The position numbers were made by a program, and so were the translations under genes. Positions 1 through 64,000 of a stretch of DNA of 64,000 nt are shown here, piece after piece. Source of the DNA: Myxococcota bacterium (GTDB taxonomy: Bacteria > Myxococcota_A > Polyangia > Nannocystales > Nannocystaceae). The DNA lies in assembly GCA_039028615.1 (NCBI GenBank), contig JBCCHT010000001.1, positions 544,001-608,000 of the forward strand, read 5' to 3'. The notes beneath the pieces are model-generated. The model ran no database searches. It was given only the letters and a program-made list of their open reading frames with translations, and had not been told where the DNA came from. Position 1 is the first letter of the stretch. Each line of letters starts with the position of its first letter.

Positions 1-897
1 CTCGATGGCGATCTCGTTGCAACGACTGCCGAAGTCCTGCCCACCCAGCCAGCTCGTGAGCGCCCAGTAGAAGTACTCGGTGGCCATGCACTCGTAGTCG
101 CAGGTCTGATCGTCGTAGTGGTACCAGGCCTCGCGCGGGTAGCTGGCGGGGACGGATTCGAAATGACCGCCGCGCGCCACGTCCATCGCCTCGGCCATGG
201 CGCTGTCCCGCTCACCGAACACGTCGGGGTAGGTCTCCGACCAGCCGTAGTGCGTCACTAGGTGCAAGACCTCTTCGAGCGACGCATCGAAGTCGCCCTG
301 CGCGGCTCCGTCGGGATGGGTCTCGGCGTCATAGAGATCCTGGAGGCCATAGCCCTGGTCGAACACCCCTTCGAGCTGACCGATGTTGGCCTCGAGCTCG
401 GCCTCGGTCGCGAACATCACGATGGACGCCCGGTTGCCCTGGAGCGTGGCGAGCACGGCCGGATCGTCCACTTCACAGTTCTCGTCGTTGTCGAGGTACT
501 GCCCCAGCACCCCGACCGCGTGCACGAGCTTGGCTTCACCCACGCTCGGGGTGGCGTAGATGTGCAGCCCCCACACGCTGGCGTCGCGATCGAAGACCGC
601 ATCGAAGCCCGGCGGGGCGTCGTCCGGGAGCTCGGAGATGGTGATCGCCCCCGCGGCGCAGTCCTCCGCTCCCGTGGTGGCGCCCGTCTCGGCCGCGCCC
701 GTCGTCGTGTCGGCCGCGGTGTCGTCCGAGTCACCGTCGGCGGCATCGCTGCCCTCTCCGTCCGAGGTCGAGCCAACGCCGCTCGTGGTCGGGCTCCCAT
801 CGTCTCCGCCGGGGACCTCGCTCTCACCGCAGCCGAGCGCGAGGAGCAAGATCGCCGGCAAGCCAGCCCGCGAAAGAGACCGCATATCGAAGTTCAT
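1..897 (-). CDS. Lipoprotein, hypothetical, possible metallopeptidase-like domain (3' end runs out of the window)
   Basis: Not in ORF track; hand translation from ATG 897 gives MNFDMRSLSRAGLPAILLLALGC (lipobox), an acidic G/S/T/D linker, then ...FDASLEEVLHLVTHYGW...CDYECMATEYFYWALT; open to window edge. Confidence 0.75.
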   Translation of the reverse strand, partial: MNFDMRSLSRAGLPAILLLALGCGESEVPGGDDGSPTTSGVGSTSDGEGSDAADGDSDDTAADTTTGAAETGATTGAEDCAAGAITISELPDDAPPGFDAVFDRDASVWGLHIYATPSVGEAKLVHAVGVLGQYLDNDENCEVDDPAVLATLQGNRASIVMFATEAELEANIGQLEGVFDQGYGLQDLYDAETHPDGAAQGDFDASLEEVLHLVTHYGWSETYPDVFGERDSAMAEAMDVARGGHFESVPASYPREAWYHYDDQTCDYECMATEYFYWALTSWLGGQDFGSRCNEIAIE

Positions 898-1067
898 GTA
901 CGAACCCTAGGCCGCGACACCGGGTGCGGCCACGACGGGGCTGCGAACGGTGGGTCAGCGTCGATGAACGGTCCTCGTGCGCGACGATCGTCGCCGCCGG
1001 CATCGCCCCGCCAACTGCGTTCTGGCTCGAAACTGGCGAGTATCGCCGTTGCGGGCCGTTTTGACGA

Positions 1068-1096
1068 TTGACAAGGATCGCCGCTCCGCCGACGCT
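1068..1096 (+). promoter_or_regulatory. Putative sigma70-type promoter of the YcaO operon, possibly giving a leaderless mRNA
   Basis: TTGACA at 1068-1073, 17-nt spacer, GACGCT at 1091-1096; GTG start at 1103 lies near the expected +1. Confidence 0.4.
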
Positions 1097-1102
1097 TGGA
1101 AC

Positions 1103-1585
1103 GTGCCGTGGTCCTTCGAGCGTCATCGCCCCGAACGAGGTGCTCGCGGTGTCGTCGTCGGTAGCGTCTGTTGTAGCTCGTGCTGTTGCTGCTGCTGCTG
1201 CGTGCACACGGTGGCCGGCATCGTCGGGAGCGTGCAGGGCTCGGTCAAAGCGATCAAATCCCAGAGCGACCCCGAGGCGATCGCAGGCGCCGAACGACTG
1301 GTCACCACCTACTGGGTCATCGCCGGCGCGATCGCGTGGCTGGTCGTCATCCTGGGCATGCTGACCGGGCAGCTCATCGCGGGCTTGATCGCGGTCGCCT
1401 TCGTCGGCCCGCTGCTCCAGCTGCTCGTGTCTCTGCTCTGCTTGCCCATGGCGCAGAGTCAACCGCTCGCTCGCCGGGCCGGAGCCATGGCCGCGCTCAA
1501 GCGAATGACCCTGGGTGGCTTGCTCGGGCTCGCGATCGGCATTGCCTTCGGTGGCTTCACCATCGTCGTGTTCATGGGCCTTTAG
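1103..1585 (+). CDS. Membrane protein with N-terminal Cys/Ser tract (CCSSCCCCCCC); candidate azole-RiPP (TOMM/LAP) substrate
   Basis: Frame of ORF 977..1585, start inferred at GTG 1103; 22-aa leader-like segment, Cys tract at 1169-1201, then three hydrophobic helices; first gene of the YcaO operon. Confidence 0.75.
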   Translation: MPWSFERHRPERGARGVVVGSVCCSSCCCCCCCVHTVAGIVGSVQGSVKAIKSQSDPEAIAGAERLVTTYWVIAGAIAWLVVILGMLTGQLIAGLIAVAFVGPLLQLLVSLLCLPMAQSQPLARRAGAMAALKRMTLGGLLGLAIGIAFGGFTIVVFMGL

Positions 1586-1588
1586 CTG

Positions 1589-2209
1589 ATGGGCAAGTCA
1601 CCGCTTCGCCGTCGCCTCGCCGTAGGCTCCGCCCTGCTCTTCGCCGGCCTGTGCGTCTACGCCTGGTACCGGGGCACGGTCCCCGACGACACCTGGCGCG
1701 AGCCCTCCTCCGCCGACGAGCGCGTCCGCTGCCAGCTCGTCGAGTCCCCGGTCGGCACTCCCGTGCGCTGCGTGGCCTTCGTCGACCTGCCCTCCGCCGC
1801 GCTCATCGAGGCGGTCCGCGACTACGAGTCCTTCCCCGAGATCTTCGATGGTCCCTGGGGCTCCGTGGTGCTGACCAGCATCCAGTCCAAGCCCCCCGAT
1901 CGTGTACACCTCGACGGTCGCGTCGAGGTCCTGGGCGCGCACTGGCCCATCGACATGCACATCGACCACGAGACCACCGACGAAGGATTCGTGGCCGGCT
2001 GGGATGCCCATGACGACGAGGGTCGGGTCAATCGCGGGCGCTGGGTGGTCACCGCCAAGGGAGACGCGACCGCCATCGTCGCCTACGAGCTCGAAGTGCA
2101 AGCGCCGTGGAGTCCCACCTTCTTGGTCAACGACGTGCTGCTGACGCGCATGAAAGACCCGCTGCGGCGGATCATCGAGCACGCGCACGCCGAGCACGAC
2201 GGCGCATGA
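1589..2209 (+). CDS. SRPBCC/START-like (polyketide cyclase-type) protein with N-terminal membrane anchor
   Basis: N-terminal TM helix; AVRDYESFPEIF and NRGRWVV...IVAYELEV patterns resemble SRPBCC; ATGA overlap with next gene. Confidence 0.65.
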   Translation: MGKSPLRRRLAVGSALLFAGLCVYAWYRGTVPDDTWREPSSADERVRCQLVESPVGTPVRCVAFVDLPSAALIEAVRDYESFPEIFDGPWGSVVLTSIQSKPPDRVHLDGRVEVLGAHWPIDMHIDHETTDEGFVAGWDAHDDEGRVNRGRWVVTAKGDATAIVAYELEVQAPWSPTFLVNDVLLTRMKDPLRRIIEHAHAEHDGA

Positions 2210-3015
2210 GCGAGACCACCCTCGTCCCCGTCGCACCGCTCACCGTGGTGCCACAGCCGGGCTGCGTGCGCGTCTTGGCCGGCGAGGACCTGCGCTTCAC
2301 GGTGCGCGGCGAAGGACTCGAGACTTGGTTGCCCGCAGTCTTGGCCGCCCTCGGGCCAGGGGTGTCGGGCACCGAAGCCTCCGCGCATGCTCCCCTCGCT
2401 CAGCGCAACGATGCGCTCGAGATCCTCGCCCGCCTCACCACCGAGCGACTGCTCGTCGAGCAAGCGAGCTCGAAGCCGACCGCCGCCCTCACCGTCGAGG
2501 TCGTCGGTGAGGGGCCCTTGGCGTCGCGCCTGCGCGATCAGCTGCCCGCTCCCGATACGGGCGCTTCGGGTGCCCCCCGGCTGTCCCTCATCGTTCAGAG
2601 CACGCTCGACTACCGCTGGGCCCGCGAGGCTGATCTGCGGGCCGCCTCCGAGGGTCACTGGCGGCTGTGGGTCAGCGATGGCGCGGCGGCCCGCGGCTGG
2701 GTGGGGCCGGTGATGCGCCCCGAAGGCGGCCCCTGCCTCGACTGTCTGCTCACCGCGTTCGAGCGCCTCTCCCCCGAGCCCGAGCTGTGGCGAGCGCTGC
2801 TGGAACACCCGGGCCCCTTCGCCACCTCCACCGTGCCCGAGGCCGCGCGCGACATCCTGTGCCGCATCACCGCCTGGAAGCTCTCGGGGGCGACCGAGTC
2901 CGACGTTCCGGCCGCGGTCCATCGCCTGCACGTGCTCGAGCTGGCGACCTTCGAGGTGAACAGTCACGTCGTGCCGGTCGATCCCGATTGCCCCCGGGAG
3001 CACGCCGCCACATGA
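2206..3015 (+). CDS. TOMM leader-binding / E1(ThiF)-like cyclodehydratase scaffold with N-terminal RRE
   Basis: WVGPVMRPEGGPCLDCL motif, C-terminal HVVPVDPDCP, N-terminal wHTH-like LARLTTERLL; ATGA overlaps on both sides. Confidence 0.8.
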   Translation: MSETTLVPVAPLTVVPQPGCVRVLAGEDLRFTVRGEGLETWLPAVLAALGPGVSGTEASAHAPLAQRNDALEILARLTTERLLVEQASSKPTAALTVEVVGEGPLASRLRDQLPAPDTGASGAPRLSLIVQSTLDYRWAREADLRAASEGHWRLWVSDGAAARGWVGPVMRPEGGPCLDCLLTAFERLSPEPELWRALLEHPGPFATSTVPEAARDILCRITAWKLSGATESDVPAAVHRLHVLELATFEVNSHVVPVDPDCPREHAAT

Positions 3016-4232
3016 GCCGAGCGCTCGAGGCATGGCTGTGCAACCCCTTCACCGGGGCGCTGGTGGCCGAGGGCGAGGTCCCGCGACGCCCCCACGATCC
3101 CGACGTGTTCGTGCATGCGGCCACCGTCGCCCCGCGCGGGCCCCAGCGGCAGGCGCTGGTCGTCGGTGGGGCCGGCTTCACCCCCGAAGCGGCTCGGGGC
3201 GCCGCCCTCGGCGAGGCGATCGAGCGCTTCGAGAGCTGGCCACGACCGAGCGACGGAGCCCTAGCCCGACCGCCCCAAGGCGAGCCCGCCTGGGGCCCCG
3301 ACGATTTCGTGCTGTTTTCGGCGCAGCAGTACGCGGCCGATGGTTTTCCTTTTGCGCCGCCCGACGAAGCCTCGCTGTCGCCCTACGTGTGCGCGCGAAG
3401 GATCGACGACGGCCACCCCGTGTGGATCCCTCAGGCCTTCGTCTACCTCGATGCCCCCGGCGGACACCACGTCGCGCCGATGAGTTCGACCGGCCTTTCC
3501 GCGGGGCCACCGGGACACCCCACCGTGTTGCGCGGCCTCCAAGAAGTCATCGAACGGGACGCGCTGGTGCGGGCGTGGTGGGGCGAGTACGGCATCGAGC
3601 GCTGGGATCCCGAGCTCGTATGGGAGCAGCTCGGTCCCGAGCTCGCTGCCATCGCCCGGCGTCCGAACCTGCGCTACGCCTTCCACCGCATTCGCACGCC
3701 CTACTGCGCGCACGCCTGCGTGGTCACGCTGGTCGGCGAAACGCTCGAGGGCGACTGCCTCAGCGTGGGCTCGGCGTGTCGCGCGACCCGTCGGGAGAGC
3801 CTGACCAAGGCGTTGCTCGAGGCCATCCAGGGGCGGCACTACGTGCGCTATCGAATCTCGCAGGACGACCCCTGGTCGGAGGTCCCCGTGAGCTTCGAAG
3901 AGCACGCGTGCTGGTACAGCCGCTGGCCGGAGCGTTGGGCCGACACCGCGTTCGCGCGTGCCGATGCCGCCTGCGATCCCGACGCGGCCCAGCGCACCGA
4001 TGACCTCGCCGCGCTGCTGGGCGCCCTCGGGCCCGACCACCCCGCCGTCGTGCGCATCGTGACCCCGCCCATCGTGGCCCGCCTCGCCCCGGGGTGGCGC
4101 GTGCTCAAGGTCGTCGTGTCCGGCCTGGTGCCGCTGCACGGCGATCACCGCATGGCCCACCTGGGTGCCGCTCGGTGGCGCAACCGGCCCTTCGAACAAT
4201 GGTTGGCGTATCCACCCCACCCCTTTGCATGA
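3012..4232 (+). CDS. YcaO cyclodehydratase (azoline-forming type)
   Basis: ATP-binding motifs ALGEAIER, SSTGLSAG, GLQEVIERD; Pro-rich C-terminus YPPHPFA. Confidence 0.92.
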   Translation: MSRALEAWLCNPFTGALVAEGEVPRRPHDPDVFVHAATVAPRGPQRQALVVGGAGFTPEAARGAALGEAIERFESWPRPSDGALARPPQGEPAWGPDDFVLFSAQQYAADGFPFAPPDEASLSPYVCARRIDDGHPVWIPQAFVYLDAPGGHHVAPMSSTGLSAGPPGHPTVLRGLQEVIERDALVRAWWGEYGIERWDPELVWEQLGPELAAIARRPNLRYAFHRIRTPYCAHACVVTLVGETLEGDCLSVGSACRATRRESLTKALLEAIQGRHYVRYRISQDDPWSEVPVSFEEHACWYSRWPERWADTAFARADAACDPDAAQRTDDLAALLGALGPDHPAVVRIVTPPIVARLAPGWRVLKVVVSGLVPLHGDHRMAHLGAARWRNRPFEQWLAYPPHPFA

Positions 4233-4245
4233 GCGATGATATGGC

Positions 4246-4977
4246 ATGAGCGTGAAGCGTCCGCGACTTCGCCCGCTGCTGCCCGAGCTCGACCCCACGA
4301 GCTTCCCCGCGTTTCGCGATCGCATCCTCGAAGCCGAAGCCGACGCTCCGAGCCACGCGGTGCGTCGCTATCCCGGCTTCCCGCGCGTCGAGCTGCCGCG
4401 CCCCCGGCATCGCCGGTTGCCTCGCTTCGACGACGTCGTCACCCGACGGCGGACCTGCCGAGCCTTCGAGCCCCGGCTTCCCGACGCGAAAGCCCTTTCG
4501 GCATGGCTGGAGCTCGGCCATGGCGTCACGGGTCCCGATGGTCGGGGACCCACGCCATCGGCCGGCAACCTCCAGGCGGTTCAGCTCGTGCTCGTGCCGC
4601 TGTGTTCCGGTTGGCTCGGCGCCGGGGCCTACCACTACGACCGGGGGCAACACGGGCTCGCACGGATCGGTGACGGAGCCCCCGACTGGAACGAAGTGGT
4701 GCCGTCGCTGAGCCAAGCTCCGGGCGCGCCGTTGCTGGTCGTCATCGCCGGAGAAGAGACCGCGGTCGCGCACAAGTACGGTGAACGCGGGCTGCGGTTC
4801 TTGTTGCTGGAAGCGGGCCAGGTCCTGCAGTCGCTGGGGATGGCCGCGGCTGCTGGAGGCCTCGCCGTGACTCCGATGGGCGGGTTCTTCGAAGGCCAGG
4901 TGCACGCACATACCGGACTGGGCGCGGACGACCTCGTGCTGGCGACCGCCGTGGCGGGGATCCCCGCTCGGCCGTGA
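4246..4977 (+). CDS. SagB/ThcOx-family FMN-dependent azoline dehydrogenase (nitroreductase fold)
   Basis: RRRTCRAF, PTPSAGNL, KYGERGLRFLLLEAG, MGGF motifs; directly follows YcaO. Confidence 0.9.
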   Translation: MSVKRPRLRPLLPELDPTSFPAFRDRILEAEADAPSHAVRRYPGFPRVELPRPRHRRLPRFDDVVTRRRTCRAFEPRLPDAKALSAWLELGHGVTGPDGRGPTPSAGNLQAVQLVLVPLCSGWLGAGAYHYDRGQHGLARIGDGAPDWNEVVPSLSQAPGAPLLVVIAGEETAVAHKYGERGLRFLLLEAGQVLQSLGMAAAAGGLAVTPMGGFFEGQVHAHTGLGADDLVLATAVAGIPARP

Positions 4978-5061
4978 CTCTATTGAACATCGCCTCCACG
5001 TCGTGCCCAAGCGCGCGCTCACCATGGCGCCTGCACATCGCGGTGCTAGAGTCCTCGATCG

Positions 5062-6075
5062 ATGCCCGCCTGGGTGCCAGCGCTCTCGCTCGCGTTGCTC
5101 AGTGCACCGTCTGTGGATGAGGCTCGGCTTCGGGTCACCATCGAAGGCGAGCCCGGCTGCATCGACTCCGAGCGGGTGGTCGAGGCTGCGATCGAGCGCT
5201 TCGACGACCAGCGTTGGCAGCCGGTGCAAATGCAGGTCTGGCTCGACGAGGCGCCCAACGGAGGTCACGCCGCGCGCTATCGGCTCGAGTCGGCGGCGGC
5301 GGTAGGGCGCGGGCAGGTCGTCACCACCGATTGCGCCACGCTCACGGCCGTATTGGCCATCAAGCTGGGTCTGGCCGCCGTGCCGGGTCGAGCCCTCGAT
5401 CTTCGTCCGGGGCCCCATCCGCTGGAGGGCACCTGGGAACCCGCGGCGACCGAGAGTGCAGTCGCGGCCTCGGACACCGAGCGACCGCTCGACGCCCCAC
5501 CCACGGAAGCACCGACCTCGATGGCCAGGCCCCGCCTCCCCCAAATTCGGCTGGGGTCCGGCGCGGGCGTCATGCTCGGTGGCCTCGGCCCAGCCAGCGG
5601 TCGTTTCGAGCTCGGGGCCGCCCTCGCCGAGCAGCCCTGGGTCGTGGAGCTGTACGGCACGATGGCCGTGGCCCCGACGACCCGACTCGATGACGCGATC
5701 ACCCGGCGTCTCCGCTCGTACGGTGCCGGCCTTCGAGGTTGTGCTGCCGCTCGCTGGCGCCGCCTCGAAATTCCCGCGTGCCTCGGGATGGAGGCCGCCA
5801 CTGTCCGCATCGACGTCGCCGGTCTCCCGCAGGGCGGCGTGGGGCACGAGCCGTGGGTCGTCGCGGCGGCGCACGTCCGCCCGCAGGTCGCCATCACGCG
5901 GCGCGTCGGACTGTGGCTCGCGACCATGGCCGGCGTCTCACTGCGGCGCCCCGCCTTTTCCGTGACCGGACTCGGCACCGTCTTCCGCAGTGATTCCATA
6001 CTGTTGACGGCCACGGCGGGAATTTCGATCGCAATCGCCGGGCCCACGACGGATCCACGGGGTTCCGTACAGTAG
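5062..6075 (+). CDS. Exported hypothetical protein with C-terminal beta-strand-rich region
   Basis: Signal peptide; amphipathic beta-strand pattern; coupled to the ECF sigma gene. Confidence 0.6.
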   Translation: MPAWVPALSLALLSAPSVDEARLRVTIEGEPGCIDSERVVEAAIERFDDQRWQPVQMQVWLDEAPNGGHAARYRLESAAAVGRGQVVTTDCATLTAVLAIKLGLAAVPGRALDLRPGPHPLEGTWEPAATESAVAASDTERPLDAPPTEAPTSMARPRLPQIRLGSGAGVMLGGLGPASGRFELGAALAEQPWVVELYGTMAVAPTTRLDDAITRRLRSYGAGLRGCAAARWRRLEIPACLGMEAATVRIDVAGLPQGGVGHEPWVVAAAHVRPQVAITRRVGLWLATMAGVSLRRPAFSVTGLGTVFRSDSILLTATAGISIAIAGPTTDPRGSVQ

Positions 6076-6602
6076 TGAAGCTGGTGGCCCAGGCTGCACC
6101 CAGTGAGCGCTTCGATGCGCTGTTCCGTGAACACCGTGGCTTCGTGTTTCGCTCCCTGCGGCACCTGGGGAGCCCGCCCGAGGCCACCGAAGACCTGACC
6201 CAGGAGGTCTTCATCACCCTGTATCGGCGCTCGTCGGACTTCGACGCGTCTCGTTCTGCTCGCGCGTGGCTGTTCACCACCGCTCGCAACGTGCTGGCCA
6301 ACTACCGTCGGGTGAGCGCCCGGGCCCAGCGCAAGCTGAAGGCGCTCGCCGATGCTCCGAACGAGCCCACGCGGACCTTCGATCCCCAGCGGCTCGAGAC
6401 GGCGCGGACGGTGGAGCAGCTGCTCCTGCAAATGGACGAGCCCAAGCGACTGGTCCTGCTGCTGGCCGACGCCGAAGGCCTCACCGGGCCCGAGCTCGCC
6501 GCCGCCCTCGACATCCCCCTCAACACTGCCTACTCGCGCCTGCGCTCCGCTCGGTCGGAGTTCGAGCGCCTCGTAGCCCCCCTGGATGGGTCGACGCCAT
6601 GA
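6075..6602 (+). CDS. ECF RNA polymerase sigma factor
   Basis: EDLTQEVF, RAWLFTTARN (region 2); LDIPLNTAYSRLRSAR (region 4). Confidence 0.92.
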   Translation: MKLVAQAAPSERFDALFREHRGFVFRSLRHLGSPPEATEDLTQEVFITLYRRSSDFDASRSARAWLFTTARNVLANYRRVSARAQRKLKALADAPNEPTRTFDPQRLETARTVEQLLLQMDEPKRLVLLLADAEGLTGPELAAALDIPLNTAYSRLRSARSEFERLVAPLDGSTP

Positions 6603-7342
6603 CCACGCCACCTCCGCTCAGCGAACACGCGCGGGATCGACTCGCCTCCGTCCGGGAGCTCCGCGAGCCGATCGTCGACATCGAGCAGAGCCTCGCCGCG
6701 GTCCACGAGCGCATCGGCACCCAGACCCCGCCTCCCGGAGGCACCGCGGGCTCGGGTGGTGCGCTGAAGCTGGCGGGAGGATTGGCCGCATCGGTGGTGG
6801 TCGGCGCGGCCACGTGGATGTTGCTGTCGAGCGCACAACCTCAGACGCAGCCGCCCGCGGATCCGGTCGCCGTCACGCAGCCCCCGGAGAGCGTCGAGCC
6901 CGAGCCTCCCCATGCCCTCGCCGCGGCCCCTACCCCCGCCCCCGCTGCGGCCAAAGAGCCATCGACCACCACCACCGTCATCGAAGCCTCTGCTCCACCG
7001 AGCACTTCCGAGACGAAACCTGCTGCCCCTCGACGCACCGCCCGGCGTCGTCGGGTTCAGGCCCCGTCCGGCGAAGATGCCCTGACGGCGGAGCTCCGCC
7101 TCATCGATCGCGCCCGCGGCCAGCTCCGTGCCCGTCGCTTCGATGCGGCCATCCGCAGCCTCGAGCGCCACGCACGGACCTTCCCGTACGGACAGCTCGT
7201 CGACGAACGCAACGTCATGCTCGTCGAGGCCCTGTGTGGAGACGGCCAAACCGAGCGCGCCCGCAGCAAGGCTCAGGCCTTCCTCGCCGCTGCCCCGGGC
7301 TCTCCCTTCGCGCCGCGGCTTCGAGACTCCTGCGCACACTAG
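6599..7342 (+). CDS. Putative anti-sigma factor (TM, Pro-rich linker, C-terminal TPR-like domain)
   Basis: ATG 6599 overlaps the sigma stop; single TM; ELRLIDRAR...FPYGQLVDER TPR-like segment. Confidence 0.7.
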   Translation: MTTPPPLSEHARDRLASVRELREPIVDIEQSLAAVHERIGTQTPPPGGTAGSGGALKLAGGLAASVVVGAATWMLLSSAQPQTQPPADPVAVTQPPESVEPEPPHALAAAPTPAPAAAKEPSTTTTVIEASAPPSTSETKPAAPRRTARRRRVQAPSGEDALTAELRLIDRARGQLRARRFDAAIRSLERHARTFPYGQLVDERNVMLVEALCGDGQTERARSKAQAFLAAAPGSPFAPRLRDSCAH

Positions 7343-7373
7343 TGCTGCGCCGCACACCGACCCGACGGATTCG

Positions 7374-8513
7374 ATGACGCTCGTACAGCCCTTGGTGATG
7401 ACTGAACGACGCCCCCGCGCTCATCTCCTCGCCCCCGTGCTGCTGGCCATCGGTAGCTACGGATCGGCATGCAACACGCCGCCCGAGAACGTGGGCTCGA
7501 TCCACGAGACCGAGGACCCGCCCGCGACGACCGGCGACGCGAGCATGTGCGGGACCGACTGCGAGACCTCGAGCATCCCCGACATCCCCGCCGACACCAG
7601 CGACATCGACCCCACCGCCGGCTGCGAGAAGGTCGATTTCCTGTTCGTGGTGGATACCTCGGGCTCCATGGACGAGGAACAGCTCAACCTCGAGGCGAGC
7701 GTGCCGGGGTTCCTCGCTCAGATCGAGCAGAGCGTCGCCACCGACTACCGCATCATGGTCATCGACCACGACGCGGGGCCGGACTACTGCGAGATCATCA
7801 ACGACGGCACCGACGACTGCACCCCGTGGTGCGAGAGCGAATGCCCCCTGGGCTGTGACTGCTGGTGCGGCCTGGGCATCGATTTCGAGAACCTGCCCCC
7901 CGAGGCGGCCTGCGCCGTCCCAGACATCGACGAGTGTGCACTGGTCCTGGGTAGCGGCATCACGGCCGACACCTACGGTCACTCCTGTGGACTCGAGGGT
8001 GGAAATCGCTACATCGATCAAGACCACCCATCGCTCGCCAGCACCTTCGGCTGCCTGACCCAGATCTCGCTCGCGGGTCACGACGCGGAGACTCCCGTCG
8101 CCGCGCTCATCGCCGCCTTGGGGCCACAGGAGCAGGTGGGCGGCTGCAACGAGGGGTTCTTGCGCGACGACGCTCTGCTCGTGGTCACCCTGATCACCGA
8201 CGAGGACGACCAGGAGTCGGTGGGCAGCCCCGAGCAGTGGAGAGACACGCTGTTGGCCCTCAAGTCCGGCGACGACCCCGAAGGCGGCAGTCGGGCCGAG
8301 GATCGCGTCGCGCTGCTGTCGATCATCGCCGATGGCGGCCAGCCCGGCTCGAGCTGCGACCCTGCCCAGAGCGCCGCACGCCTGCAGGCCTTCACCGACG
8401 CGATGCACCACGGCACCGTGGGCTCGGTGTGCGCGAGCGACTACGGGCCGTTCTTCGCCCAAGCCATCGACGTGGTCGACACCGCGTGCTCCGAGTTCGT
8501 GCCGGTGGGCTGA
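7374..8513 (+). CDS. Cys-rich lipoprotein with VWA-like domain
   Basis: Lipobox-like GSAC; VDFLFVVDTSGSM (MIDAS-like) and FLRDDALLVVTLITDEDD. Confidence 0.75.
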   Translation: MTLVQPLVMTERRPRAHLLAPVLLAIGSYGSACNTPPENVGSIHETEDPPATTGDASMCGTDCETSSIPDIPADTSDIDPTAGCEKVDFLFVVDTSGSMDEEQLNLEASVPGFLAQIEQSVATDYRIMVIDHDAGPDYCEIINDGTDDCTPWCESECPLGCDCWCGLGIDFENLPPEAACAVPDIDECALVLGSGITADTYGHSCGLEGGNRYIDQDHPSLASTFGCLTQISLAGHDAETPVAALIAALGPQEQVGGCNEGFLRDDALLVVTLITDEDDQESVGSPEQWRDTLLALKSGDDPEGGSRAEDRVALLSIIADGGQPGSSCDPAQSAARLQAFTDAMHHGTVGSVCASDYGPFFAQAIDVVDTACSEFVPVG

Positions 8514-8520
8514 GGCCCTT

Positions 8521-9060
8521 TCACTGGCGGGGCGTAGGCTCTGGAGACTCGGGTCGCACGCGCTTCAACGCCTTCTGCACTTCCTGCACGTAGCGGCCCT
8601 CGGGCGCCAGCTCCAAGTAGCGCTCGTAGGGACCGATGGCCTGCTCACGCTCGCCGGCGATCTCCCGCAGGAGCCCGATGGTCAGCCAGCAGCCGGCCGT
8701 GCTCGAGTCGACCGCCACGCACCGTTCGGCGGCCTCCATCGAGCCGTCGACGTCTTCCAGCTCCAGAAGCACCTGCGAGTAGATGAGCCAACCACTCGCG
8801 TTGTCGGGGTTGGCGGAGACGAAGGCGCTCAGCTCGGGCGCCAGCGGTTCGAGCCGCTCACGCTGACTCATGGCCTCCCCGTAGCGCCGCTCGAGGTCGT
8901 CGATTTGCGCTTCGGGTGACGGCTCGGCCTGCTCGACCTGCTCGGCTGCGGCGGCCGGCTCCGGCGGGGCCGTCGGCTCGGCGGGTGACCGCGCACAACC
9001 CATCGCCAGCGCGGCCACGAGAACCATCCATCGGTTTGAACCAGGCCGAGCGACATCCAC
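8521..9060 (-). CDS. TPR-repeat lipoprotein
   Basis: LAMGC lipobox; TPR helices (AIGPYERYLELAP); start uncertain (9060 or 9027). Confidence 0.7.
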   Translation of the reverse strand: MDVARPGSNRWMVLVAALAMGCARSPAEPTAPPEPAAAAEQVEQAEPSPEAQIDDLERRYGEAMSQRERLEPLAPELSAFVSANPDNASGWLIYSQVLLELEDVDGSMEAAERCVAVDSSTAGCWLTIGLLREIAGEREQAIGPYERYLELAPEGRYVQEVQKALKRVRPESPEPTPRQ

Positions 9061-9171
9061 GGGACGATACGTAGCAGCCCGCAGCGTCGAATCAAGTGCG
9101 CCACGCCTCACCGCGGCGCCCGACTGGGCACGGGGACGTCGGCCCGATGGCCCTTCGACCACCCGCGATCG

Positions 9172-11307
9172 TCAGCGCGCCACTCGGCGCACGTTCTGCA
9201 CGTAGGGCAGCCGCTCCAGCCGACTGAGCACGCGCAGCAGCTGCTCGCTCTCCCGAATGTCGAGCGTGGCGATCAGCACCACCGTACCGTCGCGATCTTG
9301 CCCCTCTGCGGCCGCACTGCGCATGTTGACCCCTTCGCGCGTCACCACGTCGGCGATGTCCCGCAACAGGCCCGCCCGGTCGCCGGCCACGACGCGAATG
9401 TCGACCGGGTACGCCTCGCCGACCTTCGCCCCCCAATCGAGGTCCATCAGGCGCTCGGGCTCGGGGTGATTGACGACGTTGGGGCAGTCCCGTCGATGAA
9501 TGATGAGCCCTCGCCCGCGGGTGATGTAGCCGACGACCGCGTCGCCGGGCACGGGATGGCAGCACTTGGCGGGGCTGCTCATCACGTCGTCGACCCCGGC
9601 GATGCTCACCCCCGTGGTCGAGGGGCGAGTGCTGCGGGGCGCCTTGGTGGGGGGCGGCGGAGCCTCGACCTTCTTGCGCTCGCGCTCGGCCTCGAGCAAG
9701 CGGTTGCCGACGTGCTGGGTGCTGATGTCACCGAAGCCGAGCCGTGCCAGGAACTCGGTGGTGTCCTCGGCCCCGCACAGGCTCGCGACCTCGTCGTGCG
9801 AGATGCCATCGACGCCCAAGCGCCGCAGCTCGCGATCGACAAGCTCGCGCCCCTGGGTGATGGAGGTGTCTCGGGCCTGCTGCCGAAAGTAGTGGCGAAT
9901 CTTGGTGCGGGCGCTCGCCGTGTGCGTGTAGCCCAAGTGCGGATTGAGCCAGTCTCGCGAGGGCCGACCGTTCTTGGCGGTGATGATCTCGACGCGGTCG
10001 CCCGTCTGGAGCTGATGGTCGAGCGGCACGATGTGCCCGCCCACCTTGGCCCCGCGACAGCGATGACCCACCTGGGTGTGAATGCGATAGGCGAAGTCGA
10101 TGGGCGTGGCGCCCGAGGGCAGGTCGACGACCTCGCCGCTGGGCGTGAATACGTAGACCTGCTCGCTGAAGACGTCGGCCTTGAGCGACGCGGCGAAGTC
10201 GGCGGGGTCGGTGACCTCCTTTTGCCACTCCATCAGCTGCCGCAGCCAGTTGATCTTCTCGTCGAAGCGGCGGTTGGCCTTGTTGCCCTCTTTGTAGCGC
10301 CAGTGGGCCGCGATGCCGTACTCCGACTCCTCGTGCATCTCGCGGGTGCGGATCTGGACCTCGAGGTTGCGTCCGCCCGGGCCGACCACCGCGGTATGCA
10401 ACGAGCGATAGAAGTTCGACTTGGGCTTGGCGATGTAGTCGTCGAACTCACCCGCGATGGGCTCCCACGAGCCGTGCACGAGACCGAGCACCGCGTAGCA
10501 CTGGCCGAGCTCCTCCACCAACACCCGCACCGCGGAGACGTCGTAGATCTCCTCGAAGCCCAGGCCCTTGCGCTGCATCTTCTTATAGATGCTGTAGATG
10601 TGCTTGGGCCGCCCCATGAGCTCGGCCGGGATGTCGGCCGCCTCGAGCTTGGAGCGCAAGATGCCGATGACCTCTTCGATGGCCGCGCGCCGAGCCGCCC
10701 GCTTCTCGGCCAGCAGCTTGCCCACCTGGCGGTAGGTATCGGGCTCGAGCTGACGAAAGGCCAGATCCTCGAGCTCCCACTTGAGCTGCCAGATCCCCAG
10801 GCGATTGGCCAGCGGAGCGAACACGTCCATCGTCTCGCGAGCCCGCCGCACCCGAACCGGGGCCGGATACTGGTCGACCCGCCGCATGAGGTACGCGCGG
10901 TCGGCCAAGGCGATGAGCACCACGCGAATGTCCGAGGCCATGGCCAAGAACATCTTGCGCAGGTTCTCGGTGGCCTCCTTCTCGAGGGCGTCCCACTGGA
11001 TCTCCTCGAGCTTGTGCACGCCCTCGATGAGGCCGCAAACCTCCGAGCCGTACTCCTCCTCGAGCGGACCGGGCTCCATCGCCTCCTCGAGTCCCGCCAG
11101 GAGGATCCCGGCCGTGATCGTCGAAGCATCGAGGCGCAGATCGAGCAACAAGGTCGCGACCTCGAGCGCCCGCTCCACGATCGGCTCGTCACCGTGCTCC
11201 ACCGTCTGCTCTAGGGCCAAGCACGGTCCCTTGGCGTCCGCGTCCCCGAACAGCTCGAGCAAGCGCGGACTCAGCTCCGAAGCGGTGACCTCGCGGCGAT
11301 CGGCCAT
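9172..11307 (-). CDS. relA: Long RelA/SpoT homologue, (p)ppGpp synthetase with TGS, ZFD and ACT domains
   Basis: APLANRLGIWQLKWELEDL, GRPKHIYSIYKKM, YRSLHT, EVQIRT, TGS (TPIDFAYRIHT), CCHPVPGD, C-terminal ACT; start at ATG 11307 (MADRRE). Confidence 0.95.
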   Translation of the reverse strand: MADRREVTASELSPRLLELFGDADAKGPCLALEQTVEHGDEPIVERALEVATLLLDLRLDASTITAGILLAGLEEAMEPGPLEEEYGSEVCGLIEGVHKLEEIQWDALEKEATENLRKMFLAMASDIRVVLIALADRAYLMRRVDQYPAPVRVRRARETMDVFAPLANRLGIWQLKWELEDLAFRQLEPDTYRQVGKLLAEKRAARRAAIEEVIGILRSKLEAADIPAELMGRPKHIYSIYKKMQRKGLGFEEIYDVSAVRVLVEELGQCYAVLGLVHGSWEPIAGEFDDYIAKPKSNFYRSLHTAVVGPGGRNLEVQIRTREMHEESEYGIAAHWRYKEGNKANRRFDEKINWLRQLMEWQKEVTDPADFAASLKADVFSEQVYVFTPSGEVVDLPSGATPIDFAYRIHTQVGHRCRGAKVGGHIVPLDHQLQTGDRVEIITAKNGRPSRDWLNPHLGYTHTASARTKIRHYFRQQARDTSITQGRELVDRELRRLGVDGISHDEVASLCGAEDTTEFLARLGFGDISTQHVGNRLLEAERERKKVEAPPPPTKAPRSTRPSTTGVSIAGVDDVMSSPAKCCHPVPGDAVVGYITRGRGLIIHRRDCPNVVNHPEPERLMDLDWGAKVGEAYPVDIRVVAGDRAGLLRDIADVVTREGVNMRSAAAEGQDRDGTVVLIATLDIRESEQLLRVLSRLERLPYVQNVRRVAR

Positions 11308-11427
11308 CGCCAGCAGGGTGCCCCGAAGCAGCCCCCTGCGCCAGGGTCGCGAGCAAAATGGGCCTACCCCCCAAGAATCGACGTCGCGCCGAGAACCTTC
11401 CGCGAATCCGGCTGTCACCCCTAACCG

Positions 11428-13647
11428 ATGCCGACGCCCGACGACGAACTCCTCGCCTTTCGTGATTCCCGGCGCCGCCGCACGTTGTTGCTGGCCGGAA
11501 CCTCGTTGCTCGCGCTCGGGATCGCGTTGAACCTGCCGCGGCTGTTCCCCGCCACGCCGCCGTCCGTCGAGGCCATGAGTCGTCCGCTCGACGGCGCGGC
11601 CGAGGCCGAGGAGTACGAAGGGTCCGACGACGAAGCCGGAGGCAGCGGCACCCGCCACAAGGGCGAAGAGGGCAAGATGGGCAAGCCCTCGTCCAAGTCC
11701 AAGACCGGCTTGTACGCCATGAAGGGCCCCAAGAACGCCCAGCCGCAGATGGCCCGCGACTTCGACGTCTGGGGCGGCCTGACGGGAACCGAAGTCGGTG
11801 AAGCGTACGGCGTCGGAGGTCTCGGTCTGACGGGCACGGGCCGGGGCGGAGGCGGTACGGGTCAAGGCATCATCGGCCTGGGCAACACGGGCCTCATCGG
11901 CAAGGGCAGCGGCAGCGGCCACTTCCTGGCCAGCCCCGCGCCCTCGCACCCCGACGAACCGATGGGCCCGTCGGGCATGCATGCCGTGCCCCCCAATCCC
12001 ACCGATCACACCCACTTCATCGCCGTCGCCGACGACCCGAAGTCCACGTTCTCCATCGACGTCGACACCGCGTCGTATAGCAGCACGCGGCGCTCGATCA
12101 CTCGCTCGCGCACCCTGCCCCCGGCCGACTCGGTGCGCGTAGAGGAGTTCATCAACTACTTCGACTACGACTACGCCCAGCCCGAAGGCGAACAACCGTT
12201 TTCGATCACGGCCGAGGTCGGCGAGTGCCCGTGGGCGCCCGACCACCAGCTGGTCCACGTCGGCCTCCAGGGTCGCACGCTGGCCACCGACGAGGTCCCT
12301 CCGCGAAACCTCGTGTTCCTCATCGACGCCTCCGGCTCGATGCACAGCCACGACAAGCTCCCCCTGGTCAAGCACGCCCTGACTCGGCTCACCCGCACCC
12401 TGCGGGCCGAAGACCGGATCTCGCTGGTCGTGTATGCCGGCAATGCCGGGGTCCGGCTCATGCCCACCCCGGGCAACGAACACGAGGCCATCATCGCGGC
12501 CCTCGATCGTCTCGAGAGCGGCGGGGGCACCAACGGCGGGGCCGGCATCCAGCGCGCCTACCAGCTCGCCCAGCAGTCCTTCATCGAGGGCGGCGTCAAC
12601 CGGGTGCTCCTGGCCACCGATGGCGACTTCAACGTCGGAGTCGCCTCGCACGACGCCTTGGTGCGGCTCATCGAGCGCAAGCGCCGAAGCGGTGTCGAGC
12701 TGTCCGTGCTCGGCTTCGGCATCGGCCACAGCGACCACACCATGGAGCAGCTGGCCGACAAGGGCAACGGCAACTACGCGTACATCGACGACCGCCAGGA
12801 GGCCGAGAAGGTGCTCGTCGAGCAGTCCAGCGGGACCCTGGTCACCATCGCCAAGGACGTGAAGCTGCAGGTCGGCTTCGACCCCGCCAAGGTGCAGAGC
12901 TACCGCCTCATCGGCTACGACAATCGCCGCCTCGCCCACAAAGACTTCGCCGACGACACCAAGGACGCGGGCGAGATCGGGGCCGGGCACACCGTCACCG
13001 CGCTCTACGAGGTGGTGCCGCAGCCCGAGGCCCCTGCGGACGCACCATGGATGACCGTCGATCTCCGGCACAAGGCGCCCAAGGGCAGCCGCAGCTCGTT
13101 GCACCGCGTGCCCGTAGTCGCCGATGCGCTCGACCTCGACGACACCAGTGACGACTTCCGGTTCTCCGCCGCCGTCGCCTCGTTCGGCCTGCGGCTGTCC
13201 GGCGACACCGTCGAGTCCGGCGACGAGGACACGCCCGAGCAGTATGCCTGGTCGACCATGCGCGAGCTCGCGGCCGGCTCGCTGGGCGAGGACTCCCAGT
13301 GTCGCCGTCATCAGTTCGTGGGGCTCGTATCGCAGGCCGCCATGCTCTCGGGCGACACCGAGCTCGAGCCGCTCGACGTCCGATGCACGCCCAACGGAAC
13401 GCGTCACATCAAGCCCGTGCCACCGCCCGAGCCCGTCGTCGACGCCCCGCCGCCGCAGCCCGATCTGCTCGCCCCCACCGACGAGCCGCCGCCTCAGCGC
13501 CCGGCCCGTGGCGCCGACGAGTCCCCCGAGGACGAGCCCGGCTGGGGCGACCAGGCCCTCGAGGTGCTTCGCTTGCTGCCGCCCCTGCTCGCGTTCCCGC
13601 TGTTCGTCATGGCCTACCGCCGGCCTCGCCGACGCCGCGAGTTCTAG
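11428..13647 (+). CDS. YfbK-like VWA-domain protein with Gly-rich insert and N- and C-terminal TM segments
   Basis: STFSIDVDTASY, VRVEEFINYF, NLVFLIDASGSM, TDGDFNVG, YRLIGYDNR...DAGEIGAGHTVTALYE. Confidence 0.9.
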   Translation: MPTPDDELLAFRDSRRRRTLLLAGTSLLALGIALNLPRLFPATPPSVEAMSRPLDGAAEAEEYEGSDDEAGGSGTRHKGEEGKMGKPSSKSKTGLYAMKGPKNAQPQMARDFDVWGGLTGTEVGEAYGVGGLGLTGTGRGGGGTGQGIIGLGNTGLIGKGSGSGHFLASPAPSHPDEPMGPSGMHAVPPNPTDHTHFIAVADDPKSTFSIDVDTASYSSTRRSITRSRTLPPADSVRVEEFINYFDYDYAQPEGEQPFSITAEVGECPWAPDHQLVHVGLQGRTLATDEVPPRNLVFLIDASGSMHSHDKLPLVKHALTRLTRTLRAEDRISLVVYAGNAGVRLMPTPGNEHEAIIAALDRLESGGGTNGGAGIQRAYQLAQQSFIEGGVNRVLLATDGDFNVGVASHDALVRLIERKRRSGVELSVLGFGIGHSDHTMEQLADKGNGNYAYIDDRQEAEKVLVEQSSGTLVTIAKDVKLQVGFDPAKVQSYRLIGYDNRRLAHKDFADDTKDAGEIGAGHTVTALYEVVPQPEAPADAPWMTVDLRHKAPKGSRSSLHRVPVVADALDLDDTSDDFRFSAAVASFGLRLSGDTVESGDEDTPEQYAWSTMRELAAGSLGEDSQCRRHQFVGLVSQAAMLSGDTELEPLDVRCTPNGTRHIKPVPPPEPVVDAPPPQPDLLAPTDEPPPQRPARGADESPEDEPGWGDQALEVLRLLPPLLAFPLFVMAYRRPRRRREF

Positions 13648-13660
13648 CGAGCACAGGCCG

Positions 13661-15973
13661 TTACTCGAGGCTCTGGAGGTACGCCACCAGGGCCTCGAGT
13701 TGTTCGGCGGTGAGCGTGCTCGTCATGCCGTGCTGATCGCCCGGGTTCGCGGTCGTCAGCACGTCGAGCACCGTGGCCGCCGAGCCGTCGTGCAGGTAGG
13801 GCGCGCCGTTCCACAGCCCGCGTAGCGTCGGCGTGTCGATGCCCGGCAGCGGTCCACCGAGTCGTTGCCCCGAGGCCTCCGTCAACGTGCCCACATCGTG
13901 GAGGACGGGGCCCGGGCCGAGGAAGGCGGAGTCGGTGAGCCCGAGCCCGCCATGACACGTGGTGCACCCGAGCACGGGCGAGAGGAACAGCACCTCCCCG
14001 GCCTGGGCTTGCGCGGTGAGGCTGCCGTCGGCGAGTCGATGCGGGCTGCGGGGAAAGTCGGTCAGCGAGGAGACATAGGCCGCCAGCGCGTCCAGCTCGA
14101 CCGACAGGCCCGCCTTGGGGTCGCCGAGCGTGTCGGCGGTGGTGCCCGACTCCCAGTCGGCGTCGTCGAGCAACCCGGAGCCCTCGGCCGCGTGGCGGAT
14201 GTCGTTTTCGAAGTCCTGGACCTCGTCGAAGTTGGCGCTCCAGTGGATGGGGCCGTGCTCGGTGCCGCCTCGTCCCATCAGGTCGATGGTGTTGCGCAGC
14301 CCCTCGCCGCGATCGGTGAAGTCCCAGGTGCGTCGGTCTGCCTCACCGTCGAGATGGCAGTGGGCGCAGGCGAGGTAGCTGTCTTTGGCCAGCCGAGGAT
14401 CGAACGCATCGTTGAACAGCTGCTTGCCGCGCAGCAGCTCGGGGGACAGCGGCTCGGCGGAGGGAATGGTCAGCGACGCGATCGGTAGCGGCAGGACGCT
14501 GAAATCCGAGACGTCGTAGACCACCAGTTCACGAGCGACAAAGGCATCGACGAACAAATGGCGATCGTCGGCGGAGAGCACGAGCCCGGAGGGGGCATAA
14601 CCCACGTCGAGCAAGGTGCCCGCGCCCGCTCCGGTGAAGGTATCGACCCGATCCACGGCCCGGCTGCCCCGACCGGCGACGAACAGGTAGTCGCCCCGGC
14701 TCGAGAACACCCCGGCGGCCATGAACCCGCGGTTGTCGAAGCGCTTGCGGCGGTTGAAATCCTCCTGCATGGCCGCGCCCTCGGACCCGGGCAGGTCGAG
14801 GAACGCAACGACGCCTCGCACCGTGGTCTCGAAGGTCAGCGCGTTGCCGTCGAGGAACTCGCCCTGGCCGATGTTGGCTTGCAACGTGGGCACGGCGACC
14901 TGGTCACCGATGGGCGAGACGAGCACTTGGTCGAGGTAGGTCGGTACGCCGCCCGACTCGGTGTCGGAGGGCGGCGTCGGATCGAAGGGCAGCGGGACCG
15001 CCTCCACCGAGCCGTCGGCGGGGTTCAGCACCGCCACCTGGCCCTCGGTGTCGGGCGAACGCCAGCGCGTCACGGCGAGTCGACCATCGGGCATCAACGC
15101 CACGCCGCGGGCATCCTCGATCGCCGGCCACGTGTCGATGAGGCTCAGCGGATCACCGCTGGCGTCCACGGCCACCAGCTCGCCTCGGGCCTGCAGCGTG
15201 ACCCACAGCTGGTCGCCTTGGGCCACGACCCCGTAGGGGCGCGCACCGTAGCCCAGCGACAGCTCGAGCGACGGACCTCCCGCCGGGTCGAGCACCATCA
15301 CCGCGTCGTCGTCCTGACAGGTCACTGCCACGCGCCCGTCGGCCAGCGGTGCCGCCGTTCGCGGTCGAGCACAGGTTGGCCGCCGATCCAACACCACGAA
15401 CTCGCCCTCCCCCGCGGGTCCGGCCAGCATCAGCTCGTCGGAGTCCGGGCTGACCACCGCGACACGGCCGTCCTCCAAGCGCACGACCGTGCTCGAGTGC
15501 CGCGGCACATGGGAAGGAACGTGCGTGACGGTGACGGTGACCGAAGCCGACAGCTGAACGCCTCCCTCGCCAAACACCGTGAGCACGGGGTGGTATCGCC
15601 CCGGCTCGTCGTAGGTCACGGTCGCGGTGGGATCGGGGCTCGGCTCGGTCGGCGGCGTACCGTCGTCGAAGTTCCACTGGAAGAGCGTCGCCCCGATCGA
15701 GCCGGAGCCGTCGAGCACGACCTCCTCGTTCACGAACGCGTAGAAGGGAGGCCCCGGGTCGGGCTCGACAGGCAGGCCCGCCGTCGTGTCGGCGCCCCCC
15801 GAGCTGCTCGCGTCGGTGGAGGTCCCGTCCCCCTCTTCGGTGCTCCCTCGCCCGCCGGACCCAGCCGGGCTCGTCTCGGCCCCGCCCGAGCTCCCGCTGC
15901 CCCGAGACGGAGCAGGGACATCATCGGACTGGCACCCCGCCAATCCCAAGGCCAGCGCGAAGACCCGGCGCAT
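13661..15973 (-). CDS. Lipoprotein with PKD domain, beta-propeller and di-heme cytochrome c (bCcP/MauG-like) domain
   Basis: LAGC lipobox; WNFDDG PKD; CAHCH and CTTCH heme motifs; DTPTLRGLWNGAPYLHDGSA. Confidence 0.85.
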   Translation of the reverse strand: MRRVFALALGLAGCQSDDVPAPSRGSGSSGGAETSPAGSGGRGSTEEGDGTSTDASSSGGADTTAGLPVEPDPGPPFYAFVNEEVVLDGSGSIGATLFQWNFDDGTPPTEPSPDPTATVTYDEPGRYHPVLTVFGEGGVQLSASVTVTVTHVPSHVPRHSSTVVRLEDGRVAVVSPDSDELMLAGPAGEGEFVVLDRRPTCARPRTAAPLADGRVAVTCQDDDAVMVLDPAGGPSLELSLGYGARPYGVVAQGDQLWVTLQARGELVAVDASGDPLSLIDTWPAIEDARGVALMPDGRLAVTRWRSPDTEGQVAVLNPADGSVEAVPLPFDPTPPSDTESGGVPTYLDQVLVSPIGDQVAVPTLQANIGQGEFLDGNALTFETTVRGVVAFLDLPGSEGAAMQEDFNRRKRFDNRGFMAAGVFSSRGDYLFVAGRGSRAVDRVDTFTGAGAGTLLDVGYAPSGLVLSADDRHLFVDAFVARELVVYDVSDFSVLPLPIASLTIPSAEPLSPELLRGKQLFNDAFDPRLAKDSYLACAHCHLDGEADRRTWDFTDRGEGLRNTIDLMGRGGTEHGPIHWSANFDEVQDFENDIRHAAEGSGLLDDADWESGTTADTLGDPKAGLSVELDALAAYVSSLTDFPRSPHRLADGSLTAQAQAGEVLFLSPVLGCTTCHGGLGLTDSAFLGPGPVLHDVGTLTEASGQRLGGPLPGIDTPTLRGLWNGAPYLHDGSAATVLDVLTTANPGDQHGMTSTLTAEQLEALVAYLQSLE

Positions 15974-15977
15974 CGAC

Positions 15978-17639
15978 TCAGCCCCCGATCGTGGTGAGCG
16001 TGATGGAGAACGGCTCGGTCACCCGATTGCCGTTGTAGTCGGCGACGCCCCCGGCCGGGATCTCGAACGTGTACTCGGTGCCCGGGTCGAGCGGCGTGCG
16101 GGGCACGAAGTTGACCACGTTCTCCTGCACGCTGATGTGCCCCATCACGGGAACGGGCTCACCGTCATCGCCCGTTCGGTACAGGCGCACCGAGCCGAAC
16201 CACGCGCTCTTGACGTCGACCATCTCGTTGAAGGTCACGCCCACGCGGGTGGTGATGGGCAGGCCGGTCGCTCCGTCCGCGGGGACCGACCAGTTCACGT
16301 ACGGCGCGACGGTATCGACCTCGGTCAGGTAGGGCGCGACCGCGGAGCCTTCACCCGGGGTGCCCTCGTCGTCGACGGAGAGCACGACCACATTGCCGAT
16401 GGGCGTGACCGTGTCGAGGTCTCCCTCGAGATCGAGGGTCGCCACCTCGGCCATCGCGGCGGGATCGGAGATGTCGTAGATGCCGGCGAAGGACGACTCG
16501 CCGACGAAGGCCAGGTCGTCCTTGGCGAACACGTAGCCTCCGTTGCCCCCGCTGTCGTAGTGGCCCGCCAGCACCGGGTTCGCGGGGTCGCGGATGTCGT
16601 ACATCATCACGCCGCCGTTGCCGTTCTTGATGGCGTAGTAGACGTAGCCGCCGCCCACGTTGCTGAAGTACGACTCGCGGATCACCCCTTCGCCATCGAC
16701 GATCTCGAAGTCGCCGCCCGCGATGGGCTGCGGGAACTCGGGCACGCTGACGTCGAGCAACACGGTACGGGGGCCCTCCGCCGCGGTGGCGATGAGCATG
16801 TTGCCCACCACGTTGACCTGCCCCACGCGCATCGTGGGTTGGAAATTGTACTGCCCCGCCAGCTGCGGCTGGGTCGGGTCGGTCGCGTCGACGATGTAGA
16901 TCCCGTTGTCGGCCGCGCCCACGTAGATGTACGGGGCCTGCCACGCTGCGCTCAGCACCACCCGCGCATACGCATCGGGATACAGGTGCCCCGGCAGGTT
17001 GAGGACGGCCGCCTCCTGGGGCGCGACCACGCTGGTCACGTCCCAGATCATGATCCCACCGTCGATGTTCAGTAGCCCCTCGTCCACGGCCGCGACCACG
17101 GCGTACCAGTGATCGTCGACGTTGGCGAAGCCGGTGGCATGGGTCTCCCGCATGCGGGGCCCGGGCGTGCTCGAGAGCGGCAGCGCGTTGCAGGGGTCGC
17201 TGATGTCGAAGAAGGTCAGCCCCCCGATCCCCCACTCGGGCGCCCACGGCATCATCAGGTAGCCATCGAACATCACCACCAGGTTGTGGTGATCGAGGTC
17301 TCCCGTGCCGCCGTGGAGAAAGGCACAATTGACGTAGAGGTCCTCCGCGGCGAACTCCACCGCGGGGCCGCCCGGTCCCGTGCTCGGGGGATGAGCATCG
17401 GGCTCGGGGTAAACGGGGCCCTCGGGCTCTCCCGTGCCCGAGGACTCCTCGGCGTCGCTCGTGCTCCCCCGGGGTCCGTCCGAGCTCCCCGTGGAGTCGA
17501 GCGAGCTCCCGGTCGAAGGCACCGTCTCCTCACCGGTCGTCGTTCCCGCATCCGGCGGTGCTGCCCCGCCGTCGTCGCCACAGCTCGCCGCCACCAGCAG
17601 CAACGCCAGCGCATGCGTTCCAGTACGCATCATCCCCAT
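15978..17639 (-). CDS. LVIVD-repeat lipoprotein with C-terminal Ig-like domain
   Basis: AASC lipobox; repeats FFDISDP, IVDATDP, YDIRDP, YDISDP; VGVTFNEMVD...PLDPGTEY Ig-like domain. Confidence 0.8.
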   Translation of the reverse strand: MGMMRTGTHALALLLVAASCGDDGGAAPPDAGTTTGEETVPSTGSSLDSTGSSDGPRGSTSDAEESSGTGEPEGPVYPEPDAHPPSTGPGGPAVEFAAEDLYVNCAFLHGGTGDLDHHNLVVMFDGYLMMPWAPEWGIGGLTFFDISDPCNALPLSSTPGPRMRETHATGFANVDDHWYAVVAAVDEGLLNIDGGIMIWDVTSVVAPQEAAVLNLPGHLYPDAYARVVLSAAWQAPYIYVGAADNGIYIVDATDPTQPQLAGQYNFQPTMRVGQVNVVGNMLIATAAEGPRTVLLDVSVPEFPQPIAGGDFEIVDGEGVIRESYFSNVGGGYVYYAIKNGNGGVMMYDIRDPANPVLAGHYDSGGNGGYVFAKDDLAFVGESSFAGIYDISDPAAMAEVATLDLEGDLDTVTPIGNVVVLSVDDEGTPGEGSAVAPYLTEVDTVAPYVNWSVPADGATGLPITTRVGVTFNEMVDVKSAWFGSVRLYRTGDDGEPVPVMGHISVQENVVNFVPRTPLDPGTEYTFEIPAGGVADYNGNRVTEPFSITLTTIGG

Positions 17640-17772
17640 GATTCCCTCCGCTCACCCATCGTCCGGGGTGCGCTTCGTGAAGGTCAAGAGGACAGCCCCT
17701 TTTCTCATGCGACGATTCAGCGCCAGCGGCGGTGCTCGTCGACCGTAGGCTCCATCGTTGTTCTGCCCGTGT

Positions 17773-18801
17773 TCAGCCCAAATCGGCGGTCAGCCAGTAA
17801 TCGCCGCCGAGCAACCAACCGTCGTTCGGCGCCTTCGCGATCACTGTGCAGACCCCGAGCCCCTCCAGACCGGGGGGCTCCACCCCCGGCTCGTACCACG
17901 GCACGCAGGTCGTGGCCGGGTCGGCACAGTCGCCGAGCGCTAGATCGCAGATCGAGGCGCAACAGCCCATACTCCCCGCGCAAGCGTCGAACGCAATCGG
18001 GTCGATGCACACCGAGCCCCCATCGCAGACGTTGCCGTAGTCGCACGGCTCCGCCGCCGCGAAGGGCTCGGAGATCCCCGGCACACACGACCACTCGCCG
18101 TGGCGATCGGGCACGCAGACCTGGCCCGCGTCGCACTCGGAGGCCAGCGGGTTGCACGGCGGCAGGCACAGGTTCACCGCGCCGTTGTTGGTCAGCTTGC
18201 AGCGAGTCCCGTCCGCGCACACGGGCGTCGCCTCGTCCCCCTCGCAAAACGGGACGCACTCGCCGATGTTGGTGGCCGGGTCGACGTTCCAGCACATCGC
18301 GCCGAGCTCACAGGAGTCGATGCCGCTGACCGCCGCGCCTTCGACCGTGCAGGACTCGCCCGGGGCGTCGGCGCGCGGAGCCACGGGCGAGCAGCGGGTC
18401 CCGTTCCACACCGAGCCGCCGTCGTTGGCCCACGGCAGGCACTTGTCCCCGCGGGCACAGTCCTGCGCAAACAAGTCGCACACGAAGGACACGCTGCCCG
18501 AGTCAGGCTGGCAGTACCAATGGTGCTCGTCGCCGACGTTGCAGAACAGGTTCCCGTCGGAGACGCCGTCGTCGCTGCTGTCGATCGGGCCCCCGCCGGT
18601 TCCGCTGGTCCCGAAGGTCGTGGTGGTGGTGTCGGGCGGCACCGTGGGTGAGTCGGGCGGCACCGTCGGCGCCTCCGAGGTGGAGCCGACCGGGTCTCCC
18701 CCGTCTCCTTGGGTCGGGCGCCCACTACAACCGAGCAGGAGCCCCAACGAGCCCACAGACCACAACGCGACGACGAGACCTCTACGCATGATGTCCTGCA
18801 T
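17773..18801 (-). CDS. Cys-rich lipoprotein (paralogue of 18813-19853)
   Basis: LLGC lipobox; CDLFAQDC...KCLPWANDGGSVWNGTRC...SGIDSCELGAMCWNVD. Confidence 0.8.
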   Translation of the reverse strand: MQDIMRRGLVVALWSVGSLGLLLGCSGRPTQGDGGDPVGSTSEAPTVPPDSPTVPPDTTTTTFGTSGTGGGPIDSSDDGVSDGNLFCNVGDEHHWYCQPDSGSVSFVCDLFAQDCARGDKCLPWANDGGSVWNGTRCSPVAPRADAPGESCTVEGAAVSGIDSCELGAMCWNVDPATNIGECVPFCEGDEATPVCADGTRCKLTNNGAVNLCLPPCNPLASECDAGQVCVPDRHGEWSCVPGISEPFAAAEPCDYGNVCDGGSVCIDPIAFDACAGSMGCCASICDLALGDCADPATTCVPWYEPGVEPPGLEGLGVCTVIAKAPNDGWLLGGDYWLTADLG

Positions 18802-18812
18802 TCACTGTGGGC

Positions 18813-19853
18813 TCAGGCTGGATCGTAGGTCAAGCTCGGCAGCGGCAGCTCCCAACCTCCCGCAGGCGTCGGAACATCCACGGTGCAGATGCCCGTCCCG
18901 CCCAGGCCCGGGGGGTCCTGCTCGGGCGCGTACCAGGGGACACACGTCGCGGCCGGATCGTCGCACGTGGGGAATTCCAGGTCGCACAACGCCGCACAGC
19001 ACCCCTCGTTGCCCACGCATGCATCCGAGAGCTCGGCGTCGACGCAGATGGACCCCGCCTCGCAGACGTTGTCGAAATCGCAGGGCTGTCCCGCCTCGAA
19101 GGGGGTCGAGACGCCGGGCACGCAGGTCCATAGGCCGCCGTAGTCGGGCACGCAGACCTGGCCATCGTCGCACTCGGCGGCCAGGGGATTACACGTGGGC
19201 AAGCACAGGATGATCGCGCCTTCGTTGGAGAGACGGCAGTGGTCGCCGTCGGCACACGTGGGCGATGACTCGTCGCCTCCGCAGACGGCCACGCACTCGC
19301 CGAAATTGGTCGTGGGGTCGACGTTCCAGCACACCGATCCGAGCTCACAGGAGTCGATGCCGCTGACTCCACTCCCTTCCACCGTGCACGTCTCGCCGAT
19401 CGCATCGGGGGTGGGAGGCAAGGGCGCACAACGGGTGGAGTTCCACACCGCCCCTCCGTCGTTCGCCCACGGCATACAGGTCTCCCCCTTGGGGCAGTCC
19501 TGCACGAACATGTCGCACTCGAACTGAAACCCGCCGCCGTCGCTGCTGCAGTGCCATGGATCGTCGTCGCCGCTGTTGCACAAAAAGCCCGCGGTCGTGA
19601 GCCCATCGTCGCTGCCGCCCCCCGTGTCGAACCCACCGCCGCTGGTGTCGACCGCGGTCGTCGCTCCCGTGGTGCCCGCGGAGGGAACCGGCGGCGTGGG
19701 GTCGGGCGCGCCCGTCGATTCCGCCGCGCCCGAGGTCGATCCCATCGCCCCATCGTCGTCCCCTTGGGTCGGCCGCGCACTGCAACCGACGACAATTGCC
19801 ATCACTCCCGCGAGGGAACCCAGTCGAATCAAGCCACCATTCATAACTTCCAA
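18813..19853 (-). CDS. Cys-rich lipoprotein (paralogue of 17773-18801)
   Basis: VVGC lipobox; CDMFVQDC...CMPWANDGGAVWNSTRC...SGIDSCELGSVCWNVD. Confidence 0.8.
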   Translation of the reverse strand: MEVMNGGLIRLGSLAGVMAIVVGCSARPTQGDDDGAMGSTSGAAESTGAPDPTPPVPSAGTTGATTAVDTSGGGFDTGGGSDDGLTTAGFLCNSGDDDPWHCSSDGGGFQFECDMFVQDCPKGETCMPWANDGGAVWNSTRCAPLPPTPDAIGETCTVEGSGVSGIDSCELGSVCWNVDPTTNFGECVAVCGGDESSPTCADGDHCRLSNEGAIILCLPTCNPLAAECDDGQVCVPDYGGLWTCVPGVSTPFEAGQPCDFDNVCEAGSICVDAELSDACVGNEGCCAALCDLEFPTCDDPAATCVPWYAPEQDPPGLGGTGICTVDVPTPAGGWELPLPSLTYDPA

Positions 19854-20041
19854 AACTATTATTGACCCTATTTCGATCGAATGTCTCGCACTTTCTCTCG
19901 AATGGGCGAATTACTCATAGCCCCCGAAAATCGAGCCTGAGGAGTCGATTCCACATGATCCGCCGGTTGCGCACCTCGATCCGGCGACAGCAAGCCCAGT
20001 GGCCGGTTCAACCCCGACGAGGACGGCGCAGGGCCGTCGGC

Positions 20042-21223
20042 TCAGCCGCCCGAGGTCGCGTCTTCGGCCTCGGCACAGGGCGGCGTCGCGTCGTCGAGCT
20101 CGTCGAGGTAGCCGTCGGGCAAGGCCACCTTTTGGGTCCCGGCCGACTTGCCGCGAGGCACTCGCACCGCCGAAGGCGGAAACCGCTCGGTGGGATCCAA
20201 GCGCCCCAAGACCTCGGCCAGCGCGTCCACGGTGGCGGCCTGCATGATCTCGTGGCGCAGTCGGGCACTGCCGGGGAAGCCCTTCGTGTACCAGGTGGCG
20301 TGGCGCCGAAACATGCGAACGCCATGCTTCTCGTCGACCCACTCGACCAGCCGTCGCACGTGCTCGAGCATGATCTCGACCACCTCGCCCAGGCGCGGCG
20401 GGTCGGCGGGCGAGCGACCGTCGAACACGTCGCTGAGATCGCGAAACAGCCAAGGTCGACCCAGGCAGCCGCGGCCCACCACCACGCCGTCGCACCCGGT
20501 CTGCCGCATCATACGAAGCGCGTCTTCGGCCTCCCAGATGTCGCCGTTGCCGAGCACGGGGATCGACCGCACCGCCTGCTTGAGCTCGGCGATGGCCTCC
20601 CATCGCGCCTCCCCGTCGTACAGCTGCGCGGCCGTACGGGCATGCAACGCCACCGCGGCGCATCCTTCTTCTTCCCCGATCACCCCGGCCATGGGCGAGC
20701 TCAGGTACTGATCGTTGATGCCCATGCGGAACTTGATGGTGACCGGAATGTCCTCGGAGGCCTGCACGGCCGCCCGCACGATGCTCCGCAGCAATCGCGG
20801 CTTGATCGGGATCGCCGAACCACCGCCCTTGCGGGTGACCTTGCGAACGGGGCACCCGAAGTTCATGTCGATGTGATCGACGGCCCCCTCCCCCACCAAG
20901 CGCTTGACCGCCTCGCTGACGTAGTGCGGATCGACGCCGTAGAGCTGGAGGCTGCGGGGGCGCTCCTCGGGGCCGAAGCCGGCCAGGCGCAGGGTCTTGG
21001 CGTTGCCCATCACCAGCGGGCGCGCGGTGATCATCTCGCTGACGTAGAGGCCGGCGCCGAACCGGCGACAGATGGCGCGGAAGGGGTAGTTGGTCACCCC
21101 TGCCATCGGAGCGAGAACCACGGGCGGCCAGACCTCCATGGGCCCGATGTGGATCGGCTTGAACTCACCGGGCGTCGCCGGGGGCACGTCACGATTGAGT
21201 TCGCTGCGGTAGATCGGGTCCAC
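20042..21223 (-). CDS. dusB: tRNA-dihydrouridine synthase
   Basis: LAPMAGVT, DMNFGCP, VALHART, NGDI, GRGCLGRPW motifs. Confidence 0.92.
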   Translation of the reverse strand: MDPIYRSELNRDVPPATPGEFKPIHIGPMEVWPPVVLAPMAGVTNYPFRAICRRFGAGLYVSEMITARPLVMGNAKTLRLAGFGPEERPRSLQLYGVDPHYVSEAVKRLVGEGAVDHIDMNFGCPVRKVTRKGGGSAIPIKPRLLRSIVRAAVQASEDIPVTIKFRMGINDQYLSSPMAGVIGEEEGCAAVALHARTAAQLYDGEARWEAIAELKQAVRSIPVLGNGDIWEAEDALRMMRQTGCDGVVVGRGCLGRPWLFRDLSDVFDGRSPADPPRLGEVVEIMLEHVRRLVEWVDEKHGVRMFRRHATWYTKGFPGSARLRHEIMQAATVDALAEVLGRLDPTERFPPSAVRVPRGKSAGTQKVALPDGYLDELDDATPPCAEAEDATSGG

Positions 21224-21299
21224 GGAGCGGATCGGATAGCACGATCCCGCGCAGAGGGGGCCGAGCGCTCCCGACGCGACGTCGCGCCATGGGATCGAG

Positions 21300-22004
21300 T
21301 CAGCCCGCGGCCGCCACCGACGGGTTACGGCCTTCCGCCCACGCGAGGGCGAGGAGCATCGAGATGTAGGTCATGCCCAAGACCGGCACCGTGGTGCCGG
21401 ACAGCGCCGGGCTCGCTTCGATCCCGAGCAGCTCTCCCGTCGAGTGCGTGGCCGTCAGGTACAAGAACGCCAAGCCACCCCCGAATACGGCGGCCCACGT
21501 CACCCAGGTCGCGGGTGTGCGACGGATGCCCGCGGCCGCGTCGGTGCGCAGCACCCAGGCCATGGTCACCACGATGAACGCCAGCTCGAGCGTGATCGCC
21601 ACGTAGGGCGCAGTCTCGTAAAAGCCCGTCGCGACGACCTGGCTGTCCGGGCCGAACACGAAGTGCTCGAAACCACCGACGTAGTCGGTCACCGCGTGCA
21701 CCAGCACCAGCGCCGCGCCCACGAGCCCCGGCTTCCAAGCGCCGAACAGTGCCCGCCCTGCGACCAGGGCCAATGCTGCCCACAGCGGCATCGGCAGGAG
21801 GTCGTGGCTGTAGGTCATGTCGACGTCCAAGGTCTGGAGCGTCACCACCAACACGTTGTCGGGCAGCGTCGGCTCGAGCCCGAGGTAGTGGAAGCACAGC
21901 CACAACAGATCGGGCAGCTGACACGCCACCAGGTAGAACGCGAAGTGCCCCAGCGGAGCCCGTTGTTTGGCCAAGATTGCAGTGGTGAAATGTCCAGCGA
22001 GCAT
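21300..22004 (-). CDS. Integral membrane protein (metal-dependent hydrolase-like)
   Basis: MLAGHF, QLPDLLW, YSHDL, HAVTD His/Asp motifs among TM helices; AAGGAGG RBS before ATG 22004. Confidence 0.7.
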   Translation of the reverse strand: MLAGHFTTAILAKQRAPLGHFAFYLVACQLPDLLWLCFHYLGLEPTLPDNVLVVTLQTLDVDMTYSHDLLPMPLWAALALVAGRALFGAWKPGLVGAALVLVHAVTDYVGGFEHFVFGPDSQVVATGFYETAPYVAITLELAFIVVTMAWVLRTDAAAGIRRTPATWVTWAAVFGGGLAFLYLTATHSTGELLGIEASPALSGTTVPVLGMTYISMLLALAWAEGRNPSVAAAG

Positions 22005-22061
22005 CGTCGTCCTCCTTCGTGCCAAGCACGCATTGAGCGCGCCTCGGAGCCTTCGCTCCTT

Positions 22062-22138
22062 TTTCGTACCGAGTGGTACAAATCAGATAATTGACACACA
22101 GAGTGGTGTCAAGGCGTTTTGTACCGTAAGGTACGAAA
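22062..22138. promoter_or_regulatory. Divergent promoter region with two palindromic TetR-type operators
   Basis: GTACC-N4-GGTAC at 22066-22079 and 22121-22134, flanking opposed TTGACA hexamers (22091-22096 on +, 22107-22112 on -). Confidence 0.75.
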
Positions 22139-22141
22139 TAG

Positions 22142-22744
22142 ATGACGGAGCCGGGCAAGCGGGCGCGCGGACGCCCCCGTTCGGTCGATCGGCAGTCCGC
22201 CGTCGACCTCGCCATGGACACCTACTGGCGCCTCGGCCTGTCGGCGCTGTCGCTCAACGAGATGTGCAAGCGCGTCGGCTTGTCCAAGCCCGCGCTGTAT
22301 CGAGAGTTCGGCGGCGAAGATGGATTGCAAGCCGCAGCCCTCGCGACCTACCGACACCACGTCGTCCGTCCGATGCTCGATCAGCTCGACGGCGACGCCC
22401 CTTTGGCGACGATGCTCGAAGCCGCGGTCGTGGGCCTCACCTCCGACCGCGGCACTCCGCCCGGCTGCCTGTTCACCAAGCTGCGGATCGCCAAGTCACG
22501 CCTGGGCCCGGCCGCCCTCGAGGCGATCGACGGACTCGAGCGAGAGCACCTCGCCGACTACCGGGCGCTGTACCAACGCGGGCTCGATCGCGGGCAGGCC
22601 AACCCCGAGCTGGACGCGGAGTTTGCCGCCATCTACATCGACACGCAGCTCGCCTCCGTGCTCGTGCAGATGGGCATCGGCATCGACCCGATGCAAGTGC
22701 GTCGGCAGGGCCTGCTGGCGATGCAAGTCCTCGTCGCGCGCTAG
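22142..22744 (+). CDS. TetR/AcrR-family transcriptional regulator
   Basis: RGRPRS...GLSKPALYREFGGEDGL HTH; GCLF motif. Confidence 0.92.
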   Translation: MTEPGKRARGRPRSVDRQSAVDLAMDTYWRLGLSALSLNEMCKRVGLSKPALYREFGGEDGLQAAALATYRHHVVRPMLDQLDGDAPLATMLEAAVVGLTSDRGTPPGCLFTKLRIAKSRLGPAALEAIDGLEREHLADYRALYQRGLDRGQANPELDAEFAAIYIDTQLASVLVQMGIGIDPMQVRRQGLLAMQVLVAR

Positions 22745-22888
22745 CACCCACCTCGAAGACACTCAGCGTGCCACTTCGCCGCCGCTTCCATCGATCACAC
22801 ACTTCGTCCGTACACTCATCGTGCCACTTCGGCGTGGCCTCACCTTCTCGACCGATGACAAGCGACGGCGGGCCGCTACTCTCCACCG

Positions 22889-24325
22889 GTGGCATCGCTC
22901 CCCGTCGCGGGTCTCCCTGGTCTTCGCCCCATCCCCCTCATCGGTCCATCGCTGGCGCTGATCCGAGTGTTCACGGATCCGTTGCGAACCCTGCCCAAGC
23001 TCTACGCCGAGCACGGCTCCATCGCCGCCATGGGCCGAGGCGACGCCACCGTCGTGTGTGCGTTCGGGCCGACCTACAACCAACAGCTGCTCCCTCGCGC
23101 GCAGCAGTTCGAGGTCTCGACCGATCGCCCCATCCCGCTGCCCGACAACACCGCCTTGTCGCGGCTGTCGGGCAACCTTTCGCGCACCAACGGCGACGCC
23201 CACCGCCGGATCCGTCGCCTGATGATGCCCGCGTTCAGCAAGACGGCGATGAGCGGCTACCACGGGGCCATGACCGACGTCCTGACGACGCACATGAGTC
23301 GCTGGCGCCCGGGGGAAACCGTCGACCTGGCGCTGGCGATGCATCGCATCACCTTGGACATGTTCTCGACGTGCCTGTTCGGCGTCTCGCCCGAAGCCGG
23401 ACACCACGGGGAAGAAGGCCTCGCCCAGCTCGCGGCGGTGTTCCTGCGGGGCATGACTTCGCCCGCCACGATGCTGCTGCCGGTCGACTTGCCCTTCCTG
23501 CCCTTCGGCAAGCACATGCGACGCTGCGAAGAGCTGGAGCTGCGCATGCAGGCCCTCGTCGCCCAGCGGCGCGCCGAGGGCCTCGAGGGGCGCAAAGACG
23601 CGGTCTCGCTGCTCCTACGAAGCTGCGACGAGGACACCGAAGGGCACACGCCGCTCGACGAAGCGGAGATCATCGCCAACATGATCCTGCTGTTCCTGGC
23701 CGGCTACGAGACCACCGCCAACGGCCTGTGCGGTGCGCTGATGCTGCTGGCGCAGCACCCCGAGCGTCAGGTGGAGCTCCGCGAACAGCTCGACGGACGC
23801 TTCGGCGGCGGCACCCCGAGCGTGGAAGAGCTCGCCGAGCTTCCGCTGCTCGGCGCGGTGGTCAACGAAGCGCTGCGCATGCTGCCGCCGGTCTACATCA
23901 CGCTCGTGCGCCGCTCCACCGCGCCCTTCCGCCTCGGCCAGTGGGAGCTCCCCGCCGACGCGAAGCTCGTGCTCAGCCCGCTCATCACCCATCACATGCC
24001 CGAGGTCTGGGCCGATCCCAAGCGCTTTTCGCCCGCGCGATTTTTGGAGCGCAAGCCCACGCCCTACGAGTTCATGCCCTTCGGCGGCGGCTCTCGGCGC
24101 TGCATCGGGGCGGCGTTCTCCGACCTCGAGATGCGCCTGGGCCTGGCCATGCTGCTACAGCGCTTCTCCTTCGGCCTCGAGGCGGGCCAACGCATCGACC
24201 TGCAGACTCGGGCCATCACCCTGGGCGCCAAGGGCTCGGTGCGCACGCGGCTGTTCGCGCCCATCGACCAGCCGCGGCGTCCCACCTCGGTCGACGGGGA
24301 CATCCAAGACTGGGTCCGGTGGTGA
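22889..24325 (+). CDS. Cytochrome P450
   Basis: AGYETT (I-helix), EALR (ExxR), PFGGGSRRCIG heme-ligand motif. Confidence 0.95.
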   Translation: MASLPVAGLPGLRPIPLIGPSLALIRVFTDPLRTLPKLYAEHGSIAAMGRGDATVVCAFGPTYNQQLLPRAQQFEVSTDRPIPLPDNTALSRLSGNLSRTNGDAHRRIRRLMMPAFSKTAMSGYHGAMTDVLTTHMSRWRPGETVDLALAMHRITLDMFSTCLFGVSPEAGHHGEEGLAQLAAVFLRGMTSPATMLLPVDLPFLPFGKHMRRCEELELRMQALVAQRRAEGLEGRKDAVSLLLRSCDEDTEGHTPLDEAEIIANMILLFLAGYETTANGLCGALMLLAQHPERQVELREQLDGRFGGGTPSVEELAELPLLGAVVNEALRMLPPVYITLVRRSTAPFRLGQWELPADAKLVLSPLITHHMPEVWADPKRFSPARFLERKPTPYEFMPFGGGSRRCIGAAFSDLEMRLGLAMLLQRFSFGLEAGQRIDLQTRAITLGAKGSVRTRLFAPIDQPRRPTSVDGDIQDWVRW

Positions 24326-24334
24326 ACGCAAACA

Positions 24335-24370
24335 CACCCATCGAGCCGACCAAGGTCGGTCCGATGGGTG
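24335..24370. terminator. Stem-loop between convergent P450 and UbiA genes
   Basis: CACCCATCG...CCGACC-AA-GGTCGG...CGATGGGTG inverted repeat; no U-tract. Confidence 0.45.
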
Positions 24371-24398
24371 CGCGGTGTCGATATGCTCGCGGTCGTGG

Positions 24399-25247
24399 CT
24401 AGCTGAACAGCGACACGACGAGCCACAGGATCGGGTACAGCGCGAAGATCACGTAGAGCACCGAGGCCTGCGAGCGCGCCCGCTTCATGGGCACGAAGAG
24501 CCAGACGAAGGCGACGCCGCTAATCGCCAGCAAGCCCTGCATCTGCTCTTGGAAGCACAGCCAGGCCAGCACCACGAGCACGGCCCGGCACGCCCAGATC
24601 GCCCCCTTTTGGCCGAGCAGTACCGCGGTGGTGATCTTGCCCTGGATCTTGTCCGTCTTCATGTCGGTGATCTCTCCCGACAGCTGCAAGGCCGCGACGT
24701 AGAGCGACGCGATGACCGCGAGCACGAGCGACGGCCCGGGCAGATCGCTGACCATGGACGGCATGAACAGCGCGTGCAGGTAGACGTACACGACGATGAC
24801 CAGCTCCAGCGGGCCCCGACGGCTGAGCTGGAAGGGCTTTTCGTTGTAGCTCGCGTTGGCGAACAAGAACGATGCGACCAACGCCACGATGCCCAGCATG
24901 CTGGCCCCCGCCCACCACATGCAGGCACCCACCGCCAGCGTGGACAGCACGATCGTGCGCGGGACCCAGGCCATCTCCGTGTGCGAGTAGGCCATGCCGA
25001 AGGCGTTCACCAGCAGGTTGTCCTGCGTGGTCTTGCGCTTGCAGTGCGCATCCACGTCGGCGTCGCGCAGGTCGTTCCAGGCGCAGGCGATGAAGTTCAT
25101 GGGCACGACCACGATGGCCAGCCCCAGCCACAGCATCCAGCCCCGAAGATCGGCCGGGTCGGGGATGGCGAACATGTAGACCGCCGAGGTTACCCCCCAC
25201 ATCCCCGGTCGAGACATCATCACGTAGCGTCGAATCGCATCACTCAT
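24399..25247 (-). CDS. UbiA-family prenyltransferase
   Basis: NDLRDADVD and EITDMKTD Asp-rich motifs, GKITTAVLLG, multiple TMs. Confidence 0.85.
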   Translation of the reverse strand: MSDAIRRYVMMSRPGMWGVTSAVYMFAIPDPADLRGWMLWLGLAIVVVPMNFIACAWNDLRDADVDAHCKRKTTQDNLLVNAFGMAYSHTEMAWVPRTIVLSTLAVGACMWWAGASMLGIVALVASFLFANASYNEKPFQLSRRGPLELVIVVYVYLHALFMPSMVSDLPGPSLVLAVIASLYVAALQLSGEITDMKTDKIQGKITTAVLLGQKGAIWACRAVLVVLAWLCFQEQMQGLLAISGVAFVWLFVPMKRARSQASVLYVIFALYPILWLVVSLFS

Positions 25248-25251
25248 TGGT

Positions 25252-25752
25252 TCATTTGCCCTGTTCGGTAACTCGCCAGTCGTCGATGGCGAGCGCTTTG
25301 GTCAGCAAGCCCTCACACGCTGCCGCAGCAGCGTCTGCCCCCAAGACCCCTTGCGGACCGATGAAAATGGCCTCGGTATCGTTGCGCGCGTGCACCCGAT
25401 TCCCCACGATCAAGTTCGTCTGGAATTGCAGCAAGCGGCCGCTCATGCCGAGCGCCCGCGTATCGAGCGTGTAGCGGGTGTTCCGGCTCAACTCGCGGCG
25501 ATAGACGATGCGCTGGGAGGCCACGACGGCCTTCACTCCCTGGCTCCGCCAGCGCATGAGCGCCCCCGAGCGGATCAGCCAATCCGCGCGAGACAGCTCC
25601 ATGACCTGGGCGTACACCGCCTGGTTCATGTGCAAGTTGATGTCGATTTCGCCGAGGCGAACCCGACGATGGATCCGGGAAACGAGCGCTCCATCCCGCG
25701 CTACGGCTGCGCGTAGCAGGACGGGAAGTGTGCGACTGAGGTAACTCAACAT
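25252..25752 (-). CDS. Hotdog-fold acyl-CoA thioesterase-like protein
   Basis: EIDINLHMNQAVY motif, IVYRREL. Confidence 0.8.
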   Translation of the reverse strand: MLSYLSRTLPVLLRAAVARDGALVSRIHRRVRLGEIDINLHMNQAVYAQVMELSRADWLIRSGALMRWRSQGVKAVVASQRIVYRRELSRNTRYTLDTRALGMSGRLLQFQTNLIVGNRVHARNDTEAIFIGPQGVLGADAAAAACEGLLTKALAIDDWRVTEQGK

Positions 25753-26197
25753 TGGCGTGATTCAGCCGATCTTCGAGATTCGGTCGATCCTGAGATCGTC
25801 CGAACTCCGAGGATGAACACCGCGAACGCTCGACCGCGCGAGAGTTCGGAGTGTATGGGAGATGGTCTCCGAGTCCAGTCGTCTCGCACCGACACGAGGA
25901 GTCGTGAATGTGCGCTGTCGCAGGGTCTCGGGACGTGATTGCACGATGGCCGCCGGGTGAATACACCCATCGTGCCGCGAAGTCAGCACCCCCAACGTGC
26001 GACCCGGAGCCGCGGTCGTATCGTGGTCGTCAATCGATGAGTTCGCAGGTCGTTCGCCATTCGTGCCAAACGAGTCACGCGTGGGTCCGGCTCACGCGTC
26101 GATCGTCGTCGAATGTCGACGCGGCATTGCTCATAGGGGTTCCAACGACACGACATCGCACGCTGGCACGATGGGAGTCTTTTCGCAGAAAGTCGCA

Positions 26198-27010
26198 TCA
26201 CCGCTGCGACGCGATGTCGTACCTCTTCGCCGGTCGGCGCCACAATCCCACCAGAAGAAGCAACGCCCACGCGCCGCCGAACCGATCACCCGACAGCCCA
26301 CAACTCGCACAACCTCGATCGCTCACTCCGACGTCGGTCTGCCCCCCGTCCCCACCGGAACCCGTCGTGCTCCCCGTGTTCGGGAGGCTGGGCCCGCCGC
26401 TGGTGCTGGTGGATTCTGGCCCCGTGCCGTCGTCACCCGCCACACCGGTCGATCCCACCGTGCCTGCGCCCCCGCTCGAGTCACCGCCCGTCGGCAGGCA
26501 CATCGCCCCCCGCCCCGTCTTCGCGCACTCGAGCGAGCCCTTGCACTGCTCGAGGAAGCGAGACTGGCCGCCGTTGTCGGCACACAGGCGCACAGCTCCA
26601 CGGGAACAGAAGGTCTCTCCCGGCGTGCAGACCTGCGGCTCGCACGTACTGCTGGCGAGGCAGTACTCGCCTCGGCCACAGTGCGCGTCTTCGAGGCAGG
26701 CTTGGCACGTCGAGTCATCGAGGTCGCAGTGGGGCTGCCGCGGCGGGCAATCGGCATCGGTGCGACACGCGAAGATGCACTCGCCATGGCTCGCGCACTG
26801 CATGCCCTCCGTGCAGTGCTCGTCCTCGACGCACTCCTCACAGGTGCCCTCGGGGATGTCGCAATACGGCGCCCAGTCGTTGAAGCAATCCTCGTCCTCG
26901 GTGCAGGGCGGATTGCCGATGTCGAAGATCGGAACGCCCGCGATGGCTGGCGAGGCCGCGACGAACAACGAGCCGCAGTACAGACCGGAGCCGAGCAGGA
27001 GCCTTCTCAT
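26198..27010 (-). CDS. Cys-rich exported protein with MYXO-CTERM-like sorting signal
   Basis: Signal peptide; CxxDxxC repeats; C-terminal GCASC...WALLLLVGLWRR. Confidence 0.7.
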   Translation of the reverse strand: MRRLLLGSGLYCGSLFVAASPAIAGVPIFDIGNPPCTEDEDCFNDWAPYCDIPEGTCEECVEDEHCTEGMQCASHGECIFACRTDADCPPRQPHCDLDDSTCQACLEDAHCGRGEYCLASSTCEPQVCTPGETFCSRGAVRLCADNGGQSRFLEQCKGSLECAKTGRGAMCLPTGGDSSGGAGTVGSTGVAGDDGTGPESTSTSGGPSLPNTGSTTGSGGDGGQTDVGVSDRGCASCGLSGDRFGGAWALLLLVGLWRRPAKRYDIASQR

Positions 27011-27116
27011 CGCTTCATTGAAGCGCAATCGCGTGCCCACGTGAACATGCCGAGGCACTGCGGGCTCGGTTCTCATGGCCGAAATCGCGCTAGCACCCCC
27101 GACGGCGCCGCTCGCA

Positions 27117-28190
27117 TTACTCGGCGGCCGGAGCGGGCGGCCAGACATGGGCAAAACGCTCGCTCAATCGCCCTTCTTCGTGCCCGAACCAGTACGGCGG
27201 TCGGGCCTCGGGGCCGTCATAGATCCGCGCCAACCAGCTGATTCCCCCGCGGCCGACGTAGTGATCGGTGCGGTCGAAGACCGGATCCGCCAGTGCCTCC
27301 GCAAGGCCGACCAGCACCCAGCCACGTTCGCGGAAGTCCGCCAGCACGTCGGCGAGGTGATCGGCCGCCAGTTCGTTGACGTGAAAGAGCACCGTCTGGG
27401 GTGTGTCGGCACCGGTCTCGTGGCGAGCCAGCAGCCGCCCCTGCTCCACCGCCTCGACCATGTGCGTGCGATAGGCCTGCACCACCTCCGCCTTCAGGAC
27501 TTCGTCGCCTTGCGTCATCGCCTCGCGATAGACGAAGGCCAGCAGCCATTCGGTGGTCGCCACCGTGACGTGGGCATTGTCGTAGCCCAGCGCGGCCAGC
27601 CGATCGCGAGCCTCGTCGCGCAGCTGCACCGTGTCCCCCTGGCTGAGGTAGGGGTAGCGAAACCACGTGGGCGGCTGCGGCAGACGGGCGCTGAGCTGCT
27701 CGTGGCAGCGGGCGACGTCGTCCATCCACGCATCCAGCGGCGTGTCGGCCAAGTTGGCGTGGCTGCTGGTGTGGTTGCCCACCACCATGCCCGCCTCGGA
27801 CCACAGCTCCACGCTGCGTTCCTGCGGCCGCAAGCGATCGCAGTTGAAGAATACGGAGGCGGGCGCTTCGAACTCGTGCAAGGTCGCCAGGATCCGCCGA
27901 TTGAGCGCCATGACCTGCTCGGGCGTGGGGCTCGGGCTGCCGCCATCGACATAGGGCGCATCGTCGAAGCTCAGGTGCACGCGCAGCGGGGCCTCGGCGT
28001 CCACGGGGGGCTCGGCGTCGGCTTCGGGCACCACGACGGGCTCCGGCCGCTCCGCGGGGACCGTGCTCGGCGTCGAGCAGCTGGCCACGACCGCCGCGAG
28101 CAACAACACGACGCCCAAGAGGAACCAGCCGTTGGACGCGACGTCACACGGGTCGGTGAATCTCGATCGCATCGGCACACGTCTCGACAT
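27117..28190 (-). CDS. Polysaccharide deacetylase (CE4/NodB fold), exported or lipoprotein
   Basis: LSFDDAP, GNHTSSH, FRYPY, LFHVN motifs; start overlaps the upstream GT gene. Confidence 0.85.
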   Translation of the reverse strand: MSRRVPMRSRFTDPCDVASNGWFLLGVVLLLAAVVASCSTPSTVPAERPEPVVVPEADAEPPVDAEAPLRVHLSFDDAPYVDGGSPSPTPEQVMALNRRILATLHEFEAPASVFFNCDRLRPQERSVELWSEAGMVVGNHTSSHANLADTPLDAWMDDVARCHEQLSARLPQPPTWFRYPYLSQGDTVQLRDEARDRLAALGYDNAHVTVATTEWLLAFVYREAMTQGDEVLKAEVVQAYRTHMVEAVEQGRLLARHETGADTPQTVLFHVNELAADHLADVLADFRERGWVLVGLAEALADPVFDRTDHYVGRGGISWLARIYDGPEARPPYWFGHEEGRLSERFAHVWPPAPAAE

Positions 28191-28977
28191 CGTCGGCGTA
28201 GGTCCCTCGATGGTACCCGAGGCGATAGTTCGCCAGGCAGACCGAGAAGTTGTCGTGCTCGGTGCCCGCGGTGTCGCCCCCCGCTCGCTTCGCGTTGCCG
28301 TGGCTGAGATGCACCACCCGACCCAGCGCCCGTCGCCGCGCCAGCCCGGACAGCTGCAGCCGCGCCACCAGGTCGAGGTCTTCCCAGCCCCAGCCCACCA
28401 GGTCCGAGTTCATGCCGTCGATGGCCTCGAAGTGGTCCCGCTGCAGCACGATGAGCCCGGGGCCGCTGCGGCTACCGTCGTCGAAGCGCAGGCGGTTGGT
28501 CTCGATCCACACCGTCTCGCCCTGCGCGGTCACGAGCCCCACCGCGTTGGCGATGCCCTGCACGCCCTGCACGCCCTGCACGGGGGTCGGCGAGACCTCG
28601 GGGGCCTCGGATTCCACGACCTGCTCGACGGTCACGAACTCACCGCTGGCGACGCGACCGAGCGCCTCGTCGACGAAGTCGGCGTCCAAGATCACGTCGC
28701 AGTCGAGGAAGAACAGGTGCCGCCCGCGAGCGGCGTGCACGCCCAGGTTGAGCGCCAGCGCCTTGTTGAAGCCGTCGGCGGGGACATCGACTCGGGTCAC
28801 GGGCACGGCCAGGTCACGCATCGCGTCGGCCAGCCACTGCTCGTCGCCCGCACAGTTGACGACCACGACCTCCACGCCATGGCGCTCGAAGATCGCCGCG
28901 TTGTCGGCCAGGGTTCGCGGCAGCTCGGCCCGATCGCACCACGGGATGATCACCGACAGCTCGGGGGCCACGGTCAT
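28144..28977 (-). CDS. GT-A fold glycosyltransferase (GT2 with GT7C-like C-terminus)
   Basis: LSVIIP, FNKALALNLG, FFLDCD (DxD), GWGWEDLD, VHLSH. Confidence 0.88.
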   Translation of the reverse strand: MTVAPELSVIIPWCDRAELPRTLADNAAIFERHGVEVVVVNCAGDEQWLADAMRDLAVPVTRVDVPADGFNKALALNLGVHAARGRHLFFLDCDVILDADFVDEALGRVASGEFVTVEQVVESEAPEVSPTPVQGVQGVQGIANAVGLVTAQGETVWIETNRLRFDDGSRSGPGLIVLQRDHFEAIDGMNSDLVGWGWEDLDLVARLQLSGLARRRALGRVVHLSHGNAKRAGGDTAGTEHDNFSVCLANYRLGYHRGTYADDVETCADAIEIHRPV

Positions 28978-30449
28978 GCCGCTGCCCCTCGCTGCTGCGC
29001 GGCGGCAGAGACCAGGAGCAAGCCATCATCGACCAAGCGTTGCAGCGTGTTCCACCGCGCCGTGCCCGGAGTGGCCAGCGAAGCAGCGTGCTGGGGCCCA
29101 GCGCAAGCCTCCACCCAGGGGTCATCCTCGAGGTCCACTGGCAACGCAGCCGGCCACGCGGGGTCGAGCAGTCGAAGCCGTCCGTCGCCCCAGCGCACCA
29201 AAGGAGCGGCCCACCGCACGTGGCTGTCGTCGGTGAGCGTCGGCGCGGCGGTTTCGACATAGCGCGCCACGGGCTCGGCAAACGACTCCCACGCGGGCAC
29301 GGTGGGCGGCAGCAGCGACGGCTCGGCCGACGGCGTGGGCGGTGAAGTCGTCACGATCGTCTCCCCCAAGCCCTGGGCTCGCCTCGCGATGGCGTCCTCG
29401 AAGGCCCGGCACAGAATGTCGGAGCACACCGCCTCCGAGTAGCCGGAGCTGGCGTGCTCGGCCGCGGCCACGCTCATGGCCTCGTGGCGGTCGGCATCGG
29501 ACATGATCCGCACGACCGCGTCGACCCCGGCGTCGGCATCGATGCGGATCCCGCTGCGGGTGATCCACGTGGGCATCAAGGCACCCGTCACCCCGGGCCG
29601 CACGGAGTCCTTGAGGCCACCGTGCGCCGCCCCCACCACGGGGACCCCACAGGCCATCGCTTCTACCGGCACGTAGCCGAAGTTCTCGTCGATTGCGCTG
29701 GTCGGGTGCAGCAACACGTCCATCGCCCCGAAGGCCATGGCCAGCTCCTCGTCGCTCAGGTTGGCGGGAAAGCAGACCAGATCCTCGGCGATCCCCAGCC
29801 GCTGCACGAGGGCCGCGATGTGTTCCCGATACTGGGCGCAGCCGTAGTCGAGCACGGGATAGCTGGTGTGGAAGTTGCCCACCACCAGCGCCACCACCCG
29901 CTGGGGAGCCATCTGCTCCCGGATGCGCGCGAAGGCGCGGAGGAACACGTGCAGGTTCTTCTGCGGCACCAGTCGGCATACGAAGCCCAGCACGTGGTCG
30001 CAGGGCGGAAGCTCGAGCTCCCGACGGCAGTCCCCCTGGTCGTAGGGGGTGAACAGCTCGGTGTCGACGGGCAGGGGCAGGCGCACCAGGTGCGGCGTGG
30101 GTCCCTCGCACAGGTCCTGCATGATCTCGGCGTCGGAGCGGCAGTTGAGCAGCAGCGTATCGTTACGATGCAGGTGCGGGAACCGATCGCGCAAGCCCGC
30201 GTGGCTCACCACCGGGCCCCCGTGCATGGCGAGCACGATGGGCGTATCGGCGGGCCGCGGTTGCGAGAACCACTGCGAGCCGTGAAACGACAAGATGGCA
30301 TCGACCGGTGGCGTGGGCTCGCCTTCGCCGACCGCATCGAGGTCGACCAGCTCGAAGCGTCGACGCAAGGCTCGCTCGTAGAACTTCCGGGTCCGCTCGA
30401 CGCTGACCCACTCGTGGGGGCCGAAGCCCCAAGTGCCAATGCGATGCAT
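28974..30449 (-). CDS. GT-B fold glycosyltransferase (GT4-like) with C-terminal wHTH/RRE-like extension
   Basis: RLVPQKN, DENFGYVPVEAMACGVPVV; C-terminal ...LQRLVDDGLL. Confidence 0.88.
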   Translation of the reverse strand: MHRIGTWGFGPHEWVSVERTRKFYERALRRRFELVDLDAVGEGEPTPPVDAILSFHGSQWFSQPRPADTPIVLAMHGGPVVSHAGLRDRFPHLHRNDTLLLNCRSDAEIMQDLCEGPTPHLVRLPLPVDTELFTPYDQGDCRRELELPPCDHVLGFVCRLVPQKNLHVFLRAFARIREQMAPQRVVALVVGNFHTSYPVLDYGCAQYREHIAALVQRLGIAEDLVCFPANLSDEELAMAFGAMDVLLHPTSAIDENFGYVPVEAMACGVPVVGAAHGGLKDSVRPGVTGALMPTWITRSGIRIDADAGVDAVVRIMSDADRHEAMSVAAAEHASSGYSEAVCSDILCRAFEDAIARRAQGLGETIVTTSPPTPSAEPSLLPPTVPAWESFAEPVARYVETAAPTLTDDSHVRWAAPLVRWGDGRLRLLDPAWPAALPVDLEDDPWVEACAGPQHAASLATPGTARWNTLQRLVDDGLLLVSAAAQQRGAAA

Positions 30450-30461
30450 GCTTTCGTGCTC

Positions 30462-31466
30462 CTATCGGGTGCGGGTCGTGGCCGGCTCGGCCAGCAAGAC
30501 GCGACTGCCCGCGTCATCAAAAACGAACGGGAACTCGGTGTAGGCGGCCAAGTCGCGCCGAATGGCGGATTGATGCTCGGGCGAGGCCACGAGCAACAGA
30601 CAACCCGTACCGCCCGCGCCCAGCAGCTTGCCGCCGAACGCACCTCGAGCGCGCGCCCGGTCGTAGGCCTCGTCCACATGGGCGGGAGAGATGCCGGCCG
30701 TCAGCCTTCGTTTGACCTGCCAGGTCTCGTCGAGCAACGCCCCCAGCTCCGCGACGGGAGCCCGACGGCGCAGGGCGGCCCCGAACGCTTCGCACTGACC
30801 ACGGATGGTGCGCAGGCGCTCGGTCTGATCCGCGCTGGGCTTCGCCAACGGCTTGAGCAGATCCCCCGCCCGCCGCTGCCCGCCGAGATAGAACAGCATC
30901 AACGACGCCTCGAGCTCGTCCCGGTACGCCACGGGAAGCTCCATCGGCCGCGCGTGCACCTGCTCGTCGGGCAAGAAGTGCAGGTTCTGGCAGCCCCCCA
31001 CCGCGGCGATGGTCTGGTCTTGGCGTCCGATCGGCTGCCCCAGGCGATCGGTCTCGAGTCGAAAGGCTCGCTCCGCCAGCGTGCGCCAGTCGGTGGGCTC
31101 TCCCCGCAGCCGAGCCAGCCCGTGCAGCAGCCCCACGCAGAAGCTCGACGACGACCCCAACCCGGTGCCCCCCGGGACGTCGCTCGAGGAGCTGATGTCC
31201 AGCGGCCCCGTCTGGCCCGTCGCACGCAGAGCCTCCCGCACGATCGGGTGCTCGATCGCGTCGATGTGCTCCGCCTCCTCGTACATGCCGCAGGCGATCC
31301 GAAAGCGCGGGCCCGACCCCTCCGGTCGTTGTCGCAGCATCACGTCGATGTGCAGGCCGATCGCCGTCGAGATCACCTCGCCGCCGTGCTCGCGATAAAA
31401 CGACGGCAGGTCGGTCCCGCCGCCCACGAAGCTGGTGCGTAGCGGCGTGCGGGTGACGATCAACAT
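30462..31466 (-). CDS. hddA: D-glycero-alpha-D-manno-heptose-7-phosphate kinase (GHMP family)
   Basis: TPLRTSFVGGGTDLP, PGGTGLGSSS, IGRQDQ, GGKLLGAGGTG; start at ATG 31466. Confidence 0.88.
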   Translation of the reverse strand: MLIVTRTPLRTSFVGGGTDLPSFYREHGGEVISTAIGLHIDVMLRQRPEGSGPRFRIACGMYEEAEHIDAIEHPIVREALRATGQTGPLDISSSSDVPGGTGLGSSSSFCVGLLHGLARLRGEPTDWRTLAERAFRLETDRLGQPIGRQDQTIAAVGGCQNLHFLPDEQVHARPMELPVAYRDELEASLMLFYLGGQRRAGDLLKPLAKPSADQTERLRTIRGQCEAFGAALRRRAPVAELGALLDETWQVKRRLTAGISPAHVDEAYDRARARGAFGGKLLGAGGTGCLLLVASPEHQSAIRRDLAAYTEFPFVFDDAGSRVLLAEPATTRTR

Positions 31467-32782
31467 GCGATCGCCTCCCGGGCCAGCCAGGCCGCGATCG
31501 CGGCGGGAAGATGGGGGAACCACCGAACGCCACGGCGCAGGGCCTCGGACCGAACGCCGTCTCCGAGCAGCAACGGCTCCACACCCGCTCGCATCCCCGC
31601 CTGCGCATCACAGAGGCTGTCGCCGAACATGGCCGAGGTCGCGACGTCGACCCGAAGTTCGCTCATCGCCCGCAGCAGCAGGCCGGGGGCGGGCTTGCGA
31701 CAGTCGCACTCGACCTTGAGTTCGACACGCTCGCCCTCGAAGCCGCGATGGGGATGATGAGGGCAGTAGTAGAGACGATCGAGGTACGCCCCCTCGGCGC
31801 CCAGCTGCCCCTCGAGGCGGGCATGAATCGCGCGCAGCTGCGTCTCGTCGCACATCCCTCGCGCCACGACCGGCTGATTGGTGACCACCACGACCTGCAC
31901 CCCCGCGCGATTGAGCGAACGAATCGCCGAACCGACGCCGGGGAGCAGCTCGATCTGCTCCGGGCGCGAGACATAGCCGACGTGGCGATTGATGGTCCCG
32001 TCGCGATCGAGGAACGCGGTACGCCGCGGCAAGGCAGCGCCCTGCACCAGGCCGCGCTCCCAGTCGTCACAGACCCGCCGATAGCGAGACGGCGTGCCCA
32101 TGTCCTTGAGGTACTCCGAGGTCTCGTAGCCGAAGATCGGCTCTCCGTCCCGATGGGCCCGGGCCAAGATGTCGTGCACCAAGTCGAGCTTGCGACCGGT
32201 GGGCAGCGCCCGGGTGAGCGCCGCGTCGACCACGAAGACCCCCGCGGTGACCAGGTTTCGGACTTCGAGCCCGAGGGGATGGGGCTTGGTGTGCAGCGCG
32301 ACCAGCCGCCCTCGCGGGTCGAGCTCCACCAGGTCGCTGTCGTGGGGGTGATCGTTGGGGTGCACGACCGCGGTCACCCGAGCCTCGTGTCGCCGATGCG
32401 CCTGCACCAAGGCGCGCAGGTCCATCTCGAACACCACGTCACCGAACGCCACCACCCGCGGGCCGTGACCGGGGACCAGCGAGAGGCAGCCTCCCGACCC
32501 CAGCGGCTGCGACTCGACGACGACCTCGACTCGGCAACGCTCGTCCGACCACCCGCGGGCCTGGACCTCGATCACCTCGGATCGGTGCCCGGCCAGGATC
32601 ACGACCCGACCGATACCCGCTCGCCGAAACTGCTCGATCTGACGGGCGATGAGCGGCACGCCGCCGATGGGCAGCATCGGCTTGGGCCGAGCTCGGGCCG
32701 CGTCACCCAGGCGAGTCCCCAGGCCTCCGGCCACGATCACCCCGATGGGGGCGTCCTCGAGTGCGTCACGCGTCGTGTTCAT
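31460..32782 (-). CDS. Fused heptose-1-phosphate nucleotidyltransferase (HddC-like) and heptose bisphosphate phosphatase (GmhB-like HAD)
   Basis: AGGLGTRL...PKPM N-terminal domain; FLDRDGTIN, VVTNQ, CPHHP...CDCRKP, GDS C-terminal domain. Confidence 0.9.
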   Translation of the reverse strand: MNTTRDALEDAPIGVIVAGGLGTRLGDAARARPKPMLPIGGVPLIARQIEQFRRAGIGRVVILAGHRSEVIEVQARGWSDERCRVEVVVESQPLGSGGCLSLVPGHGPRVVAFGDVVFEMDLRALVQAHRRHEARVTAVVHPNDHPHDSDLVELDPRGRLVALHTKPHPLGLEVRNLVTAGVFVVDAALTRALPTGRKLDLVHDILARAHRDGEPIFGYETSEYLKDMGTPSRYRRVCDDWERGLVQGAALPRRTAFLDRDGTINRHVGYVSRPEQIELLPGVGSAIRSLNRAGVQVVVVTNQPVVARGMCDETQLRAIHARLEGQLGAEGAYLDRLYYCPHHPHRGFEGERVELKVECDCRKPAPGLLLRAMSELRVDVATSAMFGDSLCDAQAGMRAGVEPLLLGDGVRSEALRRGVRWFPHLPAAIAAWLAREAIAC

Positions 32783-32791
32783 GGCGAGTCC

Positions 32792-34471
32792 TCAGGCGAC
32801 GGCGAAGACCTGCGCTTGGTACAGGCCGGGCTCCGCGTTCTCGTCGCGTAGCGCCATCAAGGCGTCTTCGATGGGGTCTCGGGTGTGCTCGATGAGCAGC
32901 AGCATCGCCTTGGCGACATCGGCCGGCGGCGTCTCGTGGGGCACGGCGACCCGCAGGCGACCGCGCCCGCGGCTCCATTGCGGCTGCCAGTCGACATAGA
33001 CCCCGCCGAGAAGCTCGCGCACGGGCTCGACCAACGTGGCGATCGTGGTCCGCAGCGGCCGAACCGCCTCGCTCTCGATGTGGATCTCGAGCGTGAAGAT
33101 GGGCTCGGTGTCACCGTAGTCGAGCAGCTCGTAGTGCAGGGCCTGGGGCCACGTGGCGGGCTTGATGTGACGGAAGTGGTGCCGGAATCCCCGAGGGGCG
33201 AGCTCAGCGGGGGCCTGGGCCGCATACGCCTCGAGCACCGCGGCGAACTCCGGCCGCATCGTCGTGGCCTCGGCCGAGGTGAACGCGTGCAACGAAGCCG
33301 GCTCCACCGTCTCCGTCGGCCCCAGCTTTCGACCGTCGAAATCGATGCAGAACTCGGCCCGCTGCTGCGCCGAGGGCATCCACGCCTGTGGGTACGCGGC
33401 CAGCAATCCGGGCAGCAGCGTCAGCGCCCGACGGTAGTGCCCGTAGAACAAGAACTGCTCGGCGAAGGGGCTGCGGGGCAGCCAAGCCGGCATCGCGCGG
33501 TTGATCGCGTTGGCGATGCGCACCATGGCGTTGCGGTGCAACGGCGAGATTTCGTAGCCCATGCCGCCTGCGAATGCGGCGAGCTCGATGTAGTGCCCGG
33601 CCAGGAACACGTGATCCTCGAAGCGATCCGCCACCGCCAGCGTGTCACGCAGCTCCTTGACCAAGCCGCCGGGCGCGACGTCCCGCTCCACCGTGGACCC
33701 GTCCAGGCGATCGAGCACCAGCGCCAGCAGCAGCATCAGGTCGAGCTGCCCGTCGAGGAAGGCCTGCGCCTGCGCCCGGTGGCGCTTCAGCTGCGGAATC
33801 ATGGCCGCCGCCGCGCAGATCCCCTCGGTGAGGTGGACCTTGCGACACACGCGGAAGTGACCGTGGTGATGGCCATCGATGGCCAAGTCCATGATCCCGG
33901 AGACGTCCATGCTGCGACCGGCGAGTTCGAAGCGGGTGTCCGGCTCGACTCCGAGGTGCGCGAGGGCGAAGAGCATGTGCCCCATCTCCGCGCCGTCGTC
34001 GGTCTGAATGGTGCGGCTGCGATCGTAGAGCTGTCGCAGGGTGCACCCGAGCCCGGGAATCTCGTGGTCGAACCCGATCCCCGCCATCGCGGCGTAGGCC
34101 AGGGTCTGGAACGGGTGAAAGTCACCGTCGCGATCGAACTGAACGAGGTAGGGCTCCCCCACCCGCTCGGCCCGGCAGTAGCTGACGAGGCCTTCGGTCA
34201 GCCGATGCCCCCCGACGACCGCGTCTCCCCAGCCGTTGAGGAGGTGGCAGTAGTGCGAGAGCATCGCGCCGTCCATGATCTCGCCCAGTCGTCGCTGCAT
34301 CGCGTCGACCACCAGCGCGTCGGCCTTGGCCGCGGCGGCTTCGTCGAGCGCGGGGGACTCGGCTTCGAGCTGGTCGTAGAAATCCGAGACGGCGTCGGCC
34401 TCGGCGTCGCTCAGCTCGACGGGCCACCACTCCAGGGCGTCGTGATCGTGCTCGTGGTTCGATGTACACAT
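32792..34471 (-). CDS. Hypothetical His-rich protein of about 559 aa in the heptose/peptide operon
   Basis: GAGG RBS before ATG 34471 (MCTSNHEHDHD); tight spacing to neighbours; no family recognised. Confidence 0.75.
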   Translation of the reverse strand: MCTSNHEHDHDALEWWPVELSDAEADAVSDFYDQLEAESPALDEAAAAKADALVVDAMQRRLGEIMDGAMLSHYCHLLNGWGDAVVGGHRLTEGLVSYCRAERVGEPYLVQFDRDGDFHPFQTLAYAAMAGIGFDHEIPGLGCTLRQLYDRSRTIQTDDGAEMGHMLFALAHLGVEPDTRFELAGRSMDVSGIMDLAIDGHHHGHFRVCRKVHLTEGICAAAAMIPQLKRHRAQAQAFLDGQLDLMLLLALVLDRLDGSTVERDVAPGGLVKELRDTLAVADRFEDHVFLAGHYIELAAFAGGMGYEISPLHRNAMVRIANAINRAMPAWLPRSPFAEQFLFYGHYRRALTLLPGLLAAYPQAWMPSAQQRAEFCIDFDGRKLGPTETVEPASLHAFTSAEATTMRPEFAAVLEAYAAQAPAELAPRGFRHHFRHIKPATWPQALHYELLDYGDTEPIFTLEIHIESEAVRPLRTTIATLVEPVRELLGGVYVDWQPQWSRGRGRLRVAVPHETPPADVAKAMLLLIEHTRDPIEDALMALRDENAEPGLYQAQVFAVA

Positions 34472-34481
34472 GGCGAGTTCC

Positions 34482-35084
34482 TCACTGGGCGGCGTTGGCC
34501 GGGCCCTGGGCCATCGCGTGGGCAATGGCGTGGCAGACCACGCTATGGGCGTCTTCGACGCTGAGATAGTCGTGTTGGGGGACGTGCACGCAGATGTCGC
34601 AGGCGGCCGCGAGACGACCTCCGTCGAAGCCCACGAGGCCGACGGTTCGGGCCCCGCGGTCCCGAGCGAGCTCGATGGCGCGTACGCAGTTCTCCGAGTT
34701 CCCCGAGGCCGAGATGGCCAGCACCACATCGCGTGGCTCGAGCGCGGTGAGCTGGCCGGCGAACACGTTCTCGTAGCCCGTGTCGTTGGCCAGCGCGGAG
34801 AAGGTGCTCATGTTGCCGTTGAGGCAGTGCGTGCGCAGGACGGGCGGCAGCCGAGCCGTCACCGCGCTCAAGTCGTTGGCCAGGTGCAGCGCGGTCGTGC
34901 TGCTACCCCCGTTGCCGAACAGGTGGGCCGTGCCCCCCCGGCGCCGGGTCTCGTCCAGCGCATGCACCGTGGCGGCGACTCGATCGGTGGGAACCCGAGC
35001 CAGGAGCTCGGCCACGCTTCGCAGGTGATCGTCGATGACCGACTCGAGGTCGAAGGCGTCAATGGTGGCGGCGTAGGGTTCCAC
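34482..35084 (-). CDS. gmhA: Phosphoheptose (sedoheptulose-7-phosphate) isomerase, SIS domain
   Basis: FGNGGSSTTALH, ALANDTGYENVF, AISASGNSEN, VEDAHSVVCH; start inferred at GTG 35084. Confidence 0.9.
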   Translation of the reverse strand: MEPYAATIDAFDLESVIDDHLRSVAELLARVPTDRVAATVHALDETRRRGGTAHLFGNGGSSTTALHLANDLSAVTARLPPVLRTHCLNGNMSTFSALANDTGYENVFAGQLTALEPRDVVLAISASGNSENCVRAIELARDRGARTVGLVGFDGGRLAAACDICVHVPQHDYLSVEDAHSVVCHAIAHAMAQGPANAAQ

Positions 35085-35194
35085 GGCAGTTTCGATCGTC
35101 GAAGGAGAGGGAGAGGAAGGAAGGGGTGACGACACGGGCCAGCAAGCCAGCCCGCATCGCCACCGATGCCGCACCGAAGCGCGACGATGGGAGC

Positions 35195-35395
35195 TCAGAA
35201 GGGCAGGCCGGGGAGACCGGGGAGGCGACCGATCGGCTGCACGCCGGGCAGGTCGCAGCCAGTGCAGCCCTGCACGCAGCAGCCGGGAACCGGCACGCCA
35301 CGGGCTCCGCCGGTGGCCGACGCCAGGTCGTCCTTGGACAGAGCCTTGCCGGGGGTGCGATTGCGACGCGAGAGAATGCGCTTGCGGTTCTTCAT
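35195..35395 (-). CDS. 66-aa double-glycine-leader precursor peptide (candidate RiPP precursor)
   Basis: GAGG RBS; MKNRKRILSRRNRTPGKALSKDDLASATGG | ARGVPVPGCCVQGCTGCDLPGVQPIGRLPGLPGLPF; LSxxxLxxxxGG matches the double-glycine leader consensus. Confidence 0.8.
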   Translation of the reverse strand: MKNRKRILSRRNRTPGKALSKDDLASATGGARGVPVPGCCVQGCTGCDLPGVQPIGRLPGLPGLPF

Positions 35396-35667
35396 GATGA
35401 TGTTTCCTCGTGGGTGGGCCGCGAGCCTCGTGCTCGCGGCGTGCAACGGGCTAGAGCCCCGAGCTCGGGCTCGGATCATTGGAGCCGGGGGAAAGTCGGC
35501 GCGCATTTCTCACATCCCCCGCCGCACTTTTTCGCGATCCGGTTGCGGTCAGGGGGTTCCCCACTACGTTTCCTGCCGGTTTTTTGGGCCCAGGGGCGGC
35601 ACCTGCTAGCGAACAATTCCCGGGCTCCGTCCCGTGTCCGCGCCCTTTCACGCCCTCGCTCGCCGCC

Positions 35668-37173
35668 GTGCCTCGTTCCACCCAACGCCGCAAGAAGCCG
35701 CGAACCGAGCGGATTGCTCGACCCAAGCGCCCGCGCAAGCCCTCGAAGACCTCCAATCGTCGAGTGCGACCGGGAGGCAAGGGTGAGCGACCGGCCGGGC
35801 GTCGACGCGAGCGCAAAGTCCTGAGCGTCGCGGACCGCAAGGCCCGTAACCGCACCATCTTGTTGATGTCGATCCTCGGCCTCATCAACGCGTACGTGTT
35901 CGTGTGGCAAGGCGATGGCCTGGCCGGGCTCGCGGGGGCTCCCTCGGCCGTCATCGGCAAGGGTGGACCGCTGCCGCCGGTCGCCGATCCCCCCGAGCAA
36001 GCGTGCACGGGTGACGCGGTGCGAATCTTCGAAGGCCTCGAAGACCTGGTCCACCTCGACTCCGCCCTCACCCGCGGCTTCACGCTGCGCCTGGCCCTGC
36101 TCCAGATGGGCATCGAGGGCACCGAGATCGACCACATCGAGGCCAGCGTGCGACCCCACGTCGACCTGAGCCTGCTGGGCGGCAGCGGGGCTCCGGTCCG
36201 GGTGGCCATGGATCGCCTGGGTGGAGTACGAGCCCTCGAGATCGAGCTCGCCGAGGGTCATGTCCTGCAGGCCTGCCGCGACAGCGACGAGAAAGATGGC
36301 TACGCCGTCCGCAACCTCCAGCACCCGCTGCGCAGCGACGTGGAGGTCATCGCCCTCAAGCTCGGCCGCGATGCGGACCTCGCCTCCGCCATCGAGCGGG
36401 CCGAAGAAAAGCCCGACCTCGCCCGCATGATCGCGACGCAGCTGGCGGCCGAGGTCGACTTCATGACCGAGGCCCGCCCCGACGACGAGATCACGGTGGT
36501 CGTGGAGAAGCGCTGGCTCGGCCGACACTTCCACCGCTACGGGGCTCTGCTCGCGGTGCGCTTCCGCGGCGTCGCGACTCGAGCCGCGCACTACCTCTAC
36601 AAGCCCGAGGGCGCGCCCGCGGGGTACTTCGACGCCCGGGGCAAGCCGGCTCGTCGCGCCTTGCTGCGCAGCCCGGTCGGCCTCCACCACGTCGCCCCCG
36701 AGGCTCGCGGCATGCTCCCGCCTTCGCTGGAGGTCATCGAGGGCCGCATGGGTGCCTCGTATCGGCTCTCCGAGGGCGCCCCGCTGGTCGCGATCGGCGA
36801 GGGCATCGTGGTCGAGCTCGACGAGGACGGAGAACGCGGCCTGTTCATCGACCTCGAGCTCGACGACGGCACGCTCGTCCGCTACGCCCACATGCTCCGG
36901 GTGCTGGGTAGCATCGAGGTCGGCACCAAGCTTCGCCAGGGGCAGATCATCGGGCTCGCCGGTCACTCCGGCCGCACCCCGCACGACCGGCTCCGGCTCG
37001 AGCTGTGGGAAAAGCTCGACGACGACCGCCAGACGGTCGATCCGATGCTTCTGGCCGCCAAGGGCAGCGCCCGGCCTCAGCGGGTCGGGCCCGGCATCCC
37101 GGCCGAGCAACAGGCGCGCTACGAAGAAGACATCGCCCCGCGTAGGCGTGCGCTCCGGGTCGCCCAGCACTGA
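35668..37173 (+). CDS. Membrane-anchored M23 peptidase-like protein, probably catalytically degenerate
   Basis: Basic N-terminus, TM, YAHM...LRQGQIIGLAGHSGR M23 core; start uncertain. Confidence 0.75.
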   Translation: MPRSTQRRKKPRTERIARPKRPRKPSKTSNRRVRPGGKGERPAGRRRERKVLSVADRKARNRTILLMSILGLINAYVFVWQGDGLAGLAGAPSAVIGKGGPLPPVADPPEQACTGDAVRIFEGLEDLVHLDSALTRGFTLRLALLQMGIEGTEIDHIEASVRPHVDLSLLGGSGAPVRVAMDRLGGVRALEIELAEGHVLQACRDSDEKDGYAVRNLQHPLRSDVEVIALKLGRDADLASAIERAEEKPDLARMIATQLAAEVDFMTEARPDDEITVVVEKRWLGRHFHRYGALLAVRFRGVATRAAHYLYKPEGAPAGYFDARGKPARRALLRSPVGLHHVAPEARGMLPPSLEVIEGRMGASYRLSEGAPLVAIGEGIVVELDEDGERGLFIDLELDDGTLVRYAHMLRVLGSIEVGTKLRQGQIIGLAGHSGRTPHDRLRLELWEKLDDDRQTVDPMLLAAKGSARPQRVGPGIPAEQQARYEEDIAPRRRALRVAQH

Positions 37174-37232
37174 TTCGGCGAAAAAACGCGGTCCTCGTGA
37201 TCCGGCCCTCGACGGGCGGGCACACAAAGATC

Positions 37233-38447
37233 GTGAACGCCAAAACCGTCGCCACTGCAGTCCTGCTCGGCCTCTCGTCGCTCACGACGGGGTGTGACCC
37301 GCTCGAGGAGGAGCTGGGCGAGGCCACCCAAGAGCTGTCGGACAACGATTTCGAGCTCGTGGAGGCCAACTACCCCTACCGGGACGGGGCGCGAACCGTC
37401 TGCGCCGTGCTCGAGGCCGAGCTCGAAGACGGGCCCCAGAGGGTCACCGAGTACTACTACCTCGACCGGATGAACGCCGAGCTCGAGGCCGAGCCGCAGT
37501 GGCAGGCCTTCTCCGGGTTCTCCAACATCGAGACCTGCGACGACGCCCGGGAGTACCAGCAGCTGCGCCTCGAGTACGAGGAGGACATGGTGCCCGTGCG
37601 CACTCCGGTCCGCGACGAGCTGTTCCCCGAGGAGCCCTACACGGGCGTCCCCGTCGATCCCGACCACGGCCCGCGCGACAACGTGCCCCGAGTCGGTGAA
37701 GCCGACGGGTTCTCCAACAACGACGCGGTCGTGCAGATCACCGCCGCGTCCGGGGGCACCTGCAGCGGGACCCTCATCCACCCCCAGGTGGTCATCACCG
37801 CCGCACACTGCGTCGACGACGAGAACCGTAACGTCGGCCTGGTGCGCGAGGAAAACGGCGTCGTGCAGTCTCAGGTGAACCTCAGCGCAACGACCTACTC
37901 CCACCCCTCGTACCTGGGCGCGGGCGACCACGGTGACGACATCGGCCTGGTCGTGTTCGACAACCCCATCCCGGGCGTCGACGCAGGCGCGGACACCATG
38001 CGCGTCATGACCTCCTCGATCAACGATGGCGACCACGCCGTGTTCTACGGGTGGGGTCGAGCCAACCACGCCGGCACCGGCTCGGGCACGCAGCGCTTCG
38101 GCAACGTCACCATCGACTGGGCCAACTCCAAGTACATGCGCGACTCGGTGTGGTCCGGCGATCCGCGAATGTGCCGAGGCGACTCGGGAGGCACCATTCG
38201 GCTCAACCGCGGCGCCAACAACCTGAGCCACGACCTCGTCGGCGGTGCAGCATCCGAGTACCTGTACGGCAGCTCGAGCTGCCCCTACCCCGGCGGACGT
38301 CAGTGGTGGGCCGCGACCGGCCACAAGATCTCGTGGATCGAAGGCCGCATGCTCGCCGAGGGCATCGACATCACCACCGACGACGGCAACAGCACCGCCT
38401 GCCACCGCTTCTCGCAGTCGGGCCGCAGCTACATGCGCTGCTGGTAG
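37233..38447 (+). CDS. Trypsin-like (S1) serine protease lipoprotein
   Basis: TTGC lipobox; ITAAHC, DIGL, GDSGG catalytic triad motifs. Confidence 0.9.
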   Translation: MNAKTVATAVLLGLSSLTTGCDPLEEELGEATQELSDNDFELVEANYPYRDGARTVCAVLEAELEDGPQRVTEYYYLDRMNAELEAEPQWQAFSGFSNIETCDDAREYQQLRLEYEEDMVPVRTPVRDELFPEEPYTGVPVDPDHGPRDNVPRVGEADGFSNNDAVVQITAASGGTCSGTLIHPQVVITAAHCVDDENRNVGLVREENGVVQSQVNLSATTYSHPSYLGAGDHGDDIGLVVFDNPIPGVDAGADTMRVMTSSINDGDHAVFYGWGRANHAGTGSGTQRFGNVTIDWANSKYMRDSVWSGDPRMCRGDSGGTIRLNRGANNLSHDLVGGAASEYLYGSSSCPYPGGRQWWAATGHKISWIEGRMLAEGIDITTDDGNSTACHRFSQSGRSYMRCW

Positions 38448-38463
38448 CGCGCCCGCGCCGGGC

Positions 38464-39567
38464 TCACCGACAGGGGTCGGTGGGCCCGTTGTCGGCGTCC
38501 GTGCCGACGCGACGATTCACCCAGTCGAGCATGCTCCGATAGACCTCCGGCGCCTGGAGCTGGAGGTTGAGCACGTGCCCGGCATTGGCGACCACCTCGG
38601 TCTCGATGCAGGCCTCGGGCGCGAAGCGCTCCGCCTCGTTGGCCACCACCGCGGCCGTGTCGGTGCAGTCGAGCGTCTCGCCCTGCAGGCTGGTGCCGCA
38701 GCCGATGAAGTCCTGGTCGCCCACGATCTCGAACACGGGCACCTTCAGCTGGTCGGCACCTTCGTTGTAGTAGTTGATGATGCCGAAGACCTCGGTCAGC
38801 GAGACCGTCTCCCGCGTGTCGTAGTCGAGCTCGATGACCTCGGCCTCCGCCTGCTCGACCACGTAGAACGCCTCACGCGCCGCTCGACTCGAAGACAGGT
38901 AGCCCTCGCCCACGTCCCGGTCGTCGAAGCGCGAGTCCTCTTCCGCCGGGACCTGGTCGTCGGCGCTCGCCCGCACGTAGTCGCCGTTGACGTGGTGGAC
39001 GAAGCCGGTCAGCACGATGGCGTCGGTGTCCTCGGGGTACTCGATGCCGTGGGCCATGCTGATGACCGACCCCATCGAGTGCCCCACCGTGACCACCGAG
39101 CCGATCGGCTCCTCACGGGCCGCGGACTCGGCGTGCAAGAACTCGATGACCTGGTGCAGCACCCAGGCGTCCGCCTCGATGGTCAGCGCGTCGGCGGGCG
39201 GATAGTCGCTGGTCCCCACCCCCAGTCGCGCGAAGTTGAACACCGCGTAGCCCTCGGCCTGCGCCGCCTCGACGTAGGAGTAGACCTCGGGGCGATAGGT
39301 GAAATCCCAGTAGATGGGGCCGTAGCCTGCGCCGTGGCTGAGCACCTGCGTGGTGCGACCGGTGAGGTCGCCCGTCCAGCACAGCGTGCCTTGCACCTGA
39401 TACTCCGCCTCGGCCTCCGCGCTCAGACTCACGGGAATCGAGTACGCCTCGCAGTGTTCGATATTGGCCTCCGAACCCGTGTCGTCGGCAGAGCCGACCT
39501 CACATCCCAGACCGATCAACAGGCCGACCTGGCAGGTCATGATTCCCAGTAGCTCGAGACGGCGCAT
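38464..39567 (-). CDS. Alpha/beta hydrolase lipoprotein
   Basis: HGAG oxyanion motif, GHSMG nucleophile, GDQD, NAGH. Confidence 0.85.
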   Translation of the reverse strand: MRRLELLGIMTCQVGLLIGLGCEVGSADDTGSEANIEHCEAYSIPVSLSAEAEAEYQVQGTLCWTGDLTGRTTQVLSHGAGYGPIYWDFTYRPEVYSYVEAAQAEGYAVFNFARLGVGTSDYPPADALTIEADAWVLHQVIEFLHAESAAREEPIGSVVTVGHSMGSVISMAHGIEYPEDTDAIVLTGFVHHVNGDYVRASADDQVPAEEDSRFDDRDVGEGYLSSSRAAREAFYVVEQAEAEVIELDYDTRETVSLTEVFGIINYYNEGADQLKVPVFEIVGDQDFIGCGTSLQGETLDCTDTAAVVANEAERFAPEACIETEVVANAGHVLNLQLQAPEVYRSMLDWVNRRVGTDADNGPTDPCR

Positions 39568-39736
39568 CGGTGGCGGAACCTACCAGCACTCCGGGGAGCT
39601 GCCAGTCCCCGGCGGCTAGCCGTCGACACACGGCGGTTTTCAACGAGCTATTGAACCCGGTCGCGACAAAGTGGAGCAAGCTCTCGAACGGCTCGCCTCG
39701 ACGCGCCGCCGATCGGCCTTCACCTTTCGGCCCACC

Positions 39737-40573
39737 ATGAAGCCCCGCGAGCTGCCTACCGGTCGAGTTCTTCGCGCGAGCGCCTCCATGCTCCTGCCCT
39801 TGCTCGGGGCCTGCGTGTCCGTGCAAGAGGACGAGGCCGCCACCGACGTCGCCGCCCGACAGTGTGAGGAAGCCGAGCTCCACCTCGAGGCCTGCACGGG
39901 CGAGCCCATCGAGCTTCCCCACTGCGACCCCGAGGATGCTGAGCGCGTGCTCTCGCTCAGCTGCGAAGCCCTGACGGACCCGGGCAAAGCGGACTGGCTC
40001 GGCGACTGGCTGTGCGGGCTGGGATGGCTCCGCCACTGCGCTGCCCCCGACTGCGCGCCGCAGCCCGCGATCCAGGCCGAGATCGACGACGCGAGCAGCT
40101 GCGCCGACTACATCGGCCTCGACGGCTGCGGCGCGTGTGACTACTACCTGTGCCGCGAAGCCGAGCGAGCGCAGCCCTGCGGCGCCGACGGCTACTACGT
40201 GGGCTTTGGTCACAACTACTGCGATCGCTTCAGCGAGCTCACCGCGCCGCGCTTGTCCCCCGCCGGGCAGCAGTGGATCGCCGATGTGCGCGCCTGCCTG
40301 CAGCTCGCCCTCGAGGACGTCCCCCACGACCTCGAGTGCGATGCCCTGCGCGACCATGCCTACGCCACGCACCCCGCCTGCTACGTGGAGACCGGCTTCT
40401 GCCAGCTGCCGATCACCGACCTGTGGACGGTGCTCAACACCGTCGAGCTGCAGGACCTGGGCTTCCGTCAGCCGCTGATGACCGGGGTCTCGTGCCTGGG
40501 TGAGCTGTTCGACCCGCAGACCCTCGAGCTGACCGACGAGGGCCGAAGCCGCTGGCTGGCCGAAGCCCCGTAG
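39737..40573 (+). CDS. Cys-rich lipoprotein with stanniocalcin-like domain
   Basis: LGAC lipobox, GKAD motif, CGADGYYVGFGHNYC...WIADVRACLQ...HPACYVETGFC. Confidence 0.65.
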   Translation: MKPRELPTGRVLRASASMLLPLLGACVSVQEDEAATDVAARQCEEAELHLEACTGEPIELPHCDPEDAERVLSLSCEALTDPGKADWLGDWLCGLGWLRHCAAPDCAPQPAIQAEIDDASSCADYIGLDGCGACDYYLCREAERAQPCGADGYYVGFGHNYCDRFSELTAPRLSPAGQQWIADVRACLQLALEDVPHDLECDALRDHAYATHPACYVETGFCQLPITDLWTVLNTVELQDLGFRQPLMTGVSCLGELFDPQTLELTDEGRSRWLAEAP

Positions 40574-40579
40574 TCGCGC

Positions 40580-40993
40580 TCAGGACTTGGTCGCGCCGTA
40601 CTGCTCCTGGATCTCGAACGCATCGTAGAGCAGGCGCCAGGCACCGTCGGCCTCCTCGACCCAGCGCTCGCAGGTGATGATGCCGTGGCCCACGTTCATC
40701 GACCATGACGCGCTCAGCTCGACCGTCTTGGCATCGACGACGTGGAGCTTCACGTCGCGATAGACCAAGTCGGTCGCGCCGCTCGCCATGAAGGGTCGCC
40801 AAAAATCGTCGATCGCCTGGCGGCCCTCGAAGCGCCCCATGGGCTTGGCTTCCATCACCGCGCCCGGCGTATACGCCCGCACGCAGGCGTCGGTGTCGCC
40901 ATCGTTGAAGCTGCGAACCCACGCCACGCTCGTCTCGAGGACGGCCGCCATCACCCGCTGCTCGAATCCGCCTGTCTGGATCTCGGTGTTCAT
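40580..40993 (-). CDS. NTF2/SnoaL-like protein
   Basis: WVRSFNDGD...AYTPGAVM...GRQAIDDFW; divergent from LysR. Confidence 0.75.
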   Translation of the reverse strand: MNTEIQTGGFEQRVMAAVLETSVAWVRSFNDGDTDACVRAYTPGAVMEAKPMGRFEGRQAIDDFWRPFMASGATDLVYRDVKLHVVDAKTVELSASWSMNVGHGIITCERWVEEADGAWRLLYDAFEIQEQYGATKS

Positions 40994-41057
40994 GCTCTGA
41001 CCATGCGTGTGCGCCAATGCGCATCAATCTGCGATTTTGAGATACAGTTGTGCACTG

Positions 41058-41951
41058 ATGCACAACGACCTCGACTGGGACGACCTGCGCATGCTCCTGG
41101 CGATCCTTCGCGAGGGCTCGTTCCTCGGAGGCGCACGCACGCTCGAGATCAGCCACACGACGGCCTCGCGCCGGACGGCCGCGCTGGAGCGAGCCCTCGG
41201 CGTGCAGTTGCTCGAGCGGACCCCCGATGGACTGCTACCCACCGCCGCCGGCGAGCACGTACGGGACCTGGCCGAGCGCGCCGAGGCGGACATGCTCGCG
41301 CTGCGCCGCACCATCGCGGGGCAGGACATGCGGCTATTCGGCACCGTCCGCGTCGCGATGCCCTACTTGCTCGCGACCTACCTGCTGATGCCCACGCTGG
41401 CGGACTTCGCCCGGCAGTACCCCGACATCACGCTCGAGCTCGTCGCGAGCTACGAGCACGCGGACCTTCTGCGGCGTGAAGCCGACGTCGCGATCCGAGT
41501 GACCAACGATCCCCCGCAGTCGGCGGTGGGGCGGCGCATTGCGACGCTGGAGACGGGCCTGTACGTCGCCCGCAAGTCCCGGACCTCCACTCCGGCCTAC
41601 GTCGGCCTCGACGACGGTCGGCCCGTGCCTCGCTGGTACCACGCGCGCTACCCCGAGGCGCCGCTGGGTGTGCGGGTCAACGACTACCCGCTCCTGCTCG
41701 AAGCGGTGCGGTCGGGCCTCGGTGCCGCCGCGCTGCCGATGTGCGTGGCCGAGCGCCAGACCGGCCTGCGTCGCGTAGCCCCGTTGCCCGAGCAAGACGT
41801 CGGGCTGTGGGTGCTGACCCACGCCGACCTGCGTCGGACCGCCCGCATCCGCGCCCTGCTCGATTGGCTGGCCGAAGCCCTTCCGCCGCTGCTGGTCACG
41901 CCAGCGCGTCGAGACTCTCGAGGTCGAGGATCGTCACGCGCTGGCGCGTGA
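41058..41951 (+). CDS. LysR-family transcriptional regulator
   Basis: DWDDLR...GSFLGGARTLEISHTTASRR HTH; READVAIR. Confidence 0.92.
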   Translation: MHNDLDWDDLRMLLAILREGSFLGGARTLEISHTTASRRTAALERALGVQLLERTPDGLLPTAAGEHVRDLAERAEADMLALRRTIAGQDMRLFGTVRVAMPYLLATYLLMPTLADFARQYPDITLELVASYEHADLLRREADVAIRVTNDPPQSAVGRRIATLETGLYVARKSRTSTPAYVGLDDGRPVPRWYHARYPEAPLGVRVNDYPLLLEAVRSGLGAAALPMCVAERQTGLRRVAPLPEQDVGLWVLTHADLRRTARIRALLDWLAEALPPLLVTPARRDSRGRGSSRAGA

Positions 41952-42666
41952 TCTCGACCAGGCCCGCCCGGCGCAGCTTGGCCTGCGCCCGCGTGACCTC
42001 GGCCCGGGTCGTACCCAGAAGCTCGGCCACCGTCTGCACGTCGAGGTCGCGGATGAGCTCGACCCGCTGCTTGCCGCCTTCGGCCCCGTTGCCCCCCTCG
42101 GCCCGCTGCACGTCGCGTCGCGCCAGGAACACCAAGAACGCGGCCAGCCGCTGCTCGACCGAGCGCAGCGACAGGTCGTAGATGAGCTCGAGCATCCGCC
42201 CCTGGCGGTAGCCCAGGGTCTGCACCAAGGCGAGCGCCACCGCCCCGCAGCGCAGCCCCGCCGCGCGAAGATCGGCGTACGACAGCTGCCAGGCGCTCGC
42301 CTCCGAGCGGGCGAAACACGACACGCGGCAGGTCTCGCCCTCGGCGGTGAGCCCCTCGGACACGAGCTTGCCGGCATCGGCCAAGAACACGATCTGCTCG
42401 CGCCCCTCGCTGGAGATCATGCTGACCTGGTACTCGCCGCGGCGCACGAAGAAGAGCCCGGCGCACGGGTCCCCGCGACGGAACAGGGCGCGCTTGGGGG
42501 CCGTCTCGACCAGCCGTGCATGACGACACAGGTCGACCAGCACCTCGTCGGGCACGTGCGGCCAGCCGAAGCCGGCCCCGCTCAACAGGCCGGCCAGCGC
42601 CACTGCGGCCTCTTCGTCCGCCCTCACCCGGAAAGGATAGTGCGCGAGCCCGACCCCGCCAAACAC
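41896..42666 (-). CDS. Crp/Fnr-family transcriptional regulator
   Basis: LFRRGD...GLFFVRRG...EGREQI cNMP-binding fold; VAELLGTTRAEVTR HTH. Confidence 0.85.
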   Translation of the reverse strand: MFGGVGLAHYPFRVRADEEAAVALAGLLSGAGFGWPHVPDEVLVDLCRHARLVETAPKRALFRRGDPCAGLFFVRRGEYQVSMISSEGREQIVFLADAGKLVSEGLTAEGETCRVSCFARSEASAWQLSYADLRAAGLRCGAVALALVQTLGYRQGRMLELIYDLSLRSVEQRLAAFLVFLARRDVQRAEGGNGAEGGKQRVELIRDLDVQTVAELLGTTRAEVTRAQAKLRRAGLVEITRQRVTILDLESLDALA

Positions 42667-42743
42667 CCGGATGGATCATTCCTCTCATTGTCGCGACGGC
42701 AAAGACGCGGACGCCGGCCCCCCGCCGCCCCGAGACTGCCCCC

Positions 42744-43715
42744 ATGCGATTGGCAACCCTCGACGACGACAGCCGCGACGGCCACCTGGTGGTGGTGGAT
42801 CAGACCGGCGACCGCTACGCCTCCGCCGCCCCCATCGTGCCCACGCTGCAGGCCGCGCTGGACGACTGGTCCACCCACGAGGGTCCGCTGCGAGCCCTCG
42901 CCGCCAAGGTCGAGGCGGGGCTCGTGCCCACCCAGCCCATCGACGCAGACCAACTGCTGGCCCCGCTGCCTCGCGCCTACGAGTGGATCGACGGCTCGGC
43001 GTACATCAACCACATCGTCTTGGTGCGCAAGGCTCGGGGCGCGGAACCTCCCCCCACCCTGCGCACGGAGCCGCTGGTCTACCAGGGCGGTTCCGGCCGC
43101 CTGCTCGGCCCCCGCGCCCCGATCTCCACGTTCGGGGGTGATGCCGGGCTCGATTTCGAGGGTGAGATCTGCGTGGTGCTGGGCGACGTGCCCCAGGGCA
43201 CCCGGGCGCAGGACGCCGAGCAGTACATCCGCCTCGTGCTGCTGTGCAACGACGTGTCGCTGCGCTCGTTGATCCCCGGCGAGCTGTCCAAGGGCTTCGG
43301 GTTCTTCGTCTCCAAGCCCGCCACCGCGTTCTCTCCCCTCGCGGTGACCCCCGACGTGCTGGGCGACGCGTGGCAAGGCGGCCGACTCCACCTGCCCCTC
43401 GAGGTCACGCTCAACGAGCGGCGCATGGGCTTCGCCCACGCTGGCACCGAGATGCACTTTTCCTTCCACGACCTCATCGAGCACGTCACCCGCACGCGCA
43501 GCCTGACCGCGGGGACGATCCTCGGCAGCGGCACCGTCTCCAACGAAGCGCCCGAGACCGGCGTGTCGTGCCTGGCCGAGCGCCGCATGGAGGAGATCAT
43601 CGCTGGGGGCGAGGCCACCACTCCGTTCCTGCAGCACGGCGACCGCGTCCAGATTCGCATGCGCAACGCCGAAGGCACCGACCTGTTCGGCACCATCAGC
43701 CAGGAAGTGCGATGA
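42744..43715 (+). CDS. Fumarylacetoacetate hydrolase family protein
   Basis: WIDGSAYINH, DFEGE, NDVSLR, SKPATAFSP, GSGTVSN. Confidence 0.9.
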   Translation: MRLATLDDDSRDGHLVVVDQTGDRYASAAPIVPTLQAALDDWSTHEGPLRALAAKVEAGLVPTQPIDADQLLAPLPRAYEWIDGSAYINHIVLVRKARGAEPPPTLRTEPLVYQGGSGRLLGPRAPISTFGGDAGLDFEGEICVVLGDVPQGTRAQDAEQYIRLVLLCNDVSLRSLIPGELSKGFGFFVSKPATAFSPLAVTPDVLGDAWQGGRLHLPLEVTLNERRMGFAHAGTEMHFSFHDLIEHVTRTRSLTAGTILGSGTVSNEAPETGVSCLAERRMEEIIAGGEATTPFLQHGDRVQIRMRNAEGTDLFGTISQEVR

Positions 43716-44362
43716 GCTTGGTGCTCCACGGCTACTGGCGCAGCAGCTGCTCGTGGCGGGTACGAATCGCGCTCGCCCACAAGGGCATCGCCGTCGAGCA
43801 CCACCCCGTGAACCTGCTGCAGGGCGAACACCGTGAGGACTCCTTCCGCGCCCTCACTCCCGCCACGCGGGTGCCCGTGCTGGAAGACCGCGGGTCCGAT
43901 CCCGTCCTGCGCCTGAGCGAGTCGATGGCGATCCTCGAGTGGCTCGAGCAACGGTGGCCGAAGCCGCCGCTGCTGCCCGAGGAGCCCAGCGCTCGAGCCC
44001 GTGTTCGCCAGGTGGCCCTTCATGTCGCCAGTGCGATTCAGCCGCTGCAGAACGTCGGCCTGCTCGCCCAGCTCCGTGAGGTCGGCGTCGATGCTCGGGC
44101 CTTTGCGGCAGCACGGATCGCCGAAGGCCTGACCCGGCTCGAGGCCATGCTCACCGACCACGAGGGCCCCTTTGCCTGCGGGCCCGCCCCGACCTTCGCC
44201 GACGTCTGCCTCGTCCCTCAGCTGTACAACGCGCGCCGCTTCGACGTAGCGCTCGACTGCTTCCCTCGCCTGCTCGCCGCCGAAGCGGCCTGTGAGCGAC
44301 TTCCGGCCTTCGTGAAGGCCCATCCCGACCAACAACCCGATCGTCCGAGGACTGCATCATGA
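43712..44362 (+). CDS. maiA: Maleylacetoacetate isomerase (GST zeta)
   Basis: YWRSSCSWRVRIAL, IQPLQN, ADVCLVPQLYNARRF. Confidence 0.93.
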   Translation: MSLVLHGYWRSSCSWRVRIALAHKGIAVEHHPVNLLQGEHREDSFRALTPATRVPVLEDRGSDPVLRLSESMAILEWLEQRWPKPPLLPEEPSARARVRQVALHVASAIQPLQNVGLLAQLREVGVDARAFAAARIAEGLTRLEAMLTDHEGPFACGPAPTFADVCLVPQLYNARRFDVALDCFPRLLAAEAACERLPAFVKAHPDQQPDRPRTAS

Positions 44363-45513
44363 ACGACGCCACCGAGTCCCTGGGTCTCAAGGGCATCTAC
44401 GCCCTGCACCTGTACGTCCGTGACCTTCGCCGCTATCGCAGCCTGCTCTGTGACCAGCTCGACTTCGCCGAGATCGGCGTCAGCGGCCCCGAGCTGACCG
44501 AGAAGGGGCGTCAACGCTCCGCGCTATTCGAGGCGGGAGGCTGTCGCCTGCTCGTATGCGAGCCGCAGGGCAAGGGCGGCCGGGCGTGGCGCTTCCTCAA
44601 CAAGCACCCCGAGGGCATCGGCACGATCGCGTTCGAGGTCGAGGACATCGAGCATTGCTTTGCCGTGCTCGAGGCCCGCGGCGCCACCATGATCGACGAG
44701 ATCCAGCGCTGGAGCGACGACACGGGCTCGCTGGCGTCGTTCTCCATCACCACGCCCTTCGGCGACGCCACCTTCCGCTTCGTGGAGCGTCGCGGCAACG
44801 CGCCGCTCATCGTCGGCCTCGACCACTACGAGACCCCGCGTGGCGGCAGCAACCGCCTGGGCTTCCGCGGCATCGACCACATCACGTCCAACTTCCCCAC
44901 CATGAAGCCCGCCCTGCTGTGGATGGAGCACGTGCTCGGCTTCAAGGAGTACTGGAGCGTCGAGTTCCACACCAACGATGTCGCCCAGTCCGCGGACCAC
45001 GGCTCGGGGCTCAAGTCGGTCGTCATGTGGGACCCCCACTCCGGCATCAAGTTCGCGAACAACGAGCCCTCGCGACCGCACTTCCGCTCCTCGCAGATCA
45101 ACGTATTCGCCGAGGAGCACCGTGGCTCGGGCGTGCAGCACTTCGCCCTCGCCTGCCACGACATCCTCTCCACCGTGCGGGCCATGCGAGAGCGCGAGGT
45201 CGAGTTCATGCCGACCCCGGGCACCTACTACGACGCGCTGCCCGAACGACTGCGCACGCTGGGGGTGGAGCGCATCGAGGAAGACATCGAGCAGCTTCGC
45301 GAGCTCCAGATCCTGGTCGACGGAGAAGCCAAGGGCTCCTACCTCCTGCAGATCTTCATGCGGGAGGCGGCAGGCCTGTTCGCGGACGACGATGCCGGTC
45401 CCGCATTCATCGAGATCATCCAGCGCAAGGGCGACGATGGGTTCGGCGCGGGTAACTTCCGCGCGCTCTTCGAGAGCATCGAGCGACAGCAAGTGGAGGA
45501 AGGACGGATCTGA
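44359..45513 (+). CDS. hppD: 4-hydroxyphenylpyruvate dioxygenase
   Basis: IDHI, GVQHFAL, YLLQIF, EIIQRKG...FGAGNFRALFESIE. Confidence 0.93.
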   Translation: MNDATESLGLKGIYALHLYVRDLRRYRSLLCDQLDFAEIGVSGPELTEKGRQRSALFEAGGCRLLVCEPQGKGGRAWRFLNKHPEGIGTIAFEVEDIEHCFAVLEARGATMIDEIQRWSDDTGSLASFSITTPFGDATFRFVERRGNAPLIVGLDHYETPRGGSNRLGFRGIDHITSNFPTMKPALLWMEHVLGFKEYWSVEFHTNDVAQSADHGSGLKSVVMWDPHSGIKFANNEPSRPHFRSSQINVFAEEHRGSGVQHFALACHDILSTVRAMREREVEFMPTPGTYYDALPERLRTLGVERIEEDIEQLRELQILVDGEAKGSYLLQIFMREAAGLFADDDAGPAFIEIIQRKGDDGFGAGNFRALFESIERQQVEEGRI

Positions 45514-46688
45514 TGCTGGAACGCATGCAATGCGGGCAGGTGCCCGACAAGCACCACATCGCCCTGCAGTCGCCCGAGGGCCAGCTGCGCTGGGAAGAGT
45601 GCCTCACTCGCCAGGGGTTCGACGGGCCGTACACCATCCTGTACCGCGAGCACGAGCCGCACCTGCAGAACCCGGCTAGCATCGGCAAGGGCTGGGCGAA
45701 CCCGAGCGCGGAGTCGCGAGCGACCCCGCCGCTGCTGCGGCGGCACTTCCAGACCCCGAAGCTGACCGCCCACTCGGGCGGCCCCATCGAGGCGCGAACG
45801 CCCCTGCTGCACAACGAGGACGTGGTCGTCAGCGTGGTCAAGCCGACGCTCAACGACGCCCGCTACTTCTCGAACGCCGACGGCGACGATCTGTACTTCG
45901 TCCTCGAGGGCGGCGGCACGCTCCGCTCGCCGATGGGTGATCTGCGCTTTGGCACCAACGACTACGTGTTCGTGCCTCGTGGCGTCGCCCACCGCATGAT
46001 CCTCGACGAGGGGCCGCAGTTCTGGCTGTCCATCGAGTGCCACGGCGGCCTGTCGGTGCCGCAGCAGTGGCGCAACGAGGTCGGCCAGCTGCGCATGGAC
46101 GCGCCCTATTGTCATCGCGACTTCGGCCGCCCCGTGTTCGAGGGACCCCGCGACGAGGGCCTGCGCAAGCTGCTGATCAAGCGCGGCGGCCAGTTCCACG
46201 GCTTCGAGCTCGCCAACAACCCGCTCGACGTCGTCGGCTGGGACGGCACCGTCTACCCCTGGACCTTCCCCATCCTCGCGTTCCAACCCCGCGTGGGCAT
46301 GGTGCACTTGCCCCCGAGCTGGCACGGGACCTTCGCCGCCCGCGGGGCGCTGATCTGCAGCTTCGTGCCCCGCCCGGTCGACTTCCACCGCGACGCGATT
46401 CCTTGCCCCTACCCGCACAGCTCGGTCGACGTCGACGAGGTGCTGTTCTACTGCTCGGGCGACTTCACCTCGCGCGAAGGCGTGGGCCCGGGCAGCGTCT
46501 CGTTGCACCCGGCTGGTGTGCCGCACGGGCCCCACGCTGGCGCCTACGAGCGCAGCCGCGGCACCACCCGCACCAACGAGATGGCGGTGATGCTCGACTG
46601 TGCGCGGCCGCTGTATCCGACGGCCGCGGCGAAGGACATCGAGGACGAGGCCTATCACCGCAGCTTCGGGCACGCGCCCAGCCGCTGA
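45513..46688 (+). CDS. hmgA: Homogentisate 1,2-dioxygenase
   Basis: NADGDDL, DVVGWDG, HLPP, PYPHSSVDVDEVLFY, HGPH. Confidence 0.9.
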   Translation: MLERMQCGQVPDKHHIALQSPEGQLRWEECLTRQGFDGPYTILYREHEPHLQNPASIGKGWANPSAESRATPPLLRRHFQTPKLTAHSGGPIEARTPLLHNEDVVVSVVKPTLNDARYFSNADGDDLYFVLEGGGTLRSPMGDLRFGTNDYVFVPRGVAHRMILDEGPQFWLSIECHGGLSVPQQWRNEVGQLRMDAPYCHRDFGRPVFEGPRDEGLRKLLIKRGGQFHGFELANNPLDVVGWDGTVYPWTFPILAFQPRVGMVHLPPSWHGTFAARGALICSFVPRPVDFHRDAIPCPYPHSSVDVDEVLFYCSGDFTSREGVGPGSVSLHPAGVPHGPHAGAYERSRGTTRTNEMAVMLDCARPLYPTAAAKDIEDEAYHRSFGHAPSR

Positions 46689-46754
46689 GACACCGCAACG
46701 AGACGAAGACCGCGGCTCCCGAGACGGGACCCGCGGCCTCCCACATTGTCCCGC

Positions 46755-47489
46755 CTAGCCCTCGGCGGCGACGCGGCGCCGTTCCTCCAGGGCCAGCCAG
46801 CGCTCGACCGCCTCCGGCTCGACCAGCCCCTCCAGGGCGGCCCGGCGAGCATCCACGTCATCGACTGGGATCTCGGCCAGCGCCTCGTGGATCCGCGTCA
46901 GCACGTGCGACCGAGACTCTTCCTCGGCGGGCCCCTCGACTCGCTGCCGAAGCGCCAACAGCTGCGCCCGCTTGGCCTCGGTGCTCAGCGTGGAGTCCCG
47001 CAGGATGCCCTGGAGACGGACCGACGCGGACAGGCGAGAGCCTTCGTCGGGCACCCCGGCTACGTCGCCGACCGTGCGCATGCGGATCTCGGACAGCGCC
47101 AGCACCATCGCCCGCTCCCCTCCCGCCGCCGCCTCCGGGTCCTGCACCAGCGACGCGGCCTCGCGTCGGTAGTCCAGATAGCCATGGAACGCCTCCCACG
47201 CCTCGCGCTCGGCCTCTCCGGCCATGCGAGCCTCGATCTCCTTCCACACCCGGGCATGCAGGGCGCCGTCGTCGACCTCGCCCTCGGCCGCCAGGAAGTG
47301 GTCGAAGAACGCCCGCGACTGCTCGTCGAACACGAAGTGTCCGTCCTGGTCCACGCTGAGCTGACCGTCGATTTCGACCCCCTCCAGTGAGCGGGGGTAG
47401 GCCGGGTCGGGCAGCTCGACGCCCATGTCGCAGGCCCCACCGAAGGCCATCGTCAGCACCAAGACACTCGCTTTGATCATGTGATTCAT
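46755..47489 (-). CDS. Lipase chaperone (foldase)-like lipoprotein
   Basis: PRSLEGVEIDGQL...FFDHFLAAEGE resembles the Lif motif; GGAC lipobox; follows the lipase gene. Confidence 0.75.
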   Translation of the reverse strand: MNHMIKASVLVLTMAFGGACDMGVELPDPAYPRSLEGVEIDGQLSVDQDGHFVFDEQSRAFFDHFLAAEGEVDDGALHARVWKEIEARMAGEAEREAWEAFHGYLDYRREAASLVQDPEAAAGGERAMVLALSEIRMRTVGDVAGVPDEGSRLSASVRLQGILRDSTLSTEAKRAQLLALRQRVEGPAEEESRSHVLTRIHEALAEIPVDDVDARRAALEGLVEPEAVERWLALEERRRVAAEG

Positions 47490-47509
47490 CGTCGTCTCCT
47501 TTCCGGCGC

Positions 47510-48439
47510 TTAGAGGCCCAAGTTGCGCAATCGGTTGGCGTGTTGGCGGAACAGAGTCTTGGGACTCGAGGACCACCAGTGCACCATGCCGAACACGTGA
47601 TTGACGGCATCGAGGTGGTTTTGGTCGTAGTCGTCCCGGATCACGGTCCCCAGATGAGCGCTACATTGACCGACCAGGCCATCGTTGGGTTCGTCGTAGA
47701 CGAGCGAGGTAATCCCGAACGCCGCGTCGGAGATGTCGAAGATGTTGGTGACCGCCCGATCACCGGTCCACGAGAAGTAGTGGACCCCGTCCACCACCGG
47801 TTCTCCCTCGCCGCACCATTCCGCAGGCAGCCCCTGCGGGTAGGCGGCATTGAAGGTCGCCATGCCCTCCGTCCCCAGCGAATCCAGGGTTCCGAGCGGG
47901 TCCTGGGGGTTGTACGTGCCCGACAACAGGGCGATGAGCGAGCCCAGCCCCCCCGCCATGCCGGCCAGGACGGTCTCGCCGATCGAGCCCTCCTCGACGT
48001 TGTCGCGCAGGAAGTCGGCGAGCTCCGCCCCCTGGTGCGGGCTGGCCACCGACGTCACCGAAGCCACCAGATCGGGGCGCTGCGCCGCCACCCAGCGGGC
48101 ATCGAGGCCCCCGTGGCTATGCCCGATGATGTTGACTCGAGGCGAGCCGCTCAGTGCGACAATCTCCTCGACTTGTGCCAACAGTTGGGCGCCCCGGTCT
48201 TCGGTGGAGCCGAACTGGCTCACTTGTGTCACGTACACTTCGGCCCCGCTGCGCTCGAGCGCATACTCCAGGCCATTCCAGTAGTCGAACACTCCGAAGA
48301 GTGTGTCGAAGCCAGAAGCACCGTGGGCCAAAACGATGGGATATTCCGTCTCCGTATATCCCGCTGCTCGAACATCACTGGCCATCGTCCCCACCCACAA
48401 TGCGGCGGTGAACGTGGCGACTCGCGTCACCATTCCCAT
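47510..48439 (-). CDS. Secreted triacylglycerol lipase (family I, Pseudomonas LipA-like)
   Basis: YPIVLAHG, GHSHGG, NDGLVG, NHLDAVN, HANRLRNLGL. Confidence 0.92.
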   Translation of the reverse strand: MGMVTRVATFTAALWVGTMASDVRAAGYTETEYPIVLAHGASGFDTLFGVFDYWNGLEYALERSGAEVYVTQVSQFGSTEDRGAQLLAQVEEIVALSGSPRVNIIGHSHGGLDARWVAAQRPDLVASVTSVASPHQGAELADFLRDNVEEGSIGETVLAGMAGGLGSLIALLSGTYNPQDPLGTLDSLGTEGMATFNAAYPQGLPAEWCGEGEPVVDGVHYFSWTGDRAVTNIFDISDAAFGITSLVYDEPNDGLVGQCSAHLGTVIRDDYDQNHLDAVNHVFGMVHWWSSSPKTLFRQHANRLRNLGL

Positions 48440-48875
48440 CCTAACTACTCCCCTTCTCGAGTCGCCGTCTCACCAACAGAGATCGACGCCCGTTCCGTCT
48501 TCCATCATCGATATCGTCGTGAGAATGTCAACGACAACTTTTGCCGTCATGCAATCGTCACACAATGCGCTGTTTCGACCGTCCATCGCGAGGTGTTCGA
48601 CACTGTCACAACACGCGGTGTCCGAAACCCGGCCTGAAATCGTGGCCCATGTCCGAAAGACAGGCCGGGACTGGACACCCGTATCGGAGCAACGGCGTGC
48701 CACGATTTGTCGGTTTTTCGTCGCATCCCCGCGACCCGAGTTCGCGCCATACCGCCAAAACCCCTCGTTCCCGGCCTTCAGAGCACCGTAGCGGGTAGAT
48801 TCCGTAAGCAAGCGGTCACCTCTGACAGTGCGACCGAGCCCGAACATGAGTCGACTGCTACGATCGCCGTCGACG

Positions 48876-49511
48876 ATGTCCGACCCCCGCACCGACGAGG
48901 CACTGCTCGAGGCATGGCGCCAGGGTGATCGACCCGCGGGGGCGGCCCTGTTCGCCCGGCACTACGACCTCGTGGTCCGATTCTTCATCAACAAGGTCGG
49001 CCCTCAGGAACAGGCCGACCTGATCCAGCGGACCTTCCTCGCGTGCGTCGAGGGCAAAGAGCGTGTTCGAGGTGACCGCTTTCGCAACTACTTGCTGGGC
49101 ATCGCCTTCCGTCAGCTCTACAAGCACTACGAAAAGCGCCGCGGCGAGCGAGCCCGACTCGACTTCGGCACCCTGAGCGTCGAAGACCTCGATCCTTCCC
49201 CCAGCCAGCTCGCCGCCAAGCAAGACGAGCAACGCCTGCTGCTGGCCGCCCTGCGCAAGATCCCGCTCGAGTATCAGATCGCGCTCGAGCTTTCGTACTG
49301 GGAGGGCTACACCGCGGCGCGCCTGGCCGAGGCGCTCGAGATCCCGCTGGGCACCGCCAAGACCCGAATCCGCCGCGCCCGCCAGCTCGTCGAAGAGCAG
49401 CTGGAGGCCCTGGCCAGCACCCCCTCGCTGCTCGAGAGCACCCGCATGAACCTCGAGCAGTGGGCCCAAGGCCTGCGCGAGCTGGCCACCCCCGAGGGCG
49501 CGGACAAATAG
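48876..49511 (+). CDS. ECF RNA polymerase sigma factor
   Basis: DLIQRTFL, FRNYLLGIA, LEIPLGTAKTRIRRAR. Confidence 0.9.
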   Translation: MSDPRTDEALLEAWRQGDRPAGAALFARHYDLVVRFFINKVGPQEQADLIQRTFLACVEGKERVRGDRFRNYLLGIAFRQLYKHYEKRRGERARLDFGTLSVEDLDPSPSQLAAKQDEQRLLLAALRKIPLEYQIALELSYWEGYTAARLAEALEIPLGTAKTRIRRARQLVEEQLEALASTPSLLESTRMNLEQWAQGLRELATPEGADK

Positions 49512-49549
49512 GCGGGAATGCGCGGCCGAGGCCAGCGGTACGGGCCTCC

Positions 49550-49768
49550 ATGTCACGGCTTCGGCGCTCGGCGAACAACAGTAGGCTCCTCGGCGTCTGC
49601 GGCGGCCTCGGGGAGACCCTCGGCGTAGACCCCACTCTCGTCCGCATCGGCTTCATCGCCATGGCGCTGCTCGGCGGACCGGGAATCTTGGCGTACGTCA
49701 TCCTCACCCTGCTCATGCCCGCCCCCCGTGCCCTGCCCGGCCCCGCCCGCTGGCAGCTGCCTGGATAG
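49550..49768 (+). CDS. PspC-domain small membrane protein
   Basis: RLRRS...LLGVCGGLGETLGVDPTLVRI...LAYVILTLLMP. Confidence 0.85.
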   Translation: MSRLRRSANNSRLLGVCGGLGETLGVDPTLVRIGFIAMALLGGPGILAYVILTLLMPAPRALPGPARWQLPG

Positions 49769-49966
49769 AGCCACCGCGAGCCCGCGCAATGGCGCCTGCG
49801 TGAAGGGCAAAAAGACGGGGCGGACCCGCGGCCCCTCGGCGCGGGCCCACCCCGTTGCATGTCCCTCCCCAGGGCCACGCGTCACAAAAATCCGTTCCCC
49901 CTTCGTGCACTCGCCATCGTTCTTTCAAGTACGAGGGAGTCCCCTACGGATTGCGTCACCAAAAGA

Positions 49967-50005
49967 AAGAACAGCCGCATGCCCTCGAGGCATGCGGCTG
50001 TTCTT
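49967..50005 (-). terminator. Intrinsic terminator of the ADYC gene
   Basis: Perfect 17-bp stem AAGAACAGCCGCATGCC / GGCATGCGGCTGTTCTT, 5-nt loop, followed by TCTTTT on the minus strand. Confidence 0.8.
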
Positions 50006-50021
50006 GCGTGCGCGCGAGGGC

Positions 50022-51062
50022 TCAGCTCGCCGTCCAGAACAACGCGCTGGGATCGGAGAACCAACCCGCCGCACCGAACCAGCAGGGCGGAGGCGGGTAG
50101 CCGTTGGCGCAGGCGACCGGGTTGCCGTTGTTGACCCGGCGATAGTCCAGACACACCGCGCCGTTGAGCCCCCAGACCGCCTCGTCGAGCGGCGCCGGGC
50201 CGATGAAGGGCGGCGTGGGGATGAAGTTGTGGCCGAACTTGTCCTCGGCATGAATCGGAGTCCCCGGCAACGTGTACGCATTGCCGTCCCCGCAATAGTC
50301 GGCCCGAATCATGGCGACCGCCGCCTGGAAGACCTGCAGCGGAGTCCCGCCTGCGGCGGCAGGCAGAGTCTCGGGGCGGTAGTTCCACAGCGAGGCCTTG
50401 CCCACCGCGCCCGCGACACAGCCGATGTACAGCAGCGCGGGGTCGTGACTGATGGCACCCGTCTGGTCGTCGACGTTCAGGCCGGCGTACACAGCCGCCG
50501 AGGTCAGGGGCTCCTCGCCTTCCATCAGACACGTGGAGACGCTGCCTTCGCCGTGCCCCAGCGAGTAGGAGAAGTTGTAGAGCGGGGTCGCCGACCCGGG
50601 GTCGTAGCCGGTCTCCACCGTGAGCTGGTGCTGGAACACCCCGCCGGGCTCGAAGCTCTCGAGGTGCCACACGGTGTCGTTGAAGTCGGGGTGGTCGATG
50701 ACGTAGCCGCTCGACAGCGTCGCCCGCAGAGCGCCGTCCACCACTTGAATCGTCCACGGCAAGACCGAGGCGGGGCCCAGCGGACCGTCGTAGTCGATGG
50801 CGACCAGGCGCGTGCCCTCGTGGATCTGACCGTCGATGTTCACCTCGGAAAAGAAGTGATTGCCCGAGTGGTTGGTGTTGAGCCGACGGCCCGTGTTCAT
50901 CCGACCGGTGTAGATCGCGAATCGGTCTTCGTCGTCGGCGTCCTCTTCGGCCTCGAAATCGAACTCACCGTCGAGGTCGTCGGGGTTGGCCTCACAACCG
51001 GTGCTCAGGGTGAGCAGGAGCGAGGACGCGAGGGCGAAGGTGCGAGCAATGGTGTTCAGCAT
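50022..51062 (-). CDS. ADYC-domain lipoprotein
   Basis: STGC lipobox; GCVAGAVGKA...MIRADYCGDG...EAVWGLNGAVCL. Confidence 0.8.
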   Translation of the reverse strand: MLNTIARTFALASSLLLTLSTGCEANPDDLDGEFDFEAEEDADDEDRFAIYTGRMNTGRRLNTNHSGNHFFSEVNIDGQIHEGTRLVAIDYDGPLGPASVLPWTIQVVDGALRATLSSGYVIDHPDFNDTVWHLESFEPGGVFQHQLTVETGYDPGSATPLYNFSYSLGHGEGSVSTCLMEGEEPLTSAAVYAGLNVDDQTGAISHDPALLYIGCVAGAVGKASLWNYRPETLPAAAGGTPLQVFQAAVAMIRADYCGDGNAYTLPGTPIHAEDKFGHNFIPTPPFIGPAPLDEAVWGLNGAVCLDYRRVNNGNPVACANGYPPPPCWFGAAGWFSDPSALFWTAS

Positions 51063-51235
51063 GGCGTTTGGGGCCTGCGGGGGAGGGATCGCAGGCGGAC
51101 GAGACGAGAAGTACGAACCGAGCCCCGATGGATTGCGACGATTTGCGGCCAGTGTGATCGACCTACGGGAAATGGCACCCTGTTTCGACATTGGGCGATC
51201 GCCGCGGGCCTGGTACACCGGTTGGGATCCCTCCA

Positions 51236-54200
51236 ATGCCCGAAGACGACCCGCAGGAGGCCGCGCAGCTGCGCACGACGGCGACCGAGCTCGCCGCGAC
51301 GGAGGCTCGCCTGAAGCTCGATCGGGGCGTCGACTACCAGCAGATGCGGGGGATGATCGAATCCTCGCTCTTCGGAGAACCCGCGGCCCCGCTGCTCATC
51401 GGGCGTTTCGCCGTGCTCGACCGCATCGGGGCGGGTGGCATGGGCACGGTGTACGCGGCGTACGACGACACGCTCGACCGCAAGGTCGCGGTGAAGGTGC
51501 TGCACGGCACCGCGAGTGAGGAGGCTCGCGAGCGGATGCTGCGAGAGGCGCGAGCGATGGCCCGCCTGTCGCATCCAAACATCGTCACCGTGCACGAGGT
51601 CGGCGAGCACGAGGGTCGGGTGTTCCTGGCCATGGAGTTCGTCCGCGGTCGCAGCCTCGATCAGTGGATCCATGAGCAGGACGAGCCGCGACCGTGGCGG
51701 GAGACGCTGGAGGTCTTTGCCCGAGCCGGCGAGGGGCTGGTCGCCGCCCACGAAGCGGGCCTGGTGCATCGCGACTTCAAGCCGCACAACGTGGTGCAGG
51801 GCGACGATGGGATGGTCAAGGTCCTCGACTTCGGGGTCGCGTTCCCCACCGCCCCCGCGGGCCCCTCGACGCCGCGCGAAGGGCTCCCGGAGACCTCGAG
51901 CGTGAACGAAGAGCAGTCGCTGACCCGCACGGGGGCGATCGTCGGCACGCCCGCCTATATGGCGCCCGAGCAGCTGATGGCCAAGCCCGCCACCGCGGCC
52001 AGCGATCAGTTCGCGTTTTGTGTCTCGCTCTACGAAGCGCTCCACGGCGAGCGCCCCTTCGCGGGCAAGCGCCTCGAAGCGCTCATCGATGCCGTCTGTG
52101 AAGGGCGGCTCCGGGAACCCCCGCCCGGCTCGACGGTGCCCGCATGGGTTCGCGCCATCGTGCGTCGCGGCTTGTCCACCGACCCCGCCGATCGTTTCGA
52201 ATCGATGCGGGCGTTGCTCGAAGCGCTGGGTCGCGACCCTGCACTGGCCCGTCGTCGCTGGCTGGGTGGTCTCGCGGTGGCCGGCCTGGCGGTGGTCGGC
52301 AGCTTCGGGCTCGCCGCCCTGCAGAAGCAACCGCCGGCCGAGCCCTGCCAGGGCCTCGAGTCGGCGCTGGACGACGTGTGGGGACCCAACCGAGTGACCC
52401 AGGTGCGGCAGGGCTTCTTGGCGAGCGAAGTCCCCTACGCCGATGAGACCTGGGCTCGCATCGAACCGCGCCTCGACGCCTACGCCCAGGAGTGGATCGA
52501 CGGCAGCACCAACGCGTGCCTGGCCCACGAAGCGGGGCGGCAGTCGCCGAAGATCTTCGACCTGCGCACGGTGTGCCTGGAGTCGAGGCGCGCCAGTCTG
52601 CGCGCCGTGGTCGAGCGGCTCGAGCACGCCGACGGCGGGGTCGTCGGCAAGGTCATGGAGATCATGGGCGGCTTGCCTCCGCTGGCGCGCTGCGACGACC
52701 TGGAGGCCCTGACTGCCACCGTGCCTCCGCCGGACGATCCCGAGCAAGCGGAGGCGATCCGCGAAGCCCGGCAACAGCTCGCCACCGCTCGCGTCCAGGA
52801 AGACGCCGGGCATGTCGCGGAAGCCATCGCGCTGGCGACCGAGGCTCGCACCACGGCCGACGCGCTCGAGTACGCGCCCCTGCAGGCCGAAGCCGCGCTA
52901 CGCCTGGGCAGCGCCACGGCCGAAGGCGGCGCGAGCACCCGAGACTTCGAACGCTCCGACGAGGTGCTCAGCGAGGCGATGCACACCGCCATCGGAGCGG
53001 GGCACGTCATCGTGGCCATCGAGGCCCTGGCCCGGCGCGTGTACGTGCGCGCCGAGCTGCTCAACCTGAACCGCGAGCGCATCCAGGAAGACGAGCCCTT
53101 GGTGCGGGCGTTGCTGAAGCAAGACCCGGCCGATGCCCACGTGCGCTGGCTCGTCGCCAACAACCTCGGGATCATGCACGAGCGAGGCGGCGACTGGGCA
53201 GCGGCGACGAAGCTGTACGACGAGGCGCTGGAGCACGCGCGCAGCCGGGGTGAAGGCGGGCTGCAGAACGTCGCGGTGGTGCTGACCAATCGAGCCCTCA
53301 CCGCGATGGACCAGGACGAGCTGGTCGCGGCCGAGACCGACGGTCGCGCGGCGCTAGAGATCGCCGAGCGCATGCTCGGGCCCCGGCATCCCCGTATTCC
53401 GCTGCATCTGTACCCAGTGGCGCACTCGTTGATGGCACGGGGCCGCCACGAAGAAGCACGCACGCTCTTCGAACGCGCGATGACCATCCGCGAGAGTTCC
53501 GGGCTCCCGCTCCCGCCCGATGCAGCGCAGGACCTGCACATGTTGTCGGTGCTGGCGACGACCCGGCGCGAGCACGCTCGAGCCCGCGAGCTGTCCGACC
53601 GGGGCTTGGAGCTGCTCGATGCGGACCACCCCTTCACGATCCGGCTGCTGCACGGTCGAGCGGACGCCAAGATCGGCGAGGGGGACATCGAGGGCGGTCT
53701 CGCCGACCACCGCCGAGCGCTGGCCGTGGTCACCAAGCTCAACGAGCCCGACGCGCTTCCCATCGCCGAGTCGCACGAAGCCCTGGGCGAAGCGCTGACC
53801 CGCACCGGGGATCGTGAGGCCGCCGTCGCCGAGCTCGATCGCGCCGTGACCCTGGTGCCCGCGAAGCTCATCGAGGAGTGGGTGTGGCTCGCGTCCGGTC
53901 GCCGCCGCCGGGCCGCGCTCCACGTCGCCGAGGGAGAGCCCGAGCCCGCGCTCGCACTCATCGAGCCCACGCTCGAGACACTCCGCCGTCGCGCCGCCCC
54001 CGGGCACCCCGAACTCGCCAAGCTGTGGCGACTACGCGGCGACGCCCTGGCTCAGCAAGGTGCCATTCAGGAGGCCCTGGAGGCCTACGAGGCCGCGCTG
54101 GCCGAGTACCAACGCGAGCACGACGAGGACCACCCCGAGCTGGCGGCGTGCCGCTTCGCGTTGGCCCAGACGCTGGCACGCTGCGTCGACGAGGCCGGAT

Positions 54201-54361
54201 GCACCCCCGACGGAGCGACCACGCGGGACCGAGCCTCTTCGCTGGCAGACACGGCCACCCGTGCCTACCGCAAGCTCGGCCCGGCTTTCGCTCCCGAGGC
54301 GGAGGCCATCGCGAAGTGGCGCGAGTCTCAGTACCAGACGTCGACCACGAAGCGCAGGTAG
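51236..54361 (+). CDS. Ser/Thr protein kinase with TM and C-terminal TPRs
   Basis: IGAGGMGTV, VAVK, HRDFKPHN, DFG, GTPAYMAPE; TPR repeats. Confidence 0.95.
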   Translation: MPEDDPQEAAQLRTTATELAATEARLKLDRGVDYQQMRGMIESSLFGEPAAPLLIGRFAVLDRIGAGGMGTVYAAYDDTLDRKVAVKVLHGTASEEARERMLREARAMARLSHPNIVTVHEVGEHEGRVFLAMEFVRGRSLDQWIHEQDEPRPWRETLEVFARAGEGLVAAHEAGLVHRDFKPHNVVQGDDGMVKVLDFGVAFPTAPAGPSTPREGLPETSSVNEEQSLTRTGAIVGTPAYMAPEQLMAKPATAASDQFAFCVSLYEALHGERPFAGKRLEALIDAVCEGRLREPPPGSTVPAWVRAIVRRGLSTDPADRFESMRALLEALGRDPALARRRWLGGLAVAGLAVVGSFGLAALQKQPPAEPCQGLESALDDVWGPNRVTQVRQGFLASEVPYADETWARIEPRLDAYAQEWIDGSTNACLAHEAGRQSPKIFDLRTVCLESRRASLRAVVERLEHADGGVVGKVMEIMGGLPPLARCDDLEALTATVPPPDDPEQAEAIREARQQLATARVQEDAGHVAEAIALATEARTTADALEYAPLQAEAALRLGSATAEGGASTRDFERSDEVLSEAMHTAIGAGHVIVAIEALARRVYVRAELLNLNRERIQEDEPLVRALLKQDPADAHVRWLVANNLGIMHERGGDWAAATKLYDEALEHARSRGEGGLQNVAVVLTNRALTAMDQDELVAAETDGRAALEIAERMLGPRHPRIPLHLYPVAHSLMARGRHEEARTLFERAMTIRESSGLPLPPDAAQDLHMLSVLATTRREHARARELSDRGLELLDADHPFTIRLLHGRADAKIGEGDIEGGLADHRRALAVVTKLNEPDALPIAESHEALGEALTRTGDREAAVAELDRAVTLVPAKLIEEWVWLASGRRRRAALHVAEGEPEPALALIEPTLETLRRRAAPGHPELAKLWRLRGDALAQQGAIQEALEAYEAALAEYQREHDEDHPELAACRFALAQTLARCVDEAGCTPDGATTRDRASSLADTATRAYRKLGPAFAPEAEAIAKWRESQYQTSTTKRR

Positions 54362-56451
54362 CCGCGGGTCCAGTCCTTGATGTCGAGCAGGCCCTCGACG
54401 TCCTCGAGCGCGATGCGCTGGCTGTGCTTCAGATCGAGCTCGAAGAAGCGCTCGCGGAAGCGCTTGGTGTGCGCGGCATCGTGAATGACCGCGGCTAGCT
54501 CATAGTGATTGAAGAAGCTGGCGTGGTTGAGGTTGGCCGACCCGATCCAGGTGTCGTCGTCGATGATCGCCACTTTGGCGTGGGTCATGTGGTTGTCGTA
54601 CTCGTAGACCTCGACCCCGGCCTCGATGAGCGCGGGATACTTGAGACGCGCCGCGTACATGAAATCCCACGAGTCGTTGCTCTCGTCGGGGAAGATGCAG
54701 ATCACCCGAACCCCGCGCTGCGCCGCCTCGCAGAGCAAGCTGAGGACCTCGCGCGACGAGAAGTACGGGTTTTCGATCAGGATCTCGCGCTTGGCCGCCC
54801 GCAGCAGCGTCTGGAGCTGCTCGTGGATCTGCATGCGCGCGCCCGGGGTGGTGTCGAGGATGGACACGGGCACCCCCGCCGGGTGGTCCTCGATGGGCGG
54901 GAAGTACGGGTGGTCGGCGCTCACCGCCTCGGCGGTGCGAGCCCAGGTGCCCAGCTCGAAGGCATCGCCTCCCTCCGCGACCCACCGCTCGCGAAAGCGT
55001 GACTGCAACGAAGCCACCACGGGCCCCTGCAGCTCCACGAAGCAGTCGTGCCACTTGATCCACTCTTCGTCCGCCGCGGGCACGGCCGGATCGAAGGGCC
55101 GCTCGAACAGATACTCGCGCCCGATGTTCGCGCCTCCGGTCAGCGCGTGCGTCCCGTCGACGATGAGCAGCTTGCGATGGTCGATGCGCGCCACGGTGAA
55201 GAAGGGCAGCGCCTTGCGGAGCTCGGCGTAGGCCTCGGGTTCGACGCCGTCCGCCCACGGCGCGACCTCGACGTAGGGGAAGCTCGAGTCCAGCAAGGTC
55301 AGGTTGGGCACCTCTTCCATCCGGCTGCGCAGCTCCGAGGTGTCCCCCCGCAGGCGTTCGGCCTCGCGCTCGACGTCGAGGGCTTCGAGCATCGCGTCTC
55401 GCTGCTCGTCGCTCAGCTCCCGCCCCACCCTCGTCCAGATCTCCTTGAGCGTCGCCAACGAGTGGCTGCTCCCGGTCGTCTTGACGTCGAACATGATCCG
55501 AACCTCGACCCCGTCGCGCGCCCGCGCAATGAGGTGGTCGACGACTTCTCGGCCGCTCGCGTCGTTGAACAGCAGCATCATCTCCATGTGGATGCTGCGC
55601 TGCGCCCCGTCGATGGCCTCGAGCATGGCCCGGCGAATCTCGACCCCGTCGATGAGCGGCTCGGCTCGATTGCCGGGCACCCGGCGAGGCTGGTCTGCCC
55701 GTAGATCGAAGGTGTAGGGGCTGCCCCAGCGGCCGATGCGGGTACCGACGTGGTTTTCCCACAGACCGCGCTCGGTGAGCGAACCGAGCCTGAAGTGATC
55801 GCGCGAACTCCAGGGCGCGCCCGGGCGAGCCAGCTCGATCGAAAGGTCGGGGCGATGCTCGTGGTCATCGCAGAACGACAGCAGTGCTCGCCCCTTGTCG
55901 TCCAGGCGCGAATCGGCCAGCACCTTCCGGTCGAGCAGGCCGTGCTCGACGAGCGTCACCGCCGTGCCTTCCTCCGCCCCGACGAAATCGCCTTGCTCGT
56001 CGTCCCACTCCACGAACCGCACGAAGCAATCGAAGGAGACGCGAAAGCGGACCGGATCCGACACCGTGCCGATCTGCGGACCGACCTCACCCGTCCAGAG
56101 ACCGCGCTGATAGTCCTCGCTGTAGCGATTGCGCGTGGTCCAGACCGACGGCAAGCGCTGCTTCTGTTCGCCGCCTTCACCCCCTTCGACCAGGGTTCCC
56201 GTGGAGGGGTCGAGCCACGCCCCGCCGAAGCGGATCTCGAAGTAGACCTCCGGGCGCCGCTCCCCCGTGTCGGCCACCGCGATGCGGACCTGCCCCTGCC
56301 CTCCGCGGATGCGCCCCGAGCCGATGGTGTCGTCGGGCGTGATGGGGTCCCGCTCGCGTGCGAAGACCTCGACCCCGTCGGGCAAGGGCGCGTAGCGTCG
56401 CTCGCTGCGGTTCCAATACGTGAACGCGAGGTGGCACTCCAAAGCCGACAC
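54328..56451 (-). CDS. Phospholipase D / cardiolipin synthase-like protein with duplicated N-terminal domain
   Basis: Two HKD motifs (HRKLLIVD, HAKVAIID...GSAN). Confidence 0.88.
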   Translation of the reverse strand: MSALECHLAFTYWNRSERRYAPLPDGVEVFARERDPITPDDTIGSGRIRGGQGQVRIAVADTGERRPEVYFEIRFGGAWLDPSTGTLVEGGEGGEQKQRLPSVWTTRNRYSEDYQRGLWTGEVGPQIGTVSDPVRFRVSFDCFVRFVEWDDEQGDFVGAEEGTAVTLVEHGLLDRKVLADSRLDDKGRALLSFCDDHEHRPDLSIELARPGAPWSSRDHFRLGSLTERGLWENHVGTRIGRWGSPYTFDLRADQPRRVPGNRAEPLIDGVEIRRAMLEAIDGAQRSIHMEMMLLFNDASGREVVDHLIARARDGVEVRIMFDVKTTGSSHSLATLKEIWTRVGRELSDEQRDAMLEALDVEREAERLRGDTSELRSRMEEVPNLTLLDSSFPYVEVAPWADGVEPEAYAELRKALPFFTVARIDHRKLLIVDGTHALTGGANIGREYLFERPFDPAVPAADEEWIKWHDCFVELQGPVVASLQSRFRERWVAEGGDAFELGTWARTAEAVSADHPYFPPIEDHPAGVPVSILDTTPGARMQIHEQLQTLLRAAKREILIENPYFSSREVLSLLCEAAQRGVRVICIFPDESNDSWDFMYAARLKYPALIEAGVEVYEYDNHMTHAKVAIIDDDTWIGSANLNHASFFNHYELAAVIHDAAHTKRFRERFFELDLKHSQRIALEDVEGLLDIKDWTRGYLRFVVDVWY

Positions 56452-56525
56452 CGCCTCAGATTACGTCAGGATCGCCTCGCCTGGCGGGACGAAAAGTGGG
56501 CCGCCCCCGGCCCGATGGCCAAGCG

Positions 56526-58313
56526 CTAGGACGCGCTGCGCTTGCGCTTGGTCGCGGGGCGGGATCGCGAGCTGGCCTTGGCCTTCGCTTTGGTCTTGGC
56601 CTTGGCCTTGGCCTTGGCCTTCGTGGTCTTGACCTTGGCCGCATCGACGAGCAGCTGGCGGGCGTGCTCGCGCGCGCTCTCTCCCACGTCCTCGCCACCG
56701 AGCATGCGGGCGAGTTCTTCGACGCGCTCTTCGTCGGACAGCCGCGTGACCCGAGTGGTGGTGCGCCCACGCTGGGTCCGCTTGTCCACGCGGTAGTGCG
56801 CGTCGGCGAAGGCGGCGATCTGCGGCAGGTGGGTCACGCACAGCACCTGATGCCCGGCCGAGGCCACCTTGAGCCGACGCCCGATCGCCACCGCGACCGC
56901 ACCGCCCACCCCGGCATCGACCTCGTCGAACACGTAGGTGGCCACGCGGTCTTCGTCGGCGAGCGTGTTCTTGATCGCCAGCAACACGCGCGACAGCTCT
57001 CCGCCCGAGGCCACCCGCGACAGCGGAGCCAGGGGCTCGCCGGGGTTGGCACAAAACAGGAACTCGACCCGGTCGACGCCAGTGGGACCGGGCTGCTCCG
57101 GGTTGTCCGCCTCGACCCTCACCGCCAGGCGGGCCCCTGCCATGTGCAGCGTGCGGAGCTCCTTTTCGACGGCGCGGGCCAAGCCCTCTGCCGCGGCCAC
57201 GCGCGCATCGTGCAGGCAACGCGCACTGGTCACACAGTCGGCCAGGCGCTCGGCGACCTCGCCATCCAGCTGCTCGAGCTCTTCTTCGGCCCGGTCGAGC
57301 TGGGCCAGCTCCTCGCGCATCTCGTCGAGCTTGTCCGCCAACGCATCGACCTCGACGCCGTGCTTGCGCCGCAGGCCTTCGAGCAAGTGCACCCGCTCCG
57401 CCACCACGTCGAGCTCGCCCGGCTCGATCTCCAGCTCCCCCGCGAAGCGAGCGGCGCTCTGGGCCGCCTCTTCGCACGCGATCTGAGCCGCGGTGAGCTG
57501 CTCTTGGATCTGCGCCAGAAGCTCCGAGCCTTCGCCGCCCCGCCGCGCTCGATCGAGCAAGGACCCCAAGCGCCCTGCGATGGCGTCATCGGCCTCGTAG
57601 AGCATGGTGTGGGCATCCCGAGCGAACTCCGCCCAGCGCTGCGCGTCGTGCAACAGCGTCAGGCGCCCGCGCAGCGCCTCGAACTCGCCGGGCTCGGGCG
57701 CCACCGCCTCGAGCTCGTCGATCTGAAAGCGCAGGTAGTCCATGCGGGCCCCCGCTTCGCGAGCCCTGGTCTGCAGATCGAGCCGACGCTCATCGACCTC
57801 CCGCCACGCTTGATACGCCGCGCGATGGGTGCTCCGGTCGGCCTCGAGCTTGGCCCAAGCATCGAGCACGTCGAGGTGCCGAGCGGCATGGGTGAGGAAG
57901 TGGTGCTCGTGCTGGCTGCAGATGTCGACCAGGTGCTCGCCAACCCGACCCAGCACCGCCTGCGTGGTGGGGGTCGACTGCACGAAGGACCGCCCTCGTC
58001 CCCCTCGCACGACCATGCGACGCAGCACCACGCCTTCGTCTTCGTCGAGCGGGATGCCGTGCTCGTCGATGGTGGCGCGCAGGCGTCCGAGCAGCAGCGC
58101 CGCCGGATCGAAGCACGCGTCGATGGTCGCGGCCGACTCGCCCTTGCGCACCAGCTCGGCCCGGCCTCGACCCCCGCGGAGCAACGACAGCGCCTCCACG
58201 ATGATCGACTTGCCCGCCCCGGTCTCGCCGGTCAGGACGTTCATGCCCGGCGACAGTTCGAGCGTGACGTCGTCGAGCAGCGCCAGGCCACGAATGCGGA
58301 GGTAGCTGAGCAC
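56526..58313 (-). CDS. recN: DNA repair protein RecN
   Basis: LTGETGAGKS, SQHE, ASGGELSR, FDEVDAGVGG, VTHLPQIA. Confidence 0.96.
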   Translation of the reverse strand: MLSYLRIRGLALLDDVTLELSPGMNVLTGETGAGKSIIVEALSLLRGGRGRAELVRKGESAATIDACFDPAALLLGRLRATIDEHGIPLDEDEGVVLRRMVVRGGRGRSFVQSTPTTQAVLGRVGEHLVDICSQHEHHFLTHAARHLDVLDAWAKLEADRSTHRAAYQAWREVDERRLDLQTRAREAGARMDYLRFQIDELEAVAPEPGEFEALRGRLTLLHDAQRWAEFARDAHTMLYEADDAIAGRLGSLLDRARRGGEGSELLAQIQEQLTAAQIACEEAAQSAARFAGELEIEPGELDVVAERVHLLEGLRRKHGVEVDALADKLDEMREELAQLDRAEEELEQLDGEVAERLADCVTSARCLHDARVAAAEGLARAVEKELRTLHMAGARLAVRVEADNPEQPGPTGVDRVEFLFCANPGEPLAPLSRVASGGELSRVLLAIKNTLADEDRVATYVFDEVDAGVGGAVAVAIGRRLKVASAGHQVLCVTHLPQIAAFADAHYRVDKRTQRGRTTTRVTRLSDEERVEELARMLGGEDVGESAREHARQLLVDAAKVKTTKAKAKAKAKTKAKAKASSRSRPATKRKRSAS

Positions 58314-58494
58314 GGGTCGCGGAGGCTAGCAGCCCGCGGCTGAGCAGCCATAAGAAACTAATTTCATTGAGTATTGGTCGCAGCGCCGCCGAGTTCGCGA
58401 CGCGAAATGGGCGAAGGGTTCGATGTTCGCTCGACCCCCCGCATGCCGGGCCCCGCCGCCCCCGAGCTTGACCTCGTGGTGCGCGACCACCACG

Positions 58495-59295
58495 ATGCGC
58501 CCAGTGCATCTCGGCCTCGACTCGATCCCGATTCCCCGAGTCGATGCGCCGAGCCCCGAGGTCTTTGTCCGCGACTATGTCCGCCGGTCCCGCCCCGTGG
58601 TCATTCGCGGGGCCATCGACGACTGGCCCGCCCTCGAACGATGGACCCCGCAGGGTTTGGTCGAAGCGTTCCCAGGCCGGTCACTGCCCTCCATTCCGGT
58701 CCGCGACGGCAATGCGGTGTTCGATCCGAACACGGGCATCGACTACGCCCCCGTCGACCTCGCCAACTACGTACGAGACGTCGAGGCCGGCACCGCAGGT
58801 CGCTACGTCGTGTTCCGGGTTCACGAGCATCTGCCCGAGCTCATGAACGACATCCGCACCCCGCGATACCTCGAGCGGGCACGCTGGCGTCGTTCCCGTT
58901 TCTGGTTCGCGCCGCGTGACGTGGGCGGCGTGCTCCACCGCGACCTCCCGCATAACCTCTACGCGCAAGTGCAGGGCCGTAAGCGCTGGATGCTCGTTTC
59001 TCGCCGCGAGTTCACCCGCGTCTATCCGTATCCGCCGTGGTCGGGCGTTCCCAACTACTGCCGCGCCAGCGTCGAGGCGCCCGACCGCGATCGATTTCCT
59101 CGACTGCAGGGCGTGACGGTGCACGACACCACCCTGGCTCCCGGAGAGCTGCTGTACATTCCCAGTCTTTGGTGGCATCAGGCCCGTTCGGTGGACACGA
59201 GCATCTCCATCAACCTGTGGTGGGTGAGACGAAGGCTGCTGCCGCTGGTGCGCATGGCCGAAGCCTTCATGGCCATTCGCCAGCTGCGGCTCTGA
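58495..59295 (+). CDS. JmjC/cupin-like 2OG-Fe(II) oxygenase
   Basis: RPVVIRG...WPAL, LHRD (HxD), GRKRW, LYIPSLWWHQ, SINLWW. Confidence 0.88.
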   Translation: MRPVHLGLDSIPIPRVDAPSPEVFVRDYVRRSRPVVIRGAIDDWPALERWTPQGLVEAFPGRSLPSIPVRDGNAVFDPNTGIDYAPVDLANYVRDVEAGTAGRYVVFRVHEHLPELMNDIRTPRYLERARWRRSRFWFAPRDVGGVLHRDLPHNLYAQVQGRKRWMLVSRREFTRVYPYPPWSGVPNYCRASVEAPDRDRFPRLQGVTVHDTTLAPGELLYIPSLWWHQARSVDTSISINLWWVRRRLLPLVRMAEAFMAIRQLRL

Positions 59296-59399
59296 GCACC
59301 AGCGCAATTCACGCTCCGCATCGATACCCGCGGGGAAAGAGGCGGTAGACGAGCCGATCGTCGTATCCTCCGCGCGTCCTTTCATGGCGTGAGCGAGCG

Positions 59400-61088
59400 G
59401 TGAACACCCATGACAACGACCCGGCTGCGAAAGCGGACCGAGCCAGCGGCCTCGGTGCGCTTCGGTCACCGCGTCGTATCGTCATGGTGCTGTTGGTCGT
59501 GCTCATCGCGACATGGTCGGTCCGCGAGGTCTGGGCGCCGAGCCAACTCCACAGCGCGTCCCTGGGCGGTGGGTTCTTCGAGGAGCCCCCCGAAGACCCC
59601 ACTGGCGTGAGCATCACCGTCGACCGCTCGTTGGCGCGGACGATGCTGCCGGACGTCGCAGCGATGGACGACGAGTCGCTCAGCGTTCCGTACGGTCACA
59701 TCATCGCGAACATCGGCGAGGGCGACTTCGACTACACAGTGAGTACCGCCGATGAGGGCCGGCTGCCGCTCGTCATCGTTGGGCGGATGACCACCGAGCC
59801 CAACGACGACGACGACATCCCCGACACGATTCGACTGCGCGACCTCGAATCGCTCACGGCCAACCCCGGCGGCGTGGCCTTCGTGCCGTTCACGAGTCGG
59901 CCATGGCGCGACGATGTTGCCCGCTTGGCCAGCCTCGCGAGCGCCTGCCCCGATGCCGAGAGCATGCATGTGCAGCGTCGCGACGGGCAGCTGCAGATCA
60001 CCCTCGGCTCCTGCGAACTCGTGCATCCACGAGCGGGCACCACCGTGGCGTTCGCGGCCGGCCCCCGCTGGCTGAAGCTGACATCGCCCCAAAGACAATG
60101 GGAAGACGAGCGGGTCGCCAAGCCGACCGTCGCCGTGGTGACGTTGGTGCTGTGCCTGCTCGTCACGCTGCTGCTCGCGAGCTGGTTGGGCGCCGGACCC
60201 ACGCTGCTCATGGCAGCGCTCGGCGGCGCGTTGTCCCCCCTGCAGCCATGGCTCGGCGTGGTGTGGTGGATGGGCGGAGCGCTCATCGGGGCGGGGCACA
60301 GCGTGTGGCGGGGGGCTCGGACGCTCGGGCGAGCCCGTAGTGCCGCCATCGTCGCGGGACTGGTCGTCGTCGTCGCCATACTCGTCGCCCTGTCGAACGA
60401 CGAGGCCCCCGATCCGCCCACGGGCGAGTTCTGCCTCGTCACCGGCTACTCCACCGTGGACGGCGAGGGCATGCACAGCCAACACCGCCGACCGCTATCG
60501 GAGGAACTCGGCTCTGTGCCGGGCCCCTGCCACGGCGTCACCTCGGGGCACGGCTTCCGCAGCAAGACGCTGTGGCGAATCCGACGCTTCGCCTGCGGTC
60601 AGTCACCCGACACGCTGCTGCTGTTCTTCGGCGGCAACAACGACGACATCCTGTGGACTCAGAGCCCGGATAACTGGGCCACGATGGCGCTGGTGTGGCT
60701 GCGCTTCGGCGTGTCCGGGCAGCCCCGCGAGAACAACTGGGACGACCTGTTCAGCCGCACCATCTCGACCGGCGAAGCGGGGCTGCCCCAGCAAGAGGCG
60801 TTGATCCACGAGATCGCCACCTGTCGCGGGCGCGACCCGGCGACCTTCGTGTTCGTTCACCACTTCCTGCTCTTCGACCTCGAGGGCCTGCCGCAACGCC
60901 GCCAAACGATGCGTGAGGCCCGGGGTCAGGCCGTCCGAGACGCGGGTGGGATCTATGTCGACGCGTTCGAGCAGCTGGGAGCGGAGGCCTCGGTCACTTG
61001 GTTTTCGGACTTCGTGCACCTGTCTTCGATCGGGCACGCCCGCATGGGCCGGCTGCTCGCAGCCCATGTGCCGACACCGAAGCCGTAG
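59400..61088 (+). CDS. Membrane protein with C-terminal SGNH-like domain
   Basis: Several TMs; TGYST, GGNNDD, DFVHLS...GH blocks. Confidence 0.6.
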   Translation: MNTHDNDPAAKADRASGLGALRSPRRIVMVLLVVLIATWSVREVWAPSQLHSASLGGGFFEEPPEDPTGVSITVDRSLARTMLPDVAAMDDESLSVPYGHIIANIGEGDFDYTVSTADEGRLPLVIVGRMTTEPNDDDDIPDTIRLRDLESLTANPGGVAFVPFTSRPWRDDVARLASLASACPDAESMHVQRRDGQLQITLGSCELVHPRAGTTVAFAAGPRWLKLTSPQRQWEDERVAKPTVAVVTLVLCLLVTLLLASWLGAGPTLLMAALGGALSPLQPWLGVVWWMGGALIGAGHSVWRGARTLGRARSAAIVAGLVVVVAILVALSNDEAPDPPTGEFCLVTGYSTVDGEGMHSQHRRPLSEELGSVPGPCHGVTSGHGFRSKTLWRIRRFACGQSPDTLLLFFGGNNDDILWTQSPDNWATMALVWLRFGVSGQPRENNWDDLFSRTISTGEAGLPQQEALIHEIATCRGRDPATFVFVHHFLLFDLEGLPQRRQTMREARGQAVRDAGGIYVDAFEQLGAEASVTWFSDFVHLSSIGHARMGRLLAAHVPTPKP

Positions 61089-61333
61089 AAGCCGCAGTCA
61101 CGCGGCGTCCTGGCGCTGACGCACCCGTCGCCGCGCCGGTTCACACCAGGACACGATCGGCCTTCGTCGGGACGCTGCTGACCACCGGTCGGCCTCGGCG
61201 CGGCGGGCTCGACCGAGCCGAGGGGTTATCCCCACGAAATTCATACAGAATGCGGCATCCCGCCCCCAGATCTGCGCCGAAAAATGTGAGATTTCCGGGT
61301 ACGCATGGGACACAGAACTGAGCCAGAATTGCG

Positions 61334-63124
61334 GTGCTAACGGTGTCCTATTTGGGGGTGAGCATGATGATGAGCGAACGACGACGTCGACATTGGATTG
61401 GAGTAATCACGAGTACAGGGTGTGCAGCGGCACTCGGCGTGGCCGGCTGTGGTGACGACGGCGGCGGCCGAGACGACGACGGCAACGGACCCGGCGTGGT
61501 CTCCATCGGCGGTGCGACCGACAACGACGACAGCGCCACGGGCGACGACACGGCGGGCGACGAGACCTTCGGCGGTGACGTCGAAGTCCTGTTCCTCGAG
61601 GTGACGCCCGGCGAGACGGTGCTCGAGGTCGACCTGGGCACGCCCGCCAGCCAGCAGTTCCTCGTCAACGCGGTGCTCAGCGACGGCAGTGCGATCGACG
61701 TGACCGCCGACGCGACCTGGGCGGTCTCCGATCCGGTCGTCGGGGCGATGAACGGCAACACGCTCGAGATCCCGGCCTTCGTCGACGCGAGCTTCACGTC
61801 GGCCATCGTCACCGCGGGCGTCGGTAGCCGCACCGGTCAGGCTCAGATCACGATTGCGGCCTACGCCACCGCCGAAGACTTCTTCTTCGTGCTGCCCTTC
61901 AACGATCCGGCGGGCGAGCAGAGCAAGCCGCTGACCTTCAGCACGGAGGTCAAGAGCATGGACGTGTTCGTCAGCATGGACACGACGGGCTCGATGAGCG
62001 GTGCGGTCAACAACCTCCAGCAATCGATGGCCACGACCATCATCCCGGGCATCCAGGCGCTGGTCCCCGACACGCAGTTCGGCGGCGGCACCTTCGAGGA
62101 CTTCCCGGTCTCGCCCTATGGCGCGACGACCGACTCGCCCTTCGAGCTGTTCCAAGAGATCACGGGCGACATCATGGCGGTCCAGAACGCGGTGCTCAGC
62201 TTCTCGCTGGGCAGCGGCGCGGACGGGCCCGAGTCGGGCTACGAGGCGCTCTATCAGATCGCGACGGGTGAAGGCCTGAACTCGCCCGCGCCGACCAACG
62301 TGCCTCCCAACGCCTCGGGTATCGGCGGCGTGGGCTTCCGCGAGGGTGCGCTGCCCATCGTGGTGTCGGTGACCGACGCGGTCAGCCACGACACGGTGGA
62401 TGCCTCGTGCTCCCGGCTCTACGCGGGGGCGGTGGCCGGCGTGGCGCATAGCCAGCAAGAGGCCACGGACGCGCTCAACAACATCTGCGCCCGCGTCGTC
62501 CAGATCGCGCTGGCTCAGGGCACGTGCAGCGCTCTCGCCGACGGCATCGCGCTGGCGGAGGCCACCGGCTCCATCATCCCGCCCGAGGCATGGGACATCG
62601 GAGGTCGCCCCGCAGGGTGTGCGGCCGACCAGTGCTGCACCGGTCAGGCGGGCGCGGGCATGCCGACCAACGCGGACGGCTTGTGCCCCATGGCGTACCT
62701 CGCCCAGTCCAACGGCACGGGCGTCGACACCTCGTTTAGCTCGGCCATCCAGCTGCTGGCCGCCTACGGCTCGTTTGGGGTGACCTCGGTGGTGACCGGG
62801 GGCAACACCGACACCGAGGGCAACCCGCTGCCCGACGGCACCTCCACCGCGGACTTCATCAAGGGCGTCACACCCTCGAGCCACGGCCCGGTGCCGCTGC
62901 CCGGCGTGCCCGACCCGACCATCGGACCCGAGAGCTTCGAAAACGTCATCCCCGATACCGACGTCATCTTCGACGTGCGGGCGTTCAACGACTTCGTGGA
63001 GCAGGGCAACCAGCCGCGGCTGTTCACCGCGAACATCGAGGTGCTCGCCGACACCTGCGGCGAGCTCGACTCGCGCGAGGTGTTCATCCTGGTGCCGCCG
63101 GCCTCCCTGCCCCCGCCAGGCTAG
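61334..63124 (+). CDS. Lipoprotein with Ig-like and VWA domains (adhesin-like)
   Basis: VAGC lipobox; DVFVSMDTTGSM, DGPESGYEAL, GFREGALP...TDA; start uncertain. Confidence 0.75.
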   Translation: MLTVSYLGVSMMMSERRRRHWIGVITSTGCAAALGVAGCGDDGGGRDDDGNGPGVVSIGGATDNDDSATGDDTAGDETFGGDVEVLFLEVTPGETVLEVDLGTPASQQFLVNAVLSDGSAIDVTADATWAVSDPVVGAMNGNTLEIPAFVDASFTSAIVTAGVGSRTGQAQITIAAYATAEDFFFVLPFNDPAGEQSKPLTFSTEVKSMDVFVSMDTTGSMSGAVNNLQQSMATTIIPGIQALVPDTQFGGGTFEDFPVSPYGATTDSPFELFQEITGDIMAVQNAVLSFSLGSGADGPESGYEALYQIATGEGLNSPAPTNVPPNASGIGGVGFREGALPIVVSVTDAVSHDTVDASCSRLYAGAVAGVAHSQQEATDALNNICARVVQIALAQGTCSALADGIALAEATGSIIPPEAWDIGGRPAGCAADQCCTGQAGAGMPTNADGLCPMAYLAQSNGTGVDTSFSSAIQLLAAYGSFGVTSVVTGGNTDTEGNPLPDGTSTADFIKGVTPSSHGPVPLPGVPDPTIGPESFENVIPDTDVIFDVRAFNDFVEQGNQPRLFTANIEVLADTCGELDSREVFILVPPASLPPPG

Positions 63125-63126
63125 GA

Positions 63127-63153
63127 CCCGCTCGTCCCCAGGGACGAGACGGG
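63127..63153. terminator. Stem-loop between convergent genes
   Basis: CCCG-CTCGTCC / GGACGAG-A-CGGG inverted repeat. Confidence 0.4.
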
Positions 63154-63171
63154 CTCACGAGGGCGACCGCG

Positions 63172-64000
63172 TCAGCCCTCGTGGGCCCAGCCGAGCTTGT
63201 GCCGCAGGACCTCGAACACCGAGGCCGAAGGCGGCACGAGCTTGAGCGAGCGCTCGGCTCGGCTCACCGTGATCTCGTCGCCCACGTCGATGAGCGAGCC
63301 CCACAGCCCATCCACCGACAGCGTGGCCGTGCCCGCGTCGCTCGGGCCGCTGTAGACGATGCCGATGGGCTCGTGCGCCGAGGTCACCACCGGGCGGTGC
63401 GTGAGGCTGTGCGGGCAGATCGGCGTGATGGTGAAGGCATCGGTCCCCGCGTTGACGATGGGCCCGCCCGCCGCGAGGTTGTAGGCCGTCGAGCCCATCG
63501 GGGTGCAGACCAGCAAGCCGTCGGCGCGGTAGCGAGCCATCGGCACGCCGCCGACGATGGTGCTCAGCTCGATCATCCGCGGCATCTCACCGTGCTTGAG
63601 GTAGACGTCGTTGCTCGCGGTGCAGTCCCAGGGACCGTTCTTGCGCTGCACCACCACCTGCATGCGCTGCCGGGGAATCCAGCCGAGCTTGCCCCCCAGC
63701 GCGGCATCGAGCGCCTCGTCGAGCTGCCCCGCACCGTAGGCAGCGAGGAAGCCGAGCGTGCCCAGGTTGATGCCCATCAGCGGCACGTCGCGATCGGCCG
63801 CGAGGCGAGCCGCCCGTAACAAGGTCCCGTCGCCACCGAGCGCGATGACGAGGCTGAGCTCACTGGTCCCCTCGTCGTCGTCCGCCTCGAGCACCTCGCA
63901 GCCGGCCGGAACGCGAGCGCCCATGTGTCCCGCGAGCTCGCGGGACAGCACGACACCGACTCCGGCTTCGCGTAGGCGGCTGGCGGAATCGACCGCAGCG
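63172..64000 (-). CDS. ppnK: NAD kinase (start probably beyond the window edge)
   Basis: LGGDGTLL, GINLGTLGFL, DGLLVCTPMGSTAYNLAAGGP, TPICPHSL. Confidence 0.93.
   Translation of the reverse strand, partial: AAVDSASRLREAGVGVVLSRELAGHMGARVPAGCEVLEADDDEGTSELSLVIALGGDGTLLRAARLAADRDVPLMGINLGTLGFLAAYGAGQLDEALDAALGGKLGWIPRQRMQVVVQRKNGPWDCTASNDVYLKHGEMPRMIELSTIVGGVPMARYRADGLLVCTPMGSTAYNLAAGGPIVNAGTDAFTITPICPHSLTHRPVVTSAHEPIGIVYSGPSDAGTATLSVDGLWGSLIDVGDEITVSRAERSLKLVPPSASVFEVLRHKLGWAHEG

Follow-up and report, generated by a model that had tools for sequence, protein, structure and literature searches.

Few types of glycosylated RiPP are known: the covered part of a 2021 paper names glycocins, NAI-112 and cacaoidin (PMC8068269), and a glycosylated lasso peptide has also been listed. 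Glycocins (sublancin, glycocin F and thermoglycocin) have a Cys-containing precursor, usually with a GG leader and a C39 exporter, as described in the covered part of PMC12457901. The family reported here resembles them in its Cys-containing precursor and frequent GG leader, which a C39 exporter would remove, and its sugar too would probably sit on Cys. The cluster of cacaoidin, a class V lanthipeptide, resembles it in encoding a GT2 and a GT4, for which assembly of a peptide-borne disaccharide has been proposed (PMC8068269, partial text); the word "heptose" is absent from that paper's main text. A further likeness is to clusters of secondary metabolism with a dedicated supply of a higher-carbon NDP-sugar, namely the lincosamide thio-octose pathway (PMC12945683) and the septacidin and hygromycin B pathways (PMC11401394, PMC9978623). 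According to the passages covered, both heptoses and octoses come from such clusters, and LmbT of the lincosamide pathway is a GT-B S-glycosyltransferase (PMC12945683). Fusions of an RRE to a glycosyltransferase have been mentioned bioinformatically as uncharacterised proteins (PMC7470986, PMC12710340). In the accessible text, the 2025 fusion involves PF00535 (GT2), not GT4 (PMC12710340), the fusion hosts legible in Fig. S7 of PMC7470986 differ from the cultured hosts of the present family, although one of them is an Acidobacterium, and the parts covered of both papers give no precursor motif or product. Glycosyltransferases appear only as ancillary genes in the covered part of the daptide preprint.

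Organization of the locus and its precursor peptide

The window analysed here is a 64,000-nucleotide stretch of a Myxococcota genome. Its minus strand carries, within 27117..35395, all eight genes listed by the first-pass annotation, including a 66-aa peptide with ribosome-binding site, GG leader and 36-aa core (Table 1). From gmhA onward the genes had been said to abut or overlap, and this holds as gaps of at most 12 nt or overlaps. The intergenic gaps are 110 nt (peptide to gmhA), 10 nt (gmhA to X559) and 9 nt (X559 to hddC/gmhB); hddC/gmhB overlaps hddA, hddA and GT4 are separated by 12 nt, and the last two junctions measure -4 nt (GT4 to GT2) and -29 nt (GT2 to CE4). P450, UbiA, thioesterase, M23 peptidase and trypsin-like protein genes flank the cluster. 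A promoter scan returned no sites, and the number of terminator-like sites, 5, is in line with chance (mean 3.2).

Table 1 Features of the cluster in the window
Feature	Position	Strand	Remarks
Precursor peptide, 66 aa (30-aa leader ending GG + 36-aa core)	35195..35395	-	Motif GCCVQGC; Pro/Gly-rich variable tail
Conserved core motif G38-C39-C40-V41-Q42-G43-C44	35264..35284	-	G38, C39, Q42 and C44 invariant across 36 aligned precursors
GmhA-like SIS sugar-phosphate isomerase	34482..35084	-	Asp/Glu variant at E68/Q175 positions; genome's only GmhA-family match
X559, unnamed family	32792..34471	-	N-terminal helical (alpha/alpha) barrel + C-terminal alpha/beta domain
HddC-like nucleotidyltransferase fused to GmhB-like HAD phosphatase	31460..32782	-	Family-level match
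HddA-like GHMP sugar kinase	30462..31466	-	ATG at 31466; family-level match
GT4 (GT-B) glycosyltransferase	28974..30449	-	Invariant E255/E263; fused C-terminal RRE-like winged-helix domain
RRE-like domain of GT4, residues 388-487	28989..29288	-	
GT-A glycosyltransferase (GT2 / Glyco_transf_7C type)	28144..28977	-	DxD; weakly like beta-1,4-galactosyltransferases
CE4 deacetylase, apparent lipoprotein signal (read from sequence)	27117..28190	-	Accessory; 17/32 loci

The ribosome-binding site of the peptide, GAGGA, lies 9 nt before the ATG, and the leader ends ...LSKDDLASATGG at residue 30, with GG as residues 29-30. The core, with a calculated mass of 3529.78 Da when unmodified, contains four Cys, one Thr and no Ser; all four Cys fall within residues 39-47 and are followed by the Pro/Gly tail. 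Neither Pfam nor NCBIfam matched the peptide, and the 36 precursors gave nothing stronger than weak leader-type matches to bacteriocin models (best E 0.007). The ORF goes beyond chance: its GC3 (0.84) is similar to that of the neighbouring genes, differences from the three closest relatives over residues 1-44 are mostly synonymous (11-13 codons, against 6-7 non-synonymous), and the strict motif is rare, with 2 occurrences in six frames of the 12.3-Mb genome, one of them this peptide, and a chance rate of about 0.003 per 20 kb. Judged from its codons, the precursor is under purifying selection across relatives.

A precursor profile search returned 97 clusters at 50% identity, 95 of which contain C-x-x-Q-x-C, a conservation that is partly circular since the profile was built on the motif itself. 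The seven variant precursors of LanB-containing loci provide a freer test: in each the Gln is retained with Cys-Cys at most two residues after it, and the first Cys is missing from one of them. Leaders and tails are highly variable among family members, and many homologues stop 2-8 residues past the motif. In 79 of the 95 members the residue after the first two Cys positions is Thr; Val takes its place in the locus's own peptide, whose single core Thr falls outside the conserved columns, so that Thr, offered by the first-pass annotation as a sugar acceptor besides Cys, is an unlikely one. The family also includes tandem precursor copies, precursors with two cores and a weak leader of the Nif11 type.

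To call the GG leader unconserved would be too strong: 54 of the 97 members have it, making it common, not universal. GG is present in 9 of the 11 loci having a C39 exporter, and such an exporter is encoded in 9/32 loci. The host genome contains three C39 exporters, none adjoining the cluster; the protein closest to the family's exporter is encoded on a different contig, next to a gene resembling by eye an ATP-grasp ligase.

A conserved gene set and its defining protein

A single-sequence search for loci came up empty, whereas an alignment of 50 of the 79 X559 proteins retrieved 29 genome and 29 metagenome loci. We counted 57 of these 58, leaving out L063, which nearly duplicates L062; the contigs of L079-L081, L083 and L084 were in the set before, L085 holds the C-domain only, and L082 was used solely for alignments and the tree. 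A precursor is present in 32 of the 34 loci that are well flanked (≥4 kb each side), 27 of them recognised by the strict motif and the other 5 by a broader rule that was framed once those five loci had been seen; conserved small ORFs beside homologues, the check proposed beforehand, are thus found in nearly all of them. The two precursor-less loci are archaeal and encode the barrel domain alone, and their genomes gave no peptide match and no GT4 match. Among the 32 precursor loci, 31 have GT4 and 30 have GT2. Among 101 related genomes, the six with full-length X559 are also the six with strong peptide matches and with the C-domain of GT4, although the locus and genome sets overlap and include close kin, so that these counts are not independent. 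These data show computationally that precursor, X559, GT4 and GT2 travel together across phyla. One locus (L013) has precursor and X559 apart from GT4 and GT2. LanB accompanies the set in 6/32 loci; in five of these the precursors are Ser/Thr-rich variants in which Q-x-C-C or Q-C-C is retained. The family is rare, as none of 400 sampled genomes of the phylum had a peptide match. The cluster is directly testable, since named strains carry it, among them Pseudoalteromonas luteoviolacea DSM 6061, Enhygromyxa salina DSM 15201, Corallococcus, Chitinophaga and Fulvivirga.

X559, entered as an unknown protein in the first-pass annotation, is the defining gene of the family. Its barrel spans approximately residues 40-370, with H76, H119, Q122, H165, C209, H213, E216, H293, E296, H345 and R348 invariant, and its C-terminal domain approximately residues 400-545; it is probably a metal-dependent barrel enzyme. 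Pfam and NCBIfam gave no match, none of the 79 homologous proteins (X559 included) has a Pfam domain or functional name, and a profile search yielded no further proteins beyond these 79, nor any names. Foldseek returned no match at E 0.001; its weak matches are type III secretion chaperone-like folds, which by size probably concern the C-domain. This C-domain of X559 is also found fused to a NucS-like protein, and we therefore did not count it as peptide-specific. Comparison with AGE-type epimerases, an idea taken from the His spacing, gave no support, and comparison with LanC no profile similarity, the target being shallow in both cases.

GT4 carries an RRE-like winged-helix fold at its C-terminus. 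GT2 matched 9 NCBIfam families, none a glycocin transferase, and its weak PDB matches are beta-1,4-galactosyltransferases. By analogy with glycocins the peptide-modifying enzyme would be GT2; the RRE-like, putatively peptide-recognising domain sits on GT4 instead.

Sugar donor, proposed pathway and rival explanations

The isomerase, GHMP kinase, phosphatase and nucleotidyltransferase all stand together in the cluster. Their designation as gmhA, hddA, gmhB and hddC is right at family level, and none reaches its NCBIfam equivalog cut-off (bits/cut-off for gmhA, hddA, hddC and gmhB in turn: TIGR00441 101/209; NF049969 107/600; NF049965 45/300; NF006506 148/178). LmbN/P/K/O of the lincosamide pathway are putative gene-by-gene counterparts of GmhA/HddA/GmhB/HddC. 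In GmhA, E68 and Q175 are conserved ligands whose mutation lowers activity, as stated in the covered part of PMC5705639; the Zn-ligand positions H64, E68, Q175 and H183 read H, D, E and H in the cluster's protein. This D/E variant occurs in 20 of 21 cluster copies and is probably active, since it also accompanies hddA/hddC/gmhB outside the X559 family (L152). Heptose-type genes are found in 20/32 loci, the four-gene cassette being complete in 11 and absent from 12, counts affected by locus flanks that cut off some cassettes. A WecB-like UDP-GlcNAc 2-epimerase is encoded in 13/32 loci, together with gmhA in just one. Because the cassette is partial or missing in places and the epimerase replaces gmhA elsewhere, the sugar module looks exchangeable, and on a quick, unfinished X559 tree the cassettes look lineage-linked. 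The first-pass annotation had the operon make a heptose donor and attach it to the peptide. The four donor-type genes speak for this, whereas the incidence of complete cassettes and the D/E isomerase tell against it: heptosylation of the peptide is plausible, and that heptose itself ends up on this locus's peptide we put at somewhat short of an even chance.

Taken together, the co-occurrence of precursor, X559, GT4 and GT2, the motif conservation and the RRE-like fold lead us to regard the cluster, on balance, as the probable biosynthetic locus of an apparently undescribed glycosylated RiPP family with leader capture, glycosylation, an X559 step and export. The RiPP part of the earlier reading thus gains from the conserved precursors and from the domain on GT4. 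The chemical steps are inferred from gene content, conservation and folds. The precursor leader would dock on the RRE-like domain, and retaining GT4 would place the first sugar on the C-x-x-Q-x-C motif, most likely on a Cys thiol and otherwise on the Gln amide, for GT2 to lengthen to a disaccharide. X559 would make the family-defining change at the Gln/Cys motif, for example a cross-link or an activation preparing glycosylation. The sugar would come from a donor cassette exchangeable between clusters: the locus's own would give a GDP-type heptose or a related higher-carbon sugar, and HexNAc-type genes or host donors may supply it in other hosts. A C39 ABC exporter, cluster-encoded in some hosts and located elsewhere in the genome of this one, would finally cut after GG and secrete the product.

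The rival explanations are not all exclusive of this one. A surface-glycan operon (LPS, capsule or S-layer) with an incidental small ORF is very improbable and largely refuted by neighbourhood conservation. Polysaccharide-type loci that lack X559 can indeed contain GmhA/HddA/GmhB/HddC sets (L152, L153), but the peptide is conserved across phyla under apparent purifying selection, and no flippase or polymerase family was found among the recurring neighbours scanned. Flippases had been reported missing from the locus, and the five genome matches to PF13440 indeed all lie on contigs other than the cluster's. It is also rather improbable, though less so, that the peptide is modified by X559 alone, for instance as a Cys-rich metal binder, or serves as a carrier or scaffold from which a small glycoside or glycolipid built by the glycosyltransferases is released. 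The vicinal CC...CC would suit metal binding, GT4 has its best family match in MshA, which acts on small molecules (E 1.5e-28, well below the cut-off), and the split arrangement in L013 fits as well; however, the RRE-like domain is hard to explain unless GT4 acts on the peptide, GG leaders and C39 exporters imply that the core itself is exported, and the glycosyltransferases co-occur in 30-31 of 32 loci.

Two further alternatives keep the peptide as substrate. In one, X559 would act on sugars, as an epimerase, transaldolase or transglycosidase, to build or move an unusual one, such as an octose or amino-sugar in S-linkage to Cys of the kind seen in lincosamides; we consider this unlikely. The other, to which we give a little more weight while still doubting it, has heptose define the whole family, with GDP-D,D-heptose on the peptide and cassette-less hosts supplying it from elsewhere in the genome. 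Besides the frequency of heptose-type genes, it is favoured by the cluster holding its genome's single GmhA-family gene, by an hddA-like gene that in the host's family tracks the cluster (only in genomes with it, 5/60 plus the host), by a GT9 heptosyltransferase-family gene in two loci, by GDP-mannose transferases among the PDB matches of GT4, and by the heptoses of septacidin and hygromycin B reported in the covered parts of PMC11401394 and PMC9978623. Of 10 hosts without gmhA at the fetched locus, 9 have one at E ≤1e-33, that of L017 turning out to lie in the cluster itself; yet GmhA is common in Gram-negative genomes and its presence outside the cluster says little, the tenth host gave no gmhA match, and an hddA query had no match in 3 of 5 hosts tested. 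The D/E isomerase, for which use of sedoheptulose 7-phosphate is putative, and the near-exclusive distribution of the WecB-like epimerase and gmhA also speak against heptose throughout the family, and we retain the glycosylated RiPP with an exchangeable sugar as the preferred explanation.

Comparison with known glycosylated peptides

Our literature search, with mainly open-access coverage, found no glycosylated RiPP with a peptide-targeting GT4 or heptose; nor did it find a description of the X559 family, within mostly non-subscription journals whose supplements may list the GT4. The RiPP family is apparently undescribed, with an enzyme family lacking a name. It offers a conserved metal-like site in that enzyme, a putatively leader-guided glycosyltransferase whose target of 7 residues could be exploited for site-specific glycosylation, and perhaps a peptide that carries a higher-carbon sugar.

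As described in the covered part of PMC12457901, glycocins rely on a single S/O-glycosyltransferase that uses UDP-Glc/GlcNAc, their nested disulfides surround the loop that joins two helices, and they employ thiol-disulfide oxidoreductases. In contrast, the X559 family has two glycosyltransferases with the RRE-like domain on GT4, Cys clustered in a motif of 7-9 residues that includes an invariant Gln, the barrel enzyme, and dedicated donor cassettes. The nested-disulfide layout is not seen in the locus peptide, judging by its sequence, and no thiol-disulfide oxidoreductase was found in the locus or among the 65 neighbours scanned, a part of all neighbours. Cacaoidin has a lanthipeptide scaffold and a Tyr-linked deoxyhexose disaccharide (PMC8068269, partial text), whereas this locus has no lanthipeptide enzymes: no LanB, LanM or LanKC dehydratase or cyclase was found in the eight genes or in those flanking genes that were scanned. 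Unlike in class I lanthipeptides, LanB is only an accessory of the family and is absent here. In the lincosamide, septacidin and hygromycin B pathways the acceptors are small molecules (ergothioneine, a nucleobase and an aminocyclitol; PMC12945683, PMC11401394 and PMC9978623, parts covered), whereas the acceptor in the X559 family would be a ribosomal peptide. By the features compared with their descriptions, the X559 family appears glyco-RiPP-like, yet neither a glycocin nor a lanthipeptide. The idea of an RRE-glycosyltransferase fusion has already been noted.

Surroundings of the cluster and a distant exporter

Downstream of the deacetylase gene, at a distance of about 100 nt, lies the gene of a Cys-rich repeat protein that showed weak similarity to TraA (E 1e-8, far below the cut-off) and did not recur as a neighbour of related clusters. 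Nor did the closely spaced P450, UbiA prenyltransferase and thioesterase genes recur across the related loci. On another contig of the host genome, a C39 exporter and HlyD with 51-57% identity to exporters of the X559 peptide family adjoin an ATP-grasp-like gene, and this pair may possibly export the cluster peptide in trans. Clusters from Fulvivirga and Chitinophaga (loci L021, L035 and L022) were flanked by NRPS-like and thioesterase genes, and the Fulvivirga cluster also carried GT9, an extra GT2 and a putative rhamnosyltransferase.

Coordinates of features in the window, the host genome and other loci
Feature	Location	Strand
P450, UbiA prenyltransferase, thioesterase genes	window 22889-25752	
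Cys-rich repeat protein	window 26198-27010	-
C39 exporter and HlyD	G000:C18:214226-218394	
Micrarchaeota X559 barrel	L036:8664-9902	
Micrarchaeota X559 barrel	L037:9794-10852	
Two-core precursor	L058:2905-3225	

X559 domains and GmhA-like proteins

Two Micrarchaeota loci encoded a stand-alone X559 barrel with a complete His/Cys/Glu set and no Pfam match, and neither peptide nor GT4 was found in these genomes. At L073-L077 the X559 C-terminal domain had an unrelated N-terminal domain as its fusion partner, weakly NucS-like in L073 (E 6e-5). The cluster gmhA genes, L141 and L152 represent a GmhA subfamily with ligands E68/Q175 replaced by Asp/Glu, which was observed outside the X559 peptide family as well.

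Precursor variants and lanthipeptide-associated loci

Two-core precursors were represented by P0088, P0089 and one at L058; P0162 carried a Nif11-like leader, and the N-terminus of P0122, without a Pfam match, looked twin-Arg-like by eye. In the database protein P0179, a precursor leader runs straight into the GT4 RRE-like domain, which is a misassembly or deletion. At L019, L042, L043, L053 and L054, class I lanthipeptide genes accompanied the X559/GT4/GT2 module and the variant precursors were Ser/Thr-rich; these loci are candidate glyco-lanthipeptide hybrids.

Follow-up and report, generated by a model that had tools for sequence, protein, structure and literature searches.

A cysteine-rich peptide gene of a Myxococcota bacterium heads an operon that probably represents a new family of glycosylated RiPPs

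The DNA analysed here, a stretch of 64,000 nucleotides from the genome of a Myxococcota bacterium that we term the window, carries an operon headed by the gene of a short peptide. It comprises, besides this precursor, a GmhA-like isomerase, a protein of 559 residues, a nucleotidyltransferase fused to a GmhB-like phosphatase, an HddA-like kinase, two glycosyltransferases (GT4 and GT2) and a deacetylase. All these genes lie on one strand, separated by gaps of about 9-20 nt or by small overlaps. The features are as follows.

35195..35395 (-), precursor peptide gene, 66 amino acids; homologues in 64 of 73 loci
35405..35409 (-), GAGGA, likely ribosome-binding site, 9 nt 5' of the ATG (from the sequence)
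35324..35359 (-), leader motif R13-T-P-G-K-x-L-x-x-x-D-L24 (from the alignment), predicted enzyme-recognition segment
35306..35311 (-), double glycine G29-G30, predicted transporter cleavage site; GG in 44 of 76 distinct leaders
35255..35284 (-), core G38-C39-C40-V41-Q42-G43-C44-T45-G46-C47; signature G38, C39, Q42, C44
35198..35254 (-), Pro/Gly-rich tail with LPG units, variable and lineage-specific, judging by tail lengths across precursors
34482..35174 (-), GmhA-like SIS sugar-phosphate isomerase (SIS_2 E 6e-19); start uncertain
32792..34471 (-), 559-residue signature protein, predicted (α/α)6 toroid and CesT/YbjN-like C-terminal domain (model and fold searches)
31460..32782 (-), sugar-1-phosphate nucleotidyltransferase (NTP_transferase E 7e-20) fused to GmhB-like phosphatase (PRK08942 E 1.5e-43, below cut-off)
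30462..31466 (-), HddA-like GHMP sugar kinase (NF049969 E 5e-31, below cut-off)
28974..30449 (-), GT4 glycosyltransferase of GT-B fold, with a RRE/PqqD-like C-terminal domain at about residues 400-484 (domain match and model)
28144..28977 (-), GT2/GT7C-like (GT-A) glycosyltransferase with DxD and GWGWED motifs (domain match)
27117..28190 (-), NodB-type deacetylase, apparent lipoprotein signal (by eye), accessory; relative in 18 of 37 wide loci

The GC content of the cluster is that of the window. A promoter scan found none, and the terminator-like sites (5, against 2.5 +/- 1.5 in shuffles) are not clearly above expectation. At E 1e-4, no paralogue of the peptide, the 559-residue protein, the GT2 or the deacetylase was found in the organism's own genome, where the precursor profile has a single match and no paralogous precursor appears beyond chance. 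The deacetylase gene is directly followed, at 26198-27154 (-), by one whose product is a repeat protein rich in Cys; its TraA-like match is weak (E 1.4e-8) and falls far short of the cut-off. In related loci it does not recur.

An earlier note on this DNA had described a 66-residue peptide with a basic N-terminal half, a GG, four clustered cysteines, one threonine and an LPG/LPF tail, hidden within a 103-residue ORF call. Translation bears this out: the call spans 35195-35506 and encloses the precursor, which is overlapped by longer ORFs on both strands. The only Thr after GG is T45, and the cysteines are spaced C39-C40-x-x-x-C44-x-x-C47. The proposal that this is a RiPP-type precursor is likewise supported, the core being conserved, the leader variable and modifying enzymes adjoining.

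To judge by its conservation, the ORF at 35195-35395 (-) is a real gene. In 73 loci picked by the neighbouring 559-residue protein alone, 83 homologous peptides were found, spread over 64 of the loci, which is more than chance, and the loci that harbour them range from 31% to 74% GC. In a short-ORF setting, the strict motif G-C-x-x-Q-x-C was found 78 times in 998 kb of these loci, against 0.49 expected, and six times in the whole genome of 12.27 Mb, a number that includes the true gene; as the motif was derived from the same loci, the control is partly circular. The DNA of seven close homologues differs, by eye, by in-frame gaps and many third-position changes. None of the 58 aligned precursors matches Pfam; the 66-residue peptide has no NCBIfam match, and 12 relatives have none below E 0.05. 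A query with a Pseudoalteromonas locus (L033) matched two contigs, more than 99% alike, in the metatranscriptome of one marine study. The matches, at 9325-9475 and 9570-9927 of the locus, fall on its precursor genes, with none on the remainder of the 5.9-kb stretch; coming from contigs only, where DNA is possible, they are not counted as evidence of expression.

The family was delineated through the 559-residue protein. A first search gave 79 relatives and a wider one 473 at E <=0.001 (representatives at 50% identity), many of them matching by the C-terminal domain only; the alignment led to the 73 loci, 32 from genomes and 41 from metagenomes. Named records among them belong to Myxococcota, Bacteroidota, Pseudomonadota and Acidobacteriota, and gene order is shuffled across the loci of these phyla. 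A precursor HMM, seeded with the peptide of the window, was run over 18,665 short segments until it settled at 80 peptides, and three further precursors sit within longer frames. This makes, with the window, 84 precursors, 76 of them distinct. Of the nine loci devoid of a peptide, seven have less than 1.4 kb upstream of the toroid gene, while the other two, one of them an archaeal bin, have the toroid N-terminal domain only. In that bin, attributed to Micrarchaeota (L038), the toroid stands alone, with neither peptide nor glycosyltransferase within 10 kb upstream.

Counts of co-occurrence use the 37 wide loci, whose flanks both reach 4.5 kb or more, a redundant set that includes, for example, five Pseudoalteromonas-like and three Kordia loci. 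A peptide and a GT4 are present in 37/37 and a GT2 in 36/37. GmhA or HddA is found in 25/37, or 30/37 when a gene of the GT9 heptosyltransferase family counts. Less constant are the deacetylase (18/37), a UDP-GlcNAc 2-epimerase-like protein (13/37), a C39 domain (9/37, an undercount at locus edges) and LanB (8/37). Accessory genes are mostly for sugar tailoring: carbamoyl-, methyl- and sulfotransferases, epimerase, deacetylase and DegT. In several loci two or three precursors stand in tandem, and C39 transporters, LanB/LanC and other RiPP genes lie nearby. Cultured carriers comprise Pseudoalteromonas luteoviolacea, Enhygromyxa salina, Corallococcus, Chitinophaga, Kordia and Fulvivirga.

Individual loci show variations on this theme. 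One precursor (L055:2905-3225, +) contains leader and core twice, and the family core closes both copies. In two other loci the precursor is the in-frame 3' end of a GmhB-like ORF (L030:9062-9919 and L066:8185-9921) and would be missed by gene callers. The first of these also encodes, at 1753-4353 (-), about 5.5 kb from the precursor, a protein of 866 residues with the LanB N-terminal domain only, a layout that is presumably that of peptide aminoacyl-tRNA ligases. In two Fulvivirga genomes (L025 and L037) the cluster, which includes a GT9 gene, is preceded by an NRPS module, a β-lactamase-ABC fusion and a thioesterase.

The cluster is patchily spread. The precursor profile matches 6 of 73 genomes of the host's family, and a full-length toroid is found in the same six; four others match the toroid C-terminal domain only. 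As sequences from some of these six genomes are part of the precursor and toroid alignments, the informative part is that no orphan peptide was found in the remaining 67. In the family of one Chitinophaga, a match came from the centre genome alone (1 of 251), and the other 250 had no orphan peptide. Across the phylum, a full-length toroid was found in 1 of 401 genomes, the organism's own, and the C-terminal domain only in five. On a quick tree the toroid protein of the window groups with Nannocystaceae and other Myxococcota records, which points to such a myxobacterium as the likely host. In the literature searched, largely outside the subscription journals, no description of the precursor or of the cluster was met, and a search on the precursor motif gave no paper; large genome-mining tables may list the cluster.

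Conservation is concentrated in a few residues of the core. Among the 76 distinct precursors, with counts anchored on Q-x-C, G38 is kept in 75, C39 in 73, and Q42 and C44 in all; independently, MAFFT has G38, Q42 and C44 invariant in 58/58. A one-residue insertion in one peptide (L054) explains one exception at G38 and one at C39, which leaves two true substitutions of C39, by Thr in L057 and by Ser in L077. Position 40 is Cys in 57, Thr in 16 and Gly in 3; position 41, in the counts listed, is Thr in 56, Val in 6, Asn in 6, Ser in 2, Phe in 2 and Ala in 1; position 45 is Cys in 56. The tail after C44 has 1-66 residues (median 12), with two or more LP in only five peptides. CCxxxCxxC followed by LPG repeats, which the earlier note took for the defining architecture, is thus particular to a lineage; Gly38, the invariance of Gln42 and the constant set of enzymes had escaped that note. 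Its idea that Cys and Thr are acceptor, disulfide or metal sites is supported for Cys, as likely modification and disulfide sites, and is not supported for Thr, T45 not being conserved; the usual Thr of the family is at position 41, which is Val in the window.

Cysteines change in pairs. C40 is accompanied by a late Cys at 45-50 in 57 of 57 peptides and G40 never is (3 of 3), a pattern that amounts to two changes on a quick tree. Because C40 is always found with a late Cys and G40 never, this suggests a disulfide between the two, C40-C47 in the peptide of the window. The peptides with T40 form one toroid clade (support 99), with LanB in the locus for seven of eight rows. It is a single event, likely a lanthionine hybrid, and owing to this single origin the replacement by Thr/Ser counts only once. 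Loci of this clade (L016, L047 and L057, also L046, L049, L054 and L059) combine the cluster with LanB; LanC is present in three of them and radical SAM/SPASM in two.

The glycosyltransferases are the constant partners of the peptide. The model of the GT4 has the GT-B fold, with Z 28 to HepE and 27 to MshA and PimB'; such lists are dominated by the GT-B part and do not address the tail. The last 85 residues form strands, then helices, in the model. Their nearest Atlas models include PqqD domains, at a TM of about 0.5, below the bar of the tool, and against a profile of 16 PqqD sequences hhalign gave 34.6% (E 4e-4), with ten control segments at 1.7% or less. We make the moderate call that this tail is probably a degenerate RRE. 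The GT2, in turn, is similar to chondroitin synthase and β4-galactosyltransferase. The SunS model TIGR04195 is absent from the families matched by 33 cluster GT2s, and its cut-off is exceeded in none of five cluster-bearing genomes and in one of 14 control genomes, so the GT2 is not SunS-like, in keeping with the earlier remark that the cysteine spacing fits no known glycocin.

Relatives of GmhA, HddA, GmhB and HddC are all present together in the operon, and these four activities make up the GDP-heptose route. Every one of these sugar genes is below its curated cut-off (the GmhA-like isomerase, for instance, has 101 bits against a TIGR00441 cut-off of 209), so the sugar may differ from a standard heptose. 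Twelve of the 37 wide loci have neither GmhA nor HddA. When five genomes were checked for the two elsewhere, two had both, two GmhA only and one neither: two Chitinophaga genomes, whose clusters have no heptose genes, have adjacent GmhA and HddA relatives at another place; two Fulvivirga genomes have GmhA and no HddA match; and a metagenome bin (G474) has neither with these queries.

The third constant partner is more enigmatic. The 559-residue protein has no Pfam and no NCBIfam match, and with both toroid alignments a PDB sequence search gave nothing below E 1. Its predicted model is good (pLDDT 94.4), and residues 39-369 form an (α/α)6 toroid. The top fold match is Dfg5/GH76 (Z 14.5, rmsd 4.0, 275 aligned), and within about 1.5 Z of it come GH105/GH88, terpene cyclases, transcobalamin, cellobiose epimerase and AprG. 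Such values of 13-14.5 are tied among unrelated functions and common for helical proteins; they are no sign of function. Foldseek of the model against the PDB and viral models gave nothing at E <=0.001; among its weak rows (E 0.1-0.3), CesT/YbjN chaperones were aligned with the C-terminal domain, residues 400-540. Eleven residues, H76, H119, Q122, H165, C209, H213, E216, H293, E296, H345 and R348, are kept in 51/51 toroid sequences, remote stand-alone homologues included, and in the model the invariant histidines fall at about one per inner helix. We infer that the six histidines and the cysteine form a metal or acid-base centre, probably a metal-binding one. Stand-alone homologues of about 350-410 residues (P0128-P0157) retain the six histidines and Cys209. 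The C-terminal domain (residues ~400-540), with its own invariants R434, H446, E448, E462, H464 and E466, moves between proteins as a module: it also occurs fused to NucS, PD-(D/E)XK and HSDR_N-like domains.

Several known families were compared with the toroid, and none gave a profile match. For LanC there is no Pfam LANC_like match and hhalign gives 0.1% against only five LanC sequences; the fold is shared, with GCR2 at Z 9.4. For AGE/cellobiose 2-epimerases there is again no Pfam match, with hhalign at 0.2% against only four sequences and tied fold values (Z 12.3-13.2). Thioester domains have a profile probability of 0.1% (six templates, one of them mis-extracted) and Z 10.3-11.5. Searches of the organism's own genome for thioester-domain and prenyltransferase families found none, the prenyltransferase control being silent. 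The toroid is apparently an enzyme of no known family.

As for the leader, the motif between R13 and L24 is common to myxobacterial and Acidobacteria-like members of the alignment, and GG, which is not universal, lies within the last 25 leader residues in 44 of the 76 distinct precursors. No C39 peptidase-transporter is encoded in the window, as had been remarked together with the corollary that cleavage at GG would act in trans or not occur. A search of the genome gives this idea a predicted candidate. Three C39 domains lie outside the window; the transporter on contig C18 is the genome's best match to those flanking four related clusters, and its 50-57% identity to them makes action in trans on the precursor plausible. 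This transporter is found at C18:214226-218394 (-) with an HlyD-like adaptor and a protein of 311 residues that resembles, by eye, an ATP-grasp ligase. A second candidate RiPP cluster, likewise beyond the window, is seen at C1:732204-732623 (-), where two short ORFs share a CKCH motif and have leaders of the double-Gly type. They lie downstream of a 503-residue ORF, with a C39 transporter at a distance of about 4 kb.

A conserved peptide beside two glycosyltransferases and a toroid, in several phyla, is likely to be a previously undescribed sugar-decorated peptide. What the sequences and models establish is the peptide family, the residues that it keeps invariant, the genes that occur with it and the domain families of these genes; the steps that follow are inferred. 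There is very little doubt, in our judgement, that the peptide is the substrate of the cluster; its glycosylation is highly probable, and the sugar is likely to be a heptose. As a whole, we moderately favour a new family of glycosylated RiPPs in which an RRE-bearing GT4 S-heptosylates a core Cys, the GT2 adds a second sugar and the toroid carries out a step at Gln42 or the sugar. The GmhA-like isomerase, HddA-like kinase, GmhB-like phosphatase and nucleotidyltransferase would make an NDP-heptose, probably GDP-D-glycero-α-D-manno-heptose. The GT4 would bind the leader through its RRE-like tail and move the sugar to Cys39 or Cys44; the GT2 would place its sugar on the first one or on the other Cys. 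Glycocin glycosyltransferases S-glycosylate Cys (see PMC11912497), and the GT-B enzyme LmbT performs S-glycosylation with a GDP-octose, according to PMC12945683. The toroid, probably with a bound metal, would take the step that defines the family, most probably on the invariant Gln42 or on the sugar already attached. C40 and the late Cys (C47) would form a disulfide, the peptidase-transporter encoded on C18 would cut after GG and export the product, which may serve in antagonism or signalling, and the Pro/Gly tail would be a variable follower. Three invariant side chains (C39, Q42, C44) face three constant proteins (GT4, GT2, toroid). The two substitutions of C39 do not mark it as the acceptor; in the LanB/LanC clade, which includes L057, a thioether could replace a C39-C44 disulfide.

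The alternative that survives best, unlikely though we hold it to be, is also a glyco-RiPP, with all four cysteines bridged (C39-C44 and C40-C45/47) and the glycan N-linked to the side-chain amide of Gln42. In the LanB/LanC clade the bridges would be thioethers, and Gln42 would be the sole invariant side chain left. The invariance of Q42 and C44 fits this view, as do the even cysteine counts of the commonest types (four in GCCxQGCC peptides and in the type of the window, two in the G40 type) and the fact that Thr/Ser stand for C39/C40 in T40-type peptides only, those of the LanB clade. However, this clade has one origin and is one event, the accessible portion of PMC11912497 lists no characterised RiPP glycosyltransferase acting on Gln, and the toroid would be left with no obvious peptide substrate.

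Another reading, decidedly improbable, has the toroid make Gln42 an acyl donor, with Cys209/His213 acting in a transglutaminase-like manner, so as to give a Cys39-Gln42 thiolactone or a Gln42-sugar bond. The parallel would be complement C3/α2-macroglobulin, and the product a glyco-macrocycle or a reactive peptide. The core G-C-x-x-Q has indeed the spacing of the GCGEQ thioester motif (as given in PMC3274692), three members read G-C-G-T-Q, C209 and H213 are invariant, and thioester domains share the toroid fold. Yet Glu is never found at 41 in the counts listed, while GCGEQ and all five correctly extracted myxobacterial domains (GCFEQ) have it; thioester domains give no profile match and have Z values below those of glycoside hydrolases; and C39 is missing in two members.

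We also give little credit to the view that the peptide is a scaffold or sulfur donor. A sugar would then be assembled on its Cys, tailored and set free as a small thio-sugar, and the toroid would be a sugar epimerase, transaldolase, transglycosidase or lyase. The top toroid fold matches are mostly carbohydrate enzymes (Dfg5/GH76, GH105/GH88, cellobiose epimerase, the transaldolase AprG), the accessory genes mostly tailor sugars, and the cassette parallels lincosamide biosynthesis. K211, invariant in 70/70 close homologues, may be set beside the Schiff base through which AprG acts (described in PMC13707489), but it is lost in 22/41 remote ones; GG leaders, C39 transporters and HlyD adaptors suggest that the peptide itself is exported, and the paired Cys changes suggest a folded product. 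Heptose genes and GT2/GT4 enzymes are common in envelope operons, and vicinal Cys pairs are able to bind metals. An unglycosylated Cys-rich metal-binding or regulatory peptide, by chance inside a surface-polysaccharide or LPS operon, is nevertheless very improbable: a metal sponge would hardly need an invariant Gln and variable leaders, the tail of the GT4 resembles an RRE, the cluster is patchy (6/73 and 1/251 genomes), and neither the 13 listed families of recurring neighbours nor the 112 neighbours scanned included a gene of Wzx/Wzy type. Finally, a chance ORF in GC-rich DNA, as shortness, overlapping longer ORFs on both strands and absent proteomic support might intimate, is refuted already by the conservation of homologues across phyla, in loci of contrasted GC content, and by the motif control.

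If the preferred S-heptosylation holds, the family would add to known systems a donor of heptose type, a GT4 guided by the leader and, as the enzyme that defines the class, a toroid for which Pfam, NCBIfam and PDB sequences offer no relative. A leader-directed heptosyltransferase would be a tool for peptide glyco-engineering, and the short core and small enzyme set make direct testing by co-expression feasible. Chemistry of the toroid at Gln, once confirmed, would make this a new RiPP class. We hold unlikely its full form, where the toroid acts on the invariant Gln of a peptide heptosylated by the RRE-bearing GT4, to yield a Cys-Gln thiolactone or a Gln-to-heptose bridge; if true, a genetically encoded glyco-macrocycle or a complement-like covalent warhead would exist in four bacterial phyla.

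What appears from these sequences is a patchily spread, apparently undescribed family of glyco-RiPPs whose central enzyme belongs to no known family. In outline it is like the glycocins (sublancin, thurandacin, glycocin F), which, according to PMC11912497 and PMC9576775, are made from a ribosomal precursor that has several Cys and in many cases a GG leader, with a glycosyltransferase in the cluster, Cys S-glycosylation (here predicted) and disulfides. In contrast with them, it has two glycosyltransferases, a GT4 with an RRE-like tail and a GT2 with no SunS match, a dedicated heptose-type cassette, an obligatory toroid protein and a conserved core of 7-10 residues with an invariant Gln; and while PMC9576775 cites ten glycocins, all of Bacillota origin, the family is found here in Gram-negative phyla. 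As the SunS test failed, we do not file it as a glycocin.

Cacaoidin, with its disaccharide on Tyr, NAI-112, pseudomycoidin, the davasins and glycosylated thiopeptides also bear a sugar on a ribosomal peptide, and the accessible portion of PMC11912497 names no heptose for them. There the sugar tailors another class of RiPP, whereas the constant part of the new family is its glycosyltransferases and toroid. Like the glyco-lanthipeptides, one clade has LanB/LanC. The operon of the window, which lacks both, is not a class I lanthipeptide cluster, and the eight wide loci with LanB mostly belong to that clade. With C3/α2-macroglobulin the family shares the G-C-x-x-Q spacing and an (α/α)6 toroid within the same system, but here motif and toroid are separate polypeptides, with no Glu before Gln and no profile homology.

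As in the GDP-D-glycero-α-D-manno-heptose pathway of capsules and S-layers, the operon has relatives of GmhA, HddA, GmhB and HddC. It differs in that these are below cut-offs, that nucleotidyltransferase and phosphatase are fused and that the predicted acceptor is a small peptide. LmbN, LmbP, LmbK and LmbO of lincosamide biosynthesis resemble, respectively, GmhA, HddA, GmhB and HddC. The thio-octose pathway, as presented in PMC12945683, likewise has a higher sugar activated with GDP and, to act on a thiol, an S-glycosyltransferase of GT-B fold. This enzyme, LmbT, comes at rank 40 (Z 18.6) for the model of the GT4; its acceptor is ergothioneine, whereas that predicted for the new family is a peptide.
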